A DNA stretch of 62,788 bases, the filler included, from Stramenopiles sp. TOSAG23-2 (lineage: Eukaryota), in assembly GCA_900128395.1 (NCBI GenBank). It is 9 parts of 9 records of this genome, joined end to end, with 100 filler letters (N's around TTAATTAATTAA, not from the genome) between each part and the next. Parts side by side here need not be neighbours in the genome. Positions count along the whole stretch, not along the records: positions 23,024 to 30,586 come from LT650301.1; 8 more parts are not named here. One strand, 5' to 3'. Both the position numbers and the translations under genes were made by a program. Shown here in pieces: positions 1 through 62,788 of this stretch. The notes below the pieces were generated by a model that did no database searches, was not told the origin of the DNA, and saw only the letters and a list, made by a program, of their open reading frames with translations. How positions within the stretch are numbered: position 1 is the stretch's first letter; every line of letters starts with the position of its first letter.

Positions 1-12600: not shown

Positions 12601-12785
12601 TTCAATCTATGTATCAATCAGCAGATTGCAGTGGCACAGCAAAAAAATCAAGTGAACCAACCATGCAATGCTTAAAAAGTAATTCCGGTGGATACTTTGA
12701 AAATATTTGTCCACAACCAAAAATGAAAACAAAAAAGTTATCGGGACCTTTTGTTTTTGAAACGTTAGAGAAATTGATGGTTTAA
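9675..12785 (+). CDS. Secreted multidomain protein: Cys-rich N-domain, two homologous BNR/Asp-box beta-propellers, Pro linker, cruzipain-CTE (DUF3586)-like domain
   Basis: Signal peptide from ATG 9675. Many (S/T)xDGGx(T/S)(W/F) Asp-boxes. Internal duplication ARYGSYPSECTWYV vs ARYGSFPSPTTWYV and SAAISKTTDCGKTWE vs SAVIAKTTDGGKTWE. Confidence 0.8.
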   Translation: MKGISITLLLVLAVLVSTATAHYGDPNDGGCEKDEQPVKIQGLAGDFCSPPCDSSGNCPTDVPPGVTAKPECALSSSSGAKYCALVCNPSTEVFDNVCGKNATCKSIQGSGICTYNDVPVPPSSTHWVPVPSPSFQEQTSVIDVGFTKDGKTGWAGAGENGVGAVIIKTEDSGITWKPLPGNASFNIYLASAVKNEKEGVISGALFQAYTTDGNSFTNSENLFLSPAQDAGIIPGKDGLYAIPTAGEKFSGIATSTDGKKWEQKGDLKLNLTTYLARYGSYPSECTWYVNSGTFPESNSDETSKSSSFKMLNKHVGINKKTSKMEFSYKKRQNNGGDKPVNCNVDASNCFSAAISKTTDCGKTWELVYNNINKGDNIYPNGIHCISDDHCVAVVEGDTCRILLTTDGGKSWSESMHDTDSACSLVSVRMLSEKEIWVSGGHMTYADFEGRFWHSLDGGKTFTKEAIKGLYIFSFDMTSAASGYSVALTESSGVQLLKYRASKQDEATATTKTMFVGANKKEVSSVNKGWFDLFTPPFFQDCPISLLTGISCASTKECFVSGGPPDNSMSVYRSYDEHFRNTERETVNESLPIDMLLTMATESATSSLVGGVGLGVGGTWHSNDGKTYVQSKHEFGVLQTQAAYSLGKGHYAFVGQGAEKLGKDGGVGYSTDGGVSFASFDVLDSLKVPMGAFARYGSFPSPTTWYVTGGAWPGVSKQRDIGSDLFYLTQSLRMNRKTKKLELVKKSPKLNNKENIHGDEGGYSAVIAKTTDGGKTWELQFNDTGRFYFNEIDCASEDVCIAVAEGYSQDGSTDPGAHILKTTDGGKKWNEIYTFGASTGGGGMDVKMLSEMEAWVAVSDSTGGHILHTTDGGKTFTEGAALKGIGAVMQMSFINPTTAYAAAITTAQDSTVLAMGISPPPPGPAPVPADAFEQKQCSDTNCSVGCREGKFEQGKCLQTTGGGSATVACSKDGKSLVQSMYQSADCSGTAKKSSEPTMQCLKSNSGGYFENICPQPKMKTKKLSGPFVFETLEKLMV

Positions 12786-13181
12786 GAAGAAAATGATAAA
12801 AGGAAGGAGTTTCCTTTTCATTCATATTTTTATTTATATTTATCAGAAATCACATTGTATTGTATCATCGCGAAAATGGCTATATATGTGTGTGTGTGTA
12901 TGTGATAATAATATACGTACGAAGAAGTACGTACTGAGAAAATGCATGTGTGTTAAAATTTTATGGTGTGTATAAGCTTTTGCTGATGAGAGCGGATTGT
13001 ATCTTACCCCTATCAAATTTTAAAAAAATACGTATCATATGCATATGCGCGTCGTATGATTATTGTATTTTTTATAAAAAAAATTTAGTGTTAGTCGTAT
13101 GTATCATACGAGTATATATAATATTGTCCACATCAAATACGCTCTTCGTATGTACTGCTGCTGATGTGTAATACTCTATCC

Positions 13182-14795
13182 TCACTCCTCAGTTTTCTCC
13201 TCCTCCGTTTTTTTTTTTGCCTCAATATTTTCATTCATCAATGCAACAAATTCATTGACTGCCTCTTCTGTACCACTATGCCAAACGTTCATACCATCGC
13301 TATTTGCCCGCTGTGTAAGTACACATACGACAGGAACAATACATGCATGATCATAGCATATTGGTTTTGAATTAAAATCTGCTAATTCCCATGATGATTT
13401 TGGAAAATTCCAACTTGAAATTATAAATGTTAAAGCTTTTGCATCAAAAATAGTTTGTGTTTTTGCTCCATTAACTTGCTCTTTTTTATGGTATTTAACC
13501 AATGTAACAATCTTCTCATGTGTATGATTTAATATCGATGCACGTAAGCGCAATGCTATTTCCTGAATGGGCAATGTGATACACAATTCGTTTACAGACA
13601 TGGTCAAAGATATGTTAGTTACACCATTGCCAGTATAACCTTCTGGTAAAGGTGGATTGGTGCGATTTCGTATATTAAAAGCTCTATTTAAAGTTGTTTG
13701 TTCATCAGCATCATTAAGATTTACTCCAACTTGCTTACACCGAACTTTACACATTGCTCTCCAAATTTTTGCTGATAATACATCATCTGTTGAAACATAT
13801 CGGTCCGAGCCATTTAATCCCTCACTAGCAATTGATTTCATGTCATTTAAAGTTGTTTTATGCATTGGTATTACACATACGTTTTTCCCCATAATTTGAC
13901 CCATTACTGGTAGAAATTCTGGCATCGACTTTTCACCAGGTTGAACTGTTTTAATCCGATCAATATTTAATCCTTCATATTTTTTATCATCATTATCATT
14001 GTCACTACCATCATCATTACCATTAGCAATATCAAGTAAATTATCAATACTATTGGTAAAAAACTTTGTGCGATCATGAAATGGTACTGGATCATCTAAA
14101 TTTAAACCTCTATAAACACGACTCCAGCTAACCATAAAAGCCATATGTGATTCTGCATCACCTGCACCATGTTGTAATGATATTGCTATGGCAGTTCCGC
14201 CACCTTCCGCAAAAAATGAACATCGAATAGCCATAAGTGGTGCATCTGGATTTCCAGAATCAGGATCCATCTTTTCTTTATGTACAGGATGTAACAACGC
14301 ATCAGTGCGGTCAGATTGGAATAAACAAGTCTGGCTTAAATCTATAGAGTCACCTAATGATGGCAACAAATGTTCAATAGCTTCATGAATACTTCCTTTA
14401 CTATTTGTTATCATGAATGGAACACCTTCATTATTTAAATTAATTTTCATTTTCGTTGTATCATATCTGCCACAATATACAGGATATCGTAATAATGTTT
14501 GTTGCAAAGATGAGATTAATAATTTAGCATTTAATGTATCCGCATAATAATAAAACATTGGCATCGTACGTCCCCTATTTGATATATCAAATGGCGCTAA
14601 TTCTATAGAAGCTGATGGTTTTTTCAATACTTCTCCATTTTCAATATTTGTTTCTTCTCCTGTCGTCGTTTTTATTGTTGGTAATTTTACAATGGTATCT
14701 GTAATATTATTTAAGTATTCATCTATTTCCTCTTGTGTTTTTCCATCTGCTAATGCATCTTCAACAGAGCCATATTTTGATGCGCCAGAACCCAT
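13182..14795 (-). CDS. CoA-dependent acyltransferase (Transferase/BAHD-like), probably N-myristoylated
   Basis: L..YPVYCGR, HGAGD (HxxxD), STDDVLSA, NIRNR..PPLPEGYTGN, ISSW, ADF (DFGWG-like). N-terminus MGSGAS. Confidence 0.8.
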   Translation of the reverse strand: MGSGASKYGSVEDALADGKTQEEIDEYLNNITDTIVKLPTIKTTTGEETNIENGEVLKKPSASIELAPFDISNRGRTMPMFYYYADTLNAKLLISSLQQTLLRYPVYCGRYDTTKMKINLNNEGVPFMITNSKGSIHEAIEHLLPSLGDSIDLSQTCLFQSDRTDALLHPVHKEKMDPDSGNPDAPLMAIRCSFFAEGGGTAIAISLQHGAGDAESHMAFMVSWSRVYRGLNLDDPVPFHDRTKFFTNSIDNLLDIANGNDDGSDNDNDDKKYEGLNIDRIKTVQPGEKSMPEFLPVMGQIMGKNVCVIPMHKTTLNDMKSIASEGLNGSDRYVSTDDVLSAKIWRAMCKVRCKQVGVNLNDADEQTTLNRAFNIRNRTNPPLPEGYTGNGVTNISLTMSVNELCITLPIQEIALRLRASILNHTHEKIVTLVKYHKKEQVNGAKTQTIFDAKALTFIISSWNFPKSSWELADFNSKPICYDHACIVPVVCVLTQRANSDGMNVWHSGTEEAVNEFVALMNENIEAKKKTEEEKTEE

Positions 14796-15355
14796 AATAA
14801 TGATTTGATCGTATATCGTCTTGTATTATATTATTTATTATATTCTTCTTCTTTTCATATCTTACACTGTATGTTTCTTTATAATAATATATATATAATA
14901 ATATATATATTATAATTATTTTTTAACCTGACCCTAGTCGGAACACACGACGCACCTGACCCGGACACCCGACGACAGAAAGCAGAAAGCCTGGAAAGCC
15001 TTATACCACCTGGTGGTAGCCTGTGGAAAAGAAGCCCAAAATACCTGCCCTAAGGCCTGGTAAAAAGGAAAGCTGGAAAGCCAGAAAGCGAAAAAAGAGA
15101 AGATTTTAGTTGAGACAGTTTTATTATACGTATTATATACTTATTAGACTATTAAAAACAAAATAAATTTAAATTTTTATTATTTTGTTTTTGCTTTTTG
15201 TGTTGTGCTTGTTGGAAGAAGTTTCAACATGATTACGGTTAATACTCCGACGTTTNNNNNNNNNNNNNNNNNNNNNNNNNNNNNNNNNNNNNNNNNNNNT
15301 TAATTAATTAANNNNNNNNNNNNNNNNNNNNNNNNNNNNNNNNNNNNNNNNNNNN

Positions 15356-16226
15356 CGTGATGATGATAAATGAAAATTTACCAAATCATATTGCAAATAA
15401 TCCAAAGTTACAGGAAATAATGAAAGATTTCTTAAATGCATATTTTGATGGATATCAAATAAAAAGCATCAACGATGAATTATTAAATATTGGAAAAAAG
15501 AAAGTTACATCGCATGGTTTAACTGTACGAAGTGCTAGAAATGGAAATGTACGATTATTGAATGTTTTAGATTTACTTGATGTATGCCATGAAAAATTAC
15601 CAAATGATGCTTATTGTATTTTAGGTATAACCGATCAAGATATCTATGAATACGATGCGAAAGGTAGGGTACCTTATGAATATTTGGATGGTTGCTTACG
15701 TGGCCGTGCATTTGGTGGTAGTCGAATTGCTGTTTTTAGTACAGCATGTTATGGTCGATCAATAGAAGAATCATTGTCGAATGTAACAACACCTAGTAGT
15801 AGTAATAATAATAATGATAATAGTAATAAAAATAACAAGACCATCACCATGTCTAATAATAATAATATTTATAATGATTTCGTTTATCAATTAAGTACAT
15901 TAGCTCATGAAACTATGCATTGTTTTGGTTTAGATCATTGCGGATTATACATGTGTTGTATGAATTCTTGGAATGATGCTATTGTTGAATTTGCAAAAGT
16001 ACCTTTGGCAAATGGTAGAAAACTTCAATATGATGATGATGTTGAAGGATCGATTCATTTATGCCCATTGTGTTTAAGAAAATTACAAATAACATGTAAT
16101 TTTGAGATTGAAACTCGATATAAAAAATTACATACCTTTTATAAAAGTGTAGGATTACATGACCAAACAAAATGGATTGAACATGTTTTAAGAATTGGAA
16201 AAGAGTTAGTATCGAAAGGGAAATAG
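15356..16226 (+). CDS. Archaemetzincin (peptidase M54)-like zinc metalloprotease, 5'-truncated at contig edge
   Basis: DAYCILGITDQDIY, HETMHCFGLDHC-x4-C-x-MN, LCPLCLRKL, RYKKL..FY. Confidence 0.88.
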
Positions 16227-16356
16227 AGTTGATTTGCCGATATTTTGAAGGAGTAGGATTACATGACCAAACAAAATGGATTGAACATGTTTTAAGAATT
16301 GGAAAAGAGTTAGTATCGAAAGGGAAATAGAGTTGATTTGCCGATATTTTGAAGGA
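16149..16356 (+). repeat. Perfect 104-bp tandem duplication spanning the archaemetzincin stop codon
   Basis: 16149-16252 is identical to 16253-16356. Confidence 0.9.
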
Positions 16357-16591
16357 GGAAGAGAGAGTGTAAAAATGTACTTTCGTATGTGTGTTAAAAA
16401 AATTATATGCGCGCGTGTGTGTTTGATTATAAATTAACTCCTCTCGCACACCAATTTACATTCATCAACAACCTTTTCGTTATTATCCATATGATTCTCC
16501 CATATCACAATTAAAATGGAACAATACGTTTTGAATATGTGCACAATCTGGTGTTGGTGGATATTATTATCAAGTTTCAAAATTCAACTCC

Positions 16592-16813
16592 ATGGCATTG
16601 GTGTGTTTGGTACTGTCTTATCTAAGAAGTAGAGATAACATGAATAGCATTGCTATAAAATTTGGCGTTAATGCCCCAACTATAAATACACATATTATTT
16701 ATGGTTTACTTTTATTTGAATCTGCTTTAAATTACCATCCAGAAACCAAAATTGCACAGCCTGACTATGAAGAAATGGAATTTCTTAGTAAACTATCTGG
16801 TGATATGCTGTAA
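16592..16813 (+). mobile_element. PIF/Harbinger-like DDE transposase remnant (HTH region)
   Basis: LVLSYLRS...SIAIKFGVNAPTINTHI resembles the HTH_Tnp_4 pattern L.L.YLR......LA..FGVS.ST. Short fragment with no DDE core. Confidence 0.45.
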
Positions 16814-18222
16814 TACATTTTGAAATGCTGATTTCAAACAATTATATACATTATTTTAAACGAGAGAATTGTTTAACTGGCCAGTGAACCTTCAGTCCTG
16901 TAAAACTAAAGTATATATAAGAAGTTGATATATATATCATAGTAGAAATAAGAAAAATTAAAAGCAATAGTTCTAAGATACAATCAAAATATTCAAACTA
17001 GTTATACCATAGACTTTTTTATAAATACACACATACAAGCAACAAGATCAACAAATCTCTTAAAAGATGCTGATGCTATTCACCTCCTATATTTTAAGGT
17101 TTAATAATCATGCCCACTTTTATTCAAGGAGGCACAAAAAGAAATAAGACGGTTGAAATTTTAACATCATTTTAGTGCATTATTACTAGTTATAATAGAT
17201 ATAATATACCCCACATGCACACACACACACATGTGTACATATACATCTCCACAAATAATCATCATCTATTAATGAAATTAATACAATCTATCAAATAATA
17301 ATAACAACAACCATTACCGACCAACACCAGAGACACAATGAATAATAATCATACAAACAATAAAAAAACATTAAATAAAAAGAATTATACGGCACCGTAT
17401 TTAGATCAAATTTCCAATGGACATTTAGGTTCATTTAGAAAAACATCGGAATATAAAAAATTATTGATACAACCAGTGCAAATACCTAACTTAGATCATT
17501 GTGGAATTAGTAGCAAACTTGTTTCCTCTCAAACAGATTCAAATAATTATATCACACCAGATGGACGAGCAACTCAAACATTAAGAAATACAATACATAA
17601 TGTCTTACCGGTAATATCCGTCCAACTTCTGCATTTGATCTGAGACAACCAATAGATTTACGTAATAGGAAGATTCAACGCCCGTCAACTGCTACAGCTA
17701 TACCAAAGTATCCTGGGCTGAAGTATTTTTAGTGAGTAACAGTAGCAATTTAAGCTATCAAATCACTGCATGAATGATTGCAGATATATGGTCAAAACCT
17801 AGTCGAGTGCCTCGCCGCTTTGCGTAGTCAAAACCTGTGGCTTTTCACCATCCCAAATTTGGAAAATATATTTATTTTTTTATTTCTGATAATGCTATTT
17901 CTATACTACCTGGACTACATTTATTTAACAGCATTACACAAACTGTCTCATGTGATTTTTTTTTCAGAGGCCGTATGCACGTATAGCCGAACCACGGTTA
18001 GCACGTTATAAATCCGGATACACACGGATTATTTGTAAAATATATATGCGGCCTAGTTAGTGGAGAGAGTAAAAGTAAATCATATACTAAATAAATAAAT
18101 AATATATATATATCTTATTATATTTCCATACAATCCAGACATAAATAACACGTAGGTATCGATTTACTGAAAACACACCACCGCAGTAGAGCCATATATT
18201 ACCATAGGAAAAACCACCCGCA

Positions 18223-19605
18223 ATGGATACTGGTAATAAGTATCATGTCAATGACTATAAAACAAAAAAAATTGAGATTGTGAGTGACACTGATACCAAT
18301 CATAGTAATAGCAATATTGGAGATAAGCATAGTTATGATACCGTATTTAAAGAAATCGAAGAAGAGGAGAAAGAAGAAAAAATTATGGAAAGCAAACTAG
18401 ATATAATCTCAAAATCTGAGCTATTGGCAGAAATGCCTGTACCCTTTCGTTTAGCAGCAAACCTTGTATTTTTATTTGAAAGTGACACTCATCCTATTAA
18501 ATTTATTTTGAAATGGGTTGCTGTCGTAGCGAGTATATTCACTGGCGTGATTTTAACGTTAAACTTCCAGTTGAATGGGCAAACAAAATTTAGTATTGGT
18601 AGTGTACCTACACCGATTTGCTATTGTATTTATGGCCCAATGTCGATCATAAAAGTTCACCATTTTTTCAATGGCAATGTAGGCCGGTCCACGTTTTTAA
18701 AGTCTTGGAAAAAATTGCCGATAACCTCAAAGCAGTTGGCAACAAAATATTTTTCAACTTTCCTAGTTGGTCATCTCATTTTCGCAACAGTCGGCACGGT
18801 CGGCCTGCTTCAGGTTTCGTTTGAAGGTAGGCCAGAATGGTTTGTAACGACGTTCATGATATATAAGTTTATGCATATTTACACATTCACTATTGGGCTT
18901 ATATTGTATTCTGAATTTTTAATATTCATAATGGTTGTAGAAAGTGGAAGTATTGCATGTCAAATTAATCGAATGTCAGAAAAGACCAACAAAGCCATAT
19001 CTTTTTTTTTTGAATCCGATGATGGCGGTGATGATAACATAAACGAGTTAGGTCATACAAAATCAATGATGATGGAAAGGAAGATAATTAGTCGTAAAGA
19101 TGCAAAAAGAATAATTAAAATTTTCATTCAATCACTAAAAAAAATTGCAGCAAACGTGAAACGATTTGTTCACATTTTAGGTAGCTCACTTGGTTTAATC
19201 ACAATATATCTAATTTTAATTATAATAGTGAACCCTTTCCAGTTTGTCGTCCAGAGTTTCAAAAGTGATTTTATTCTTGATATTGGTCAGTTAGTCGGAT
19301 TGATTATGGGGGAAACATTATGGATGTATGCATTGTATATGATGTTAACATTATCCATGAAGCCTTCCATAGAATATACGCTTTTTTTGAGATCATTACA
19401 TTGCGGTGATAAGGTATTTATTTTATCTGAGTGTTTTAATGGTGAGAGCAAAAAATTTTTTGATGGATTAGAAATTCAACGGCAAAGTGTCATTTGGAGT
19501 ATATTTGGTATTCCGGTAACTTTAGAAATGTATGAACGTGTAATTGGTTCGTTGGTAAGCTTACTAATAGCAGCTTTAGCATTGATTTTACGAAGTAGTG
19601 GGTGA
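18223..19605 (+). CDS. Seven-TM protein, 7TM ion channel (insect GR/OR-like, GRL/DUF3537-like) candidate
   Basis: Seven hydrophobic segments, long loops after TM4 and TM6, terminal WSIFGIPVT...VIGSLVSLLIAALALILR. Confidence 0.6.
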   Translation: MDTGNKYHVNDYKTKKIEIVSDTDTNHSNSNIGDKHSYDTVFKEIEEEEKEEKIMESKLDIISKSELLAEMPVPFRLAANLVFLFESDTHPIKFILKWVAVVASIFTGVILTLNFQLNGQTKFSIGSVPTPICYCIYGPMSIIKVHHFFNGNVGRSTFLKSWKKLPITSKQLATKYFSTFLVGHLIFATVGTVGLLQVSFEGRPEWFVTTFMIYKFMHIYTFTIGLILYSEFLIFIMVVESGSIACQINRMSEKTNKAISFFFESDDGGDDNINELGHTKSMMMERKIISRKDAKRIIKIFIQSLKKIAANVKRFVHILGSSLGLITIYLILIIIVNPFQFVVQSFKSDFILDIGQLVGLIMGETLWMYALYMMLTLSMKPSIEYTLFLRSLHCGDKVFILSECFNGESKKFFDGLEIQRQSVIWSIFGIPVTLEMYERVIGSLVSLLIAALALILRSSG

Positions 19606-20075
19606 AGATTGAATGTAATTGAACTCTCGTTTTATGTTTAATTTACGCGTGTGCGTATCATTTTTTATGCTGTTACATCAAACTAATTGAGTAAACAAGA
19701 AGAAGACACGTTTAACGTGACCATTACTATTATCTAGTACCAAGTTATAAGTATAAAATAAAGTGTTAAAACTTTCCCAACTAATCCGCAGTCCTTCACC
19801 AACCTTCCCAACATAAAAATAATTAAGGCAACAATTTAACCGTTAATCAAAGTATAATCCCATGCTAATTAATTCAAATCTCGGTTACTAATGCTATTAT
19901 ATCCAACCAATTTCAGGTTGGTTAAGGAAAGTTTTACATTACCAAACGCGAATTTATGTTTATACGCAAATTTTACGAAAGTTTGCCCTTCTCTCAAGTA
20001 CAAAAAGTACCTAATATGACCTATCAAATATAGCAAACACTACAAATCTACTGAGTATATGAAACGGACTTCATT

Positions 20076-20354
20076 AAGTATAAATATGATAGGAAATGGA
20101 AAACAGAAAACATGGCAGAAAAACACAATTTTTATGAGTAAAATGTTGAAAGGCCTGTGTCCATGCTAATTTTATAATGCTATTTCCATATATTAAAAAC
20201 ACTTCATAGGGGAAAAGTATAAATATGATAGGAAATGGAAAACAGAAAACATGGCAGAAAAACACAATTTTTATGAGTAAAATGTTGAAAGGCCTGTGTC
20301 CATGCTAATTTTATAATGCTATTTCCATATATTAAAAACACTTCATAGGGGAAA
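20076..20354 (+). repeat. Tandem duplication, unit ~139 bp
   Basis: aagtataaatatgataggaaatgg...cttcatagggg starts at 20076 and again at 20215. Confidence 0.9.
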
Positions 20355-20377
20355 ATTAACATGACAATATCAATTGA

Positions 20378-20775
20378 CAAAAAATCTCCATACTATAGTT
20401 TTAAGTACTCTAATAAAAATATGTAAATTTAACTACGAAATTTATACTACAATTATATAACACCTCAAACACGAATATTTTTGCCAATTTTATTTTCATT
20501 TTGAGAACTTCCGCCAAAGTGGGTACAAAAATTGAGAAATTTCATCAAATATATAAAATTTGCATTATGTCTCCAAACACAAAAAATCTCCATACTATAG
20601 TTTTAAGTACTCTAATAAAAATATGTAAATTAGACTACGAAATTTATACTACAATTATATAACACCTCAAACACGAATATTTTTGCCAATTTTATTTTCA
20701 TTTTGAGAACTTCCGCCAAAGTGGGTACAAAAATTGAGAAATTTCATCAAATATATAAATTTTGCATTATGTCTC
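20378..20775 (+). repeat. Tandem duplication, period ~202 bp
   Basis: caaaaaatctccatactatag...tgcattatgtctc starts at 20378 and again at 20580, with few mismatches. Confidence 0.9.
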
Positions 20776-20799
20776 ACAACATCATTCCCGACATTTTCA

Positions 20800-21682
20800 C
20801 TCCATATAAACTACCACATCCTTTCTTTATATATATAACTTGTATCTCTAAACTCCAACCAAAATAAATATGACATTTACATGAAACGCTAGACCCAAAG
20901 TGAATTTTCACTAAAAAATACACATTTTTTGACACTTTTATTAAGGTTTTACAAGCCTATCCCATAGTAAGGGTACTTTGACATGCAAACATCATTTATA
21001 ACATTTTTAAGTCATATAAAGTTTCACATCCTCTCTTTATATATATAACTTGTATCTCTAAACTCCAACCAAAATAAATATTACATTTACATGAAACGCT
21101 AGACCCAAAGTGAATTTTCACTAAAAAATGCACATTTTTTTACTCTTTTATTAAGGTTTTACAAGCCTATTCGATAGTAAGGGTACTTTGACATGCAATT
21201 GAAACGTCGTTAGAAAAGTATGTTCCTGACACTCAGTTGTCATCAACTTACTCTTAGGTTTGGCTCTGTACATGTGAAAATGAGAATCGAACCTACTTTT
21301 GTACTAATATTTTGATTGATGTGAGATATATTGTTTCGATTATACCCCATTTTGCAATGTATGTTAACATGCCTGAAAAAGGCCTAGAATTCCAGATTGA
21401 TTTTCATTCACATTATTTTATTAAGGTTTTACAAGCCTATTCGATAGTAAGGGTACTTTGACATGCAATTGAAACGTCGTTAGAAAAGTATGTTCTTGTC
21501 ACTCAGTTGTCATCAACTTACTCTTAAGTTTGGCTCTTTACATGTATAAATGAGAATCGAGCCTATTTTTGTATCAATATTTTAATTGACTTCAGATATA
21601 TTGTATCGACTATACCCCATTTTGTAATGTATTTTCACATGGCTGAAAAATGCCTAGAATTCCAAATCGATTTTCATTCACA
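20800..21682 (+). repeat. Overlapping diverged tandem duplications (periods ~210 and ~270 bp)
   Basis: tctttatatatataacttgtatctc... at ~20824 and ~21034; tattaaggttttacaagcctat at ~20939, ~21149 and ~21419. Confidence 0.85.
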
Positions 21683-23327
21683 TAAATTCTAAATGAAGCT
21701 AGAAATCTTAATTATAAATATGAAACATAAAAAATTTTGATAAAATGTCGTAGTTTCTATATCATACGTGATATATTTAACTTTTCTCCGAGAGTTTACA
21801 TGTATAATTATGTTTTTAAAGAAAAGTGCTGAGATTTTTTTTTAAATCGTACATTAGCATGGGGTTAGTATTAGAGCACTTTTTCATCACAATGGTGAAA
21901 ATCAGGAAAGGTTGAAAACTTTCATTGAAGTTATTGATATTAGACTTTGAAACGTTGCATATCCGTTATTTATTACATATACAATAACTGTATGTCGTGG
22001 TCTGGGGAGTTTAGCTGTAGAACCATGTTTACTAAAAATATCGTGCATTTTGATCATTTACGTTAGGGTTAGAGATGCTAGCATTACTCAGCATTGCGGG
22101 GTCATACCCATACATGACGGGACCTCTCACTCTATTTTTCAACACCAACATACACTCACACGAATGCCATTTCTACACTTTCCCATTATATACGAAGCTG
22201 AAACCAATACCTAAAAGTCATATACTGATCACCTAAACAATTTCTGATCCTTCTCCTGTCCATACATAGGATATAAGTCGAGCTTTACACCGATATGTGA
22301 TTTTCAAGATCGGGTTAGTTTAGGGTTAGAGGCCAAAAAATGACCAAAATATTGAAATTTTTTCAGAAATATCACCAAAATACAATGTGTCGATTTTTTC
22401 TATCTAAATCTTCTACAAATTAATTCGAAATAAGACACATCTCTTAACACATGTCTAAACGAAAGAAGTACATGAATATTTTGATGTAATTATGTTTTTA
22501 ATGAAATTGACAAGGTATTGAATTTTTTTTAAAATGGTGATTTTTTTTCAAATTAGCATGGACATAGGCTGGACTAAAAATGGAAAATTTGAAAATTATA
22601 AAAGGTAGTTTATTGTACATACACATACATGACTTTAGCAAAATAAGTATCCACGATCAATTTATATATGTTTGGTAATAAATATATGACGTATCTTAAT
22701 ATTTCTGTATCTACTTCATATTTGAATGACCGTTAAAAGTTAAAAAAAACGCGTAACCCTATAGCTGTAACACTACTTGATAGGTGCTTTTTGCTTATAG
22801 TGTCGGCTCTTTCTTACATTTTTTAGTACAAAAATATTATACTAAATGTTTGATAGGTTTCAATCTTCTAAAAACGATATTTACAATTTATGTAAAAAAG
22901 TGAATTTCCATCTAAAATATGATNNNNNNNNNNNNNNNNNNNNNNNNNNNNNNNNNNNNNNNNNNNNTTAATTAATTAANNNNNNNNNNNNNNNNNNNNN
23001 NNNNNNNNNNNNNNNNNNNNNNNGCTCCATATGTTTTAAATGTTGGTGATGAGAATTTGTCATTGGGTACTACTAGTAGCGATACAAATTCGAAGTTGTA
23101 AAATAAGAAAAAAACCCAAAAAGAGTTTATGATATATATTAATACACGACATACAGGGATAGAGTGCAATCATGTATTGATGTACGCGTATTTTTTTAAT
23201 ATTTTATACTCCGGTATAAAATTATTTTTTTTAAATTTTAGTGTTTTATATTTTATATTTTAGATTAATGAGATGTTCATTATATATCATAAAAATACGT
23301 ATCGTACATATATACGAGTAAAATCCA

Positions 23328-25829
23328 TCATCGTTGATAAGAGAAAATTCCACTGGTACTAGGATCAAATGTAATGCCAGTATTAAAATCATTATTTCCA
23401 TAACTATTACTTCCAACTGTGGAGAAAATATCATCATTACCTAAAGACGAGATATCCGAGTTCATAGTAAATGTTTGTCCACCAACAGTAAATGTTGTTG
23501 GTATCGATTCAGGTTTTTTCGTTTCATTTGTAGATTTCTTCTTTCCAGATGATTTCAAAAATCCACCTTTAAAACCAGTTGATTTTTTTTTCTCTGCTTG
23601 TTGTTTTACTGCTGCTGTTTTTAATGGAGTTGGGGGTGGTGATTCATCATTTTTACCTTCTTTCGATTCAACTACACTTCTCTGTTTTTCTGCCTGTTTC
23701 TTCTTTTCTTCGTTTTTTACTACTACTACAGGTTTTTTCTTCTTCATCATCATTTTCTTTTCATCAAATATATCTGGCATCAATTCCCTAAATGCTGGAT
23801 CTGCTTTTAATACACCTTCAACTGCTTGTTTTGCATGTGCCATTTCTTTAATAGACATGATGTTAAATATGATTTGTGCTAAATTTCGTTTTTCTATTGG
23901 TACACTAAATGCTTCTGCCTTCGTCATTGGTTGGGCTAATGTCAATATGGTTAAAGTACGTTCGCCGCCAAAATCTGAAATAACTTTCATGATTGGACGA
24001 CGATAACGTGGTACACGATCTTTGAAATCGGATGTGCTGAAAAATCCATTGCTATTCGTAGATCGGCTTACTTTTTTATCTAATTCAATGCATTCCTTAT
24101 CCCGTATTTGGCAATATATACGTAATGCCGCCAATCGATTTTTAAGTGTATCTTTGATTTCATCAGCTGGTATCCATCCAGGTAATATTTGTCCAGATTC
24201 GCTTTTTTTATTGTCTTTTGTCCAACCAGTCGAAATCTCTAATAAACGTTTTACAACACCTTTGGCAGGAGGTCGTACGTTTGGATCTACAGAACGTGTT
24301 AATGTCTGGTAAACTTTTTCTTCCCATGATAAAACAACCTTTGCCTTGCTTTCCTCGTTTTTGGCAGTTTTTTTGCCACTATTATTGCTTGAATTGTTGC
24401 TACTATGATTGTTATTGCTAAACACAGGAATTTTTTTACCACCTTGTACTGCATCTAAAATAGCATCAATTTCACTTTGTTCGTTTGGAACGGAAAATTC
24501 AAATGACACTTTTGGAATAAATGGCATCCATTCAAATGATGTAGATGCAGTTGGAGAGGATGATTTGAATTTCACACGATATGCAACGTTGCTTAACATT
24601 TCCCCAGTTTTTACAATATCATTGATCAATATATCTCCACTGAAGCATAGACCAATTGGATTTCTACTACCTGCGCTCATCGCACAGTTGGACGTGCCAA
24701 ATAATACAACACGATCACCTTCATCCATACCAGTTGTTAATTTTGCTTTAGTACATAAATGTGGAAATAAAACTACACGCGCAGCATCAAAACCATCGTT
24801 CCATGGTGATGTTGCACATCCACTTGCATGGGAAGTCCATTTCTCATTTAATTTCAGTTCACTTTTCATATTTTCATATGCAGCTTTAAAGACGAAATCA
24901 AATGCTTTATCCCATTCTAATAATGTTTTTTTCGTAATGAAAAAACGTGCGTGGCCACGATCAACAACAATTGCAATGGCTAAATCACTAATTCCTTTCT
25001 CAACGTTTTCACATATAAATAATTTTTTCAAATCTTTGCTTGTGCTACCACCGTTAAATTTTTCAAATGCAACACATGCAATTTGTGGTTGTGATACACA
25101 CATTTTTTTATTGATAACCTGTACTTTCAGTAAAACTGATGCTTTATCAAACGTATTTGGCATTTCAATTTGTGATGGGTCAGATGCTATATATGTTTGA
25201 ATAGCATTCGCAATGTACTTGTTCTTAGCTTCTTCTGAAGTTAACTGTGCAAATCGAGAATATAACGATGGAACGTGCAAAGATCGTGTTTCTGAGTTAT
25301 TTTTGAAACCAATATTAAGCGTTGCACCATCACTTCCAAAGGCACACTTTGATGAATCAACATTTCCTAGTTTCATAGCCTCCAAGACTAAATTTTGTGC
25401 GAATTGACTAACTTCCTCGCGTTTTTTCTCTGTCTCTTTAATTGCTGATTTTATTGTTGCTCGGCCTTTTTGATATGCCTTTGCAGTTGGTTCAAGTTTA
25501 ACAGCTTCATCATATGAAGCTAAAGCATCTTTTAACCTACCATTGGCTTGCAAAGCAGTTGCACGACGTACCCATCCTTTTGCAAATGTAGGATCTATAT
25601 TTACAGTCTCATCAGCATCTGTAAATGCTTCGTCCAATTTGCCAAGTTTATAATGACACAATGAACGGTTACTGTATAATAAAACAATTTGTTTCCTAGC
25701 TTCCTCGTTGGTTTCATATATTTCTTTCGAAGCTTCAATTGCCGTTGTATAATGTTTTATTGCATTTTGATAATCTTGCTTTTTAAAAAATTCCGTACCA
25801 GTTGCTTTTGTTGATAATACAAATTCCAT
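23328..25829 (-). CDS. TPR-domain (STI1/TOM34-type) protein with central DUF1444-like domain
   Basis: KATGTEFFKKQDYQNAIKHYTTAI, LYSNRSLC, DPTFAKGWVRRA. Central LAIAIVVD..ITKKTLLEW..AAYENM..WNDGFDAARVVL. Confidence 0.75.
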   Translation of the reverse strand: MEFVLSTKATGTEFFKKQDYQNAIKHYTTAIEASKEIYETNEEARKQIVLLYSNRSLCHYKLGKLDEAFTDADETVNIDPTFAKGWVRRATALQANGRLKDALASYDEAVKLEPTAKAYQKGRATIKSAIKETEKKREEVSQFAQNLVLEAMKLGNVDSSKCAFGSDGATLNIGFKNNSETRSLHVPSLYSRFAQLTSEEAKNKYIANAIQTYIASDPSQIEMPNTFDKASVLLKVQVINKKMCVSQPQIACVAFEKFNGGSTSKDLKKLFICENVEKGISDLAIAIVVDRGHARFFITKKTLLEWDKAFDFVFKAAYENMKSELKLNEKWTSHASGCATSPWNDGFDAARVVLFPHLCTKAKLTTGMDEGDRVVLFGTSNCAMSAGSRNPIGLCFSGDILINDIVKTGEMLSNVAYRVKFKSSSPTASTSFEWMPFIPKVSFEFSVPNEQSEIDAILDAVQGGKKIPVFSNNNHSSNNSSNNSGKKTAKNEESKAKVVLSWEEKVYQTLTRSVDPNVRPPAKGVVKRLLEISTGWTKDNKKSESGQILPGWIPADEIKDTLKNRLAALRIYCQIRDKECIELDKKVSRSTNSNGFFSTSDFKDRVPRYRRPIMKVISDFGGERTLTILTLAQPMTKAEAFSVPIEKRNLAQIIFNIMSIKEMAHAKQAVEGVLKADPAFRELMPDIFDEKKMMMKKKKPVVVVKNEEKKKQAEKQRSVVESKEGKNDESPPPTPLKTAAVKQQAEKKKSTGFKGGFLKSSGKKKSTNETKKPESIPTTFTVGGQTFTMNSDISSLGNDDIFSTVGSNSYGNNDFNTGITFDPSTSGIFSYQR

Positions 25830-25958
25830 GATAGTTGTTGTTGTATTGACGTGTGTGTTTGTGTATATATATATTAATATATTAATTAACTTCTGGTATC
25901 TATCTATATATATATATTGTAAGAATATCTCTCTTATCTTACATATACCTTTCCTCTT

Positions 25959-26034
25959 NNNNNNNNNNNNNNNNNNNNNNNNNNNNNNNNNNNNNNNNNN
26001 NNNNNNNNNNNNNNNNNNNNNNNNNNNNNNNNNN
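25959..26034. other. Scaffold gap (76 N, no linker) with duplicated flanks
   Basis: 25890-25958 is nearly identical to 26035-26101, so the gap is probably an unmerged overlap. Confidence 0.85.
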
Positions 26035-26576
26035 CTTCTGGTATCTATCTATATATATATTGTAAGAATATATCTCTTATCTTACATATACCTTTCCTCT
26101 TGTTGCATGTCTTTTTAGTACGTATAGTAGTAGATTTAGATTATAAAAAAATATATATACTTTTGTTTGAATGGTTTTCAATGATGTGTGTATGCTATAA
26201 TAGCTGAGCTGGTAATTTTTTAAAATGCAAAAAATAGGCGGCTGTTTTAGTTTACGTTATATTCAAAATTTATAACCTTAATCTTCTCCTGAAAATTATG
26301 AAAATTATGAAAAAAGAAAAAAGAAATTAAAATGGGGTGCAAAAAGGCCAAAATGCCTTTTTTCCAGGCTTATATTATAATACTTCTTTCTTATTCTAGA
26401 TTTCCATATTTTCAACACACACTAGGAATAATTTCAAATAATAATAATAATATTAATATATATTTTAACATGACTATAATTCAATTCACATTTACATTAT
26501 TATATATTATATTTCAAACAAACAAAAGCAAATGATATGAAAACACAAAACTTATCAATAAAGACAAAGGAGCGCA

Positions 26577-27812
26577 ATGACAGATTCGCCCCCCAGTTCA
26601 ACATGGCTGTACATATTAAAACAACAAGAAATGGAAACGTTGCAACCAATGCAAGTTAGACGTGTAAATATACCAACGCATCGTACAAACACAATTCAAC
26701 AGTTTATAAATAATAATAGTGAAGATAATAACAATAGCGATAATTGTTGGTTAGAAATTGATCCACCTGAATTACCAGATAAATTACGTAATATCAAACC
26801 AAAAAGCATTCGTACGATCATTGCTAGTAATAGAAATAATAAGGGTGATGGTGTTAGCAATAGCAATATATCAAAGAAAAGGTCTCTTGAGGATAATGCG
26901 GCTTCTGCTACTACTAACAATAATGCTAAAAAACAAAAATTATTATTAGTACATAAATGGAAAGATTCTATAGACAATATCATATTAAAATTATCCAATC
27001 AACAGGAAAGAGGTAATGGTGCCAATGTAAATAATACAAGCAAAGTAGAAAATATTGTAGAAATAATTCAAGAAGCTGCTAGTCAAAGCATATCTCAAAA
27101 AAATATGAAAAGTATATGCAAAATGCTTCAAGTTCATTTTGGGGAAAATGATGTTAAAATTTTAAATTTTTTCATTTCATTAAGTGATAAAATTGGTGGT
27201 ACAAATTACAATACAATAGTTAATACGATTATGTACCCGCGAGCAATCTCATTAAAGCGCACTGCATCTCGCTCCTTCATGAATGCAATTAATGAAATTC
27301 ATAAAAATGGTTCAAGAGCTTTGCTTACAGGAATTATGATTCCATTAATTACGATAAATATAAAGAATGATAATACAAATCGAGAAGGATCACTACATAT
27401 GAATTCACGCTCACCACAGATTGAATTATTAACTCGTATATTGAAAATTACTACTCCATCAACTGCATTACTGTTCCTTTCTGCATCTTTGACCGAAGTA
27501 GATCAGCAAAAACATAATAAAAAGATGTTACCATGGAATGAATTTACTTTCCCATTGTTGAAAACGTTAATATCAAAGCCATTTGATTTAAATAATGATA
27601 GTAATAGCAATATGTGTAAAAAATTAATTGATAAAATTGAGAAACATTCAAAAGAATTTTCAAAATCGTTGAAATTTGTATCTGTCATAAATGCATTAAT
27701 AGTGAAACACAAAGAGGTAGCAAAGGTATATAAAATCAGTTTAGAAAGAGCTTTGGCGAATACGAACACGTTCTTGAGTAAGACTACTTTAAAATTATTA
27801 AACAAATTGTAA
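26577..27812 (+). CDS. FANCE: Fanconi anemia group E (FANCE) C-terminal-domain protein
   Basis: LKRTASRSF, SPQIELLTRIL, PWNE.TF..L, FSKSLKF...L..KH, L..AL..TNTFL.K match the FANCE C-terminal helical repeats. Confidence 0.75.
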   Translation: MTDSPPSSTWLYILKQQEMETLQPMQVRRVNIPTHRTNTIQQFINNNSEDNNNSDNCWLEIDPPELPDKLRNIKPKSIRTIIASNRNNKGDGVSNSNISKKRSLEDNAASATTNNNAKKQKLLLVHKWKDSIDNIILKLSNQQERGNGANVNNTSKVENIVEIIQEAASQSISQKNMKSICKMLQVHFGENDVKILNFFISLSDKIGGTNYNTIVNTIMYPRAISLKRTASRSFMNAINEIHKNGSRALLTGIMIPLITINIKNDNTNREGSLHMNSRSPQIELLTRILKITTPSTALLFLSASLTEVDQQKHNKKMLPWNEFTFPLLKTLISKPFDLNNDSNSNMCKKLIDKIEKHSKEFSKSLKFVSVINALIVKHKEVAKVYKISLERALANTNTFLSKTTLKLLNKL

Positions 27813-28049
27813 AAGAAGAGCGCGCGCGCGTGTGTGTGTGTAAAATAAATACTTCGTAATCTCGTACTTCTACCCTTGTTCGTAAAATAAACTGTACAAA
27901 ACTGTACACATCTCTCTCCTATTCATATACTTTTTGCAATATTTCCACCAAAATTGCTAAAAAGACGACCCACCCCTCTAAAACGACCTACCCCTCTTTT
28001 CTCTATTTGAAATTTTTGTTGTAATAAAACCTAGTTAAACGTGTGGCAA

Positions 28050-30407
28050 TTATCTTCTATTACTGCTGCTGCTGCTGCTACTACTACTACTAGAGCTTGT
28101 TGAAGTCGCACCTTCATTATTACGGACATTCTTATATGCCTTCAAACCTTCTTTAATTTTCAAAGAATATGGTGATTCAAATTTGTCTGTAAAATACATT
28201 TGCAATTCATCTGCTTCGCAAATATCTTCTAAATATTTCTTGACTTGAGCCTTTCTTGTTCTAATATTAGAAACAAGTCTTGTGGTTTCCTCATCTGTTG
28301 ATACCCCAAGCGCGTCAAAATCTTTAAATTTTTCCAATGAAGCTTGCAACGCATCTGTCCATGCTTCCAAATTATAATGGTTGCATTCCAATAAACTTGC
28401 GTATTGTGACTCTTTTTGAACATAATATTTTGCAACATAAATCCATTTCAAAGCATTTCGTACTTCTTTCAATGTCTTAGTAGCATCAATTAACGATTCA
28501 GACTGTGCATATGCCGTATTTGAAGTTAAATCTTTTTGCCAATCACTAAATATTTTCATTCTATCGTTTGCATGTCCAACACTTGATTCTTGAAAGTTAA
28601 AACGTTCAACGTGAAATTCATATTTCTTCAACGCTTCTTTTTTTGATTCTTCAAAAGTTTTTGCTGCGAACGCAACAGCACTTTCGCCTGTTAATTTCCC
28701 AGATTTTCCTAATTCTTCGTATTTTGTGCATGCGTAGAAACCTCCTGTACCATTTCCATGTTCGCTCCATTTTCCTTTACAAAGCCAGCAAAATTGGTAT
28801 CCGCAACCACCCTTTTCTTTGTAACATGTAACATGCATGCAGCCACCATCTTTCCAAATACGTTTCTTGCATTTAGGGCATGATTTTACATTTTGATCAG
28901 TCCATAAATCAGCACGTGTTTTGCCTTTAAATAATTTTCGTTCCTGGACACTCCACGCTTCTGCATTTTCACAACTCAATGGATTATGATCTTCTTTTAA
29001 GCACCCCCAACAAAATATATGACCACATGGACAATCAATTTTACGAGTTACTGAGTTTATCTTTGGATAATGAAATACTTGTCCACATCCTTTAGGGCAA
29101 TAATTAAAACATTTATTTTCATTGATATATGATTGTAAATAAAACTTTTGAAATGACTTTAAAGATGGTGGTGTAGAAACCGCTTTTACCAAATCTTTTG
29201 TAATAATTTTTTTACATTGTGGCGACGGACAACATGTAAATACACTGTGTGGACCACTTTGAAATTTACTACCAAGATGGTTTTGCCAACAGGATTTACA
29301 ATAGTAATGTTTACAAGACAATGCCGCTGTCAATTCTGTACATGGTAATTTCTTTAATTGAGCATATGTTTTTTCACTTCTTGCTCTATCATTATTATTA
29401 CTAGCGTTGCCATTTATATCTGACAATCTTTTCTTTGCTTTTGCCAAGCCTTTTGCAGGATTTTTAGCCCCTAATTTCTTTAAATGCTTAAAAAAATCGA
29501 CTTGACGATTATTGAACATCTCCCCACACGCATCATTTAATGAATGTCCCCAATTAGGTACGATAAATAATTCTGATATAGCTTCACATAAATGTAATAA
29601 TGTATTCATAGGTGACCAATCAGAATTTAACATCGATAAACAAACTGTACCATCATCAGGACTAATATTTGGATGAAACACTTTTTTCGAATCATCAATA
29701 CATACAACAGATTTAGGTTGTGCAAATGGATATTCACTTACTGGTAATGTTATGGAAAAGCGCGAGACAATGCCGTCCCACATGCCTTTACATTTAACGG
29801 TAATTTCAAAAATAGATATATCTTGTTCATTTGGTAAATTCACTTCGAATTTTTTCATCAATTCTTTAAGTTGCCTGTTAATTGCTTTGACACCTTTCGT
29901 TGGTTGCACCTTTTTACGACGTTTTTTAAGTGGTTGAGATCCAGTAGTTCGAATACCTTCCTTAACAGCTTGTTTTTGCAATAATTTATCAGGGCACCCA
30001 TGGCATATTTCACATATACCTTCACTAATCGACGATATTTCATCATCGAAATGTAAAGGACCGGCCTTTGGTAAACCAGCTTTAGAAACTAAGATATCAC
30101 GATTTTCTTGTATCAATGCATCTGTTGCGCCTCTCCACCAACAATCGATTATATGTTCTGAATTCCAATGATGTGACAATAACAAGGTTGCAGCAAATGA
30201 CTTTGAAACACCGCAACTATCTATTACTCGCTGAATTTCCCTTTCTTTCAAAGATGGTATTTGATCTTCCTTTAATAATTCATATGAGTCTGTACGTTTT
30301 AAACCTTGTGGCTGAAACTTCCCGCCTGTACTACTACTACTGCTTCCGGACTTTGCACCACCACACCAGCACACCACGTGCACAACAACTACAACTCTGG
30401 ACACCAC
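28050..30407 (-). CDS. Ariadne-family RBR E3 ubiquitin ligase with UBC (E2) domain inserted in RING1; 5' end uncertain
   Basis: UBA-like (AATLLLSHHWN). RING1: CEIC...CKHYYCKSC...CPSPQC. IBR: CPKGC..CPCGHIFCWGC..H.P..C. Rcat: CPKC..IWKDGGCMHVTC..C..FCWLC. Ariadne helical domain. UBC: YPFAQP..FHPNI..G.VCL.ML..DWSP. Confidence 0.88.
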   Translation of the reverse strand: MVSRVVVVVHVVCWCGGAKSGSSSSSTGGKFQPQGLKRTDSYELLKEDQIPSLKEREIQRVIDSCGVSKSFAATLLLSHHWNSEHIIDCWWRGATDALIQENRDILVSKAGLPKAGPLHFDDEISSISEGICEICHGCPDKLLQKQAVKEGIRTTGSQPLKKRRKKVQPTKGVKAINRQLKELMKKFEVNLPNEQDISIFEITVKCKGMWDGIVSRFSITLPVSEYPFAQPKSVVCIDDSKKVFHPNISPDDGTVCLSMLNSDWSPMNTLLHLCEAISELFIVPNWGHSLNDACGEMFNNRQVDFFKHLKKLGAKNPAKGLAKAKKRLSDINGNASNNNDRARSEKTYAQLKKLPCTELTAALSCKHYYCKSCWQNHLGSKFQSGPHSVFTCCPSPQCKKIITKDLVKAVSTPPSLKSFQKFYLQSYINENKCFNYCPKGCGQVFHYPKINSVTRKIDCPCGHIFCWGCLKEDHNPLSCENAEAWSVQERKLFKGKTRADLWTDQNVKSCPKCKKRIWKDGGCMHVTCYKEKGGCGYQFCWLCKGKWSEHGNGTGGFYACTKYEELGKSGKLTGESAVAFAAKTFEESKKEALKKYEFHVERFNFQESSVGHANDRMKIFSDWQKDLTSNTAYAQSESLIDATKTLKEVRNALKWIYVAKYYVQKESQYASLLECNHYNLEAWTDALQASLEKFKDFDALGVSTDEETTRLVSNIRTRKAQVKKYLEDICEADELQMYFTDKFESPYSLKIKEGLKAYKNVRNNEGATSTSSSSSSSSSSSSNRR

Positions 30408-30741
30408 AGAAGTAAAAGGTAAAAAAAAAGCTATAAATAATGATGTGCAAATAGAGGTATATGTGTCTCCTCTGATTATTATTAAAATAATGCAATGTAC
30501 AGTATAATCAGTAAAGTATAATGGAATTTAATATTAATATACATAATACACACAACTGCGTATCTCATTTCTAAAATATATAACCTNNNNNNNNNNNNNN
30601 NNNNNNNNNNNNNNNNNNNNNNNNNNNNNNTTAATTAATTAANNNNNNNNNNNNNNNNNNNNNNNNNNNNNNNNNNNNNNNNNNNNTCCGCCATAGTTGA
30701 TAAGTCGTGATTCAAAACATCCCATTGCCTACTAAACGCAC

Positions 30742-32205
30742 CTAATCATCATCATCATCGTCATCGTCATCGTCATCATCTATTATCTTTGCAGCTACTT
30801 TTTGTTTTTTTCGCACTGGTTGTTTAACTATTTCTTCGTCGTCGTCGTCGTCATCATCATCATCATCATCTTCCAATGGCCTTTTTGCTGATTTTGTTGT
30901 GGTGGTAGCAGTAGTCGTCGTAGTAGTAGTTGTTGTGGTGGCTGGCGCTTTTTTCTCTTTATCATCATCCTGTTCTTCATCATCCTCTTCCTCCATAACA
31001 TCTTCCTTTGCTGCGTTTCGTTGTGCTGCACGTTCTGCTCTGGATTGTTTATTGTTGTTGTTGTTACTCAATGTTCTTCCAGCATCCCATTCTTCCTCTT
31101 CGTCGTCGTCATCATCAGATGGAGAATCATTATCTTCTTCCAAATAATTTGCCGATAAAGGGCCACTATTAGCATATTCATCAAACCTATCTACTTTCGA
31201 TCTACGTCTTTGTCGTTCCAATGCTTGTATTTCCTTCTCCTCTGCTTTCCATCTATCTTCATCGTCTTTCTCTGGATCAGTAATTGTCACTGTGCGCTTA
31301 ATTAAGTCTTGTTTACTCTTTTTCTTCGCACGTGATTTTTGTTGTAAACGTACTAATTCTTTATGCGATTTGCTATTTACACTGGATGGTTTCACGGACC
31401 AACGGGATTTTACATAATCACCAGCACATTCAAGGACCGTATCAGCTTCAGCATCAGGTGGTTTGTTCATGACTTGCTTATATACCCAATGTTGATGCTG
31501 CGGTAATGGTTTGACATCGATATCTAAAAGCTCGTTCCCAATTTGTATCGATTTGGTACCATCGCTCCATGATATGATTCTTGCATTACTTTCAGTTACT
31601 TTATTGCCTTTTTCATCCATAGCAATTGTACCATCTTTATTTTTTTTATATCGCCAACGTATAATATTTAAATATCTTTTGTTCCCATGTTCATCCGTAT
31701 TCCATGTAGCATCCGCCGTTTTGTCAAAATTTTCCGAGTCGTATCCTTTTGTTTGTATGCCAACCAATCGACTTGTACGGATCATATTAATATCACCAGA
31801 AATTTCAAAACGTGGTGGCAAAAATAAATTCTCAGTGGGTCTATGAATATTTTTCTTATTTTGTCCTAAATTATTATTTTTACTATCATTTCTTGAGCTA
31901 CTATCATCAACCTCACCAGTACGTGTTTTAACAGTAGATTTGATATCATTATCCTCATCACTATCATCAGAAGAACTGTCATCATCATCGTCGTCATCAC
32001 TACCACTACCAAATAAATCATCCATATCGTCCTCTTTCTTCTCTGTAGTAGTATCAGCCTTTGGTTTAAGTTCACTACTACCACCATTTGTTGTTGTTTG
32101 TTCTACTGCTACTTCTTCATTATCATCATCAGAAGACGAAGAATCATCCGATCCAGAAAATAACGATTCTTCTTTTTCCATTTCTTTTGCTTGCTCTTCC
32201 GCCAT
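30742..32205 (-). CDS. LEO1: RNA polymerase-associated protein LEO1 (Paf1 complex)
   Basis: NIIRWR...ESNARIISWSDGTKSIQIGNE, PSSVNSKSH, DPEK, LSANYLEE; acidic termini. Confidence 0.9.
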   Translation of the reverse strand: MAEEQAKEMEKEESLFSGSDDSSSSDDDNEEVAVEQTTTNGGSSELKPKADTTTEKKEDDMDDLFGSGSDDDDDDDSSSDDSDEDNDIKSTVKTRTGEVDDSSSRNDSKNNNLGQNKKNIHRPTENLFLPPRFEISGDINMIRTSRLVGIQTKGYDSENFDKTADATWNTDEHGNKRYLNIIRWRYKKNKDGTIAMDEKGNKVTESNARIISWSDGTKSIQIGNELLDIDVKPLPQHQHWVYKQVMNKPPDAEADTVLECAGDYVKSRWSVKPSSVNSKSHKELVRLQQKSRAKKKSKQDLIKRTVTITDPEKDDEDRWKAEEKEIQALERQRRRSKVDRFDEYANSGPLSANYLEEDNDSPSDDDDDEEEEWDAGRTLSNNNNNKQSRAERAAQRNAAKEDVMEEEDDEEQDDDKEKKAPATTTTTTTTTTATTTTKSAKRPLEDDDDDDDDDDDEEIVKQPVRKKQKVAAKIIDDDDDDDDDDDD

Positions 32206-32398
32206 GATTATTGGTCTTTTCCTATAAGTACTTTTACTATGTAATATTTTGTTAGTAAATATCCATTCACACTTTCTATTATTATACTATATATATAAGT
32301 ATATATAACATGTACATCATATAATAATAATTATTAATAATCTTATTATTGGTGATCATCAATTTATTCATTTTTTGTTGTTGATTTTTTGGGCACTT

Positions 32399-32460
32399 GG
32401 CATACCAGGCATATACCAGGGCATACCAGCATACCAGGCATATTAATACCAGCATACCAC
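32399..32460. promoter_or_regulatory. Cluster of (C)ATACCA(G) repeats in the LEO1/BRE1 divergent intergenic region
   Basis: ggcataccaggcatataccagggcataccagcataccaggcatattaataccagcataccac. Confidence 0.45.
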
Positions 32461-32835
32461 TTTAACTTTTTTTTGCCGCAGTTTGTGTGGTGGGCGGCAA
32501 TGAATTTTGAATGGAAGAATTTTTTACTATAGTAATAGGTGCTCTGTGCCTACAGTATTATTTATTAGTCTACCTGGTATAAATATAATTTTTAGATAAT
32601 AAATTATTATCATCCATAAAATCTTTTATTTATTAGTTTTTAAAACATAAAATGATATGATAAAACAGAAAAGATCAATGTATATGTAATATCCGTACGA
32701 GATAATTTATAATAACATATAATTCCATACTTAGTGCCAATTAGTATTATTAATACAACGTTTTACCAAAACAACACTTTTAATTCTATTTATAGAAATA
32801 TATATAGTATATAGTATAGTATATATCCTTCAAGA

Positions 32836-35336
32836 ATGAAAAAACGTTTAGCACAACAATCCTTTGGTGGTAGCTCGTCTGTGCCACCGAGTAAAAAATC
32901 CAAATATGGTGCAGAACAACAACCGGCAACAAATGAACATGGACTTGAATTTGTAAAGGAAAGAAAATTGGAAGCATTGCAAAGTACGTTTAAGCAGAAG
33001 CAAATTGAAATACGTACGTTGCGTGTTGAAGCAGCGAAAGAGAAATTAGAAAGTAACAATGCTCAAGCATCATTAAGTGCGTTTAGTAGGCAATGGGATG
33101 TTTTGAATCACGACTTATCAACTATGGCGGAAAGACTAGGAATTGACAAGGCAAAAGCTGCAAAACCAGTTGTAAATTCGATATTAAAGGATTATTTTAA
33201 AGCAGGTGTTGAAAATAGTGAAGCACACACAACAAATTTTTCATCGAAACTTCATTACATAGTGAAATTATTAGGTTTACCAGATGATGATGACGACGAC
33301 GAAGATGATGATATGGACGGTAGTAGTAGTAGTAAAAAGAAAAAAGGTAAAAAGAAAAATGGTGGCAAGGATGAGGAAGAATTTGAAAAAATCAAACAAA
33401 ATGCTGAAATTAGTTCACGCTTGATTAGTAAGCAAATGGACAATGTTACGCAGAAAAAATTAGCGACAACACGACAATTGATTGAAAACATAATGAATAC
33501 TATTGAAGGTAAGAATAATTCAAAAAGTATATCTTCAAATGAATTGATCTTAACTTTAGAAACAAAGGAAAAAGAATTAATAACACGTTTACATGCGTTG
33601 GAAGATGTTAATGCTAAATCTGCATTGGAATTGAAGCAATTAATTACAAAGAATGAAATGGAAAAAGATATTAATCAACGTTTATTATGGAGGATTCAAC
33701 GTTATATTAATAATGGTAGTGACAATAGTAAAAATAATACGAGCAGTGGTTCATCCTCCTCCTTCTCATCAACAACTACTATAACTAAAACGGAATCTAA
33801 TAATAATAATAATAATAATAGCGAGGATCAAGGAGAATTACAAAATCAATTAAATCAATTAAAGAAAGAGAAGAATAATGAATTGAATTTATTGAAAAGT
33901 AATCTGGATCAAATTAAGAAAATAAGTGATGATCGTGAAAGTCAAATTGAGACTTTAACTAAGAGTTTGGTTGAATTAAAAAATGTTATACGAAAATTAA
34001 GAAGTGATAGTCTTGGAGAAAAAGATGAATTAATTCAATTACGTGACTCAAAAAATAAATATCAAAATGATTTGAATAAGTTATCCGAGGAATTGAATTT
34101 AGAAAAAAAAGCTATTGCTAATTTACGAAAAGATTATGATATGAAAATTCGAAACTTTAATGAAGATCTGAACAACCAAGCTACAAAAGACCGTGATTCT
34201 GCACAGAAATATACTAAATATGCAGATGAATTAAAAATTAAATTGAGTGAAGAACAACAAAAAAATAAACTTTTATCTTCCTTAGAAGAGCAAATACAAA
34301 CGCAAAAGCAATTGTTGCAAGGAAACGAAGCTGCAAAAGCACGTGTTGAAAAGTTATTAACAATCGTTGAAAGTAAAAACAAAGATGAAGAGACGAAGGC
34401 ATTATATGATGAGCTTGCAGAAGTTGAGAAAGCATATGGGGAACAGGAAGAATTGAATGGTAAATTGTCTGAAGAATTGACAGAGACAAAACGAACTAAT
34501 CTCAAATTGCATTCAGAGAAAAAAAAAGCTGAACAAAAGGCAAATATCGAAAAGCAAAAAAATGATTTATTGCAACATGAAGTAGCAGTGCTAAAGAAAA
34601 AGCAGATACCACTTGAAAACCGTATATCAGATCTAGATCGTAGTTTTAAACAATTAGAACAGACAAATTTAGATAATCAAGGAAAATTAGCAATGGTTGA
34701 AAAAAAAAATAAGGAATTAATAGCAATACATGGAGATGGTGATAATAGTAATAATAGCACAGGAGGTATGCAAGGGGAAGAACTTAGAAAAGAAAATGAC
34801 TCATTGACACAATCGTTGCAAACAAAAGAGACGGAAAATAAACGATTACTTGAAAAAATTAGTATATTGGAGAAGAAGAATTCAACATTAAAAAGTGAAA
34901 ATAAAAGTTTAGTAAAGCAAAATGGTGGTGGGACAAAGTCAGCTCAAACATTAGCAACTATTTTGAAAGCATTGCATTGTACGATGGATCAAAGTTTACC
35001 AAGAAATTGTGTTATACGTCGATGTGGACATACATTTTCAGAAATAAAATTGATGGAAGCATATAATAGTAGAAGGAGAAAATGTCCTGAATGTGGTATT
35101 AAATTTGATATGACAGATGTTATCAAGTTCAATGTAGAAGAAAGACAAGTTAACGATAGTAGTGATGACAAAGAAGAAAATTTAATATTTGAAGATTTGC
35201 CAAAACTATTACAATTTGGTATCAACTATTCTTTCCACGGAAATAAATGTGTTAAATTAGTAGAAGGAGAAAATGTCCTGAATGTGGTATTAAATTTGAT
35301 ATGACAGATGTTATCAAGTTCAATGCATTTATATAA
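32836..35336 (+). CDS. BRE1: BRE1-like E3 ubiquitin ligase (coiled coil plus degenerate C-terminal RING); the annotated C-terminus is disturbed by an insertion
   Basis: Long coiled coil, RQW..L..DL, ELAEVEKAYGEQ, RING-like C..D...CGHTF...RRRKCPECGIKF...DV. Removing the 191-bp insertion/duplication restores ...DVIKFNAFI* ending at 35336. Confidence 0.75.
35132..35258 (+). repeat. 127-bp copy of 36489-36615 inserted between two copies of a 68-bp segment (35067-35134 and 35258-35325)
   Basis: Exact sequence identity read directly. Confidence 0.9.
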
Positions 35337-35712
35337 AAATAAAACATGTGTGTGCGTGTATTAGGTATTTAATATATATTAAGCATATCATATTTAATTC
35401 GTATATGAACTATGATATCATACATTAATATACTAAAATATTATGGTGTCATGTGTTTTAAACACACACATGATGTGTGTGCTCTCACTCTCTCTCTTCA
35501 CTCTTTTACAAAGTCGTACACATTTGATGTGCATCATTAATAAATATAAATATATAAAATATATACAGTACGATCGTATTAGCTTGCGGCGGCGGATGAG
35601 AGCTTTATTATAGTAAGAAATAAATCCTTTTCTTAGATTGACTATTGAGCATATATATCATATATAAAAGAGAGATATGCAGTATGAATAAATCAATACA
35701 TCACAGATTCCT

Positions 35713-36195
35713 TTAGGAAGGGCAATTAAAATTTATTTGACATCTTTGTATATCTTTACATAAAGGATTTTGAGTTGCTTCACTTTCAAGTGATATAATA
35801 TCACTTGGATTATTGCATTCATTTGGTATGCAGTTTAAAAACAAATTGCGTACTGATAATGTTTTTGTTTCATCAGTAAGATATTCATTGCTTGGACAAA
35901 TAACTCCACCAGCTTTATTACATTGCGCATTTAAAGCCTCAACGTCTACCCATGTTGAGTTACAACTACAGGAGCTAGTTGGTGTTTCATGTTTTAACAA
36001 TGCTTGTGAATATGCCATAACACATTTATCTGTAGCACAATTATATGCACTTTTGTTATTATGATTTTCTATAGCCCAATGACCAACAAAATTATTAAAA
36101 TCTTTGTCTTTTGAGAGAATATTCATCGCACTACAACATTTTGTGGACGCGTGACAAGGAATTTGTGCATTTGTTTGAAAATCAATAATTTTCAC
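35713..36195 (-). CDS. Small cysteine-rich protein of unknown function; 5' exon or start unresolved
   Basis: 160-codon ORF with many Cys and extracellular-type composition. No ATG at the ORF start, so it is possibly spliced. Confidence 0.5.
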   Translation of the reverse strand: MKIIDFQTNAQIPCHASTKCCSAMNILSKDKDFNNFVGHWAIENHNNKSAYNCATDKCVMAYSQALLKHETPTSSCSCNSTWVDVEALNAQCNKAGGVICPSNEYLTDETKTLSVRNLFLNCIPNECNNPSDIISLESEATQNPLCKDIQRCQINFNCPS

Positions 36196-36457
36196 TGATA
36201 ATTACTGGGTGTCTTTTTCCTTTTTTTCTTTTTTTCTCTGAAATGCATGCTGAAATTATTATCGTTAGGAATGAAGATTTATTTTTGATGTGTGTGGCGC
36301 GTGCATGGCATCATCATGTGTGTAATAAATAGTATACTACATACAAAACAAAATCAAAAAATGTAAAATAGTACATATGAATATATATATATATACTTTA
36401 TAAATATCAAGTATACCATATATATTTGCATGGTATAATAGATTATTGTAAAAGAGT

Positions 36458-37639
36458 ATGACGTCTTACAAAGTATCAAGTGATGTTGATGTAGAAGAAA
36501 GACAAGTTAACGATAGTAGTGATGACAAAGAAGAAAATTTAATATTTGAAGATTTGCCAAAACTATTACAATTTGGTATCAACTATTCTTTCCACGGAAA
36601 TAAATGTGTTAAATTTGTTGCTGTAATTTCGTGGTTTACTTTCATGGCTATCATGTCCTTTCTAGTTTTTGGACTTGGAATTTTCGATAATTTGTATTTT
36701 GGTTTTATTTTTTTTCCATTGTTGTTACATTGTGGTTATGCTTTTTTTGGGCATACCAATGAATGTTTTAAATATAAACAAACAAATTCTCTGTTATTTG
36801 ACATTATTGGATCTGATAAAAAAATTGCAGTAAAAATTACAAAATTTTATAAATATGTAACACTTTTCTTTGTATACATAAGCGTTGTGCTGATAATAGT
36901 AGTAGGCGTTTTTATAATGCCCGCATATTGTGCAAGGGCTGGGATTGAGGGCGTGTTGGCATTTGTTTTCATACTCTTAGGTTCTCTAGCGAATGTATGT
37001 TGGTCCATATCATTTAATCTCGGTGTCGGCTTAGACATTGCTGTCTTGATTTTTTACAAGGATTATCGTGTTAAATGTTTACGATCATATTTAGATTCAG
37101 TACGAGATACTTTATTAAAATTAAAGGATAACGATGATAATATCATTGAAGTCGATCTGTTAAGTAAATTAAGAAAAGAACAAAGTAATATTGAAAAAAT
37201 GGCAACAAAATATAATATTGCTTACAGTAAATATTATGGAAATCAAACCACAACATATTTTATATGGACGTTTGGCCCATTAGCAACAACATTTTTGACA
37301 AAAAATTTGTTTGGCGTAATATTCTGCTGTGTCGTGGGCATATCGTTTTTACCGTTTGTATTCGGTGACTTATGGTTATGTGCTATGGTAAATGTTGAAT
37401 GGAACAAAGCAATTAAAAAGAAATTAAAAGGTTGGGATTTAGCACCAATAATTAAAAAAATTTTTGGAAACGTTAGTGAATTTGAATCCTATTTGCATTC
37501 ACATGAAGCTGGATTTTCAACTGTATTTGGTGTTCCTATAACGTTTGATTTATTAAAAAAATTTGTTGGATTAGTCTGTTCTGCTTTTAGTTTATTAATG
37601 TATCTAATTGCCAGAAATGAATTTCAAAAAGCGTTGTAA
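36458..37639 (+). CDS. Seven-TM protein, second 7TM ion channel (GRL/DUF3537-like) candidate
   Basis: Seven hydrophobic segments, CAMVN after TM6, terminal GFSTVFGVPITFDLLKKFVGLVCSAFSLLMYLIAR. Confidence 0.62.
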   Translation: MTSYKVSSDVDVEERQVNDSSDDKEENLIFEDLPKLLQFGINYSFHGNKCVKFVAVISWFTFMAIMSFLVFGLGIFDNLYFGFIFFPLLLHCGYAFFGHTNECFKYKQTNSLLFDIIGSDKKIAVKITKFYKYVTLFFVYISVVLIIVVGVFIMPAYCARAGIEGVLAFVFILLGSLANVCWSISFNLGVGLDIAVLIFYKDYRVKCLRSYLDSVRDTLLKLKDNDDNIIEVDLLSKLRKEQSNIEKMATKYNIAYSKYYGNQTTTYFIWTFGPLATTFLTKNLFGVIFCCVVGISFLPFVFGDLWLCAMVNVEWNKAIKKKLKGWDLAPIIKKIFGNVSEFESYLHSHEAGFSTVFGVPITFDLLKKFVGLVCSAFSLLMYLIARNEFQKAL

Positions 37640-38345
37640 AGATAAGGAATAAGTAGTATACACAAATATATAGAAAAATAAAATATATAATATTTATATA
37701 TATATGATATAAAAGGCGAGAGGGATGTAAACGTGTAGACTTTAAAACATTACCAGGTATATTCATATTTTAGTCTGGAAAAAGTAATATTCTTCTCCTA
37801 GGTAATTAGATTACCTGGTAATGCCTATCTATAATTTAGTTGCTTTCCTATATTCCCTGGTATTCTAGAACCTATAGAAGAACTGCAACAACTTCCAGAA
37901 CCCAGAACTTACATTTTGTTTTGTCGAGGAGATCAGCACATAAGGGGGATAATTTAGTACTTGGTAGTATAATAAACAGTAGCTATGATTATCACTTTTT
38001 CCAGCCTGATTAAAAATAATTTCAGCAAAAACGAAAATGTTTGGATCTTCAAATTTGTACAGAGGTATTTTAACACAGTATAATGATACAACTATGTTAT
38101 TCCTTTATATATATCTATGCTGAAACAAAACAAAACAATATACGGTTTTGTATAAGAAATAAATATGTCACATACAACAAGAAGACATTGATTAAATTTA
38201 TGAAAAGAAAATTGACAAAGAAACTACTACAACAATAATAATAGTNNNNNNNNNNNNNNNNNNNNNNNNNNNNNNNNNNNNNNNNNNNNTTAATTAATTA
38301 ANNNNNNNNNNNNNNNNNNNNNNNNNNNNNNNNNNNNNNNNNNNN

Positions 38346-39883
38346 CTACTATTGTATACCTGATTGAACACTTTTGTACGTTGTCCATAATCCAGACTGT
38401 TTGGAACAACAAGTGATATAGATGGCATATACATGGATCGAAGTCCCTTTGATTTATATGGTATTATTTTGTATCTCCATTTTAATCCTGCGTCCAATGA
38501 TGATGAAATTGCATCATTATTTTTATATGTTATTTCACATGATGGTATGCAACTATGTACAATTTTTTTATTAATTTCAGCTTTTACTAAAGATGGATAA
38601 ATAGATATTCCAGCAAGACCATCAAAATATTTCGGCGAATCCATCAATAATTCATTCAGCATCATTTGTTGGTTTAAATACAATGCTTCATCTTCTTCTG
38701 TTTCTATATTAAGATTGTAATAATCTTCATTGATCAATTCACAAAGTGTCTCCATCAACTTTGTTGCATTTTCAGGATTTCCATCACTACTAGTATCACT
38801 ATTATTATTATTATTATTATTATTTGATTTCATCACCATCGATGATGTAGTACTCTTATTTGGAAACAATGAAGATAAATGTTGTTGGCAAAATTGAGAC
38901 AATACTGATGGGCGATTTGTAATTTCCATTCCTTTAACTGTTATATAAGATAATAATTTCGAAAATGTAGTACATTTAAGATTTGTTATAACATGATTTT
39001 TTTTCTCCTTGTTATTGCTTCTATTCTTATTCTTAATATTAGAGTTGGCCAATCCATCATATAATAAAGAATACATTTGTAATATAAATTCTGTACGACT
39101 AGCTTTTGCTTCTTCATAATTAACAGGTTCCTCCTTCTCTTCTTCACCGTCTTCCTCATAATAATATCCTTCTTCTTCTTCTGCATCCTCATCTTTTGTT
39201 TTTGCATCCATATAATCTGGCCACAATGGCATATCATCTACCATATTATTCAAAAATGTAGATGACGACTGTACAATTGCATATGCCACGATATTTAAAG
39301 CTAATAGAAAAATTTCATATTCACCAGATTCCATTGATAAAACGTTGTATATATACAATGGGTGTTCCTCATCTACTGGACCAACGCATACCAAATGATG
39401 GCCTTTCATATTAGCATGGTCGTCACGACATAATGGACTACAATATAAGCTTCCACAACCAAGTTCACATCGACATACCATTTTTATTTTTTCCTCGTAT
39501 GATGAGGATGATGTGGTGGGATTACAATAAAATGCTTTGTCAAAAATGTTATTATTATTATTATTGTCACTATTAAAATATTTTTTTTTCCAATCATCTG
39601 TATAAATGCATTGTAAGTTACTATAATCCTGAAACACATTGGCTTGTGCATCTAATGATGGCAAATGTGCTCCACAATGCGCACATACTAAATTCGCACT
39701 TCTATTATCTAGACTTTGTATAAATATTGGCAAATTTAAGTTCATTACATATTGTTCCTCCTTTTTGTTATTATAACTATTATGTGACAATTTTTCATTT
39801 ACTTTTGATTTTTTTTCTTGCTTCTCTTGGTTCAAAACATGTTGTACTTCGTTGTTGGAAGTGTCGGTTGTTAATGATGTCAT
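38346..39883 (-). CDS. SET/MYND (SMYD5-like) protein, 3'-truncated at contig edge
   Basis: Split MYND CAHC...CELGC..LYCSPLC...HHLVC; SET-like IVHSCIPSCEI. Confidence 0.65.
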
Positions 39884-40225
39884 TGTTAATTTTTTTTCTC
39901 AGGAATCGTGTTGTTTCTATAAATTATTTATTTCTATGTTTTGTTTTCTGAATATATGATATATTGTATATATTATGTTGTCGTAAAAAAAAGGAATATC
40001 GTAGGTTTAAATGGACTCGAAAATAAAAAATAGAAAGGTTTGTTGGTCGTCTATTTATTGGTAAAAAACAAAGTAAATAATACGAGTACGTAAAAAATGT
40101 TTTCTTTTCTTTTTGTATTAAAATGTTAGCTATACTTCTAAATATATAATATATATTACAAATTATGTTAAACTTTTTGATTTCTACTACTCGTAACACC
40201 TACAGAACATGTCCAATCAATATGT

Positions 40226-40750
40226 TTATTTATCTTTCTTTGTATCTCCATATTCATCTTTTTCTTCTTTTAATAAAATATTAAATGCTGGTACAAAGAA
40301 GAAGTAAAAAAATAAAATCCCAAATGGTGCAATACACGTCCATCCAATAACCCCATACATCAATCCTGATACAGATGATGAGAGGGTACCGAAAAAGTCT
40401 TTATTTAAATTTTCTACTAGACTGGATGCATCAAACCTATCGGCGGCTTTCAAGTCAAAGATGCTTTCGCCAAATCTAATAATTGTAGAATAGTACATCA
40501 AATGAAATGGTGTCATTATCATATTTACTATTTGTATCAACATCATTTGTCTTGCATCTATTTTAAAACAAGCTCCAAGAATAGTTTGTAATATTATGCA
40601 ACCAATAAAGGATGTCATCGGTATCGGCCATAAACCACCAAGTATACCGATTGAAAGTGCCAAGGACACTTGATGCGATGTAATTGAAGAATTTATTATA
40701 TCAACTAATGAATTCCACATATCTATTCCTTTATTTTTTAAAGTTTGCAT
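40226..40750 (-). CDS. DUF2062-like small membrane protein
   Basis: TSHQVSLALSIGILGGLWPIP, N....P, IRFGE, GVIGW pattern. Confidence 0.7.
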   Translation of the reverse strand: MQTLKNKGIDMWNSLVDIINSSITSHQVSLALSIGILGGLWPIPMTSFIGCIILQTILGACFKIDARQMMLIQIVNMIMTPFHLMYYSTIIRFGESIFDLKAADRFDASSLVENLNKDFFGTLSSSVSGLMYGVIGWTCIAPFGILFFYFFFVPAFNILLKEEKDEYGDTKKDK

Positions 40751-41228
40751 TGCTATTTAATTACTTTGTGTTAAAATAAATGTTATATCTATATATCGAT
40801 ATATTTATTAGTGGATATATGTATATGTATATGTATGTATATATATATATATACGTGCTTAAATTGTTGTTATATTTGTTTGAAAATAGATGTATTTCGT
40901 ATTAATTTTGTTGTTGGTTGTAATAATGTGTATTTTTATTTTTTGTGCGTATATATATATATATATAAATGTATCTACGAGTATATTACAATTATTGTGC
41001 TATATATTCATTCATATTATTAATATTTAATTTTATTACCAACAAACAAAGTAGCCAGGATATGTAAAGGCATTATAATATTAATATCACGTTACCAACA
41101 ACAAAGAAGAGAAGCGAAAAGAGTAAATTATACGGGTGAATTCAAAAAGGAAAACAAAAATGTAACTTGTTATAAAAAAATTAAAATTACACACACTCTC
41201 TCTAACTATATATATACATGATATGAAT

Positions 41229-41888
41229 TTACAATTCAGACAACATCTTTGTATGGGCATCATCACCCATTGATGTTAATGTTGGTACATTCTCTTCATC
41301 AAAACTTACGGTACTAATACTTGTGTTTCGTATATGTATTTTTCCTGATTGGCCGGAAGGCATGTTCAAAATTTGTTGCAAAAGTAATGCAATCGTCCCA
41401 CCATGGCTAACAAGTAAAATTGATTTACCTCGATGTTTATCAATAAGTTCCAGCAGCGCTTCCCATGCACGTTTCTTTACACCATTTGCACTTTCTCCTT
41501 CCTCTGGTTTCCAAGCTGGATCGCCTGTTTTCATACGTGCCCATTCACGGGAAAAACGTTCTGCTAATAAAGGTTTTGTTAATCCTTCGAATTTTCCAAA
41601 ACTACGTTCTCTGAAACGTTTATCAATTTTTATATTACTAGGTTTTATATTTAATCTTTCAATGGCTAATTGCATCGTTGTCAATGCTCGGCCTAAATCA
41701 CTACAATATACTATATCAAAACGAGCTTTTTCACGCTCAAACCTTGCCCCCAATGCCCTAGCTTGCAGCAAACCTTCCTTCGTCAATTGACAACCTTCCT
41801 CATCTTTCCACCCTTGCAACCGTAACTCGTTATTCCAATGTGTTTGTCCATGTCTTACAATTGTTACATGTGTTATTTGATTCGACAT
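41229..41888 (-). CDS. Histidine phosphatase superfamily protein (GpmB/CobC-like)
   Basis: VRHGQT..N...LQG, SDLGRA..T, RERSFG.FEG, GES, LVSHGG, NTSIS; start MSNQ at 41888. Confidence 0.92.
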   Translation of the reverse strand: MSNQITHVTIVRHGQTHWNNELRLQGWKDEEGCQLTKEGLLQARALGARFEREKARFDIVYCSDLGRALTTMQLAIERLNIKPSNIKIDKRFRERSFGKFEGLTKPLLAERFSREWARMKTGDPAWKPEEGESANGVKKRAWEALLELIDKHRGKSILLVSHGGTIALLLQQILNMPSGQSGKIHIRNTSISTVSFDEENVPTLTSMGDDAHTKMLSEL

Positions 41889-42557
41889 ACGATATTTTTT
41901 TATATATATATATATATGTTGTACCGTTTTCAATATTACACAATTGATCTATATACATATATGCATTGATCTCTCGTTTTATAAACCGGTCTAACGAATA
42001 CATACGTATAAAAGTCATCTTGCTCTTTTTTTTTTTTGAAAACAAAAAACATTGTTTATACCAGGTATATATATATACTACTGTAGTACAATAAATGAGT
42101 AAGAAGTGCACAAGTAGTATATTTTCAATTAACCGTTTGGAATGTTTGCTGTGATAGTGCTAATTGCCTTTTACTTTCTGGTTTAAGGAAGCAGAGATAT
42201 ATTAAGAGAAAAGCATGAAGATGAAACGATTATTTGGTATTCTATTTACCATTTTAAATACAAATTATTATATTTTGACTGGTTTTATATGTGTATTTGT
42301 TGTATATTCTAATTCCCTTTCAAGTATATATTATGTGTCATTTGATATTGACAGACATTTTTATTTACTGTTAATAAAAAAAACTAATAATAAAAATAAG
42401 TTAAAAAATAAAATTTTCAACATTCAAAAACATAACAAAACGGAATATAAATATGTACAAAGTATACAAGACACAGATATATATATATAGATTCCTTTTT
42501 TATTTATACATATATTTGTGTGTATTATTGTTACGTACATATTAATATTGCTCACCA

Positions 42558-44762
42558 ATGAGGCCAATGAAGAAAGGATCTTCTGGCCTGAAAATTAAAC
42601 CTGGCAACAACAAAAAACAGGGTAATCCTCCATCAAGAAATATTAATAATATGAACGGCAGTGTCGTATCAGCACAAAATCCAACGAAAAAATATTTAAT
42701 TCATTCATTATCTGAAGTTGGAAAGGAACAACGTGCAGCTGATGAAAAGAGATTTTCTTTGATTCATGATAAAAAAGTAGCGGAACGAAGGAAAAAATGG
42801 ATTCAAGAATTAGAACAGAAGGTTATTGATACACGTGCTGAATTAAGAGCCAGGACAGGAACTGCTGGTATTGGGGCTTCTAAATTTGTTATGAAAAAAA
42901 TAGCCAAACCAACTGGATTGGTTGGTAAAGTGAAAGTGAATACAAATTTCAAAATTGACCCAAGTGGGCCATTCGCTTCAAATGAAGCGGCAGAGAAATT
43001 ATGGGAGTTTGTGAAAAATGAAAAAGTCAAATTATACCATACAGTGCCACGAACACGTAATCATAGTATCAGGCATAAATTGGAAGAAGCTGAAGCACCA
43101 GCACGAAGAATAACGGTAGTCTCACCAAAAGATAGGGCTGAAGTCATGAAACGGAATGCATTGAAAAGCATAGAAACCCGTACCAAATTAGATTTAATAT
43201 CATCCATGGAATACAATAGTGATGAAGATGAAACAATACATCAAAGCATGATGGTAGATACTAGAACTGAAAATGATAGCAATATTAATAATACTGGCAG
43301 TATTGCTATTGACTTAAATATAACAACAATAAATAATAATAAAAAAAATGATAATAACAATAATAAGAGTGATAATACAATGAAGAAAGATGTTGGTACT
43401 ACTATACCGACAAAAGCTAATGTTGTAGTAACGCAAGATACAAACCGTGATATGGATGAGCAAATGCGAAAAGTGAATTTGGAAATGGAAAAGGAAAAGC
43501 ATAAAATGGATATGGAAATGAGCACAAGCGAGTTCAAAGCTATATATGGATATAAGCCTACATTTTCAAATTTAAAGAAACCAAAGTCCAATATTCGTAA
43601 TATGGCTGATAGTGTATTATATGATGCATTACCGCATACCAACGTTGATAATTCGAAACACAAAATAAATTCCGATAATGATGTTGCGTTATCATCAAAT
43701 AATGCAATGAATAATAAAAATACTAAAAGAAATGATATTAAAAAAAGTGTCACATTTGCCTCGACATCATCTAGAAATATTGATTTAATGATGGATGATA
43801 CCATGATAAATGATACTAATAATAATAGTTATGTTGGGATTGGTATTAATAAAAATCCAAGTCCAAATAAAAAATTGAAACTTAATAATAATAAAGTAGA
43901 CGACGTTCAAAGTATAATACTTGACGAAGATGCCGATGATATGATGCATATATATAGTTCTCCATTGTCATCTTCATATGTAACCAGGAAAACACCAACA
44001 CCCCCACGTACCAGGCCGCTTTCACCACCATCAAATGTAAAGCTTGCAAATGTTATGAGTGATACATTAAACGAAGATTTACAATATGAGATTGAAACAT
44101 TTAAAACAAATATAGGACAAGCTTTTGATTCAGTTGCAATGAAGAACAATGTAGAAGAGGATGGAGAGGATAAAGATGATATCAACAACGTGAAGGAAGG
44201 GAGTACCTTAGTGGAAATAGAAGAAGCGAAAGATGATGTTTTAATAGGAGATGCAGCTGAAGAGGAAGACGAGATAGATCCTATGAATGCATCGAATATT
44301 TCTAATGAGGATCCAATGAATTCATCGAATATTTCCCTTGGGACAGCTGCATTGGAAAATGCAATGGCATCCATTATTGCTACTAATGATGCAGCATATG
44401 GCATCTCGCCATTGCCAGTTGTAAGGCGTGAGGTATCCAGTAACCAAAAAGAGGCTTTGTTGGGTGTAACTACTACTGCTGAAATGGATTCATTGTATTT
44501 GGGTACGAAACAGCCATTAAATAATAATAACAACGAGAATGATAAAAATAATAATAGTATTGTAACAGTAGAATTGAATAGTATTGATGAGGATGGTAAT
44601 AATAATAACGATGATAGATCTACCACCAATACCAGCAGGAGTCCCTTTAAAGTAAATGATGGTGATACTAGTTTTACGACTGGCATGACGGTGCCGTTGG
44701 AAACATTAGAAGATGAAATTTGGAAGGAACATTTAGCACTGCAAAAATTGGGCTTGGTGTAA
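42558..44762 (+). CDS. Hypothetical, largely low-complexity protein (basic N-terminus, acidic/Asn-rich C-terminus)
   Basis: 734-codon ATG-initiated ORF; no recognised motif. Confidence 0.65.
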   Translation: MRPMKKGSSGLKIKPGNNKKQGNPPSRNINNMNGSVVSAQNPTKKYLIHSLSEVGKEQRAADEKRFSLIHDKKVAERRKKWIQELEQKVIDTRAELRARTGTAGIGASKFVMKKIAKPTGLVGKVKVNTNFKIDPSGPFASNEAAEKLWEFVKNEKVKLYHTVPRTRNHSIRHKLEEAEAPARRITVVSPKDRAEVMKRNALKSIETRTKLDLISSMEYNSDEDETIHQSMMVDTRTENDSNINNTGSIAIDLNITTINNNKKNDNNNNKSDNTMKKDVGTTIPTKANVVVTQDTNRDMDEQMRKVNLEMEKEKHKMDMEMSTSEFKAIYGYKPTFSNLKKPKSNIRNMADSVLYDALPHTNVDNSKHKINSDNDVALSSNNAMNNKNTKRNDIKKSVTFASTSSRNIDLMMDDTMINDTNNNSYVGIGINKNPSPNKKLKLNNNKVDDVQSIILDEDADDMMHIYSSPLSSSYVTRKTPTPPRTRPLSPPSNVKLANVMSDTLNEDLQYEIETFKTNIGQAFDSVAMKNNVEEDGEDKDDINNVKEGSTLVEIEEAKDDVLIGDAAEEEDEIDPMNASNISNEDPMNSSNISLGTAALENAMASIIATNDAAYGISPLPVVRREVSSNQKEALLGVTTTAEMDSLYLGTKQPLNNNNNENDKNNNSIVTVELNSIDEDGNNNNDDRSTTNTSRSPFKVNDGDTSFTTGMTVPLETLEDEIWKEHLALQKLGLV

Positions 44763-45253
44763 AAATAATTGTCATTTTATTAAAAACATATTTTTTTTAT
44801 TTTTGTTTAAGTATGATATCTCACAATATTATCATTGTGAATACGGAATAACTGTTTTACATTTTTTTTTGCGTAATTTAGTTTCTATTGATATACGAAG
44901 TACGTATTAATATATATTTATATGATGCATGTTCTATATATATATTACTTCGTATTCAAAAAAATACATACCATAATTTGTTGTGTACATTTTTAATCTC
45001 GCTCCTTTTATAGGCGATATATAAGTCCGGTGACTTAGTGTTTTGAAAATATATATTTTTTGTCGTTAGTATAGTTTAAGTTAGTACTAGTACTTGGTAT
45101 ATAGAAGAAGGCAATCCAGCAATGTTGAAGTTGGCACGGCTATTTACAACACCACGCGTGAGATCCAGGTTATTAAGGTTTTATCTCTAAGCTCTGATTT
45201 TGTGTACATAATTGCACACACACGTGTGGTGGTGTGGTGGTAGCTGTAGCTGA

Positions 45254-45529
45254 ACAAATCCATATTTCCTGATCAACTCCATATTTCAATGGTATTTCTA
45301 TGGAGGATCTGGTGTTGCTGAAAAAGAAGAAGAAGAAGAGGAAGAGGAAGATGATGATGCCGATATTTTTCAAAATCTAGTGAAAGAAGCAGCAGTTGCT
45401 GAGAAAAAACGAAGATGGACAAAGCATTTTTCACCGGAGCATCAACAATTTTATCTACATAATCCAGTGACAAAAGAAACAAAATGGGATGAAAATAATA
45501 CAAGTACAAGTGAGGAAGACAAACCTTGA
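45254..45529 (+). pseudogene. WW-domain-encoding fragment (terminal exon or pseudogene)
   Basis: Frame reads ...EKEEEEEEEEDDDAD...RRWTKHFSPEHQQFYLHNPVTKETKWDE...*; no ATG in the frame. Confidence 0.55.
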
Positions 45530-45988
45530 TGGCTATGATACTTGAGAAAGAGGCTGACAATTACATACGTGGGCATTTAAAATGTAAGAGACGAACATTT
45601 TTATGGACAATAATCCACCACGTACGAACTTACTTAAAAAAAAATAAAGAGCTGAAGAGCGCTAGATCAAAAAAAAATACGGGTTCGTATATTATTAATA
45701 ATATTAAATTTTCTCTTAACTTAAATTAATTTTATTTTTAAAATAATATACGAAGTATGATGATAATTATTCTACACATGCATATAAATAATATTCATAA
45801 TATCAAAACAAGTATCATAATTTATAATTTATAAAAAAGTATTTTTATATTAATACACACGACACACGCGGAGCAACAGGAGAGTGTTNNNNNNNNNNNN
45901 NNNNNNNNNNNNNNNNNNNNNNNNNNNNNNNNTTAATTAATTAANNNNNNNNNNNNNNNNNNNNNNNNNNNNNNNNNNNNNNNNNNNN

Positions 45989-47289
45989 CTAACATCCCCA
46001 CCAACTAATTTTAAATAACGTAATATTAATTTTGCATTTGCATTATTTAAATAAAAATGACGTTGGTTTGTTGCTGCAGTGATTGTCACTAAATGATTCA
46101 TATCCGTATTTGTACCAACAATTTCTAATATATTTGTAACAAAAACATGAGCATCGCCTGATATCGTACAATTAGTTGAACGATTGAAATTACCAGTATT
46201 TGTTGTTGCGGAGCAACCCCAACCCAATTGGCATTGGAATGTAGATTGCGGCACAGATGTTGCAACCGATACGGATTCAATTGGGCTAGATCCAGTTGCA
46301 CATCCATAATCACATAATACGCCTAATTTATTATTGGCGTTGTTTACTGCACTGCATGTGCCAGTAAATGGTTCTTCCGTGCATAAATTATTTGAACATG
46401 TTTTCCATATTGCTTCATTCCACAAGTTAATATTATTTGTATTATTGAAATAGGTATTTATTAATGATATGGTTGGTGACCAAGATGTATATATTTCATC
46501 ACCATTACTAGATGCATCATTATTGATAAATGATGATTGACGGAGGATGACTGTAGTGCTATCACCTGATATATAGAGGCCGCCTCCATGACTAGCATCA
46601 TTATTTGATATGATTGTATTCTTCATTGTTACAGCACTGTATCGTATAGACATACCACCACCCCATCTTACGTAAGAACTAATACCACTAGAGCTAGCTT
46701 GATTATAATCTATGGTAGTATTTGCTATAGTACCAACAGCTCTATACATAGAAATACCACCACCATCACCATAAGAAGCTTCATTATTTTGAATAATACT
46801 ATTATATATATTCATAATCGCATTCTTATTCGTACTACTATCACCTTGTGCATATATTCCACCACCATTCTCAGCTTTATTATTAAATACAATAGATGAA
46901 TATAAATTTAATTCACCACCGTTTTCATAAATTATTATTGATCCACCATGATAATCAGGCCAATTATAACTACTAACATCCCCACCAACTAATTTTAAAT
47001 AACGTAATATTAATTTTGCATTTGCATGATCTAAATAAAAATGACGTTTCGTATTCGCAGCAGTGATTGTCACTAAATGATTCATATCCGTATTTGTACC
47101 AACGATTTCTAATGTATTTGATACGGCAACATGATTATTACCTGCTATGGTACAATCAGTTGAACGCGTAAATGTTCCTGTGTTGGAAGTGGACGCACAA
47201 TTCCATTCAACACCATTCATAAAACAACACCCAAACGCAAAAAATTGCAACAATATAAAAAGTATCTTCTTATGACTATGGTTTTCCAT
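45989..47289 (-). CDS. Secreted Pmp-like (GGxI/FxxN) right-handed beta-helix repeat protein, 3'-truncated
   Basis: Signal peptide after MENHS. Repeats FNNKAENGGGIY, NEASYGDGGGI, NNDASHGGGLY. The N-terminal module is duplicated nearly identically (46972-47115 vs 45989-46130). Confidence 0.8.
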
Positions 47290-47629
47290 CGTTGGTAGCT
47301 CAAAATATTTCGTATGCTCTGATTTTTGCTTGAACACTAAACTATTGATTAACTATTTTTTTCAATATTGATACCAACGAAAAATAAACACAACACCAAA
47401 CAGTTTCAACGAGTTGCTCAACAAATAATAGATCAACGGATCTACTGTACTTGTTTTTTTACACAACGAAAAGGAAATAAATATGATCCCCTATGCTAGT
47501 AGTGTAGCAATTACTGATGCAAATAACTACAAACACTTTCGTAAAGCACAGTGTACGAAAAAAAAATATACCCCTGACAACTATGCGCAAACAAAATAAC
47601 CAAAGTCGCTAAAACAACCGTAGATCGTT

Positions 47630-48137
47630 TACTAAATATATCCGTCCAACGATCCCAAACAACTATTGCTTTACCAAACCACGTACAATAGTTATGCACG
47701 TTCCCGAAAGAATAGAAGTGTGTTCGTCCACTTGAAAGGCAAATATATTTCAAAAAAAACAACAATATGCAACCTCGCAATGAAATAGGCAAATTGTCCA
47801 ACTATAGTAAAACCTCTGTAACACAAAAATTCTACTAAAAAAAGAATATATCTGTGCAACGATCGAAAGATCCCAAACAACGTTTGTTTTTATTTAACCG
47901 TGTAAAAAAATAGAAACACGTTCGTCCTAAACGATAGACGGTTGCCAATACAATGCCGTGCTGCAAAGAAAAGTATATCTTCAAAGAAAGTTGCAATCCC
48001 TTGAAGAAAAATAACAAAGTCAACAACAACGAAGTAATACTACAGTAGATCAACACTTATACAAGAAGTCTACTAAAAATATATTTGCCCCACGATCGAA
48101 AGATCCCAAACAACGTTTGTTTATTTATTCAACCGTG
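47630..48137 (+). repeat. Diverged direct repeats (2 clear copies plus 1 partial)
   Basis: cgatcgaaagatcccaaacaacgtttgttt at ~47860 and ~48093; partial cgatcccaaacaac at ~47650. Confidence 0.7.
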
Positions 48138-49806
48138 CAAATAATTAGTGATGACCCAATAAAAACTAGATGCGCGTCTATAAAATCTTGCTCTTGTATG
48201 AAACGATATATATGTTTACGTATGTTTTGTATTATTATATACGTTGCAATACATTTTTCGTTGACGGTTGTTGGTGCGCCGTTCATTTTAATGTGTATTT
48301 TCAGTGTTTATTCATTTTTATTATATTATTATTATTTATTATTATTATTATTGTTATTATGCTAGAATTATTAAAATTATTATTATTAATATTATTATTA
48401 CTATTATATCAGTATTATTATTAATTCTAGATTAATTTAATTAATGATAATAGAAAACTCTTGTGGCACAGTGTGCAAAAATGCCATCGCAGCGAATATA
48501 CCGCTCCCATTCTTCTCCCTTTCGAGCAAATATACATAGACACACCATTGTTCATTTCACGACATAGCCAAACCTTCTAAAACCTCCATTATTCCATCAT
48601 GCAAAAGATAATTTAGTTCACGTATCCCTTTACCTCCAATAGCATTCTCAACATCCACAGAAAATCCTTTTTCGCTAATTTGTAATGGAATATGCGACGA
48701 GTTTTTCGAAAATCGGCTTTTTTGAAAGGGTCTTTTATAACCCCTGCTATGTCGATGTAGAATCGGTAAATCGCTCGATATCGAGTATTCTGGCATATCA
48801 CCAATGGTCTGTCTATTGTATTGGTAATATCCCATTTCTCTCGATGTTGAGGAATCGTACATAGACACATCATGGACCTTTTTCGGCGATACCGCAAAAC
48901 CCAAAAAAACACCAAATGGAGACCTTTGAGAAATAATTATGTTTGAAGACTCGATAACCTGACACACCATTCTCAATATTGAGAGTATATCCAAAAAGTG
49001 GCTTGATTTCAAAAATAGCCGAAGCAAAAACACTTTTTCGGAAAAAAAAGTTTTTTCGATACTAAGAGAGATGGAGTCCTTTATATTTACCTTCTAATAA
49101 ATGTCCCAATGGAATGTCTCTCGATGTTTGGATATTTCAGGTCAACGTTGTGGGATATGTAATGTTATTTGGTGTTGATGGCTCGTTTTTAAGGATAGTA
49201 CCGGAAATGTTAGGGTTTTGTAGTGATAGGAGCTCTAGAATACATACTAGTACAAAAATCTTTGGGAAATTACTAGGTACATAGTATGGGAGAGATACGA
49301 TAGCACTAGGATAGAACCTTGCAAAAAATCTTTGGGAGGGCTAGCATTACATAGCAATAGCAAAAATATGCCACGAGTCCCGAAATGCCAGTTTTATCCC
49401 AGCCTAAAAATCGGACGAGTTGCTAATCAATCATCATCATTTCCTCTTCTTGTGCAGCATCTTCCTAAAAAAAAAAAATAATAATGAAAAAGAATGAATA
49501 AGTGCAATAGATATAGAGAGACACATAGATAGACACAATCAATGTTCTTTTCAAGTTATAATATTTAAACAAAGGAAAACATTTTGTGTGTGTATAGACG
49601 ACTATTAATATATAGATAACACAACAATCGTTTCCAGTGCATCATTTGTTGTGCATACAGTATTTCATTTTTTTTATTATTATTATTTTTTCCTTTTCCA
49701 ATTAATTAAATTTTAATAATAATAATAATAAAACGACAGTTGTTATATTTATCATCAAAGTATATATAGGATATAAAATAATATAACAACCATAATAATA
49801 ATCATA

Positions 49807-51363
49807 ATGAAACTAGATAACATACAAATATTCATAACATATATATTCCTTCTCGCTATTATAGTGGAATCGAAACAAACGAAAATCAAACCACAAATAC
49901 GTACACCATTGCGTATACGTAATTATCATCATAAAATAATTAAAGAAGCAAATGAAATATATCAAAAATATGGATATTCTCACGTGAAAAAACACAACAA
50001 TAATAATAATAATAATAAAATTCTTCCTGAACATGACGGCGATGGTAATAGTAATAATAACTACGATAAAGTGAAAAAGTATTTATCTGAACATCATATT
50101 TCACCTCATATAAATAAGCATGATGTTTGGAAACCACCATTACCACCAGTTAAAGAACGTTCTGGAGTATGGGCATCAATTGCACCAGAAGATAAAACAC
50201 ATTATCATATTATGCAAGAACATCATCATATATCACATCGTCGTAAAAAAAGGCATGATAGGTTAGATCATCAAATAGCAAGGCAATTGAAAGCGCATTG
50301 CAAAACAGGGCCAACGATAACATATCGTACATACCATAGAGATATTAGTGAAAATTTTAGATATTTAATAGGTGCCATTATCTATACATTAAATATGAAT
50401 TCATCATTAGTTTTACGTCCACCAATTTTAGATTATCCTGGTGTACAAATGAAAAATAAGACAAATGAAATATTAGAATTTGGATGTTTTCCACCACAAG
50501 TTAAACATAAAGGTGGTGCACATCGTTTATTTTTATTAGCAGCTACGATGCAAGGTTGCATGGAACCAATATTAGCATGTTCCAATCCAGCATGGATACC
50601 ATCATTATATACATCGATTAAATCACACCATTTCAATACACGTAATACAGTCATTGATTGGAATGTATGGGAAGAAAAAAGTAGCCCGTTTGGTATTTAT
50701 AGTGAAATTATGGAAATGTCAGTTAATGATTATTTAGATATACCATCCATATATTATAAAGGATCACGTTGGGTATTAGTTCGTAATATTGCAAAACGTA
50801 TATGGCGTTTGTCTCCGCATATGAAAGGATTAGCAAGGCAAGAAAAAGAATCATTAAAGAGAACAAATGATATACGTATTGGTGTCCATTTAACACCATT
50901 ACGTTCCTCACCATCTAAATTAGCTGGAAGTGGTAGTCCACCAGGATTTTTTTCATCTGGAGCTGCAACGAAAAGTAATAATAATAAAGAATCACCATTT
51001 GCAATTTATTTAATGGCAATGGAACGTGTATATAAGAAAATACAAGATTTAAATAAAAAGGACAAAAATGTGGGAAAACATGCATTTATTTATGCTACAA
51101 ATAAAGACGAGATAGAAACATTTAAAAAACAAGCAAAAGAAAAAGGTTGGGAAATCGTAACAGTTAGTGATCGTTGCCGTAATGATGATGATATCTTATA
51201 TATCAAAACTACATGTGAAGTAATTGCAATTGATATTATGAGTGAAATGGATTATTTTATTGGTGCTGCAAGTAGTGGTTTGTCATGGACAGTACAAGCA
51301 GTGCGTAAGCAATCATTGTCAACTGGAATTAGTGTAGATGATCCATGGAGTCAACGTATTTGA
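49807..51363 (+). CDS. Secretory-pathway protein with fucosyltransferase (GT23/NodZ/FUT8)-like C-terminus
   Basis: N-terminal signal/anchor; IGVHL, FIYATN, IDIMSEMDYFIGAASSGLSW..QAVR resembles the D...L...D.FVGT.SS motif. Confidence 0.55.
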   Translation: MKLDNIQIFITYIFLLAIIVESKQTKIKPQIRTPLRIRNYHHKIIKEANEIYQKYGYSHVKKHNNNNNNNKILPEHDGDGNSNNNYDKVKKYLSEHHISPHINKHDVWKPPLPPVKERSGVWASIAPEDKTHYHIMQEHHHISHRRKKRHDRLDHQIARQLKAHCKTGPTITYRTYHRDISENFRYLIGAIIYTLNMNSSLVLRPPILDYPGVQMKNKTNEILEFGCFPPQVKHKGGAHRLFLLAATMQGCMEPILACSNPAWIPSLYTSIKSHHFNTRNTVIDWNVWEEKSSPFGIYSEIMEMSVNDYLDIPSIYYKGSRWVLVRNIAKRIWRLSPHMKGLARQEKESLKRTNDIRIGVHLTPLRSSPSKLAGSGSPPGFFSSGAATKSNNNKESPFAIYLMAMERVYKKIQDLNKKDKNVGKHAFIYATNKDEIETFKKQAKEKGWEIVTVSDRCRNDDDILYIKTTCEVIAIDIMSEMDYFIGAASSGLSWTVQAVRKQSLSTGISVDDPWSQRI

Positions 51364-51822
51364 GGTATAAAGAACGAGAGATAGGCGGCTGAAATTCATT
51401 TGATTAATCTTTTTTCTAAACATCAAAAACTATTACCCCACGTATTGTTCATTATCTTGTTGTATTACACATATATATCTTGGCCCTCGGAAAAAAAATA
51501 ACAAATTTTTATAAAATTAAATTTAGTAGTTGTTAGTATAGTATATTAGATTGTTTTTAGGTTTAGCATAGGAATAGCATTAACTTTGGCCCCATCGTAA
51601 ATATATTCTAGCAGGGTAGTACGCCTAAAACCAATAGCAGAGACACAGGGGGTGTTATTTGGAAATGTTTACAAAAGATTTTCACATTATATATATATAC
51701 TCTGTAGAGATTGTAGATATATCAACCCCCCCCCAATGTTGTCATCACACATACATATTGTTGTTACCAACACCCCACCCACCCCACCCCCCTATCGCTA
51801 ATTTATTTACATCATTACCACA

Positions 51823-53388
51823 ATGTCTTGTTGTAAAAATATAAATTTAGATGAAGCATTTGCATACGAAACTACAGCACAAATTAAGATAAAAGATAAA
51901 CGTCTTGGAATTACAAGAATGGCGTTATTGTTCTTTGCATTTATTTATGTTATTGTTTATAACATCATCATAAGTAAAGGTTGGGCAAAAGAACTGCCCG
52001 TTCGTGGTGTATCAAAAATTGTAGGTAAGAACCCAACAATAAGTGGCATAGATGGTGAAAAAAATTGTTATTGTTATGGCGGATCACATAGTACTTTATG
52101 CGGGAACCATACTTGTCATGATTCATATAGCGATTTCACGGACTTGCCATATTGTACAGATTCAACATCACCATATATAATTGATAAATTGGAAATGAAA
52201 CAGAAACGGTGTATTCGAATTGACTCAATGGATGTAATATTTGATAATGGCTATTCAACATTTCTGTCAACAGAGATCCGCTATATGTATCAAAGCTATA
52301 ACAATGCAGTTATTGATAATCCAACGGAAGCAATTGTTAAAAAATTAGGTAAAATGTGGAAAGAAACTACACATCCATTTATACCAAATTTTTTTAACAT
52401 AAACTTTTATGTTTCTGATATAGAAAAATATACCATTTTACTTGAACATGCTATCGTTCGCCCTGATGATAATAAACATGCTAAAACGTCATCTTTGCAA
52501 ATTGATACAGGTGTTTTAAAATCAAAAAACAACGCATATTGTAGGAAACTATATGGAAACGAACAAGGGGAAAATGTTAAGAACATTTATAAATTCCCTG
52601 AAACAACAGATAAAGGCACTTTTTATTGCGATATCCATCCAAAAAAAACATATGATTGCAAATCATGCAAAACGAAAACATGTGAGGTAGATGAATGTGG
52701 ATATGATTTATACGAGGTGGAAGAGTTACTATTAGCAGGTATAGTTGAACCAGATGGTATGGCACCGGTGATAAACCCGTTAGATAAGGGAATTCTTAAA
52801 AATTCCAAGTATCCATTACGAGGCAATGGTTTCATCATGGAAGTGTTTATTACATATACTGATGAAGTCCACTATAATTCCATATCGACAGGACGTTTGA
52901 CTTACTCTTATTCTGTTGATTTACTTACAGGTCCACCAAATGCCCAGAGCGGGACACAGCAGACATGGCAAGGGACAAGATACGTCATGGAAAAACATGG
53001 TATAAGTATAAAAACTATTGTTGATGGATCATTGCATGTCTTTGACCCCCAAACTTTACTTGTACAAATGACTTCTGTACTAGGTTTAACATCTATTATA
53101 GCATTGACAATTGAAATGATTATGTTAAAATATTTGAATGTAAGTGGATATTATAAATCGATGAAATTTTCAGAATCTATTGATTACAATCGTTTAAAAA
53201 CTATTTCTGCCCTTAAAGATAAAAATTTGCAAAATTTATCACAGAAAGAAATTGAGACACTAGTAGATCAAGATAAAAGGAGTACTGTATGGGAAGATCA
53301 AACTCAAATTGAAATGATGCATCATGATTTAAGTGAAAAGGAAAAAATAAAAAATAAAAATAGTTGGAAGAATTTAAGTGGTAAATGA
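51823..53388 (+). CDS. P2X receptor-like two-TM ion channel
   Basis: N-terminal F.YET...IKDKRLG, TM1, Cys-rich ectodomain, IEKYTILLEH, KHGISI, TM2 (SVLGL...IE), C-terminal YxxxK (YKSMK). Confidence 0.82.
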   Translation: MSCCKNINLDEAFAYETTAQIKIKDKRLGITRMALLFFAFIYVIVYNIIISKGWAKELPVRGVSKIVGKNPTISGIDGEKNCYCYGGSHSTLCGNHTCHDSYSDFTDLPYCTDSTSPYIIDKLEMKQKRCIRIDSMDVIFDNGYSTFLSTEIRYMYQSYNNAVIDNPTEAIVKKLGKMWKETTHPFIPNFFNINFYVSDIEKYTILLEHAIVRPDDNKHAKTSSLQIDTGVLKSKNNAYCRKLYGNEQGENVKNIYKFPETTDKGTFYCDIHPKKTYDCKSCKTKTCEVDECGYDLYEVEELLLAGIVEPDGMAPVINPLDKGILKNSKYPLRGNGFIMEVFITYTDEVHYNSISTGRLTYSYSVDLLTGPPNAQSGTQQTWQGTRYVMEKHGISIKTIVDGSLHVFDPQTLLVQMTSVLGLTSIIALTIEMIMLKYLNVSGYYKSMKFSESIDYNRLKTISALKDKNLQNLSQKEIETLVDQDKRSTVWEDQTQIEMMHHDLSEKEKIKNKNSWKNLSGK

Positions 53389-54186
53389 AAGCTAAAGGTG
53401 ATAAAAATACGATCTCGTATGGCTCAAATCGACAAAAAACATCCCAGGTGCTGTGTAGGCGTAACTAAAATAAGCTAATTTTATGTAATGATATATACAT
53501 GCTAAATTTAAGCGCATGGGCTCTTCCNNNNNNNNNNNNNNNNNNNNNNNNNNNNNNNNNNNNNNNNNNNNTTAATTAATTAANNNNNNNNNNNNNNNNN
53601 NNNNNNNNNNNNNNNNNNNNNNNNNNNATATAGATTGTTATACTCGGTAGAATATTAATATTGGTTCCATTTCCTACGTTCACAACCTATTGCCTGCTAT
53701 ACCGCATCTACTGAATTTCCATGCCTTTACATTTTAAATCATGGAATGCTATATACATGCTAAAAATAAATTCGGCCACCTTTTTGAGAAAAAAAATGGC
53801 CACCTTTTTGATCTTTACCTACCCTTTGATCCTTTGATGTGTACACGTGTGTGGGACACAGTCCCCTTATAATAAAATAGATATATAACATAAAATAACA
53901 CTATAAAAACTTGTACATATATAATATATTCTAAGATAAACATTATTCCTTATTTTTTATATAATTTATTTCCTTTAATTTATTTCCTTTGAAACCCCTA
54001 CACATCAGGGCAGGGAATTCAACTTCTATGGCATTCATCTCAATATAAGAACATATATATAAAATATATATATGTATGTATAAACTGTGAATATACATGT
54101 ATACATCGATATAGTATAATAATTTAAATGGGCATCACCTTGAAGCGATTGTAGAGAGAGAGAGAGAGGATAATTAATATTTTGGA

Positions 54187-55746
54187 ATGGAGAGAGGAAA
54201 TAATCTAAATCTTCCATCCTTTACAACACGACGATTAATAGGATGGCTATCTGTAGCATTATTTTTTTTAGTAGATTTATTTGCAAGATTGTCAGTTGAT
54301 GTTATTGAAGAAAATTTAATGGAAGATTTTCAAATTGATGCTACTATCGCTTCATCCGTTTTTGGCTCTTCAGTTTTTTTCTCGTATGCTGTGATGCAAA
54401 TACCACACGGATGGCTTTTAGATAATCTTGGTGCAAAGAAAACAATTTCAATATCTTGTTTTGTTACTTTCGTAGGTTGTATTTTATTTTCATTTTCACA
54501 TCATATTTGGCTTGCATTGATTGGAAGAATTTTAACTGGTGCAGGTGCTGGTAGTGCTTGGCTTGGTATTGTAAAGGTAACAACATTAAATTTCAAGCAT
54601 GTAAATGGATTACCTGAAACTTTTATTGGTATAGCAAATGCTATTGGTTTAGTTGGTGGTTTACTAGCGCAAACACCTTTTAAATTAGTTTGCAATATTT
54701 ACGGGTGGAGAAAATCATATTATATTTTTTCAATTATACCTTTACTGTTAACATTTTTGATCTATTGTTTTGTAGATGACATTTCGTATGAGGAAGAACA
54801 AAAAAAAAATAAATTAATATTATTATTAGATGAATCGAATGATATTGATTCTGGTCTTAAGAAATTACGAACAACGCAAGAAAATATAGATCGCCATATT
54901 AATAATAACTACTACATATTATCAAATGATGAATCGACGACTCCTAGTAATACTATTACTACTACTAATAATAATAATTATGGCGATAATAATAATAATG
55001 ATGATGATAATCATAATAATAACAATAATATTAAACTTTCATTTTGTAAATTATTATGTGAAAGAAATATATATATATTTGGAATTTATTTAGCTGGATG
55101 CGATGCACCATTTGAAACGATAGCTGGACTATGGGGTGCAACGTATATGAATAATATACAAGGGTTTTCAAGTTTTCAAAGTGGTATTGCAATTTCATTT
55201 TTAGTGATCATTTCCGGAGGCACCGGTTTAGCATATGGTAAATTATTAAAAGGTGATACGAAAATGAAGGAAAAAATTCAATTATGCATTTTTGCTGCTG
55301 TTGCATCATTTATTGGATGTTTAATTTTAAATTCGTGTATAAAATTACCTGTATACGTTGTATATATTGCATTATTTTTAATTGGGCAAGCATGTGGAGG
55401 AATGACTGGATTATGGTGTATTGTTCCACAAAGCAAGTTAACTCTTCATGGTAATCTTGGACTAGTTAGTGGAATTGTCAATACAATATGTATTACATTC
55501 GATTCACTTGCTCAACTTATCTTTGGTGTGTTATTAGATTATTATTGGAGTGGAAAATATATAAAAGATAATGGTTCTGTTACAAAACATTCCAAGCATA
55601 GCCATAGTAGTAGTAGTAGTAGTAGTACTGATGATAAAACAAGGTATTATGACCAACATTCATTTATTCCTGCAATGTCATTTTTAAGTTTTTTCTTTTT
55701 ATTAGGTGGTATTTGTTTTTATTTTTATAAAAAAGAGAAGAGGTAG
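54187..55746 (+). CDS. Major facilitator superfamily transporter
   Basis: About 12 TM; YAVMQIP.G.LLDNLGAKK (motif A), GRILTGAG, YGWR; Asn-rich central loop. Confidence 0.9.
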   Translation: MERGNNLNLPSFTTRRLIGWLSVALFFLVDLFARLSVDVIEENLMEDFQIDATIASSVFGSSVFFSYAVMQIPHGWLLDNLGAKKTISISCFVTFVGCILFSFSHHIWLALIGRILTGAGAGSAWLGIVKVTTLNFKHVNGLPETFIGIANAIGLVGGLLAQTPFKLVCNIYGWRKSYYIFSIIPLLLTFLIYCFVDDISYEEEQKKNKLILLLDESNDIDSGLKKLRTTQENIDRHINNNYYILSNDESTTPSNTITTTNNNNYGDNNNNDDDNHNNNNNIKLSFCKLLCERNIYIFGIYLAGCDAPFETIAGLWGATYMNNIQGFSSFQSGIAISFLVIISGGTGLAYGKLLKGDTKMKEKIQLCIFAAVASFIGCLILNSCIKLPVYVVYIALFLIGQACGGMTGLWCIVPQSKLTLHGNLGLVSGIVNTICITFDSLAQLIFGVLLDYYWSGKYIKDNGSVTKHSKHSHSSSSSSSTDDKTRYYDQHSFIPAMSFLSFFFLLGGICFYFYKKEKR

Positions 55747-56140
55747 AGAGGAAATAAGAGAGGTGTTCTTGTTGTTGTTTGTAAACCGTGGAACAAGCAC
55801 GAAGTTTTTACGTCGTATGATATGTTTCTCGTAAAAAATATATAATTTTTTTATATTTTGTGTTATATGGGGAGTTATTGGCACACATATTCATTTATTT
55901 TGTGAGATACGACATTCGTAGATAATGAATTAGAGTGTAAGAAATACGAAAAAAAACAGCTTCGTAAAAAAATTAAAATTTTACACTCTCGTATGATATT
56001 CAAATGAAAGTAACGTAATCAATAATACACACATACACACATATCCCAAACTAAAACCCCTCTCCGTGTCGAACTATCTCCCTCAAAAAAAATACGGTTT
56101 TGTGTACTTTTTTGAATTCTGTGTGAGAGAAATGTTTAAT

Positions 56141-58999
56141 TTACATACCACCACACTTTTCACAATCGTTGATTATATCCCATCTTGCCACCTTTGAAGC
56201 TGGTAATTCACTATTTGCTTTCGCTTGTTGACATGAAATACATTTATCACCAAAATGCCATTTTGGAACGACGGAATTTGTGGAAGGTGTATTGCTATTA
56301 CCACTTGATGATTTGATACGTGCAACTTGTTCCTTTTTATAGCAAGTTGAATAAAATATAGGATCCGATGGATCATCACTAATTGTATATATTGTACCAA
56401 CTTCCGGCTCTTCAGTGGGGCTAAAGAAACCGTAACAGATAAACGAATTTTCGGATGCACCGTTTTGTACCATATTCTGTTTACATTGACCTTTGTTATA
56501 AGGGATATTTACATCATTATTTAAAAATGAAACTACATTTGATGGATTTTTATATGGTACTACATTTAATGCATCACACATTCTCTTTTTATTATTAGCT
56601 ATATCTGGATCATTCGTCATACCATTTTCACACCATGTTTTACAAGCACTAATATCATCGGTTGAACTAATGACGAAACATTTTTTATGTTTTCCTTTTA
56701 CATTCGAGGGAAAATCAATATTTGCTTCTTCATATTGACAATGTTCTGTTTTAATCCAAACAGTTTCATATACTAATTCAGGAGGCGGAGGTGGAGTTCC
56801 GCCACCACCAGTACCACCTGGATCTACTAAGACTGCATCAAAACAATCATAATATCCTCTCCATGAATATTGGATAACATATTCACCAGCCTCAGCGTAT
56901 TCTGGAAATTTTATTTTAATTAAGTCATAATCCTGCGGACGTTTGTATGCGATTTTATATTTTGCTGCTGCTACCAGCCATGGATATTTTGGATTTGAAT
57001 AGGCCACTTTTTCATCTTGTGCAAGGTATTGTGATTTATATTCATATTGACCATATGTAACACCTTCTGTATCGCATGCAGCTTTGTCCTTATGCCTTCT
57101 AGTACATCGCCAAGTACTCGGCCTTTCAAAATATAATGTGCTATCAGATGATGATAATTTCTTGGAATACCTTTCGCCTGTTCCAACACCTGCAGTTGGA
57201 AGCGGCTCTTTTCCAAATTTAGAACTAGACTTTGGAGTATGCCATCGTACATGTGTTTTATCATATCCTTTGCCTACTAACCATGTTTTTGCACTACTTG
57301 GCGCTTCAGTGATATAACCTTCAATTGCTTCAGGTGAATTTAAACCAAGTTTCCCTTCATCCTCTCGTTTAACAATTGAAATGTATACAAATGTATTTGG
57401 ATGTCCAATCGACCACTCAAGATGAAAATCTTGATTTTTATTGACAGCAATATTAATACTTTGTCCTGGTCGTGGAGGGCATGGACCAACTTTTGTTAAA
57501 CCTTTGATTCTAGATTCTGGATTATTAATCCAATTATGCCCAGATGCAAAATTAATAATGAAAAATGTAAAAAATATCATTATCGTTAAAATATTCCTAC
57601 TGCTAATAATACCATGACGACGACTACTAGTATTATTATTATTATTATTACTAATAATATTTTTTCTATTATTATTGTTATTATTCCTGGCGGCATTTCT
57701 CTTATTTACAAAAACGCCAGCCGAATTATTCCCATTTAGAACATATAATAACATTCCTACTACTGATAAAAGGTTTACGGTATTACTATTATTAAGAACA
57801 CTTCCACTCGATGTATGCACAGTTGATTCAGCTATACCATTTTTAGTATTACCATCATCTGGAGTATTACCATCGCCTGAAGTATTACCGTTATCATCGT
57901 CCATATTATTATCATCACCGGGTTTCACTCCACTCACTTCACATGTATCTAAACCTACTTTTCGCAAACATGGGCAAAGGCGTTTTTCATTATTATTATT
58001 ATTTGTATCCGCAATGGCTTCGCATAAATTATTTACGTTTGAATCAACAGGACATTTTTGAAAATCATCTCGTGTGGAACAATACCCTTCTTCATTAGTT
58101 AGTAACCCAAGTTTGCTACACGGTTTGCCATTGTTACTTAGTAATGGTGCTCTGCATGCTAAAAAATTTCCAGGGCCATCAATTTCATTTGAAAATTGTT
58201 CATCTTTCGGTAAAGATAAAGTAAAGTTCAAAGCAGTGCCATCACATGATGTACCTTGTTTTTCACATGCTGTTTTACAAGATATTCCTTTTTCAGAGGC
58301 TTGGATCCATATAGTAGGATTTGGCATATCAGTCGATTCATCCAATACTAAATCTTCCTCTGGCCAAAAAAAAGCACCACCATTTGTCTCTCCGTGTTTT
58401 ACTAATGCTCTAAACCGTATGCTTCCCGTACCTTTTTTCGGTGCTTGAAATTTAAAATCATGTTTGAAATGCTTAACGCCTGCATTCCTATGCATAACAG
58501 CTTTCCCTGAACACATTGGCGGAGTCCAAAATTTTGGATCTTCAGATTTAGGTAAGATCCATTTACCAACTTTTCTTACGTTATCACTCGTAGTACTAGC
58601 AGCATTATTATCAACGGCATATAACAATAATCCTAAATATTTCGCATCTTTACTTAATGCTTTTACGGTGATTGTTATCAATTCACATGGTTCATATTTT
58701 CCATTAGAGGAAGAAGAAGTCACGGCATATTTATTAGATTTAATTGGAGGTGCGACTAAATCCATACCGGCAGGACAACACGGCGAGACAATCCCATTCA
58801 TATCTGTAGTCGTCCACGCTCTAGCAATTCCATCACTTGGACATGGCAGTGTACATAATTTCATAGCATCCAAACAAGCAGGCCCGTCACCTGCTGAATT
58901 TGCATTTATAAATATGTCATCACGATGAATTATAATATTAAACAATATTAAATAATAAAAAAAAGAAATACAAAATATGTTTTGTTTTCTTACTTGCAT
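56141..58999 (-). CDS. Secreted Reeler-domain protein fused through a hydrophobic/basic/internal signal segment to a His-brace LPMO-like domain and a Cys-rich tail
   Basis: Reeler: YEPCELITITV, YLGLLLYA, VGKW, AVMH, FQAPKKGTGSIRFRALV. Then IIFF..FASG|HNWINNPESR...EWSIGH...GEYVIQYSWRGYYDCFD. Confidence 0.7.
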   Translation of the reverse strand: MQVRKQNIFCISFFYYLILFNIIIHRDDIFINANSAGDGPACLDAMKLCTLPCPSDGIARAWTTTDMNGIVSPCCPAGMDLVAPPIKSNKYAVTSSSSNGKYEPCELITITVKALSKDAKYLGLLLYAVDNNAASTTSDNVRKVGKWILPKSEDPKFWTPPMCSGKAVMHRNAGVKHFKHDFKFQAPKKGTGSIRFRALVKHGETNGGAFFWPEEDLVLDESTDMPNPTIWIQASEKGISCKTACEKQGTSCDGTALNFTLSLPKDEQFSNEIDGPGNFLACRAPLLSNNGKPCSKLGLLTNEEGYCSTRDDFQKCPVDSNVNNLCEAIADTNNNNNEKRLCPCLRKVGLDTCEVSGVKPGDDNNMDDDNGNTSGDGNTPDDGNTKNGIAESTVHTSSGSVLNNSNTVNLLSVVGMLLYVLNGNNSAGVFVNKRNAARNNNNNNRKNIISNNNNNNTSSRRHGIISSRNILTIMIFFTFFIINFASGHNWINNPESRIKGLTKVGPCPPRPGQSINIAVNKNQDFHLEWSIGHPNTFVYISIVKREDEGKLGLNSPEAIEGYITEAPSSAKTWLVGKGYDKTHVRWHTPKSSSKFGKEPLPTAGVGTGERYSKKLSSSDSTLYFERPSTWRCTRRHKDKAACDTEGVTYGQYEYKSQYLAQDEKVAYSNPKYPWLVAAAKYKIAYKRPQDYDLIKIKFPEYAEAGEYVIQYSWRGYYDCFDAVLVDPGGTGGGGTPPPPPELVYETVWIKTEHCQYEEANIDFPSNVKGKHKKCFVISSTDDISACKTWCENGMTNDPDIANNKKRMCDALNVVPYKNPSNVVSFLNNDVNIPYNKGQCKQNMVQNGASENSFICYGFFSPTEEPEVGTIYTISDDPSDPIFYSTCYKKEQVARIKSSSGNSNTPSTNSVVPKWHFGDKCISCQQAKANSELPASKVARWDIINDCEKCGGM

Positions 59000-59339
59000 T
59001 TTCTTGTTTCCTTCCTTTCTTTCTTTCTTTCTATTTTCGTTAATTATTACACAATTCTATTCTTCTTTTTAGTTTTTCCCCCTCCATTGATATGCTTTTG
59101 TATAGTTACCACTTACATATTATAATCTATACTGGGCACAAGTGCGGCACATTATTTTTTTCGGTCGCGCGCACCACACCCGCCCGCCGTGGTGAAAAAA
59201 TATGTAATATGTACCGGTATATATATAATCCTATTCTCAAATGGAGAATATAACACAGTAAACCATACAAATATATATACAATAAATTATAAAATTGTAT
59301 CAATTTTGATCTACTGGAGCTACGTATAATTAAACTAGG

Positions 59340-60476
59340 ATGAATGAAAAAATCTTATTATTAATAATATCCATAACAGTATTAATATTTTCATGTGATG
59401 TAAATGCACATAATAATAATGCTGGGATATATGGTTTAGCATTAACAGCAAATTCACCAGCTGAAGTTAGTTTAACATTTCTTGATGTAAATACTGGGAA
59501 TACAACTATCATTGGCCAAAAACATAATGGTATGTATTTATATCCTTACTATATATTCAATATATTTCATTCAACTTACTAACATATACATATATATATA
59601 CATACATACATAGTACTTGATGGTATGGGTGACTTAACAACAATTGATTCTGAAAAAAGAATTTTTTATTATTTAGGTGATACAAGTTCTGGTACGACTT
59701 TACTTGGACTTAATATGAAAGATGGTTCTGTTGCATGCCAAGGTGTTGTTCCATTACGAGAAATTGGTTATGTTGGAATTGCACAAAGTATTGATTATGA
59801 TATGGAAAATGACAATTTAGTGATAAGTGGATTAGCGGAAGGAAATACTACGGGGCATTCTGTTTTGAGAACTTCAGGTTGTGTCGAAGGTTCGACTAAT
59901 ATTGGAAAATTGGAACATGTTGGTATCTTTGGTGATGGTACATTTGCTCCAATGTTGCATGCAAGTGCAATTGATTCCAAACAACAACGACTTTTTGTAA
60001 CACTTGCTATTACAAAAGAGCAAGATGCGGTTGGTGTTATTGATTTGAATGGGAAACAACCTATGTTTACAATCCCAGCAGATTCATTTCAACATACTCT
60101 GCTTGGTATGCAATATGATACAAAAACTGAATCGATTGTAGGTGTATTACCAATAAATGAAGCACCTGGTGGCATTGCATTACAATCTTTAAAACTTGAT
60201 GGTACAACACCAACATGGAAATCAATGACTTTACCAACACAAGATTATGATTGGTTATATGGAAATTCTGGTACTGTATCTGCATTAAATATCGAAGATG
60301 GGCAATTATATGTATTAGCTGGAAAACATCCACAACAACCTTCGAAAGGACCACCTAAAATGCCGGAAATGCATCTTGTTTGTATTGATTTATTAAAAGA
60401 AAAAGTTGTGGAGACACCACTTGTTAGTGGTTTGCCATTTGGTGTTGATTCATTATTGGAAATGAATTATGTGTGA
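59340..60476 (+). CDS. Two-exon secreted protein, probable beta-propeller (exons 59340-59529 and 59614-60476)
   Basis: Signal peptide. Intron GTATGT(59530)...TACTAAC(59577)...TAG(59613) joins the two ORFs in frame. Confidence 0.8.
59530..59613 (+). other. 84-nt GT-AG spliceosomal intron with TACTAAC branch point
   Basis: Donor gtatgt, branch tactaac, acceptor atag; the reading frame is restored on splicing. Confidence 0.85.
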
Positions 60477-61260
60477 AATATATAATATATATATTAAATA
60501 TGTGTATATTATATTAGTACCAATTAAAATGCATTAAATAAAAAAACTCATTTTTAATTTAATTTATACGAACTCATCAAATGATAAATTCTTATGCATA
60601 CTCTCCAGAAAAAAAGTTTAATTTATAAAAAGTTAAACAAGAATAAAAAAACTTAAACTCCTCTTCTCTCTGACTGTACTGTATCCTCTCGTGGGATATA
60701 TTTAAATTGTACCTAGGTACAATTTAAGGACCATAGGAATAGCATTATTCTAATACTGTATCAATAGTCTTCAACTACATAGACACAGCATCTCGAACGC
60801 ATCAAAATTTTGATAGACTATTTATTCATTTTGTACTTGAAGTATACAATTTTATGCGCTACCTTTATAGGAAACTAGTCGCCAAAATATTAAAATCCCA
60901 TTATAATACGTTATAAATAAATCGTGAAAAAGATACCAAAAATATGACAAAAAAATAAAAACTCGATTAATCAGTTTAATATGAATACATCACCTTTAAA
61001 ATAGTTACCGTTAGTTGAAGTGTGGATTATGATATTTATTGGATTTTGATACATATTCATGAGCTTGTAATTCAAATTCTACTTGTCCAAATTATATGTT
61101 TGATATATGTATATGAAACTTTTTTATGTGTAGAATCGATTTATGTGGTCAAATTGGTGTNNNNNNNNNNNNNNNNNNNNNNNNNNNNNNNNNNNNNNNN
61201 NNNNTTAATTAATTAANNNNNNNNNNNNNNNNNNNNNNNNNNNNNNNNNNNNNNNNNNNN

Positions 61261-62788
61261 GAAGATGACATTACCATTACAAAAACTAATATTCGTAGTG
61301 GTGTACCAGGCGTAATTTTGTCACCTCAGGACTATCACACGGTGCAGGACCATCGCTCCACAAACACGGTGCAGGATGATTATGTGCAGGAGGATTATCT
61401 TAAAGAAAAATTCCAATATATAAATTTCAAAGATACATTGCAAATTTTAATTGTATCTTGGAATGTAGGAAATGCGATGCCAAATGAGATTGAACTATAT
61501 TCTCTTTTAAATTTAAAAAGGGACAAAAAGCCAGATATGATTGTTATTGGAGTTCAAGAATGTTCCTATACTACTACTGCACATGGTAAAAAAGCTAGAT
61601 CTAATGCCAATAATAGTAGTGCTGTCAAAACAGGGCCATCTTTAACGTCAAAAGCATCAATTGCAAAAATACAAAATAGAAAAAATCGTAGCAATTCATT
61701 TGGTGTAGAAGATCATTTTTTAATATTAACTGATCAATGTCTTGGTGAGGAATACGTATTATTAGAAAAAGTAAAATTACTAGAAATGCGACAGTTAATT
61801 TATGTCCGTCGAGAAATTTATCCAAATTTTAGCAACATAGAGAAAAAAGTAGAAGCCACAGGCCTTGCACATGTTGTTGGAAATAAAGGTGGCCTTGCAA
61901 TTAAGTTGGAATATAAAGGAACGTCTATGGTATTCCTTTCATGCCATTTAGCTGCGCATATGGGCCATTTACAAGATCGTTTGTCTAATATACGAGAAAT
62001 TTTTCGCAATTTACGTTTCGGAAATCCAAACATTGAAATGAATTCACAATTTGATTATATATTTTTATTGGGAGATTTAAATTTTCGACTTGATGTCAAT
62101 CGTATATCGAAAAAACAAGGTTTTCCAACTACCTTTTGCTTTGATTACGTCATCAATCAAATTGAAAAGAAAAATTTTAAAGAATTATTTCAATACGACC
62201 AATTGCATAATTGTCAAATGGAAGAAGGTCATCTTAGTGGATTTAAGGAAGGGACTTATAATTTTGCTCCTACATTTAAAGTTTTGAAAGATGTTTTTGG
62301 TATGGAGTATAATAAAAAGCGCATTCCATCGTATTGCGATCGTATACTTTGGAAATCCATTCATAGTAACGATGATGATAATATTGAAAAAGAAGACAGA
62401 AGCCGTAGTGATAGTGCAAAGATGATTAGGAAAAAAATGAGCATTCTACGTATGGAGGAGGAGGAGGATGATGATAGTAGTAATAATAATATCGATGGTG
62501 GTGGTATCAAACAGCTACTATTTGAAAGCTGTGAACATGTTACATCTTCCGATCATAAACCAGTCCGTTCTTTATTTAACGTTAATATATTTAAAAAAAT
62601 AAAACCGGTTCAAAAAGACGACTCAACAGCTGAGAAAGACACTTTTGTAGTAGAAGTGTTTGGTTTAAATGCAAGAAATTTAAGACCATTTGATAATGAT
62701 GGCACTTCAGATCCATATTTTCGTATATACATGAGTCCTGGCAATTCCGTAGATACGGTTGGTCATGTAGAAGATGATGATGATGATG
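61261..62788 (+). CDS. Inositol polyphosphate 5-phosphatase followed by a C2 domain, open at both ends (missed by the ORF track)
   Basis: Frame from 61261: VSWNVGN, IGVQE, GNKGG, CHLAAH, GDLNFR, DQL, FAPTFK, RIPSYCDRILW, SDHKPV; then ARNLRPFDNDGTSDPYF (C2). Confidence 0.92.

Follow-up and report, generated by a model that had tools for sequence, protein, structure and literature searches.

In the available excerpts of two sources (PMC7746228; 10.1101/2023.08.30.555482), the 7TMIC superfamily brings together insect ORs and Orco, GRs, animal GRLs, the plant DUF3537 proteins, which share its fold, PHTF proteins and many protist proteins. Anatomical criteria for membership are given in these same excerpts; an N-terminal re-entrant TM0/S0 is no criterion for the authors of the definition (Himmel et al. 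2023, 10.1101/2023.08.30.555482, in excerpt), and a TM7 split by a hairpin is described in the excerpted part of PMC12635824. The TM7 motif of GRs and GRLs, (T/S)Yhhhhh(Q/K/E)(F/L/M), is presented as diagnostic yet not definitive, and protist GRL families as small, ranging from a single copy to six or more (Benton et al. 2020, PMC7746228, in excerpt). As far as the excerpts of PMC7746228, 10.1101/2023.08.30.555482 and PMC9998090 extend, members of the superfamily outside animals lack functional characterisation in the literature.

The locus described here lies in a window (the whole stretch of DNA analysed, 62,788 nucleotides) whose gene content is eukaryotic and over which Rfam gave zero matches. 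Its host is a marine, AT-rich, unicellular eukaryote, and the ORFs examined are long and uninterrupted. The gene (18223-19605, + strand) is an intron-free ORF of 1383 nt that starts at the first in-frame ATG, with a stop codon in frame 6 codons 5' of it, and is flanked by unrelated housekeeping genes. Its product, P0001, is identical to the 460-residue sequence of a public protein cluster (P0002). This ORF is a real gene: an open frame of such length in DNA of about 31% G+C, a family that extends to about 21-36% identity, intact copies elsewhere and a dN/dS of 0.40 against a 60%-identical paralogue (L003) place it beyond chance. Contigs from RNA libraries cover positions 18420-19719 without joints and come from runs of three studies; the runs with contigs on the gene are labelled marine or seawater. 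Upstream of about 18420, cover consists of short pieces in one run only, which says nothing about a transcript start, since contigs cannot show one. The gene and the parts of its predicted protein are as follows, with residues numbered along P0001.

18223..19605, + strand: whole gene, an ORF in one exon with 460 codons and a stop, for a protein of predicted 7TMIC fold (P0001)
18223..18411, + strand: N-terminal tail (residues 1-63), hydrophilic and acidic, with no hydrophobic stretch, probably cytoplasmic
18412..18477, + strand: candidate re-entrant S0/TM0 (residues 64-85), with short helices 64-70 and 73-81 and a hydrophobic stretch, assigned by analogy with ORs
18493..18561, + strand: TM1 (residues 91-113), model helix 91-113, hydropathy peak 95-113
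18607..18669, + strand: TM2 (residues 129-149), a weakly hydrophobic model helix under the hydropathy threshold
18721..18810, + strand: TM3 (residues 167-196), from the model, after the K/R-rich IL1 (150-170)
18835..19014, + strand: long TM4 (residues 205-264), predicted helices 205-223 and 226-264 with a kink at 224-225, extending into the cytoplasm
19015..19092, + strand: acidic, disordered loop in IL2 (residues 265-290), pLDDT below 50 at 265-287
19093..19257, + strand: long TM5 (residues 291-345), with a cytoplasmic start and a membrane part at about 315-345
19282..19401, + strand: long TM6 (residues 354-393), membrane part at about 354-376, the remainder cytoplasmic
19405..19491, + strand: cytoplasmic helices 395-404 and 409-423 (residues 395-423), the latter TM7a, a candidate element of the anchor domain; strongly conserved in the family
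19492..19521, + strand: beta-hairpin with WSIFGIPVT (residues 424-433), strands 426-427 and 430-431, splitting TM7
19522..19599, + strand: TM7b, candidate pore helix (residues 434-459), a model helix with Y437 and R457 invariant

A sequence-only reading of the locus had counted seven hydrophobic helices. The count stands, as a Kyte-Doolittle scan (19-residue window, mean of at least 1.4) gives seven segments, starting at about residues 67, 95, 180, 221, 318, 357 and 440, five of which attain 1.6; their assignment to the seven helices does not, the first being the S0 candidate and TM2 appearing only in the structure model. That a signal peptide is absent, also proposed, agrees with the composition of the tail (16 D+E vs 9 K+R in residues 1-63) and with the hydropathy scan, whose first hydrophobic segment begins at residue 67. 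Long loops were likewise found where they had been announced, after TM4 and after TM6, where 75 and 57 residues separate one membrane part from the next. In all, the intracellular loops measure 21, 75 and 57 residues vs 15, 8 and 8 for the extracellular ones, as in 7TMICs. When K+R are counted over the loops, using helix limits read from the model, 37 fall on the N-terminus/IL1/IL2/IL3 side and 3 on the EL1-3/C-terminus side, so that the predicted topology is N-in and C-out, as in 7TMICs; an N-in protein is also what had been expected. TM4-TM6 are long and extend into the cytoplasm (205-264, 291-345 and 354-393), and TM7 is split (409-423, the strands, then 434-459). WSIFGIPVT corresponds to residues 425-433 (nt 19495-19521) and does immediately precede the last helix; the accompanying idea that F.xFG.x(I/L)(T/D) is a hallmark of the superfamily finds no documentation in the excerpts of PMC7746228 and PMC12635824, which name only the TM7 motif.

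The fold evidence consists of one confident predicted model, obtained with AlphaFold2 from 26 family members (mean pLDDT 78.6, pTM 0.76; pLDDT below 50 for residues 1-36). It supersedes an earlier model built from 11 close sequences, which was unusable (pLDDT 43.1). Searched against the PDB with Foldseek, the model retrieves insect OR, Orco or GR chains in every one of the 23 rows listed as far as rank 24, with E values from 6.6e-5 to 7.9e-2, a probability of 1.00 and 396-443 aligned columns, whereas from rank 25 on E values are at least 0.26 and probabilities and TM-scores at most 0.21 (0.12 for the probability of the next row). The likeness to Orco, MhOR5 and BmGr9 type chains that the sequence-only reading had called for is thus present in the model, and neither of the outcomes it named as contrary, a GPCR-type N-out topology or a lack of structural similarity to Orco/GR, was obtained. 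The solved receptors compared were AgamOR28 (8v3d), MhOR5 (7lic), AaegOR10 (8v02), BmGr9 (8vc1), ApisOR5-Orco (8z9a), DmGr43a (8jm9), DmGr64a (8jme) and Orco (6c70). Agreement with OR/GR chains is moderate, with TM-scores of 0.37-0.60 (0.42-0.60 by target in Foldseek), an rmsd of 5-10 A and a sequence identity in the structural alignments of 7-13%, and it spans the full chain, from residues 54-72 to residues 454-458. The monomer is thus predicted to have an OR/GR type fold with its N-terminus inside.

Compared with insect ORs, Orco and GRs, P0001 is of similar length and is predicted to share their seven helices in the same packing, N-in orientation, short outer and long inner loops, long TM4-TM6 and hairpin-split TM7; its C-terminal third is also the most conserved. 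It differs from them in that it has no Pfam 7tm_6 or 7tm_7 match, shows only the low identity mentioned above and lacks a TYhhhhhQF-type motif, while its family has the hairpin W-x-x-F-G-I-P-x-T, an invariant Tyr and an invariant Arg at the two ends of TM7b, and a marine unicellular host. The resemblance to protist GRLs and Class A Euk7TMICs lies in a length within about 350-500 residues (460 here), the predicted OR-like fold, a TM7 motif that is weak or missing, genes with few introns or none and a family as small as those of protist GRLs (PMC7746228, in excerpt). In addition, IL1 is short, about 21 residues, as in Class A and unlike the long IL1 of PHTF-like Class B (10.1101/2023.08.30.555482, in excerpt). 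Sequence similarity to GRL or DUF3537 is nonetheless missing in Pfam searches. With plant DUF3537, P0001 shares a long IL2 and IL3, but its C-terminal motif is specific to its own family and no DUF3537 row was obtained for P0001, nor among the 25 families listed for its relatives. The Pfam entry of plant DUF3537 is PF12056.

Sequence searches gave a uniform picture. In Pfam, P0001 had no match: rows for 7tm_7, 7tm_6 and Trehalose_recp were lacking even with E values of up to 10 admitted. For 26 family members at the same limit, these three and DUF3537 were absent from the 25 families listed, and nothing relevant came up for nine relatives and a second candidate described below (P0014). Profile and single-sequence searches of PDB sequences, with the same ceiling of 10 on E, recovered neither ORs nor GRs, and the C-terminal 88 residues showed no more than a chance-level likeness to a zinc-finger linker. 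As for the TM7 motif in its strict GR sense, no fitting register, with T/S-Y placed seven residues ahead of a Q/K/E-F/L/M pair, was found by eye in the last helix of 24 aligned members. Neither the HMM match (Pfam 7tm_7, PF08395) nor the motif expected of a strict animal GR/GRL was therefore found. Among language-model neighbours, 14 of the 30 nearest clusters belong to a gustatory-receptor set (92% of its members carry PF08395; score 0.95), a lead that is weak because the recognition value, 2053, lies below the tool's mark of 2300. At the level of sequence, these searches thus link P0001 to no known 7TMIC family.

The family itself is small, with 29 matches among 1.84 billion representatives. 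Its longer members have 400-468 residues, and several paralogues of P0001 stand at 60-95% identity. Intact single-exon copies are carried by four other contigs (L001-L004), these being 4 loci out of 182 pattern matches in metagenome contigs when a 7-row alignment was used as query; two further profile searches of a word-indexed collection added only P0042 and P0057. The named sources of the members are ENA, EukProt, JGI, Logan and MERC only, so that the screen of the AlphaFold database probably did not include the family.

In the excerpts of 10.1101/2023.08.30.555482, conservation in insect ORs and other 7TMICs is highest in the anchor and the pore, and in ORs the pocket-forming N-terminal part diverges most. 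P0001 follows this contrast. When eight diverse full-length members are compared in pairs, mean identity reaches 0.40-0.53 in a C-terminal module made up of the cytoplasmic portion of TM6 together with TM7a, hairpin and TM7b, vs 0.13-0.29 outside it. The hairpin (424-433) is the most conserved segment (0.53); W425 and T433 are nearly invariant in it, and W-x-x-F-G-I-P-x-T constitutes a signature of the family's own. Y437, at the start of TM7b, is invariant, as is R457, which lies at the outer end of this helix, three residues from the C-terminus. Nothing in the Q/F gate known from GRs corresponds to the latter residue. Among seven close paralogues, variable columns make up 68 of the 128 that belong to extracellular loops or to the outer half of a helix vs 88 of the 332 elsewhere (Fisher p 1.7e-7, to be read in the light of the mutual dependence of the columns), the most variable part being the outer half of TM4, EL2 and the outer half of TM3. 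With L003 as the reference, dN/dS amounts to 0.71 for TM3-EL2-TM4 but to 0.21 for the C-terminal module. This variable-pocket pattern may be partly trivial, since membrane helices tolerate hydrophobic exchanges.

The window contains another candidate of this type, which is far more divergent:

36458..37639, + strand: P0014 (393 aa), in which seven peaks of hydropathy are seen and a C-terminal FG-x-P-I-T precedes the last helix, as in P0001

Aligned with the profile of the P0001 family by hhalign, P0014 gave a probability of 77.6% and an E value of 1.9e-5 over 84 columns, and 7tm_7 clusters are among its language-model neighbours. It is therefore a candidate second 7TMIC-like protein, as judged from its sequence.

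Taken together, the anatomy and the Foldseek result, in which all top rows are OR, Orco or GR chains, support the superfamily layout (OR/GR/GRL/DUF3537) first read from the sequence, and P0001 is likely a sequence-divergent member of the 7TMIC superfamily that would work, by analogy with insect receptors, as a ligand-gated tetrameric channel. According to this analogy, four subunits would assemble via the cytoplasmic ends of TM4-TM6 and TM7a, with the TM7b of each lining a central pore; the outer halves of TM1-TM6 would make a pocket for a small ligand, whose binding would open a gate where TM7b ends on the outer side. Assembly as a tetramer, conduction of ions, gating by a ligand and a role in sensing would all follow the insect example, and it is from the fold together with the conservation pattern that we infer a ligand-gated chemosensory channel. 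A multimer prediction with four copies of residues 211-460 scored 0.00, in a run where the alignment was unused and the fold of the fragment itself was uncertain, and so weighs neither for assembly nor against it.

A true relative of the 7TMICs need not be a chemoreceptor, and P0001 could have a housekeeping or intracellular function, for instance as a constitutive or differently gated channel. A role of this kind is suspected for GrlHz, which is broadly expressed, as well as for PHTF proteins, non-insect 7TMICs are without assigned function in the literature as excerpted (PMC7746228; 10.1101/2023.08.30.555482; PMC9998090), and the missing GR gate motif, along with the invariant R457, would fit such a role, as would the unrelated housekeeping genes around the locus and the absence of a tandem array in the window, in L003 and in L004. 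We nevertheless consider it unlikely, because several paralogues exist at 60-95% identity, their differences concentrate in the outer helix halves, which form the ligand-binding zone of insect receptors, and the overall dN/dS is fairly high (0.40-0.60). Values in this range are usual for receptor repertoires, not for housekeeping channels.

Considerably less probable still is that P0001 is an unrelated seven-helix membrane protein, its likeness to ORs and GRs being due to convergence or to a prediction artefact from a shallow alignment. The lack of sequence similarity to 7TMIC families in the Pfam and PDB searches and the single confident model, built from 26 sequences, speak for this explanation, and the authors of a structural screen warn that some matches may be convergent (PMC9998090, in excerpt). 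However, the match involves the whole chain, including the unusual split TM7 and the long TM4-TM6; among 50 VIA-align rows, OR/GR chains lead all unrelated chains by at least 6 Z units and by about 200 aligned residues; no other membrane-protein family exceeds a Foldseek probability of 0.21; and the conservation pattern agrees with the fold. In addition, AlphaFold2 weights were trained on structures that predate the first Orco structure, released on 2018-08-22. Common descent with insect receptors thus appears a better account of the fold than convergence. A classical GPCR, with N-out/C-in topology, would share the seven hydrophobic segments and a typical length, but is hardly credible, as the charge distribution of P0001 is the opposite, GPCRs are absent from the Foldseek rows shown and from the 50 VIA-align rows, and the sole GPCR in the sequence search is at chance level (E 1.3, with no stretch passing alone).

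A bolder proposal may be made, although we regard it as rather doubtful: P0001 would belong to a marine-protist repertoire of ligand-gated chemoreceptor channels, in which paralogues diversified in the outer pocket would sense different dissolved compounds. The pore would depart from that of insect receptors, with a ring of invariant Arg at the outer mouth of TM7b in place of the Q/F gate, and this might alter ion selectivity, possibly in favour of anions.

The P0001 family is best supported as a sequence-orphan branch of a superfamily already known beyond animals. Since neither Pfam nor searches of PDB sequences reveal it, the family also indicates that structural screens restricted to annotated proteomes overlook branches of the superfamily. 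With short intron-free genes, cover by RNA contigs and variation in the ligand zone, the family is convenient for heterologous expression and, owing to these genes and to paralogues that differ at the ligand zone, suited to asking whether protist 7TMICs are ligand-gated. Should the chemoreceptor repertoire prove true, its members would be among the first non-animal 7TMICs tied to chemosensation and would offer a natural variant of the gate.

The gene under study lies in an AT-rich window (G+C 0.28-0.40 in 2-kb windows), whose long, uninterrupted ORFs carry eukaryotic domains: Leo1, a UBC-IBR ubiquitin enzyme, TPR repeats, a FANCE-like domain, a BAHD transferase, arabinofuranosidase B, a C-type lectin, a succinate dehydrogenase flavoprotein, a P2X-receptor-like protein, an MFS transporter and a Reeler domain. 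Two ORFs are considered here as candidate receptors:

18223-19605 (+): 460 codons, encoding the protein P0001
36458-37639 (+): encoding the 393-aa protein P0014

The start ATG of the former is the first after an in-frame stop lying 6 codons upstream, and the identical 460-residue sequence is present as a public protein cluster (P0002). RNA-library contigs (4 libraries from 3 studies, labelled marine or seawater) cover 18420-19719 at 95-100% identity without a joint, which is compatible with an expressed, intron-less gene, bearing in mind that such contigs may contain DNA and that transcript ends are not readable from them.

The sequence-only reading had described an OR/GR-like protein with seven hydrophobic helices, and this observation is confirmed with one correction. 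A Kyte-Doolittle scan reproduces the count (seven segments averaging at least 1.4, five of them at least 1.6), but this count takes in an N-terminal re-entrant candidate and misses TM2, whose hydrophobicity is too weak for the scan to pick up. The long stretches expected after TM4 and TM6 were found (75 and 57 residues, respectively), as was WSIFGIPVT, which occupies residues 425-433 directly ahead of the last helix. Residues 1-63 are acidic, without any hydrophobic stretch.

A first AlphaFold2 model, built from 11 close sequences, had a pLDDT of 43.1. A second, built from 26 sequences down to about 21% identity, reached a mean pLDDT of 78.6 and a pTM of 0.76, with values below 50 limited to residues 1-36 and 265-287. 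As the earlier reading had anticipated, this model resembles Orco, OR and GR chains: in a Foldseek search of 350,542 PDB chains, all 23 matches listed down to rank 24 are insect OR, Orco or GR (probability 1.00, E 6.6e-5 to 7.9e-2, 396-443 columns, TM-score by target 0.42-0.60), and the next one is a transporter (E 0.26, probability 0.12, TM-score 0.12). The model was also compared with 48,161 representative chains by VIA-align 2, a method independent of Foldseek, and here the insect-receptor match exceeded every unrelated chain by at least 6 Z units and about 200 aligned residues.

Segments of P0001 in the AlphaFold2 model
TM1: residues 91-113
TM2: residues 129-149
TM3: residues 167-196
TM4, kinked: residues 205-264
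TM5: residues 291-345
TM6: residues 354-393
Cytoplasmic helices: residues 395-404 and 409-423
Two-stranded hairpin: residues 426-431
TM7b: residues 434-459

The portions of the literature used here characterize 7TMICs by seven helices, an N-in/C-out topology, intracellular loops longer than the extracellular ones, long TM4-TM6 and a split TM7 (PMC7746228; 10.1101/2023.08.30.555482). Judging from the predicted model, every published structural feature testable here is present in P0001. The extracellular loops have 15, 8 and 8 residues, and Lys and Arg number 37 in loops on the inferred cytoplasmic side versus 3 on the outer side. IL1 is short (21 residues), unlike that of the PHTF-like class. 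When the last helices of the family are aligned, no (T/S)Yhhhhh(Q/K/E)(F/L/M) motif can be recognised in TM7, as is likewise reported for fungal and plant members (PMC7746228). The OR/GR-type reading is supported in fold and topology, and function is inferred.

Sequence searches linked the family to no known one. Pfam gave only a chance-level row for P0001 and nothing relevant for nine relatives, and with 26 aligned members (E up to 10), 7tm_7, 7tm_6, Trehalose_recp and DUF3537 were not among the 25 families listed. Neither the family profile searched against all PDB sequences nor the C-terminal 88 residues alone searched against PDB sequences retrieved a chemoreceptor. Of the 30 clusters nearest to P0001 in a protein-language-model atlas, 14 belong to a gustatory-receptor set (PF08395 in 92% of members, score 0.95); the query's recognition value is under the tool's mark, which makes this pointer to gustatory receptors only a lead.

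A word-indexed search retrieved 12 proteins, each sharing 55-100% identity with the query. An exhaustive HMMER search of 1.84 billion representatives retrieved 29 at E <=1e-3 (20 at 1e-10 and 6 at 1e-30), including near-full-length relatives of about 21-36% identity, and two profile searches contributed P0042 and P0057 as extra members. Named sources of the family are ENA, EukProt, JGI, Logan and MERC, and Pfam domains are absent from its proteins, except for P0056, a fragment bearing an unrelated family. Scanning metagenome contigs revealed four loci (L001-L004), with one intact single-exon copy each, at 98%, 96%, 60% and 24% identity. The 60% relative (L003, 4977-6371; contig G+C 0.30) and the 24% relative (L004, 3195-4538; contig G+C 0.35) are single intact ORFs, and their contigs are of similar G+C; neither locus has a second copy nearby or synteny with the window, and the family is thus dispersed, not tandem, in these pieces. 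L003 shares no other gene with the window, which makes this locus either paralogous or non-syntenic. Nei-Gojobori dN/dS of each locus versus the window gene is 0.60 for L001 (10 differences only), 0.59 for L002 (23 differences) and 0.40 for L003 (dS 0.63), indicating a sequence that is constrained, though not tightly.

Of note, contigs of one RNA library (X3) end with loose ends at 19451-19456, the place corresponding to a five-residue insertion after residue 410 in the paralogues P0005, P0006 and P0009. The matching position suggests that these ends derive from a paralogue with the insertion, in which case paralogue transcripts or DNA would be present in the same samples.

Constraint is unevenly distributed along the protein. 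Across eight diverse full-length members, pairwise identity averages 0.40 in the cytoplasmic part of TM6, 0.46 in TM7a, 0.53 in the hairpin and 0.43 in TM7b, versus 0.13-0.29 in all other regions, and P381, S382, W425, Y437 and R457 are invariant in a 15-row alignment. In seven close relatives (81-95% identity), 67-77% of columns vary in the TM3 outer half, EL2 and the TM4 outer half, and only 16-25% in the C-terminal module. Overall, 68 of 128 columns vary in the outer halves and extracellular loops versus 88 of 332 elsewhere (Fisher p 1.7e-7, with non-independent columns and helix limits taken from the model's secondary-structure string). Regional dN/dS versus L003 agrees with this variability (TM3-EL2-TM4 0.71, C-terminal module 0.21, IL1 0.14). 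According to 10.1101/2023.08.30.555482, insect ORs display the same contrast, their anchor and pore being conserved and the N-terminal part that forms the pocket divergent, and anchor and pore are the most conserved regions across 7TMICs at large.

P0014 is a candidate second, much more divergent member of the same predicted fold. It has seven hydropathy peaks and, as in P0001, a C-terminal FG-x-P-I-T motif (FGVPIT) ahead of its last helix; hhalign against the family profile gives a probability of 77.6% (E 1.9e-5) over 84 C-terminal columns, and its language-model neighbours include 7tm_7 (gustatory-receptor) clusters. Part of its 5' coding sequence recurs as a 130-nt direct repeat (35132-35261 and 36489-36618, 99% identical) within the 3' end of ORF 32836-35304 next to it, and a 73-nt duplication (35062-35134 and 35253-35325, 97% identical) flanks this copy. 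The repeats stem either from rearrangement at this locus or from an artefact of the assembly.

Elsewhere in the window, ORF 51823-53388(+), of 521 aa, has a Pfam match to ATP-gated P2X receptors in their C-terminal portion (PF00864, E 6e-9), another type of ligand-gated channel; its neighbour, 49807-51363, has no Pfam match. ORF 15357-16226(+), of 289 aa, contains an asparagine-rich tract and a stretch, HETMHCFGLDH, that presumably resembles a zinc-metalloprotease (metzincin-type) motif, with no Pfam hit at E <=0.001. N runs near 38294-38345 and 45937-45990, which put X residues at the C-termini of two minus-strand ORFs, are assembly gaps.

The mechanism of solved receptors, as summarised in the relevant part of PMC12635824, underlies the analogy that follows. 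Four subunits would be joined via the cytoplasmic parts of TM4-TM6 and TM7a, and TM7b would line a central pore opening at its outer end; ions would exit by lateral conduits below the hairpin loops, and a ligand pocket would lie among the outer parts of S1-S6. Judged by position along the helix, the invariant R457, three residues short of the C-terminus, falls at the GR Q/F gate region. For P0001, monomer fold, topology and conservation pattern are supported, and it is by analogy that we infer that it assembles, conducts ions, is gated and has a role in sensing. A 7TMIC fold is very likely and true homology probable; that the protein forms a ligand-gated channel and acts in sensing is proposed tentatively. 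As 7TMICs outside animals are already known, the P0001 family would be a sequence-orphan addition to a known superfamily rather than a new kind.

Follow-up and report, generated by a model that had tools for sequence, protein, structure and literature searches.

RBR ligases are defined by a hand-off in which an E2 that is recruited as a separate protein passes a modifier to a cysteine of the E3, and the known Ariadne proteins recruit UBE2L3 for this role. A gene in the window analyzed here, a stretch of 62,788 nucleotides assembled from pieces of the Stramenopiles sp. TOSAG23-2 genome, raises the question of why an Ariadne-type ligase would carry an E2 domain of its own, and carry it within RING1. 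The gene is real and its host is a marine eukaryote, a protist. It occupies a single stop-free frame of 825 codons on the minus strand (28050-30527), as expected from the original prediction of one uninterrupted frame, in DNA that is ~33% G+C. The motif coordinates proposed at that time (for CEIC, CKHYYCKSC, CPSPQC, and GTVCL) all held upon re-examination. In order, the frame encodes a UBA-like region, a C-x2-C pair, an insert of 229 residues, the remainder of RING1, an IBR domain, an Rcat domain, and an Ariadne domain. The coding part within the window spans 28050-30364 (residues 55-825 of the stop-to-stop frame P0001), ends with a TAA codon at 28050-28052, and is colinear with RNA contigs up to 30364. 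All features of the gene described below lie on the minus strand.

Apart from the insert, the protein shares with ARIH1 (HHARI) and ARIH2 (TRIAD1) the order of a UBA-like region, RING1, IBR, Rcat, and an Ariadne domain. A putative Ariadne-type UBA-like domain (residues 97-131; 30135-30239) scores 14.2 bits with the Pfam model UBA_ARI1, below the cut-off of 26.9 bits. Its helices are modeled at high pLDDT, and the same region exceeds the cut-off in the relatives P0017 (30.0 bits) and P0012 (32.8 bits). Inspection of motifs places RING1 zinc ligands 1 and 2 in the sequence C172-E-I-C175 (30003-30014), with Ile174 between them. Ligands 3 to 8 (C405, H407, C410, C413, C433, and C438; 29214-29315) were assigned by alignment to the second part of ARIH1 RING1, and they extend from the CKHYYCKSC motif that begins at 29315 to the CPSPQC motif at 29214-29231. 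All eight ligands of a C3HC4 RING1 are present, even though 229 residues (predicted originally as ~230) separate ligand 2 (C175) from ligand 3 (C405), and we infer that the two halves refold together around two zinc ions.

Downstream of the second RING1 half, the IBR (BRcat) domain (residues 458-519; 28971-29156) scores 61.5 bits with the Pfam IBR model. The Rcat (RING2) domain (residues 546-588; 28764-28892) was identified by the Pfam hits IBR_1 (47 bits) and IBR_2 (40.3 bits) and by alignment to the Rcat of ARIH1. Its catalytic cysteine, Cys563, is encoded at 28839-28841 within the GGCMH motif and is followed by His565. A helical Ariadne domain spans approximately residues 597-740 (28308-28739), where long helices are modeled and where the ARIH1 alignment extends ~135 residues beyond Rcat, up to residue 740. 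Among solved structures, the best sequence matches to the region after the insert are ARIH1 (115.7 bits, through the Ariadne domain) and then ARIH2 (102.5 bits), and a Foldseek search of the PDB with the predicted model is led by ARIH2 and ARIH1, followed by canonical E2s. The C-x4-C second zinc loop and the Cys-x-His of Rcat seen in these two ligases are likewise kept. The identity of the protein as an Ariadne-type RBR is therefore upheld by Pfam and by its top solved match. What distinguishes it from ARIH1 and ARIH2 is the full E2 domain that the insert carries between ligands 2 and 3. It is very probable that this architecture, an Ariadne-type RBR with a UBC domain looped out of RING1, is genuine.

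The inserted UBC domain spans residues 212-356 (29460-29894), as given by the envelope of the family HMM, and is modeled with pLDDT values of 73-92. The Pfam model UQ_con matches residues 220-350 with an E value of 9e-19 and a score of 67.9 bits (cut-off, 27), and solved E2s superpose on the model with TM scores of ~0.8 (rmsd 2.0-2.9 over ~147-150 columns). The HPN motif (residues 285-287; 29667-29675) and the catalytic cysteine C296 in the sequence GTVCL (29640-29642) are both in place, and 20 of 20 E2 domains in the family retain the H and N of HPN as well as the cysteine. Thus, the claim that a complete UBC domain with HPN and its catalytic cysteine lies between ligands 2 and 3, in a protein whose Rcat cysteine is also intact, holds. 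We also considered whether the domain might group with the inactive UEV or RWD domains. UQ_con scores far higher than the UEV and RWD models both in the window (67.9 vs. 13.2 bits) and in the relative P0017 (64.6 vs. 16.6 bits for RWD). Judged from its residues, the E2 domain is catalytically intact and apparently active.

The domain is joined to the two RING1 halves by linkers. The N-side linker (residues 176-211; 29895-30002) contains a short helix and a basic KKRRKK run just ahead of the E2 domain, and its pLDDT falls below 50 at model residues 137-154. Its sequence and length differ among family members, but a basic run recurs. The C-side linker (residues 357-404; 29316-29459) is of low complexity, with pLDDT values below 50 at model residues 318-329.

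An arrangement this unusual might be an artefact, either a chimera of the assembly or an E2 segment that is an intron or optional exon absent from the mature mRNA. The window consists of short contigs joined in series and taken from a fragmentary assembly, and 42 in-frame GT...AG pairs could in principle excise the insert. Nevertheless, polyA RNA contigs from four studies run colinearly over both junctions and the E2 domain and exhibit no splice joint. The upstream junction is spanned by X15 record 8 (29820-30271) and X19 record 24 (29970-30118), and the downstream junction by X19 record 21 (29127-29495), X17 record 19 (29262-29497), and X15 record 7 (29273-29477), whereas stretches outside the cover of a given set, such as 29520-29789 in X15 and 29520 onward in X17, are uninformative. 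The same protein is also encoded in an independent assembly (P0002), and in 12 or more further genes, which come from divergent organisms, an E2 lies in frame between RING1 halves. The RNA continuity check proposed with the original prediction hence yields neither a chimeric join nor a splice, and we reject both the assembly chimera and the retained intron. This explanation is nearly refuted and we regard it as highly improbable. Because contigs lose rare variants, a minor spliced isoform is possible.

One further point in favor of an artefact concerns the far end of the gene, where one RNA contig diverges from the genome beyond 30364, which suggests that the end of the genomic contig is not fully reliable. 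This contig finishes at 30586, 60 bases upstream of the frame, at the linker that joins two assembly pieces (N44, TTAATTAATTAA, N44; 30587-30686, unstranded), which is outside the gene and marks the end of its contig. Moreover, ATG is absent from the frame ahead of residue 213. Together, the absence of an early ATG, the contig end, and the departure of the RNA at 30364 indicate that the 5′ end of the gene lies outside the window. A search of the window for a 20-base motif from the upstream stretch of this RNA contig gave 0 matches with up to 3 mismatches allowed, and so no other piece of the window contains the missing start of the gene. Over the gene, the RNA contigs carry 6 synonymous and 14 non-synonymous variants, which are few and at low depth, such that the counts alone do not demonstrate purifying selection. 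Rfam returned no match at the gathering score.

The same architecture is present in at least 20 divergent relatives, down to ~25% identity. Among the relatives scanned with Pfam, UQ_con exceeds its cut-off in 10 of 10 and IBR is also found in 8 of these 10, while both RING1 halves flank the E2 domain in 13 sequences. A C-x2-C pair lies 22-71 residues ahead of the E2 domain in all 17 family sequences with 100 or more upstream residues. These 17 sequences contain 14 distinct motifs, of which 13 have I, L, or V between ligands 1 and 2. On the other side, 17 of the 26 family sequences have C-x-H-x2-C-x2-C after the E2 domain, and the remaining 9 are truncated. The search for homologues thus reveals a deep, conserved family with one design maintained in divergent relatives.

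Attempts to place the family by other means were less productive. A word-index search with the E2 domain alone gave 2 hits among 19 candidates, both of them the gene's own copies, and recovered no named free E2. When the E2-plus-RING1 region was compared with a protein atlas, its nearest neighbor was a giant-virus cluster of UQ_con-plus-RING proteins, whose score of 0.76 is too low to use. Whole P0017 is nearest to ordinary Ariadne clusters at no more than 0.84, which is likewise too low to use and provides no taxonomy for the family.

From which E2 was the insert derived? The original prediction held that it resembles Ubc12 and UBE2F more than Ubc4/5. When solved E2s were compared with a profile of 10 family E2 domains, UBE2M chains scored best (92.7 bits for human UBE2M, then 86.4 and 82 bits), followed by a non-Ubc12 chain at 78.9 bits, UBE2D at ~74 bits, and UBE2F at 71.8 bits. 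Furthermore, of the E2s outside the family, the 18 with the highest scores all belong to a Ubc12-like group, of which four sampled members each have Ubc12/UBE2M as their best match (4/4). Thus, the resemblance to Ubc12 stands at the level of the family profile. The part of the claim that concerns UBE2F does not, given its score, and there is no clear winner when the window E2 is used alone as the query, where UBE2M ranks fifth (42 bits vs. 45.8 for the top match).

The proposed UBC phylogeny likewise went against a placement within Ubc12. An unrooted tree of 60 rows was built from a sample restricted to the E2s most similar to the query. Its three groups join at a single node, with the insert E2s in a clade of their own (97/92) and the Ubc12-like E2s closed off from them (99/96). 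A single clade of insert E2s fits a single old insertion. Individual residues both link and separate the two groups. The Trp of the GMW motif is common to the family, occurs in 45 of 64 Ubc12-like E2s, and is found in only 3 of 48 others, and the LF..PN....LN pattern is also present in both. In contrast, a Trp follows PN in 19 of 20 family E2s, and Asn is found two residues past the catalytic Cys in only 3 of 20 family members as compared to 52 of 64 Ubc12-like E2s. The Asp of the catalytic cleft (the D117 equivalent), present in 58 of 64 Ubc12-like E2s, is replaced in the window by His328 (29544-29546), where alignment to UBE2M pairs the His of the family with the Asp of PEDPL. In the family, this position is His in 15 of 20 E2s, Ser in 3, and Asn in 1.

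These affinities bear on the possibility that the protein is a NEDD8-coupled enzyme, with a Ubc12-derived insert that would be charged by the NEDD8 E1 and would either neddylate a cullin that activates the Ariadne module in cis or hand NEDD8 to the Rcat cysteine. Such a reading could draw on the profile scores, on the group to which the 18 nearest E2s belong, and on the shared GMW Trp. It also agrees with the established activation of this type of ligase, as ARIH1 and ARIH2 are switched on by neddylated cullins (see PMC3817463 and PMC8460447). Nonetheless, the separate clade, the replaced cleft Asp, and the loss of the post-Cys Asn all argue against it, and UBE2F, at 71.8 bits, is no better a match than UBE2D.

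In addition, Ubc12 uses a free N-terminal extension to dock on the NEDD8 E1 and DCN1. The insert E2 is an internal domain preceded by at least 211 residues and therefore cannot present an extension of this kind. Overall, the results do not support a domain that carries NEDD8 or couples neddylation to Ariadne activation, and we consider such coupling unlikely. Similarly, it is quite unlikely that a Ubc12-derived E2 has been rebuilt as a cysteine-only enzyme that is charged with NEDD8 or another Ubl and passes this modifier in cis to the Rcat cysteine. If true, these would be the first RBR ligases to transfer something other than ubiquitin, or else a device able to attach both NEDD8 and ubiquitin to the same cullin complex.

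The His in place of the cleft Asp points to another comparison. UBE2L3 (UbcH7) is an E2 that reacts only with cysteine and works with HECT and RBR ligases, and the insert E2 is presumed to serve an Ariadne RBR. His119 of UBE2L3 corresponds to D117 of UBE2D1, as described in PMC5095918. The His at this position suggests that the insert E2 is tuned to cysteine acceptors, as is UBE2L3. UBE2L3 is a free protein whereas the insert E2 is embedded in its RBR, and no closer kinship was detected, since UBE2L3 is missing from the top 60 solved matches both to the single sequence and to the family profile. The likeness therefore comes down to one position.

Most likely, the protein operates as a single-chain relay. 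With RING1 folded around two zinc ions despite the insert, an E1 would charge C296 of the E2 domain, the tethered E2~Ub would dock on its own RING1, and the modifier would move by transthiolation to C563 of Rcat and then onto a substrate, with the retained Ariadne domain holding the relay under autoinhibition. Charging, docking in cis, the cysteine-to-cysteine hand-off, and the identity of the modifier are all inferred. A conserved E2-in-RING1 Ariadne family with a self-contained E2-RBR relay is the best overall explanation, with about an even chance of being correct, and the chance that the relay operates in cis we place slightly short of even.

RING1 retains features that would be useful for docking and transfer, namely a hydrophobic residue (Ile174) between ligands 1 and 2 and a long second zinc loop, in which the last ligand pair (C433 and C438) is spaced C-x4-C. 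In HHARI, activity is lost with the I188A/Y215A substitutions, and it is the extended Zn-loop II that opens E2~Ub, as reported in PMC5462532. Two observations run counter to the relay. The equivalent of Y215 in the window protein is His, and at the F63-equivalent position of the YPF loop, 12 of 20 family E2s have Phe and 8 have another residue.

It is also conceivable that the E2 domain takes no part in a relay. It might instead plug or regulate RING1 from within the same chain, or be a module for docking, with a free E2 serving the RBR. Ubc12 docks onto the RING of RBX1, and this RING could be one such docking site. An insertion in the zinc loop of RING1 would adjoin the E2-binding surface and could therefore compete with free E2s. 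The variability at the F63 position is consistent with such a role, as is the predicted model as a whole, whose pTM of 0.42 gives no fixed arrangement of domains. However, HPN and the catalytic cysteine persist in 20 of 20 E2 domains even though the members are only 25-35% identical overall, and catalytic residues kept through such divergence are hard to explain for a purely structural domain. The low scores of the UEV and RWD models given above argue in the same direction, and we judge a role outside the relay to be rather improbable.

The meeting of a RING1-bound E2~Ub with Rcat is still studied by means of engineered traps and fusions. If the self-contained relay works in cis, the protein would be a natural minimal E2-E3 machine, one that supplies a ready-made, stoichiometric E2-RBR complex for structures of transthiolation. 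The His that takes the place of D117, within an E2 that has Ubc12 ancestry, also provides a way to probe the basis of E2 cysteine specificity. Engineered RING-E2 fusions (RING1B-UbcH5c, RNF168-UbcH5c, BRCA1-UbcH5c, and UbcH5B-MIB1 RING3), which structural biologists use to keep the two partners together, similarly tie an E2 covalently to a RING, but they are man-made, end-to-end, and built on canonical RINGs, whereas the protein described here results from a natural insertion in the RING1 zinc loop of an RBR. Among natural enzymes, UBE2O and BIRC6 also combine a UBC domain with substrate-selecting parts on one polypeptide, and PMC12818219 describes them as unique among E2s in being able to ubiquitinate substrates when no E3 is present. 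These proteins lack an RBR module and a second catalytic cysteine, whereas the window E2 sits inside the E2-docking domain of a thioester-forming E3.

No UBC domain within an RBR was found in the literature, including the portions available of PMC4327156, PMC2408969, and PMC11354881, although the supplementary domain tables of surveys might list one. The statement in the original prediction that no such architecture has been described is thus borne out so far. As a lead only, the protein atlas lists no large Ariadne cluster that carries UQ_con. One protein would perform two steps of the ubiquitin relay in this family, in which evolution has placed an E2 within the docking domain and has kept both catalytic cysteines through deep divergence. 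Protist lineages hold designs of the ubiquitin system that are missing from model organisms. The family also indicates that zinc loop I of a RING tolerates the insertion of a whole domain. Both of the linkers that accommodate this domain are modeled as flexible and vary in length, measuring 22-71 residues on the N-side and 33-120 residues on the C-side across the family.

The minus-strand frame encoding P0001, the Ariadne-type RBR protein of the window, comprises 825 codons without a stop, from 30527 to a TAA at 28050-28052, in DNA with a G+C content of about 33%. Pfam searches locate a UBC domain (UQ_con; E 9e-19, 67.9 bits against a cut-off of 27) at residues 220-350, an IBR domain (61.5 bits) at residues 458-519, Rcat-type IBR_1 and IBR_2 matches at residues 546-588, and a weak match to UBA_ARI1 at residues 97-131. 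All positions named in the original prediction are correct, including those of the RING1 motifs CEIC (30014-30003), C-x-H-x2-C-x2-C (starting at 29315) and CPSPQC (29231-29214), the HPN motif of the E2 (29675-29667), and the codons of the catalytic cysteines C296 of the E2 (29642-29640) and C563 of Rcat (28841-28839). The E2 domain lies within the 229 residues that separate RING1 ligands 2 and 3. Among solved structures, the portion following the insert most closely matches ARIH1 (115.7 bits), then ARIH2 (102.5) and CUL9 (59.6), and the alignment with ARIH1 extends through the Ariadne domain. P0001 thus combines, in one polypeptide, an E2 active site that looks intact, the full set of eight RING1 ligands, a zinc loop II of the RBR type, the Cys-x-His of Rcat, and an Ariadne domain, a combination conserved in a deep family. 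Except for its own UBA-like score, P0001 displays every sequence-level feature of an Ariadne RBR that was tested, and it has the residues expected of a putatively active E2.

It might be argued that the E2 segment is an artefact of assembly or is removed by splicing, given that 42 combinations of in-frame GT...AG pairs could excise the insert. None of these pairs is used by any RNA contig, and no splice joint was found in the gene among contigs from four polyA RNA runs of four studies (X15, X16, X17 and X19), although such contigs may mask rare isoforms and RNA libraries may contain DNA, and therefore a minor spliced form may exist. On the continuity check proposed with the original prediction, the RNA is colinear with the gene across both borders of the insert. 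The junction from the first Cys pair to the E2 is spanned by X15 record 8 (29820-30271) and X19 record 24 (29970-30118), the interior of the E2 is covered by X16 records 12-14 and X19 records 22-23, and the junction from the E2 through the linker to the second RING1 half is spanned by X19 record 21 (29127-29495), X17 record 19 (29262-29497) and X15 record 7 (29273-29477). In addition, P0002, from an independent assembly, is 100% identical to P0001 across the region searched, and the runs that contain the P0001 stretch come from 15 studies, which sampled marine or seawater material. We consider an artefact or a spliced-out segment very improbable, and we are highly confident that the architecture is real. 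Another near-copy from a different assembly, P0004 (270 amino acids, 95-98% identical), differs by two single-residue deletions within the E2 and by a shift of frame past the RING1 C-x-H-x2-C-x2-C run; these features suggest a contig that is of low quality or rich in errors, and not a separate gene.

Homologue searches, which had been proposed as a check, revealed that the E2-in-RING1 arrangement is conserved. When the RING1-plus-E2 part was compared to 1.84 billion representative proteins, 1513 matches had E values of at most 0.001 and 10 of at most 1e-30, and a profile search of a larger collection added three further full-length members. An HMM of the family E2, which was built from family members and is therefore informative only in its ranking of non-members, scores 22 proteins at 139 bits or more and every other E2 at 111 bits or less. 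Identity to P0001 ranges from 22 to 40% over the full length. UQ_con exceeds its cut-off in all 10 relatives scanned, and IBR in eight, the remaining two being truncated.

We examined 26 family sequences (three of them copies of the window's gene) for the two halves of RING1. A C-x2-C motif is present 22-71 residues N-terminal to the E2 in all 17 sequences with at least 100 residues before this domain, C-x-H-x2-C-x2-C follows the E2 by 33-120 residues in 17 of the 26, and both halves flank the E2 in 13. Of the nine sequences without a second half, two end within the E2 and seven end soon after a conserved ET[VI]AMV motif. Gene calls from one subclade (P0009, P0011-P0015 and P0018) stop a few residues past this motif and directly ahead of where the RING1 C-x-H is expected. 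We read the seven calls ending there as cut at an intron, and this pattern suggests a conserved intron in that lineage, positioned where the C-side linker gives way to the second half of RING1.

The gene is incomplete at its 5' end in the window. There is no ATG before residue 213 of the frame, and relatives have an acidic stretch of about 80-100 residues at the N-terminus. The polyA RNA contig X19 record 25 agrees with the genome as far as 30364, beyond which it proceeds, still in frame, with an unrelated, coding-like sequence rich in Asn, Ser and Gly, from which a 20-base motif has no occurrence in the window. Thus, the window does not contain the beginning of the gene. The terminal 220 bases of the genomic contig may represent an intron lacking a standard acceptor there, a strain difference, or a contig end of poor quality. 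No AG acceptor is present in the genome at 30364; a pyrimidine tract followed by CAG, acceptor-like in appearance, is located at 30397-30430.

Rather than a single piece of chromosome, the window consists of successive contigs, each about 7.56 kb and slowly shrinking in size, that are joined by N44-TTAATTAATTAA-N44 linkers (7583-7682, 15256-15355, 22924-23023, 30587-30686, 38246-38345, 45889-45988, 53528-53627 and 61161-61260), and therefore gene neighborhoods across these joins are meaningless. For example, a Leo1 homologue (Paf1 complex, 99 bits; 30745-32208, minus strand) lies on the next contig, and its adjacency has no meaning because the contig bearing the P0001 gene (23024-30586) ends at 30586. 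This contig also carries a TPR protein gene (23331-25832, minus strand), a separate 76-N gap (25959-26034) and a 411-residue ORF (26577-27812, plus strand) with only a sub-threshold match to FANCE (20.2 bits). The Leo1, TPR and 411-residue ORFs are long intron-free frames with runs of Asp, Ser, Thr and Asn.

The identity of the E2 was predicted to resemble Ubc12/UBE2F more than Ubc4/5. The E2 of P0001 alone gives no clear answer, as a Naegleria E2 scores best among solved chains (45.8 bits), UBE2H-like chains and PEX4 come next, and UBE2M is in fifth place (42 bits). With a profile of 10 family E2 domains, human UBE2M ranks first (92.7, 86.4 and 82.0 bits for three constructs), ahead of the Naegleria E2 (78.9), yeast Ubc12 (78.4), UBE2A/B (about 77-75), UBE2D (about 74) and UBE2F (71.8). 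The prediction is thus partly supported, with UBE2M scoring above UBE2D and UBE2F slightly below it.

A tree of 132 E2 domains was built after removing two near-copies of the window's gene, as well as 20 rows that matched fewer than 105 HMM positions. In it, the 20 insert E2s cluster together (SH-aLRT 96), next to groups of 64 and 48. Ubc12/UBE2M is the best match of all four members sampled from the 64, and this group holds the 18 best non-family scorers of the family HMM; the two members sampled from the 48 are UBE2S and UBE2H. A more careful tree of 60 rows (the 20 insert E2s plus 20 from each other group, with the four longest branches left out) supports the insert clade at 97/92, the Ubc12-like group at 99/96 and the remainder at 99/95, although it is unrooted, its three groups join at one node, and it samples the E2s most like the query. 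Judged by these scores and trees, Ubc12 is the closest of the known E2s, possibly as sister group, yet the insert E2s lie outside the Ubc12 family. Membership in that family was rejected on three counts, namely clade, free N-terminus and cleft Asp.

Several sites set the insert E2s apart. Opposite the Asp of PEDPL in UBE2M, which is Asp in 58 of 64 Ubc12-like sequences, the family (n = 20) has His in 15, Ser in three and Asn in one. The residue after PN is Trp in 19/20 members and mostly Pro in both Ubc12-like (n = 64) and other E2s (n = 48). Asn occurs two residues past the catalytic Cys in 3/20 members versus 52/64 Ubc12-like proteins, and the Trp of GMW is found in 20/20, 45/64 and 3/48, respectively. 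An E2 that carries NEDD8 and couples neddylation to Ariadne activity would accord with the proximity to Ubc12 and less well with a position outside that family, and we regard it as unlikely.

From the UBE2M alignment and UBE2D numbering, the family His presumably occupies the D117 position. A review (PMC5095918) places His119 of UBE2L3 where UBE2D1 has D117, the residue orienting the incoming lysine, and describes UBE2L3~Ub as reactive towards thiols alone and as a partner of HECT and RBR ligases. A His at this position fits an E2 that would lack lysine reactivity and be suited to hand-off to a cysteine. No kinship with UBE2L3 is detectable beyond this one residue.

The residue between RING1 ligands 1 and 2, I174 in the window, is I, L or V in 13 of 14 distinct family motifs (Gly in P0157), and we take it to correspond to HHARI I188, based on a numbering that agrees with the residue numbers in passages of PMC5462532. 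According to these passages, the RING1 double mutant I188A/Y215A of HHARI has undetectable ligase activity, and a C-x4-C extension of zinc loop II holds the bound E2~Ub open, favoring transfer to the E3 cysteine (PMC5462532). The window's RING1 has such a C-x4-C (CPSPQC); the Y215 equivalent is His in the window and variable in the family. An AlphaFold2 model from a 16-row family alignment (mean pLDDT 75.7, pTM 0.42) gives pLDDT values of 76-85 around the first Cys pair, 82-89 in the second RING1 half and 73-92 in the E2, which superposes on solved E2s with a TM of about 0.8 (rmsd 2.0-2.9). Both linkers fall below 50 (model residues 137-154 and 318-329) and are probably flexible. In this model, the individual domains are confidently folded and their arrangement is undefined. 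Across the family, the E2 is tethered by two linkers of variable length that are disordered in the model.

Our preferred, though tentative, reading is a single-chain E2-RBR relay. RING1 would fold with the E2 looped out of zinc loop I, and an E1 would charge C296. The tethered E2~modifier could then dock on its own RING1 in an open state and pass the modifier to C563 and on to a substrate, with the Ariadne domain gating transfer, presumably on a neddylated cullin complex as for ARIH1/2. The E2 might instead be a plug or docking module that takes part in no relay. This is quite improbable, as the HPN motif and catalytic Cys, retained in 20/20 family E2 domains, argue against it.

A full-text literature search turned up no RBR described as enclosing a UBC domain, in agreement with the original prediction. 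The combination is also absent from passages of three surveys of ubiquitin-system domain architectures, whose supplementary tables may list it. The natural E2/E3 hybrids UBE2O and BIRC6 lack both an RBR and a second catalytic cysteine, whereas P0001 has both, and man-made RING-E2 fusions are joined end to end, unlike the E2 inserted within RING1. Family members are present in public databases under generic names, with sources including ENA, JGI (where "ubiquitin-protein ligase" is the sole name), NCBI and Logan. We rate the architecture as known domains and known chemistry in an arrangement that is new and conserved.

Some additional features were observed. The large protein-atlas cluster nearest to E2-plus-RING1 is a giant-virus (Nucleocytoviricota) group of 83 members with UQ_con and a C3HC4 RING; its score (0.76) is too low to count as kinship with P0001, and it hints at E2-RING fusions of another kind in giant viruses. 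A basic run precedes helix 1 of the E2 (KKRRKK in the window, 29895-29945; columns 255-285 of the family alignment) and is followed by K-G-[VI]-K-A-I-x-R-Q-L-K, a pattern that recurs in several subclades; together these could constitute a nuclear localization signal or part of an E1-binding surface. Finally, the subclade of P0022, P0027 and P0040 has an additional loop in the E2, a shorter Rcat motif, a RanBP2-type zinc finger and a C-terminal WWE domain (39.1 bits in P0027), a domain that binds poly(ADP-ribose) in other ligases.

What the first reader, a model, noticed from the sequence alone, without database searches (positions are those of the whole stretch)
56141..58999. Possible polyprotein: Reeler ectodomain plus an internal signal peptide that unmasks a His1 copper-brace (LPMO-like) domain
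Seen in one stop-free frame, in order: signal peptide; Reeler domain; Cys-rich region; hydrophobic segment (57781-57737); basic Asn-rich loop; second hydrophobic segment ending A-S-G (57595-57539); HNWINNPESR (His codon 57538-57536); EWSIGH (His 57403); GEYVIQYSWRGYYDCFD (~56885-56835); Pro linker; Cys-rich tail. Known: LPMOs need His as residue 1 after signal-peptidase cleavage, begin H-x4-P-x(1,2)-R, have a second His and end with a Q..W....(F/Y)Y.C.D strand. Inference: the second hydrophobic segment is an internal signal peptide whose cleavage generates His1, so one ORF yields a membrane/GPI-anchored Reeler protein and a secreted copper enzyme of a possibly new LPMO-like family.
Basis: partly seen in the sequence, partly recalled or inferred. 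Interest (0 to 1): 0.88.

Follow-up and report, generated by a model that had tools for sequence, protein, structure and literature searches.

The report
Two-part protein hiding a copper domain
One gene of a marine protist encodes a surface protein followed by a second, internal export signal that ends exactly before a histidine, which probably frees a new kind of copper-binding, sugar-polymer-attacking domain that normally has to sit at the very start of a protein.

Summary
It is real and conserved. A profile-free search found 523 relatives. All 73 relatives that align from the candidate histidine keep His (then N-W) directly after a small residue (A/G/S/T). In 23 of 73 the His follows an ordinary N-terminal signal peptide. 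In 50 it lies 49-800 residues in, and 47 of those have two hydrophobic segments before it. Continuous ORFs with the same layout occur in three further organisms at 52, 37 and 25% identity. The His-started domain folds confidently (pLDDT 92). Its best structural matches are X325 and AA15, aligned from residue 1, but Z is at most 7.6. It shares the N-terminal H-x5-P-x-S-R and the closing (F/Y)-Y-x-C-x-D-V motifs with AA10 sequences fetched here. No Pfam or NCBIfam LPMO model detects it. My reading is a polyprotein cut by signal peptidase, giving a membrane-held Reeler protein and a His1 copper protein of a new LPMO-like family with a PAN/apple-like tail. Not shown here: the cleavage, copper binding, the brace geometry (script box lost) and a single transcript across the junction.

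The parts
56141..58999 (-). Whole ORF, 952 codons plus stop
   Evidence: same-species copies L002-L004 at 96-99% identity
58901..58999 (-). N-terminal signal peptide, aa 1-33. Inferred cleavage after I-N-A, before the conserved N-S-A-G-x-G-P-A-C.
   Evidence: Hydropathy. The same small-x-small then N-S-(A/S/E)-G start is seen in P0004, P0012, P0014, P0022 and L005. Cleavage is inferred.
58397..58741 (-). Reeler domain, aa 87-201
   Evidence: Pfam PF02014, E 5.3e-10; found in 9 of 41 family members scanned
57941..58279 (-). Cys-rich module, aa 241-353; resembles the C-terminal module of GnT-V
   Evidence: The family profile hits PDB 9f5h/5zic/6yjq at E 7.5e-4 to 1e-3 over this module. Pfam Glyco_transf_18 is found in 3 of 41 members.
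57737..57772 (-). First internal hydrophobic segment, aa 410-421. Inferred stop-transfer half of a hairpin. It is preceded by S-S-G-S and a polar spacer, which looks GPI-signal-like.
   Evidence: present in 47 of 50 internal-form relatives, judged by eye
57593..57736 (-). Asn-rich basic loop, aa 422-469; inferred cytosolic
   Evidence: Length varies in frame between strains: 17 codons shorter in L004 and one codon shorter in P0002.
57539..57592 (-). Second hydrophobic segment, aa 470-487, ending A-S-G; inferred internal signal peptide
   Evidence: Hydropathy above 1.6. The -1 residue is A/G/S/T in 73 of 73 relatives. RNA contig X5 record 25 covers 57543-57603.
57536..57538 (-). His488 codon; inferred residue 1 of the released protein
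   Evidence: Invariant in A1, A2 and A7 and in 73 of 73 sequences read
56795..57538 (-). His-started beta-sandwich domain, aa 488-735 (LPMO-like)
   Evidence: AF2 pLDDT 92.1. VIA-align top hits are LaX325 at Z 7.6 and TdAA15A at Z 7.3.
57401..57403 (-). His533 codon; candidate second brace histidine
   Evidence: Invariant in 41 of 41. The only hhalign local match pairs its strand with the AA10 A-x-H strand.
56852..56854 (-). Tyr716 codon; candidate axial tyrosine at the start of the last strand
   Evidence: Conserved in at least 90% of A2 and invariant in A7. It lies under the F/Y of the AA10 closing motif in A6.
56780..56830 (-). Gly/Pro linker, aa 724-740
   Evidence: low pLDDT at the model's end
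56144..56779 (-). Cys-rich tail, aa 741-952; PAN/apple-like; no C-terminal hydrophobic segment
   Evidence: AF2 pLDDT 86.4. Only 29 chains reach Z>=2, the best is 4.9, and nearly all are PAN/apple/WSC modules.

Best explanation
The ORF is one gene of an AT-rich, intron-poor marine eukaryote and is translated as a two-part precursor. The N-terminal signal peptide takes the Reeler domain and the Cys-rich module into the ER lumen. The first short hydrophobic segment stops transfer and the basic loop stays in the cytosol. The second hydrophobic segment re-enters the membrane in signal-peptide orientation. Signal peptidase then cuts after its A-S-G end. This leaves (i) a Reeler ectodomain held in the membrane by the hydrophobic hairpin and (ii) a soluble protein that starts with His488. 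That second protein is a beta-sandwich of the LPMO/histidine-brace type. His488 (amino group and side chain) and His533 would hold copper over Tyr716. A Gly/Pro linker and a PAN/apple-like binding tail follow. I think it most likely acts oxidatively on a cell-surface or prey polysaccharide. Shown here: the ORF, its conservation, the position of the His relative to signal-like segments, the fold class, the shared end motifs, and RNA over both halves. Inferred: the topology, the cleavage, copper binding, and activity.
For: The ORF and landmarks are. The family is large: 523 relatives at E<=1e-3 and 49 at E<=1e-30. I read all 73 of the 150 listed rows that align from query residue 1. His is present in 73 of 73. 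The -1 residue is A in 53, G in 12, S in 7 and T in 1. In 23 of 73 the His is at position 45 or earlier, and 21 of those have a plain N-terminal signal peptide. Complete stand-alone ORFs are L007 and L011. In 50 of 73 the His lies further in, and 47 of those 50 have two hydrophobic segments before it. Continuous ORFs with the full layout are seen in L005 (52% identity, genomic contig), L006 (37%) and L013 (25%). Strain variants change the loop only in frame. P0021 adds a C-terminal membrane segment and a WW domain, so its His domain must face outward. The model has pLDDT 92.1. In the representative-wide structural search, 18 of the 50 rows shown are LPMO or LPMO-like. LaX325 (Z 7.6) and TdAA15A (Z 7.3) come first, and 14 are aligned from chain residue 1. 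In the second look 22 of 50 rows are LPMOs. TdAA15A uses His1, His91 and Tyr184 (PMC5823890, passage). Tyr184 lies 11 residues before the end of the aligned range, as Tyr716 does in the model. Seven AA10 domains fetched here share invariant H1, P7, S9, R10, G18 and later G218, W226 and D234 with the window domain, and Tyr716 lies under their F/Y. Language-model neighbours are polysaccharide monooxygenase, LPMO_10 and BIM1-like clusters at 0.82-0.87, which is a lead only. RNA contigs from four marine runs cover both halves and the second hydrophobic segment.
Against: Foldseek found no PDB match at E<=1e-3. All VIA Z-scores are below 8. Ig-like adhesins are interleaved, and an unrelated Thermus protein tops the second look at Z 6.6. 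No Pfam LPMO model hits any of 41 members at E<=1, and NCBIfam gives nothing for 8 of 8. hhalign against AA10 gives only 5.5% probability. The His-to-His spacing is 45 residues against about 100 in the AA10 set, and MAFFT put the AA10 second His under a non-conserved His. Convergence of His488, His533 and Tyr716 in the model was not measured. No RNA contig bridges 57528-57688. Three 3' contigs from three studies end at 57506-57527, just inside the His domain; this is a weak hint of a break, although such an RNA would lack both the signal and the His. The first hydrophobic segment is short (12-14 residues) and did not reach the hydropathy threshold. Three of the 50 internal forms (P0012, P0014, P0020) have only one hydrophobic segment, which the hairpin model does not explain. 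A few loops lack basic residues (P0005, L013, P0129).
Confidence: 0.62

Rival explanations
1. Same polyprotein and same histidine brace, but the released protein is a copper-handling protein like fungal X325/Bim1 rather than a polysaccharide oxidase. It would capture or pass on copper at the cell surface. The co-encoded Reeler (in some relatives Reeler plus DOMON) ectodomain, which resembles that of ferric-chelate reductase 1, would serve metal reduction.
For: The best structural match is LaX325 (Z 7.6). X325 proteins have a His brace but no polysaccharide activity, and Bim1 serves copper uptake with Ctr1 (PMC7924993, passages). An Asp two residues after Tyr716, on the same side of the strand, is conserved in at least 90% of the family where the AA10 set has Ser. 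The insert of P0012 is DOMON-like, and its nearest clusters are 'ferric chelate reductase 1 like' at 0.91.
Against: The end motifs match AA10 rather than X325. The Pfam BIM1-like model hits 0 of 41 members. The layout of catalytic domain, Gly/Pro linker and binding module (PAN/apple-like here, Laminin_G_3 in P0057 and P0061) is the usual build of secreted carbohydrate-active enzymes (general knowledge, recalled). The window protein has no C-terminal anchor signal.
Confidence: 0.22
2. No cleavage occurs. The protein stays whole as a two-pass membrane protein with two ectodomains, and the conserved His is an internal residue of a beta-sandwich binding module.
For: Cleavage was not shown by any search. 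Fold scores are middling and overlap those of adhesins. The hairpin alone would give a stable membrane protein.
Against: 21 stand-alone relatives have the same His exactly at the end of a normal N-terminal signal peptide. The -1 residue is small in 73 of 73. An uncleaved form gives no reason for an invariant His-Asn-Trp directly at the membrane edge.
Confidence: 0.1
3. Two neighbouring genes (or a gene and a downstream exon set) that happen to be in frame, each with its own transcript. The second would start at Met474.
For: No RNA contig crosses 57528-57688. The 3' half has higher contig depth than the 5' half in three of four runs. Met474 lies 14 residues before the His.
Against: The junction is open in frame in the window, in L002-L004, L005, L006 and L013. 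The loop indels are multiples of three. The relatives have no conserved Met in the second segment. 50 of 73 relatives carry the upstream part on the same predicted protein. A contig in X5 covers the segment upstream of the His codon. Higher 3' depth is usual in poly-A libraries (general knowledge).
Confidence: 0.03

Closest known systems
AA10/AA15 lytic polysaccharide monooxygenases (Pfam LPMO_10, PF03067), e.g. TdAA15A, PDB 5msz
   Same: Both have His as the first mature residue after a signal peptide and an H-x5-P-x-S-R start. Both have a second invariant His after a beta-strand. Both close with W...(F/Y)-Y-x-C-x-D-V, with the aromatic residue at the start of the last strand. The core is a beta-sandwich (Z 7.3, rmsd 2.6 over 117 residues, both ends co-aligned). 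A linker and a C-terminal binding module follow.
   Different: PF03067 does not detect it (0 of 41 at E<=1), and hhalign gives 5.5% probability. The second His comes after 45 residues rather than about 100. A large, partly helical insert lies after that His, not before it. The second and third residues are an invariant Asn-Trp. In two thirds of members the domain is internal to the precursor.
X325 / Bim1-like copper proteins (LaX325, PDB 6ibh)
   Same: This is the top structural match (Z 7.6, rmsd 2.9, 120 residues, from residue 1). It is an extracellular His-brace protein of eukaryotes and is tied to a membrane-anchoring signal.
   Different: The Pfam BIM1-like model does not hit. X325 is a single small domain with its own anchor (recalled). 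Here the anchor-like segments lie upstream of the domain, and the domain carries a long insert and a PAN-like tail.
Signal-peptidase-processed viral polyproteins (flavi-, hepaci- and pestivirus glycoproteins)
   Same: Internal hydrophobic segments act as stop-transfer plus re-initiating signal, and host signal peptidase cuts after small residues to free the next ectodomain. Two short hydrophobic stretches joined by a short charged loop are also found in hepacivirus E1/E2 (recalled). Pestivirus Erns shows that signal peptidase can also cut after a lumen-side membrane-associated helix (PMC3937272, abstract in the listing). That may be relevant to the three single-segment relatives.
   Different: This is a cellular gene family, not a virus. 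The selective reason here would be chemical, namely the need for a free alpha-amino group on His. I know of no cellular LPMO-type example, and nine literature searches found none.
Ferric-chelate reductase 1 / SDR2-type ectodomains (Reeler + DOMON)
   Same: The N-terminal part has a Reeler domain. In relatives P0012, P0014, P0020, P0007, P0090 and P0141 a DOMON-like insert follows it.
   Different: There is no cytochrome b561 membrane domain. The window protein itself lacks the DOMON-like insert. The domain is joined to a His-started domain instead.

Membership tests
LPMO / histidine-brace superfamily (AA9-AA17, X325) | His is residue 1 of the mature protein, directly after a signal-peptidase site | tested here: met
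   Met in silico only. 21 stand-alone relatives have signal peptide then His. The -1 residue is A/G/S/T in 73 of 73. Cleavage itself is not shown.
LPMO / histidine-brace superfamily (AA9-AA17, X325) | Second conserved His | tested here: met
   His533 is invariant in 41 of 41. The hhalign local match pairs it with the invariant AA10 His (low probability).
LPMO / histidine-brace superfamily (AA9-AA17, X325) | Axial Tyr/Phe on a C-terminal strand | tested here: met
   Tyr716 is conserved in at least 90% of A2. It lies under the F/Y of the AA10 closing motif and starts the last strand of the model.
LPMO / histidine-brace superfamily (AA9-AA17, X325) | Immunoglobulin-like beta-sandwich aligned from His1 | tested here: inconclusive
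   18 of 50 and 22 of 50 rows are LPMO-type, and 14 are aligned from residue 1. However, the best Z is 7.6, adhesins are interleaved, and Foldseek gives nothing at E<=1e-3.
LPMO / histidine-brace superfamily (AA9-AA17, X325) | The two His and the Tyr converge on one site; copper is bound | not testable with these tools
   The tools do not print model coordinates and the script machine was lost. There is no metal-binding assay.
LPMO / histidine-brace superfamily (AA9-AA17, X325) | Oxidative cleavage of a polysaccharide | not testable with these tools
   Needs a bench assay
AA10/AA15 (Pfam PF03067 LPMO_10) | Match to the family model above its cut-off | tested here: not met
   0 of 41 members at E<=1. 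As a control, the model finds 8 loci in 4 actinobacterial genomes at E 1e-36 to 5e-57.
X325 / BIM1-like (Pfam PF20238) | Match to the family model | tested here: not met
   0 of 41 members at E<=1
Reeler domain (PF02014) | Match above the gathering score | tested here: met
   40.4 bits against a cut-off of 21, E 5.3e-10, aa 87-201
Signal-peptidase-processed polyprotein | Internal hydrophobic signal with small -3/-1 residues, preceded by a stop-transfer segment | tested here: met
   The window ends A-S-G. 47 of 50 internal relatives have two segments and 3 of 50 have one, judged by eye.
Signal-peptidase-processed polyprotein | Two mature products demonstrated | not testable with these tools
   Needs expression and N-terminal sequencing
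GPI-anchored protein (N-terminal part) | Small omega residues, polar spacer and a hydrophobic tail at the very C-terminus of the precursor | tested here: inconclusive
   S-S-G-S, a 9-residue spacer and a 12-14-residue hydrophobic stretch are present. The stretch is not C-terminal: a loop, a second segment and 465 residues follow. No GPI predictor was at hand.
PAN/apple (tail) | PAN/apple fold | tested here: inconclusive
   Nearly all of the 29 chains with Z>=2 are PAN/apple/WSC, but the best Z is 4.9. There is no Pfam hit.

The most novel reading that the evidence does not exclude
A widespread family of marine protists makes, from one ORF, both a new family of histidine-brace (LPMO-like) copper protein and its membrane-held partner. 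An internal signal peptide is used to create the obligatory N-terminal histidine. The Reeler (in some lineages Reeler-DOMON, ferric-reductase-like) half stays at the cell surface and feeds electrons to, or docks, the released copper protein. This would be a built-in redox pair, analogous to cellobiose dehydrogenase with fungal LPMOs.
Probability: 0.25. Interest if true: 0.9.

Novelty: new variant of a known kind. Interest (0 to 1): 0.8.

Why it matters
As far as I recall, histidine-brace copper enzymes are treated as necessarily N-terminal modules, because the copper is held by the free amino group of residue 1. This family appears to avoid that limit with an internal signal-peptidase site, a device otherwise known mainly from viral polyproteins. 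If that holds, three things follow. Searches for LPMO-type proteins that look only at protein N-termini miss a large group. A new LPMO-like family (523 relatives, RNA in marine samples of 10 studies) becomes available for testing on marine polysaccharides or for copper uptake. And the fixed pairing with a Reeler or Reeler-DOMON ectodomain gives a testable function for the poorly understood Reeler domain.

Tried and rejected
- Sequence search of the His-started part against PDB chains gave only noise (DnaJ, E 1.4). The family profile against PDB hit only the GnT-V module.
- Foldseek against PDB gave nothing at E<=1e-3.
- Complex prediction of the N-terminal part (aa 27-400) with the C-terminal part (aa 488-952) returned 'no answer' at score 0.00, and my alignment was not used. 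This says nothing either way about binding.
- RNA: the contigs of runs X1, X2, X4 and X5 leave 57528-57688 uncovered apart from one X5 piece, and the tool masked part of that stretch as a repeat. One transcript is therefore neither shown nor excluded.
- The 3' ends of L006 and L013 show no poly-A, so I cannot say whether these contigs are RNA.
- The window's own genome is not held.
- Patterns from alignment A1 found no relative in prokaryote genomes. Only two close patterns were used, so this is not proof of absence. A plasmid tblastn gave only E>=2.
- Earlier-findings look-ups found nothing.
- MAFFT placed the AA10 second His under a non-conserved His of the window domain. I rejected this as a mid-alignment artefact.
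- A giant-virus origin was considered because of the AT-rich, dense, ORFan-rich window. I rejected it because of the SDHA flavoprotein, P2X, sortilin-like and other cellular genes.
- Supplements of the papers were not opened.
Full report
**Observation.** Window 56141-58999 (-) is a single 952-codon ORF.
- N-terminal hydrophobic leader: aa 6-26.
- Reeler domain: aa 87-201 (Pfam E 5.3e-10).
- Cys-rich stretch, then a first hydrophobic segment: aa 410-421.
- Asn-rich loop with eight Lys/Arg: aa 422-469.
- Second, stronger hydrophobic segment ending A-S-G: aa 470-487.
- His488 (codon 57538-57536) opening H-N-W-I-N-N-P-E-S-R.
- E-W-S-I-G-His533.
- The strand G-E-Y-V-I-Q-Y-S-W-R-G-Y-Y-D-C-F-D: aa 705-721.
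- A Gly/Pro linker and a 212-residue Cys-rich tail.

The window is about 31% GC and densely packed with long uninterrupted ORFs. These include the SDHA flavoprotein, a P2X-like receptor, an MFS transporter and a sortilin/BNR protein. It is therefore a cellular eukaryote. Near-identical sequence is held by 20 marine or seawater runs of 10 studies, 17 of them on record as RNA.

**Is it one gene?**
- Three same-species contigs (L002-L004, 96-99% identity) carry the same open frame.
- L004 has a loop 17 codons shorter and P0002 one codon shorter. The junction therefore varies only in frame.
- A genomic contig of a second organism (L005, 52% identity) has a continuous 889-codon ORF with the same order of parts.
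- L006 (37%) and L013 (25%) hold complete ORFs of 889 and 775 codons with the same order.
- The relatives have no conserved Met in or before the second hydrophobic segment, so a second start is unlikely.
- RNA contigs of four runs cover both halves, and one piece covers the second hydrophobic segment. None bridges 57528-57688, part of which the tool masks as a repeat. Three 3' contigs end at 57506-57527. Transcript continuity therefore stays open, which I report as a gap.

**The family.** A filter-only HMMER search with aa 488-952 against 1.84 billion representatives gave 523 proteins at E<=1e-3, 268 at E<=1e-10 and 49 at E<=1e-30. Of the 150 listed, 73 align from query residue 1, and I read all 73. 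The other 77 start later in the query and were not read.
- All 73 have His at that place. Asn follows in 72 and Trp is third in 72.
- The residue before the His is Ala in 53, Gly in 12, Ser in 7 and Thr in 1.
- In 23 of 73 the His is at position 45 or earlier. 21 of these have a plain N-terminal signal peptide and nothing else upstream, and two look 5'-truncated.
- L007 and L011 confirm such stand-alone forms as complete ORFs with upstream stops.
- In 50 of 73 the His lies 49 to 800 residues in.
- By eye (the script box was lost), 47 of these 50 have two short hydrophobic segments before the His. The segments are joined by a loop of 2 to about 120 residues that usually carries Lys or Arg.
- Three (P0012, P0014, P0020, all with a DOMON-like insert) have only one hydrophobic segment.
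- P0021 adds a C-terminal membrane segment followed by a WW domain. This fixes its His domain on the outside and fits an out-in-out path through two segments.

**The His-started domain.** With a 41-sequence alignment (invariant H1, N2, W3, R10, P19, H46, Y75; at least 90% W226, G228, Y229, D231, D234), AlphaFold2 gives a beta-sandwich with a large, partly helical insert (pLDDT 92.1, pTM 0.89).
- Foldseek finds nothing at E<=1e-3.
- VIA-align against 48,161 representative chains ranks LaX325 first (Z 7.6, rmsd 2.9, 120 residues) and TdAA15A second (Z 7.3, rmsd 2.6, 117 residues).
- 18 of the 50 rows shown are LPMO or LPMO-like (AA9, 10, 11, 13, 15, 16, X325, fusolin). 14 of them are aligned from chain residue 1.
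- The second look over Foldseek's top 1000 gives 22 LPMO rows of 50 at Z 5.0-6.1.
- The scores are middling, and Ig-like adhesins and a Thermus protein score alike. The fold class is likely but not proven by Z alone.
- TdAA15A uses His1, His91 and Tyr184 (PMC5823890, passage in its section on structure). In the alignment the two chains end together (195 and 240). Tyr184 and the model's Tyr229 (Tyr716) are each 11 residues from that end.

**Sequence comparison with AA10.** For a comparison that does not rest on memory, I fetched eight LPMO_10 loci from four actinobacterial genomes and aligned seven of them.
- They start H-G-x4-P-x-S-R and end W...(F/Y)-(Y/F)-x-C-x-D-V.
- Aligned with the window domain, H1, P7, S9, R10, G18, G218, W226 and D234 are invariant across both groups. 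Tyr716 lies under their Phe/Tyr.
- hhalign gives only 5.5% probability. Its single local match pairs the strand before His533 with the strand before the invariant AA10 His.
- No Pfam LPMO model (LPMO_10, AA9, BIM1-like) hits any of 41 members at E<=1, and NCBIfam gives nothing.
- Language-model neighbours are monooxygenase, LPMO_10 and BIM1-like clusters at 0.82-0.87, below the level the tool calls more than a lead.

I therefore file the domain as LPMO-like and as a family of its own, not as AA10, AA15 or X325.

**The other parts.**
- The tail (pLDDT 86.4) has few structural neighbours: 29 chains at Z>=2, the best at 4.9. Nearly all are PAN/apple or WSC modules, a class of binding modules.
- Other members carry Laminin_G_3 modules instead or in addition.
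- The Cys-rich module after Reeler resembles the C-terminal module of GnT-V (E 7.5e-4 against PDB).
- In a subgroup, an insert after it is DOMON-like. Its nearest clusters are ferric-chelate-reductase-1-like at 0.91.

**Mechanism.** The simplest reading of these facts is a polyprotein processed by signal peptidase.
- The leader translocates the Reeler part.
- The first hydrophobic segment halts transfer and the basic loop stays cytosolic.
- The second segment re-inserts as a signal, and signal peptidase cuts after small-x-small.
- His488 becomes residue 1 of a soluble protein.
- The Reeler part keeps the hairpin as its anchor. It may be trimmed further or given a GPI anchor at the S-S-G-S site, which I could not test.

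This is how flavi- and hepacivirus glycoproteins are made (recalled). Pestivirus Erns shows that signal peptidase can also cut after a lumen-side membrane-bound helix (PMC3937272, abstract seen in the listing). That may explain the three single-segment relatives. The reason for the arrangement would be the histidine brace's need for a free alpha-amino group.

**Function.** I put polysaccharide oxidation ahead of copper handling because of the AA10-like end motifs and the domain-linker-binding-module build. The X325 match, the conserved Asp beside Tyr716 and the ferric-reductase-like partner keep the copper-uptake reading alive. X325 and Bim1 properties are from passages of PMC7924993.

**Novelty.** Nine full-text searches found no paper on this family or on an LPMO-type domain released by an internal signal. 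The searches covered LPMO with Reeler, histidine brace with internal signal peptide, LPMO with diatom, haptophyte, polyprotein, DOMON and protist, and signal peptidase with internal signal and GPI. The library lacks most subscription journals, and I opened no supplements. A 2026 preprint listed says in its abstract that it annotates LPMOs across eight families.

**What remains unshown.** Cleavage, copper binding, brace geometry, activity, one transcript across the junction, and the organism's identity.

Noticed in passing
window 8057-9097 (-): This is an alpha-L-arabinofuranosidase B catalytic domain (Pfam E 6e-127). It is 40-56% identical to 65 bacterial loci, mostly Acidobacteriota and Actinomycetota. 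That closeness to bacterial genes hints at gene transfer into this eukaryote.
   Followed up: partly
P0012, P0014, P0020 (relatives): The DOMON-bearing long forms have only one hydrophobic segment between the N-terminal part and the His. The hairpin model does not fit these three. Other DOMON-bearing members (P0007, P0090, P0141) do have two segments.
   Followed up: partly
window 57941-58279 (-), aa 241-353: The Cys-rich module after Reeler matches the C-terminal module of human GnT-V (PDB 9f5h and others, E 7.5e-4). Pfam Glyco_transf_18 is found in 3 of 41 relatives. This small disulfide module seems to be shared between a Golgi enzyme and these surface proteins.
   Followed up: no
window 57593-57736 (-) against L004 and P0002: The Asn-rich loop differs in length between strains (17 codons and 1 codon), always in frame. 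The same stretch breaks the RNA assemblies.
   Followed up: yes
window 58490-58492 (-), aa 170 (A-V-M-H motif in the Reeler domain): His170 and several neighbours (Met79, Tyr102, Lys201, the G-T-G and H-G-E-T-N-G-G-A-F stretch) are invariant or nearly so in 23 full-length relatives. A conserved Met-His pair in an ectodomain next to a copper protein could be a metal or haem ligand pair.
   Followed up: no
window 51823-53388 (+): An ORF with a P2X receptor C-terminal match (E 6e-9), two genes upstream of the finding.
   Followed up: no
window 59340-59582 and 59625-60476 (+): An 80-codon ORF with a signal-peptide-like start is followed 42 bases later by a 283-codon ORF with no Pfam match. These may be two exons of one secreted protein, which would be one of the few introns in the window.
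   Followed up: no
window 54187-55746 (+): An MFS transporter with a long Asn/Asp-rich insertion in its central loop. The same low-complexity habit is seen in the loop of the finding.
   Followed up: no
P0021, P0057, P0061, P0106, P0147 (relatives): Family members carry varied C-terminal additions: a membrane segment plus WW domain (P0021), Laminin_G_3 modules (P0057, P0061), and membrane segments with charged tails (P0106, P0147). Some lineages therefore keep the His domain tethered.
   Followed up: partly
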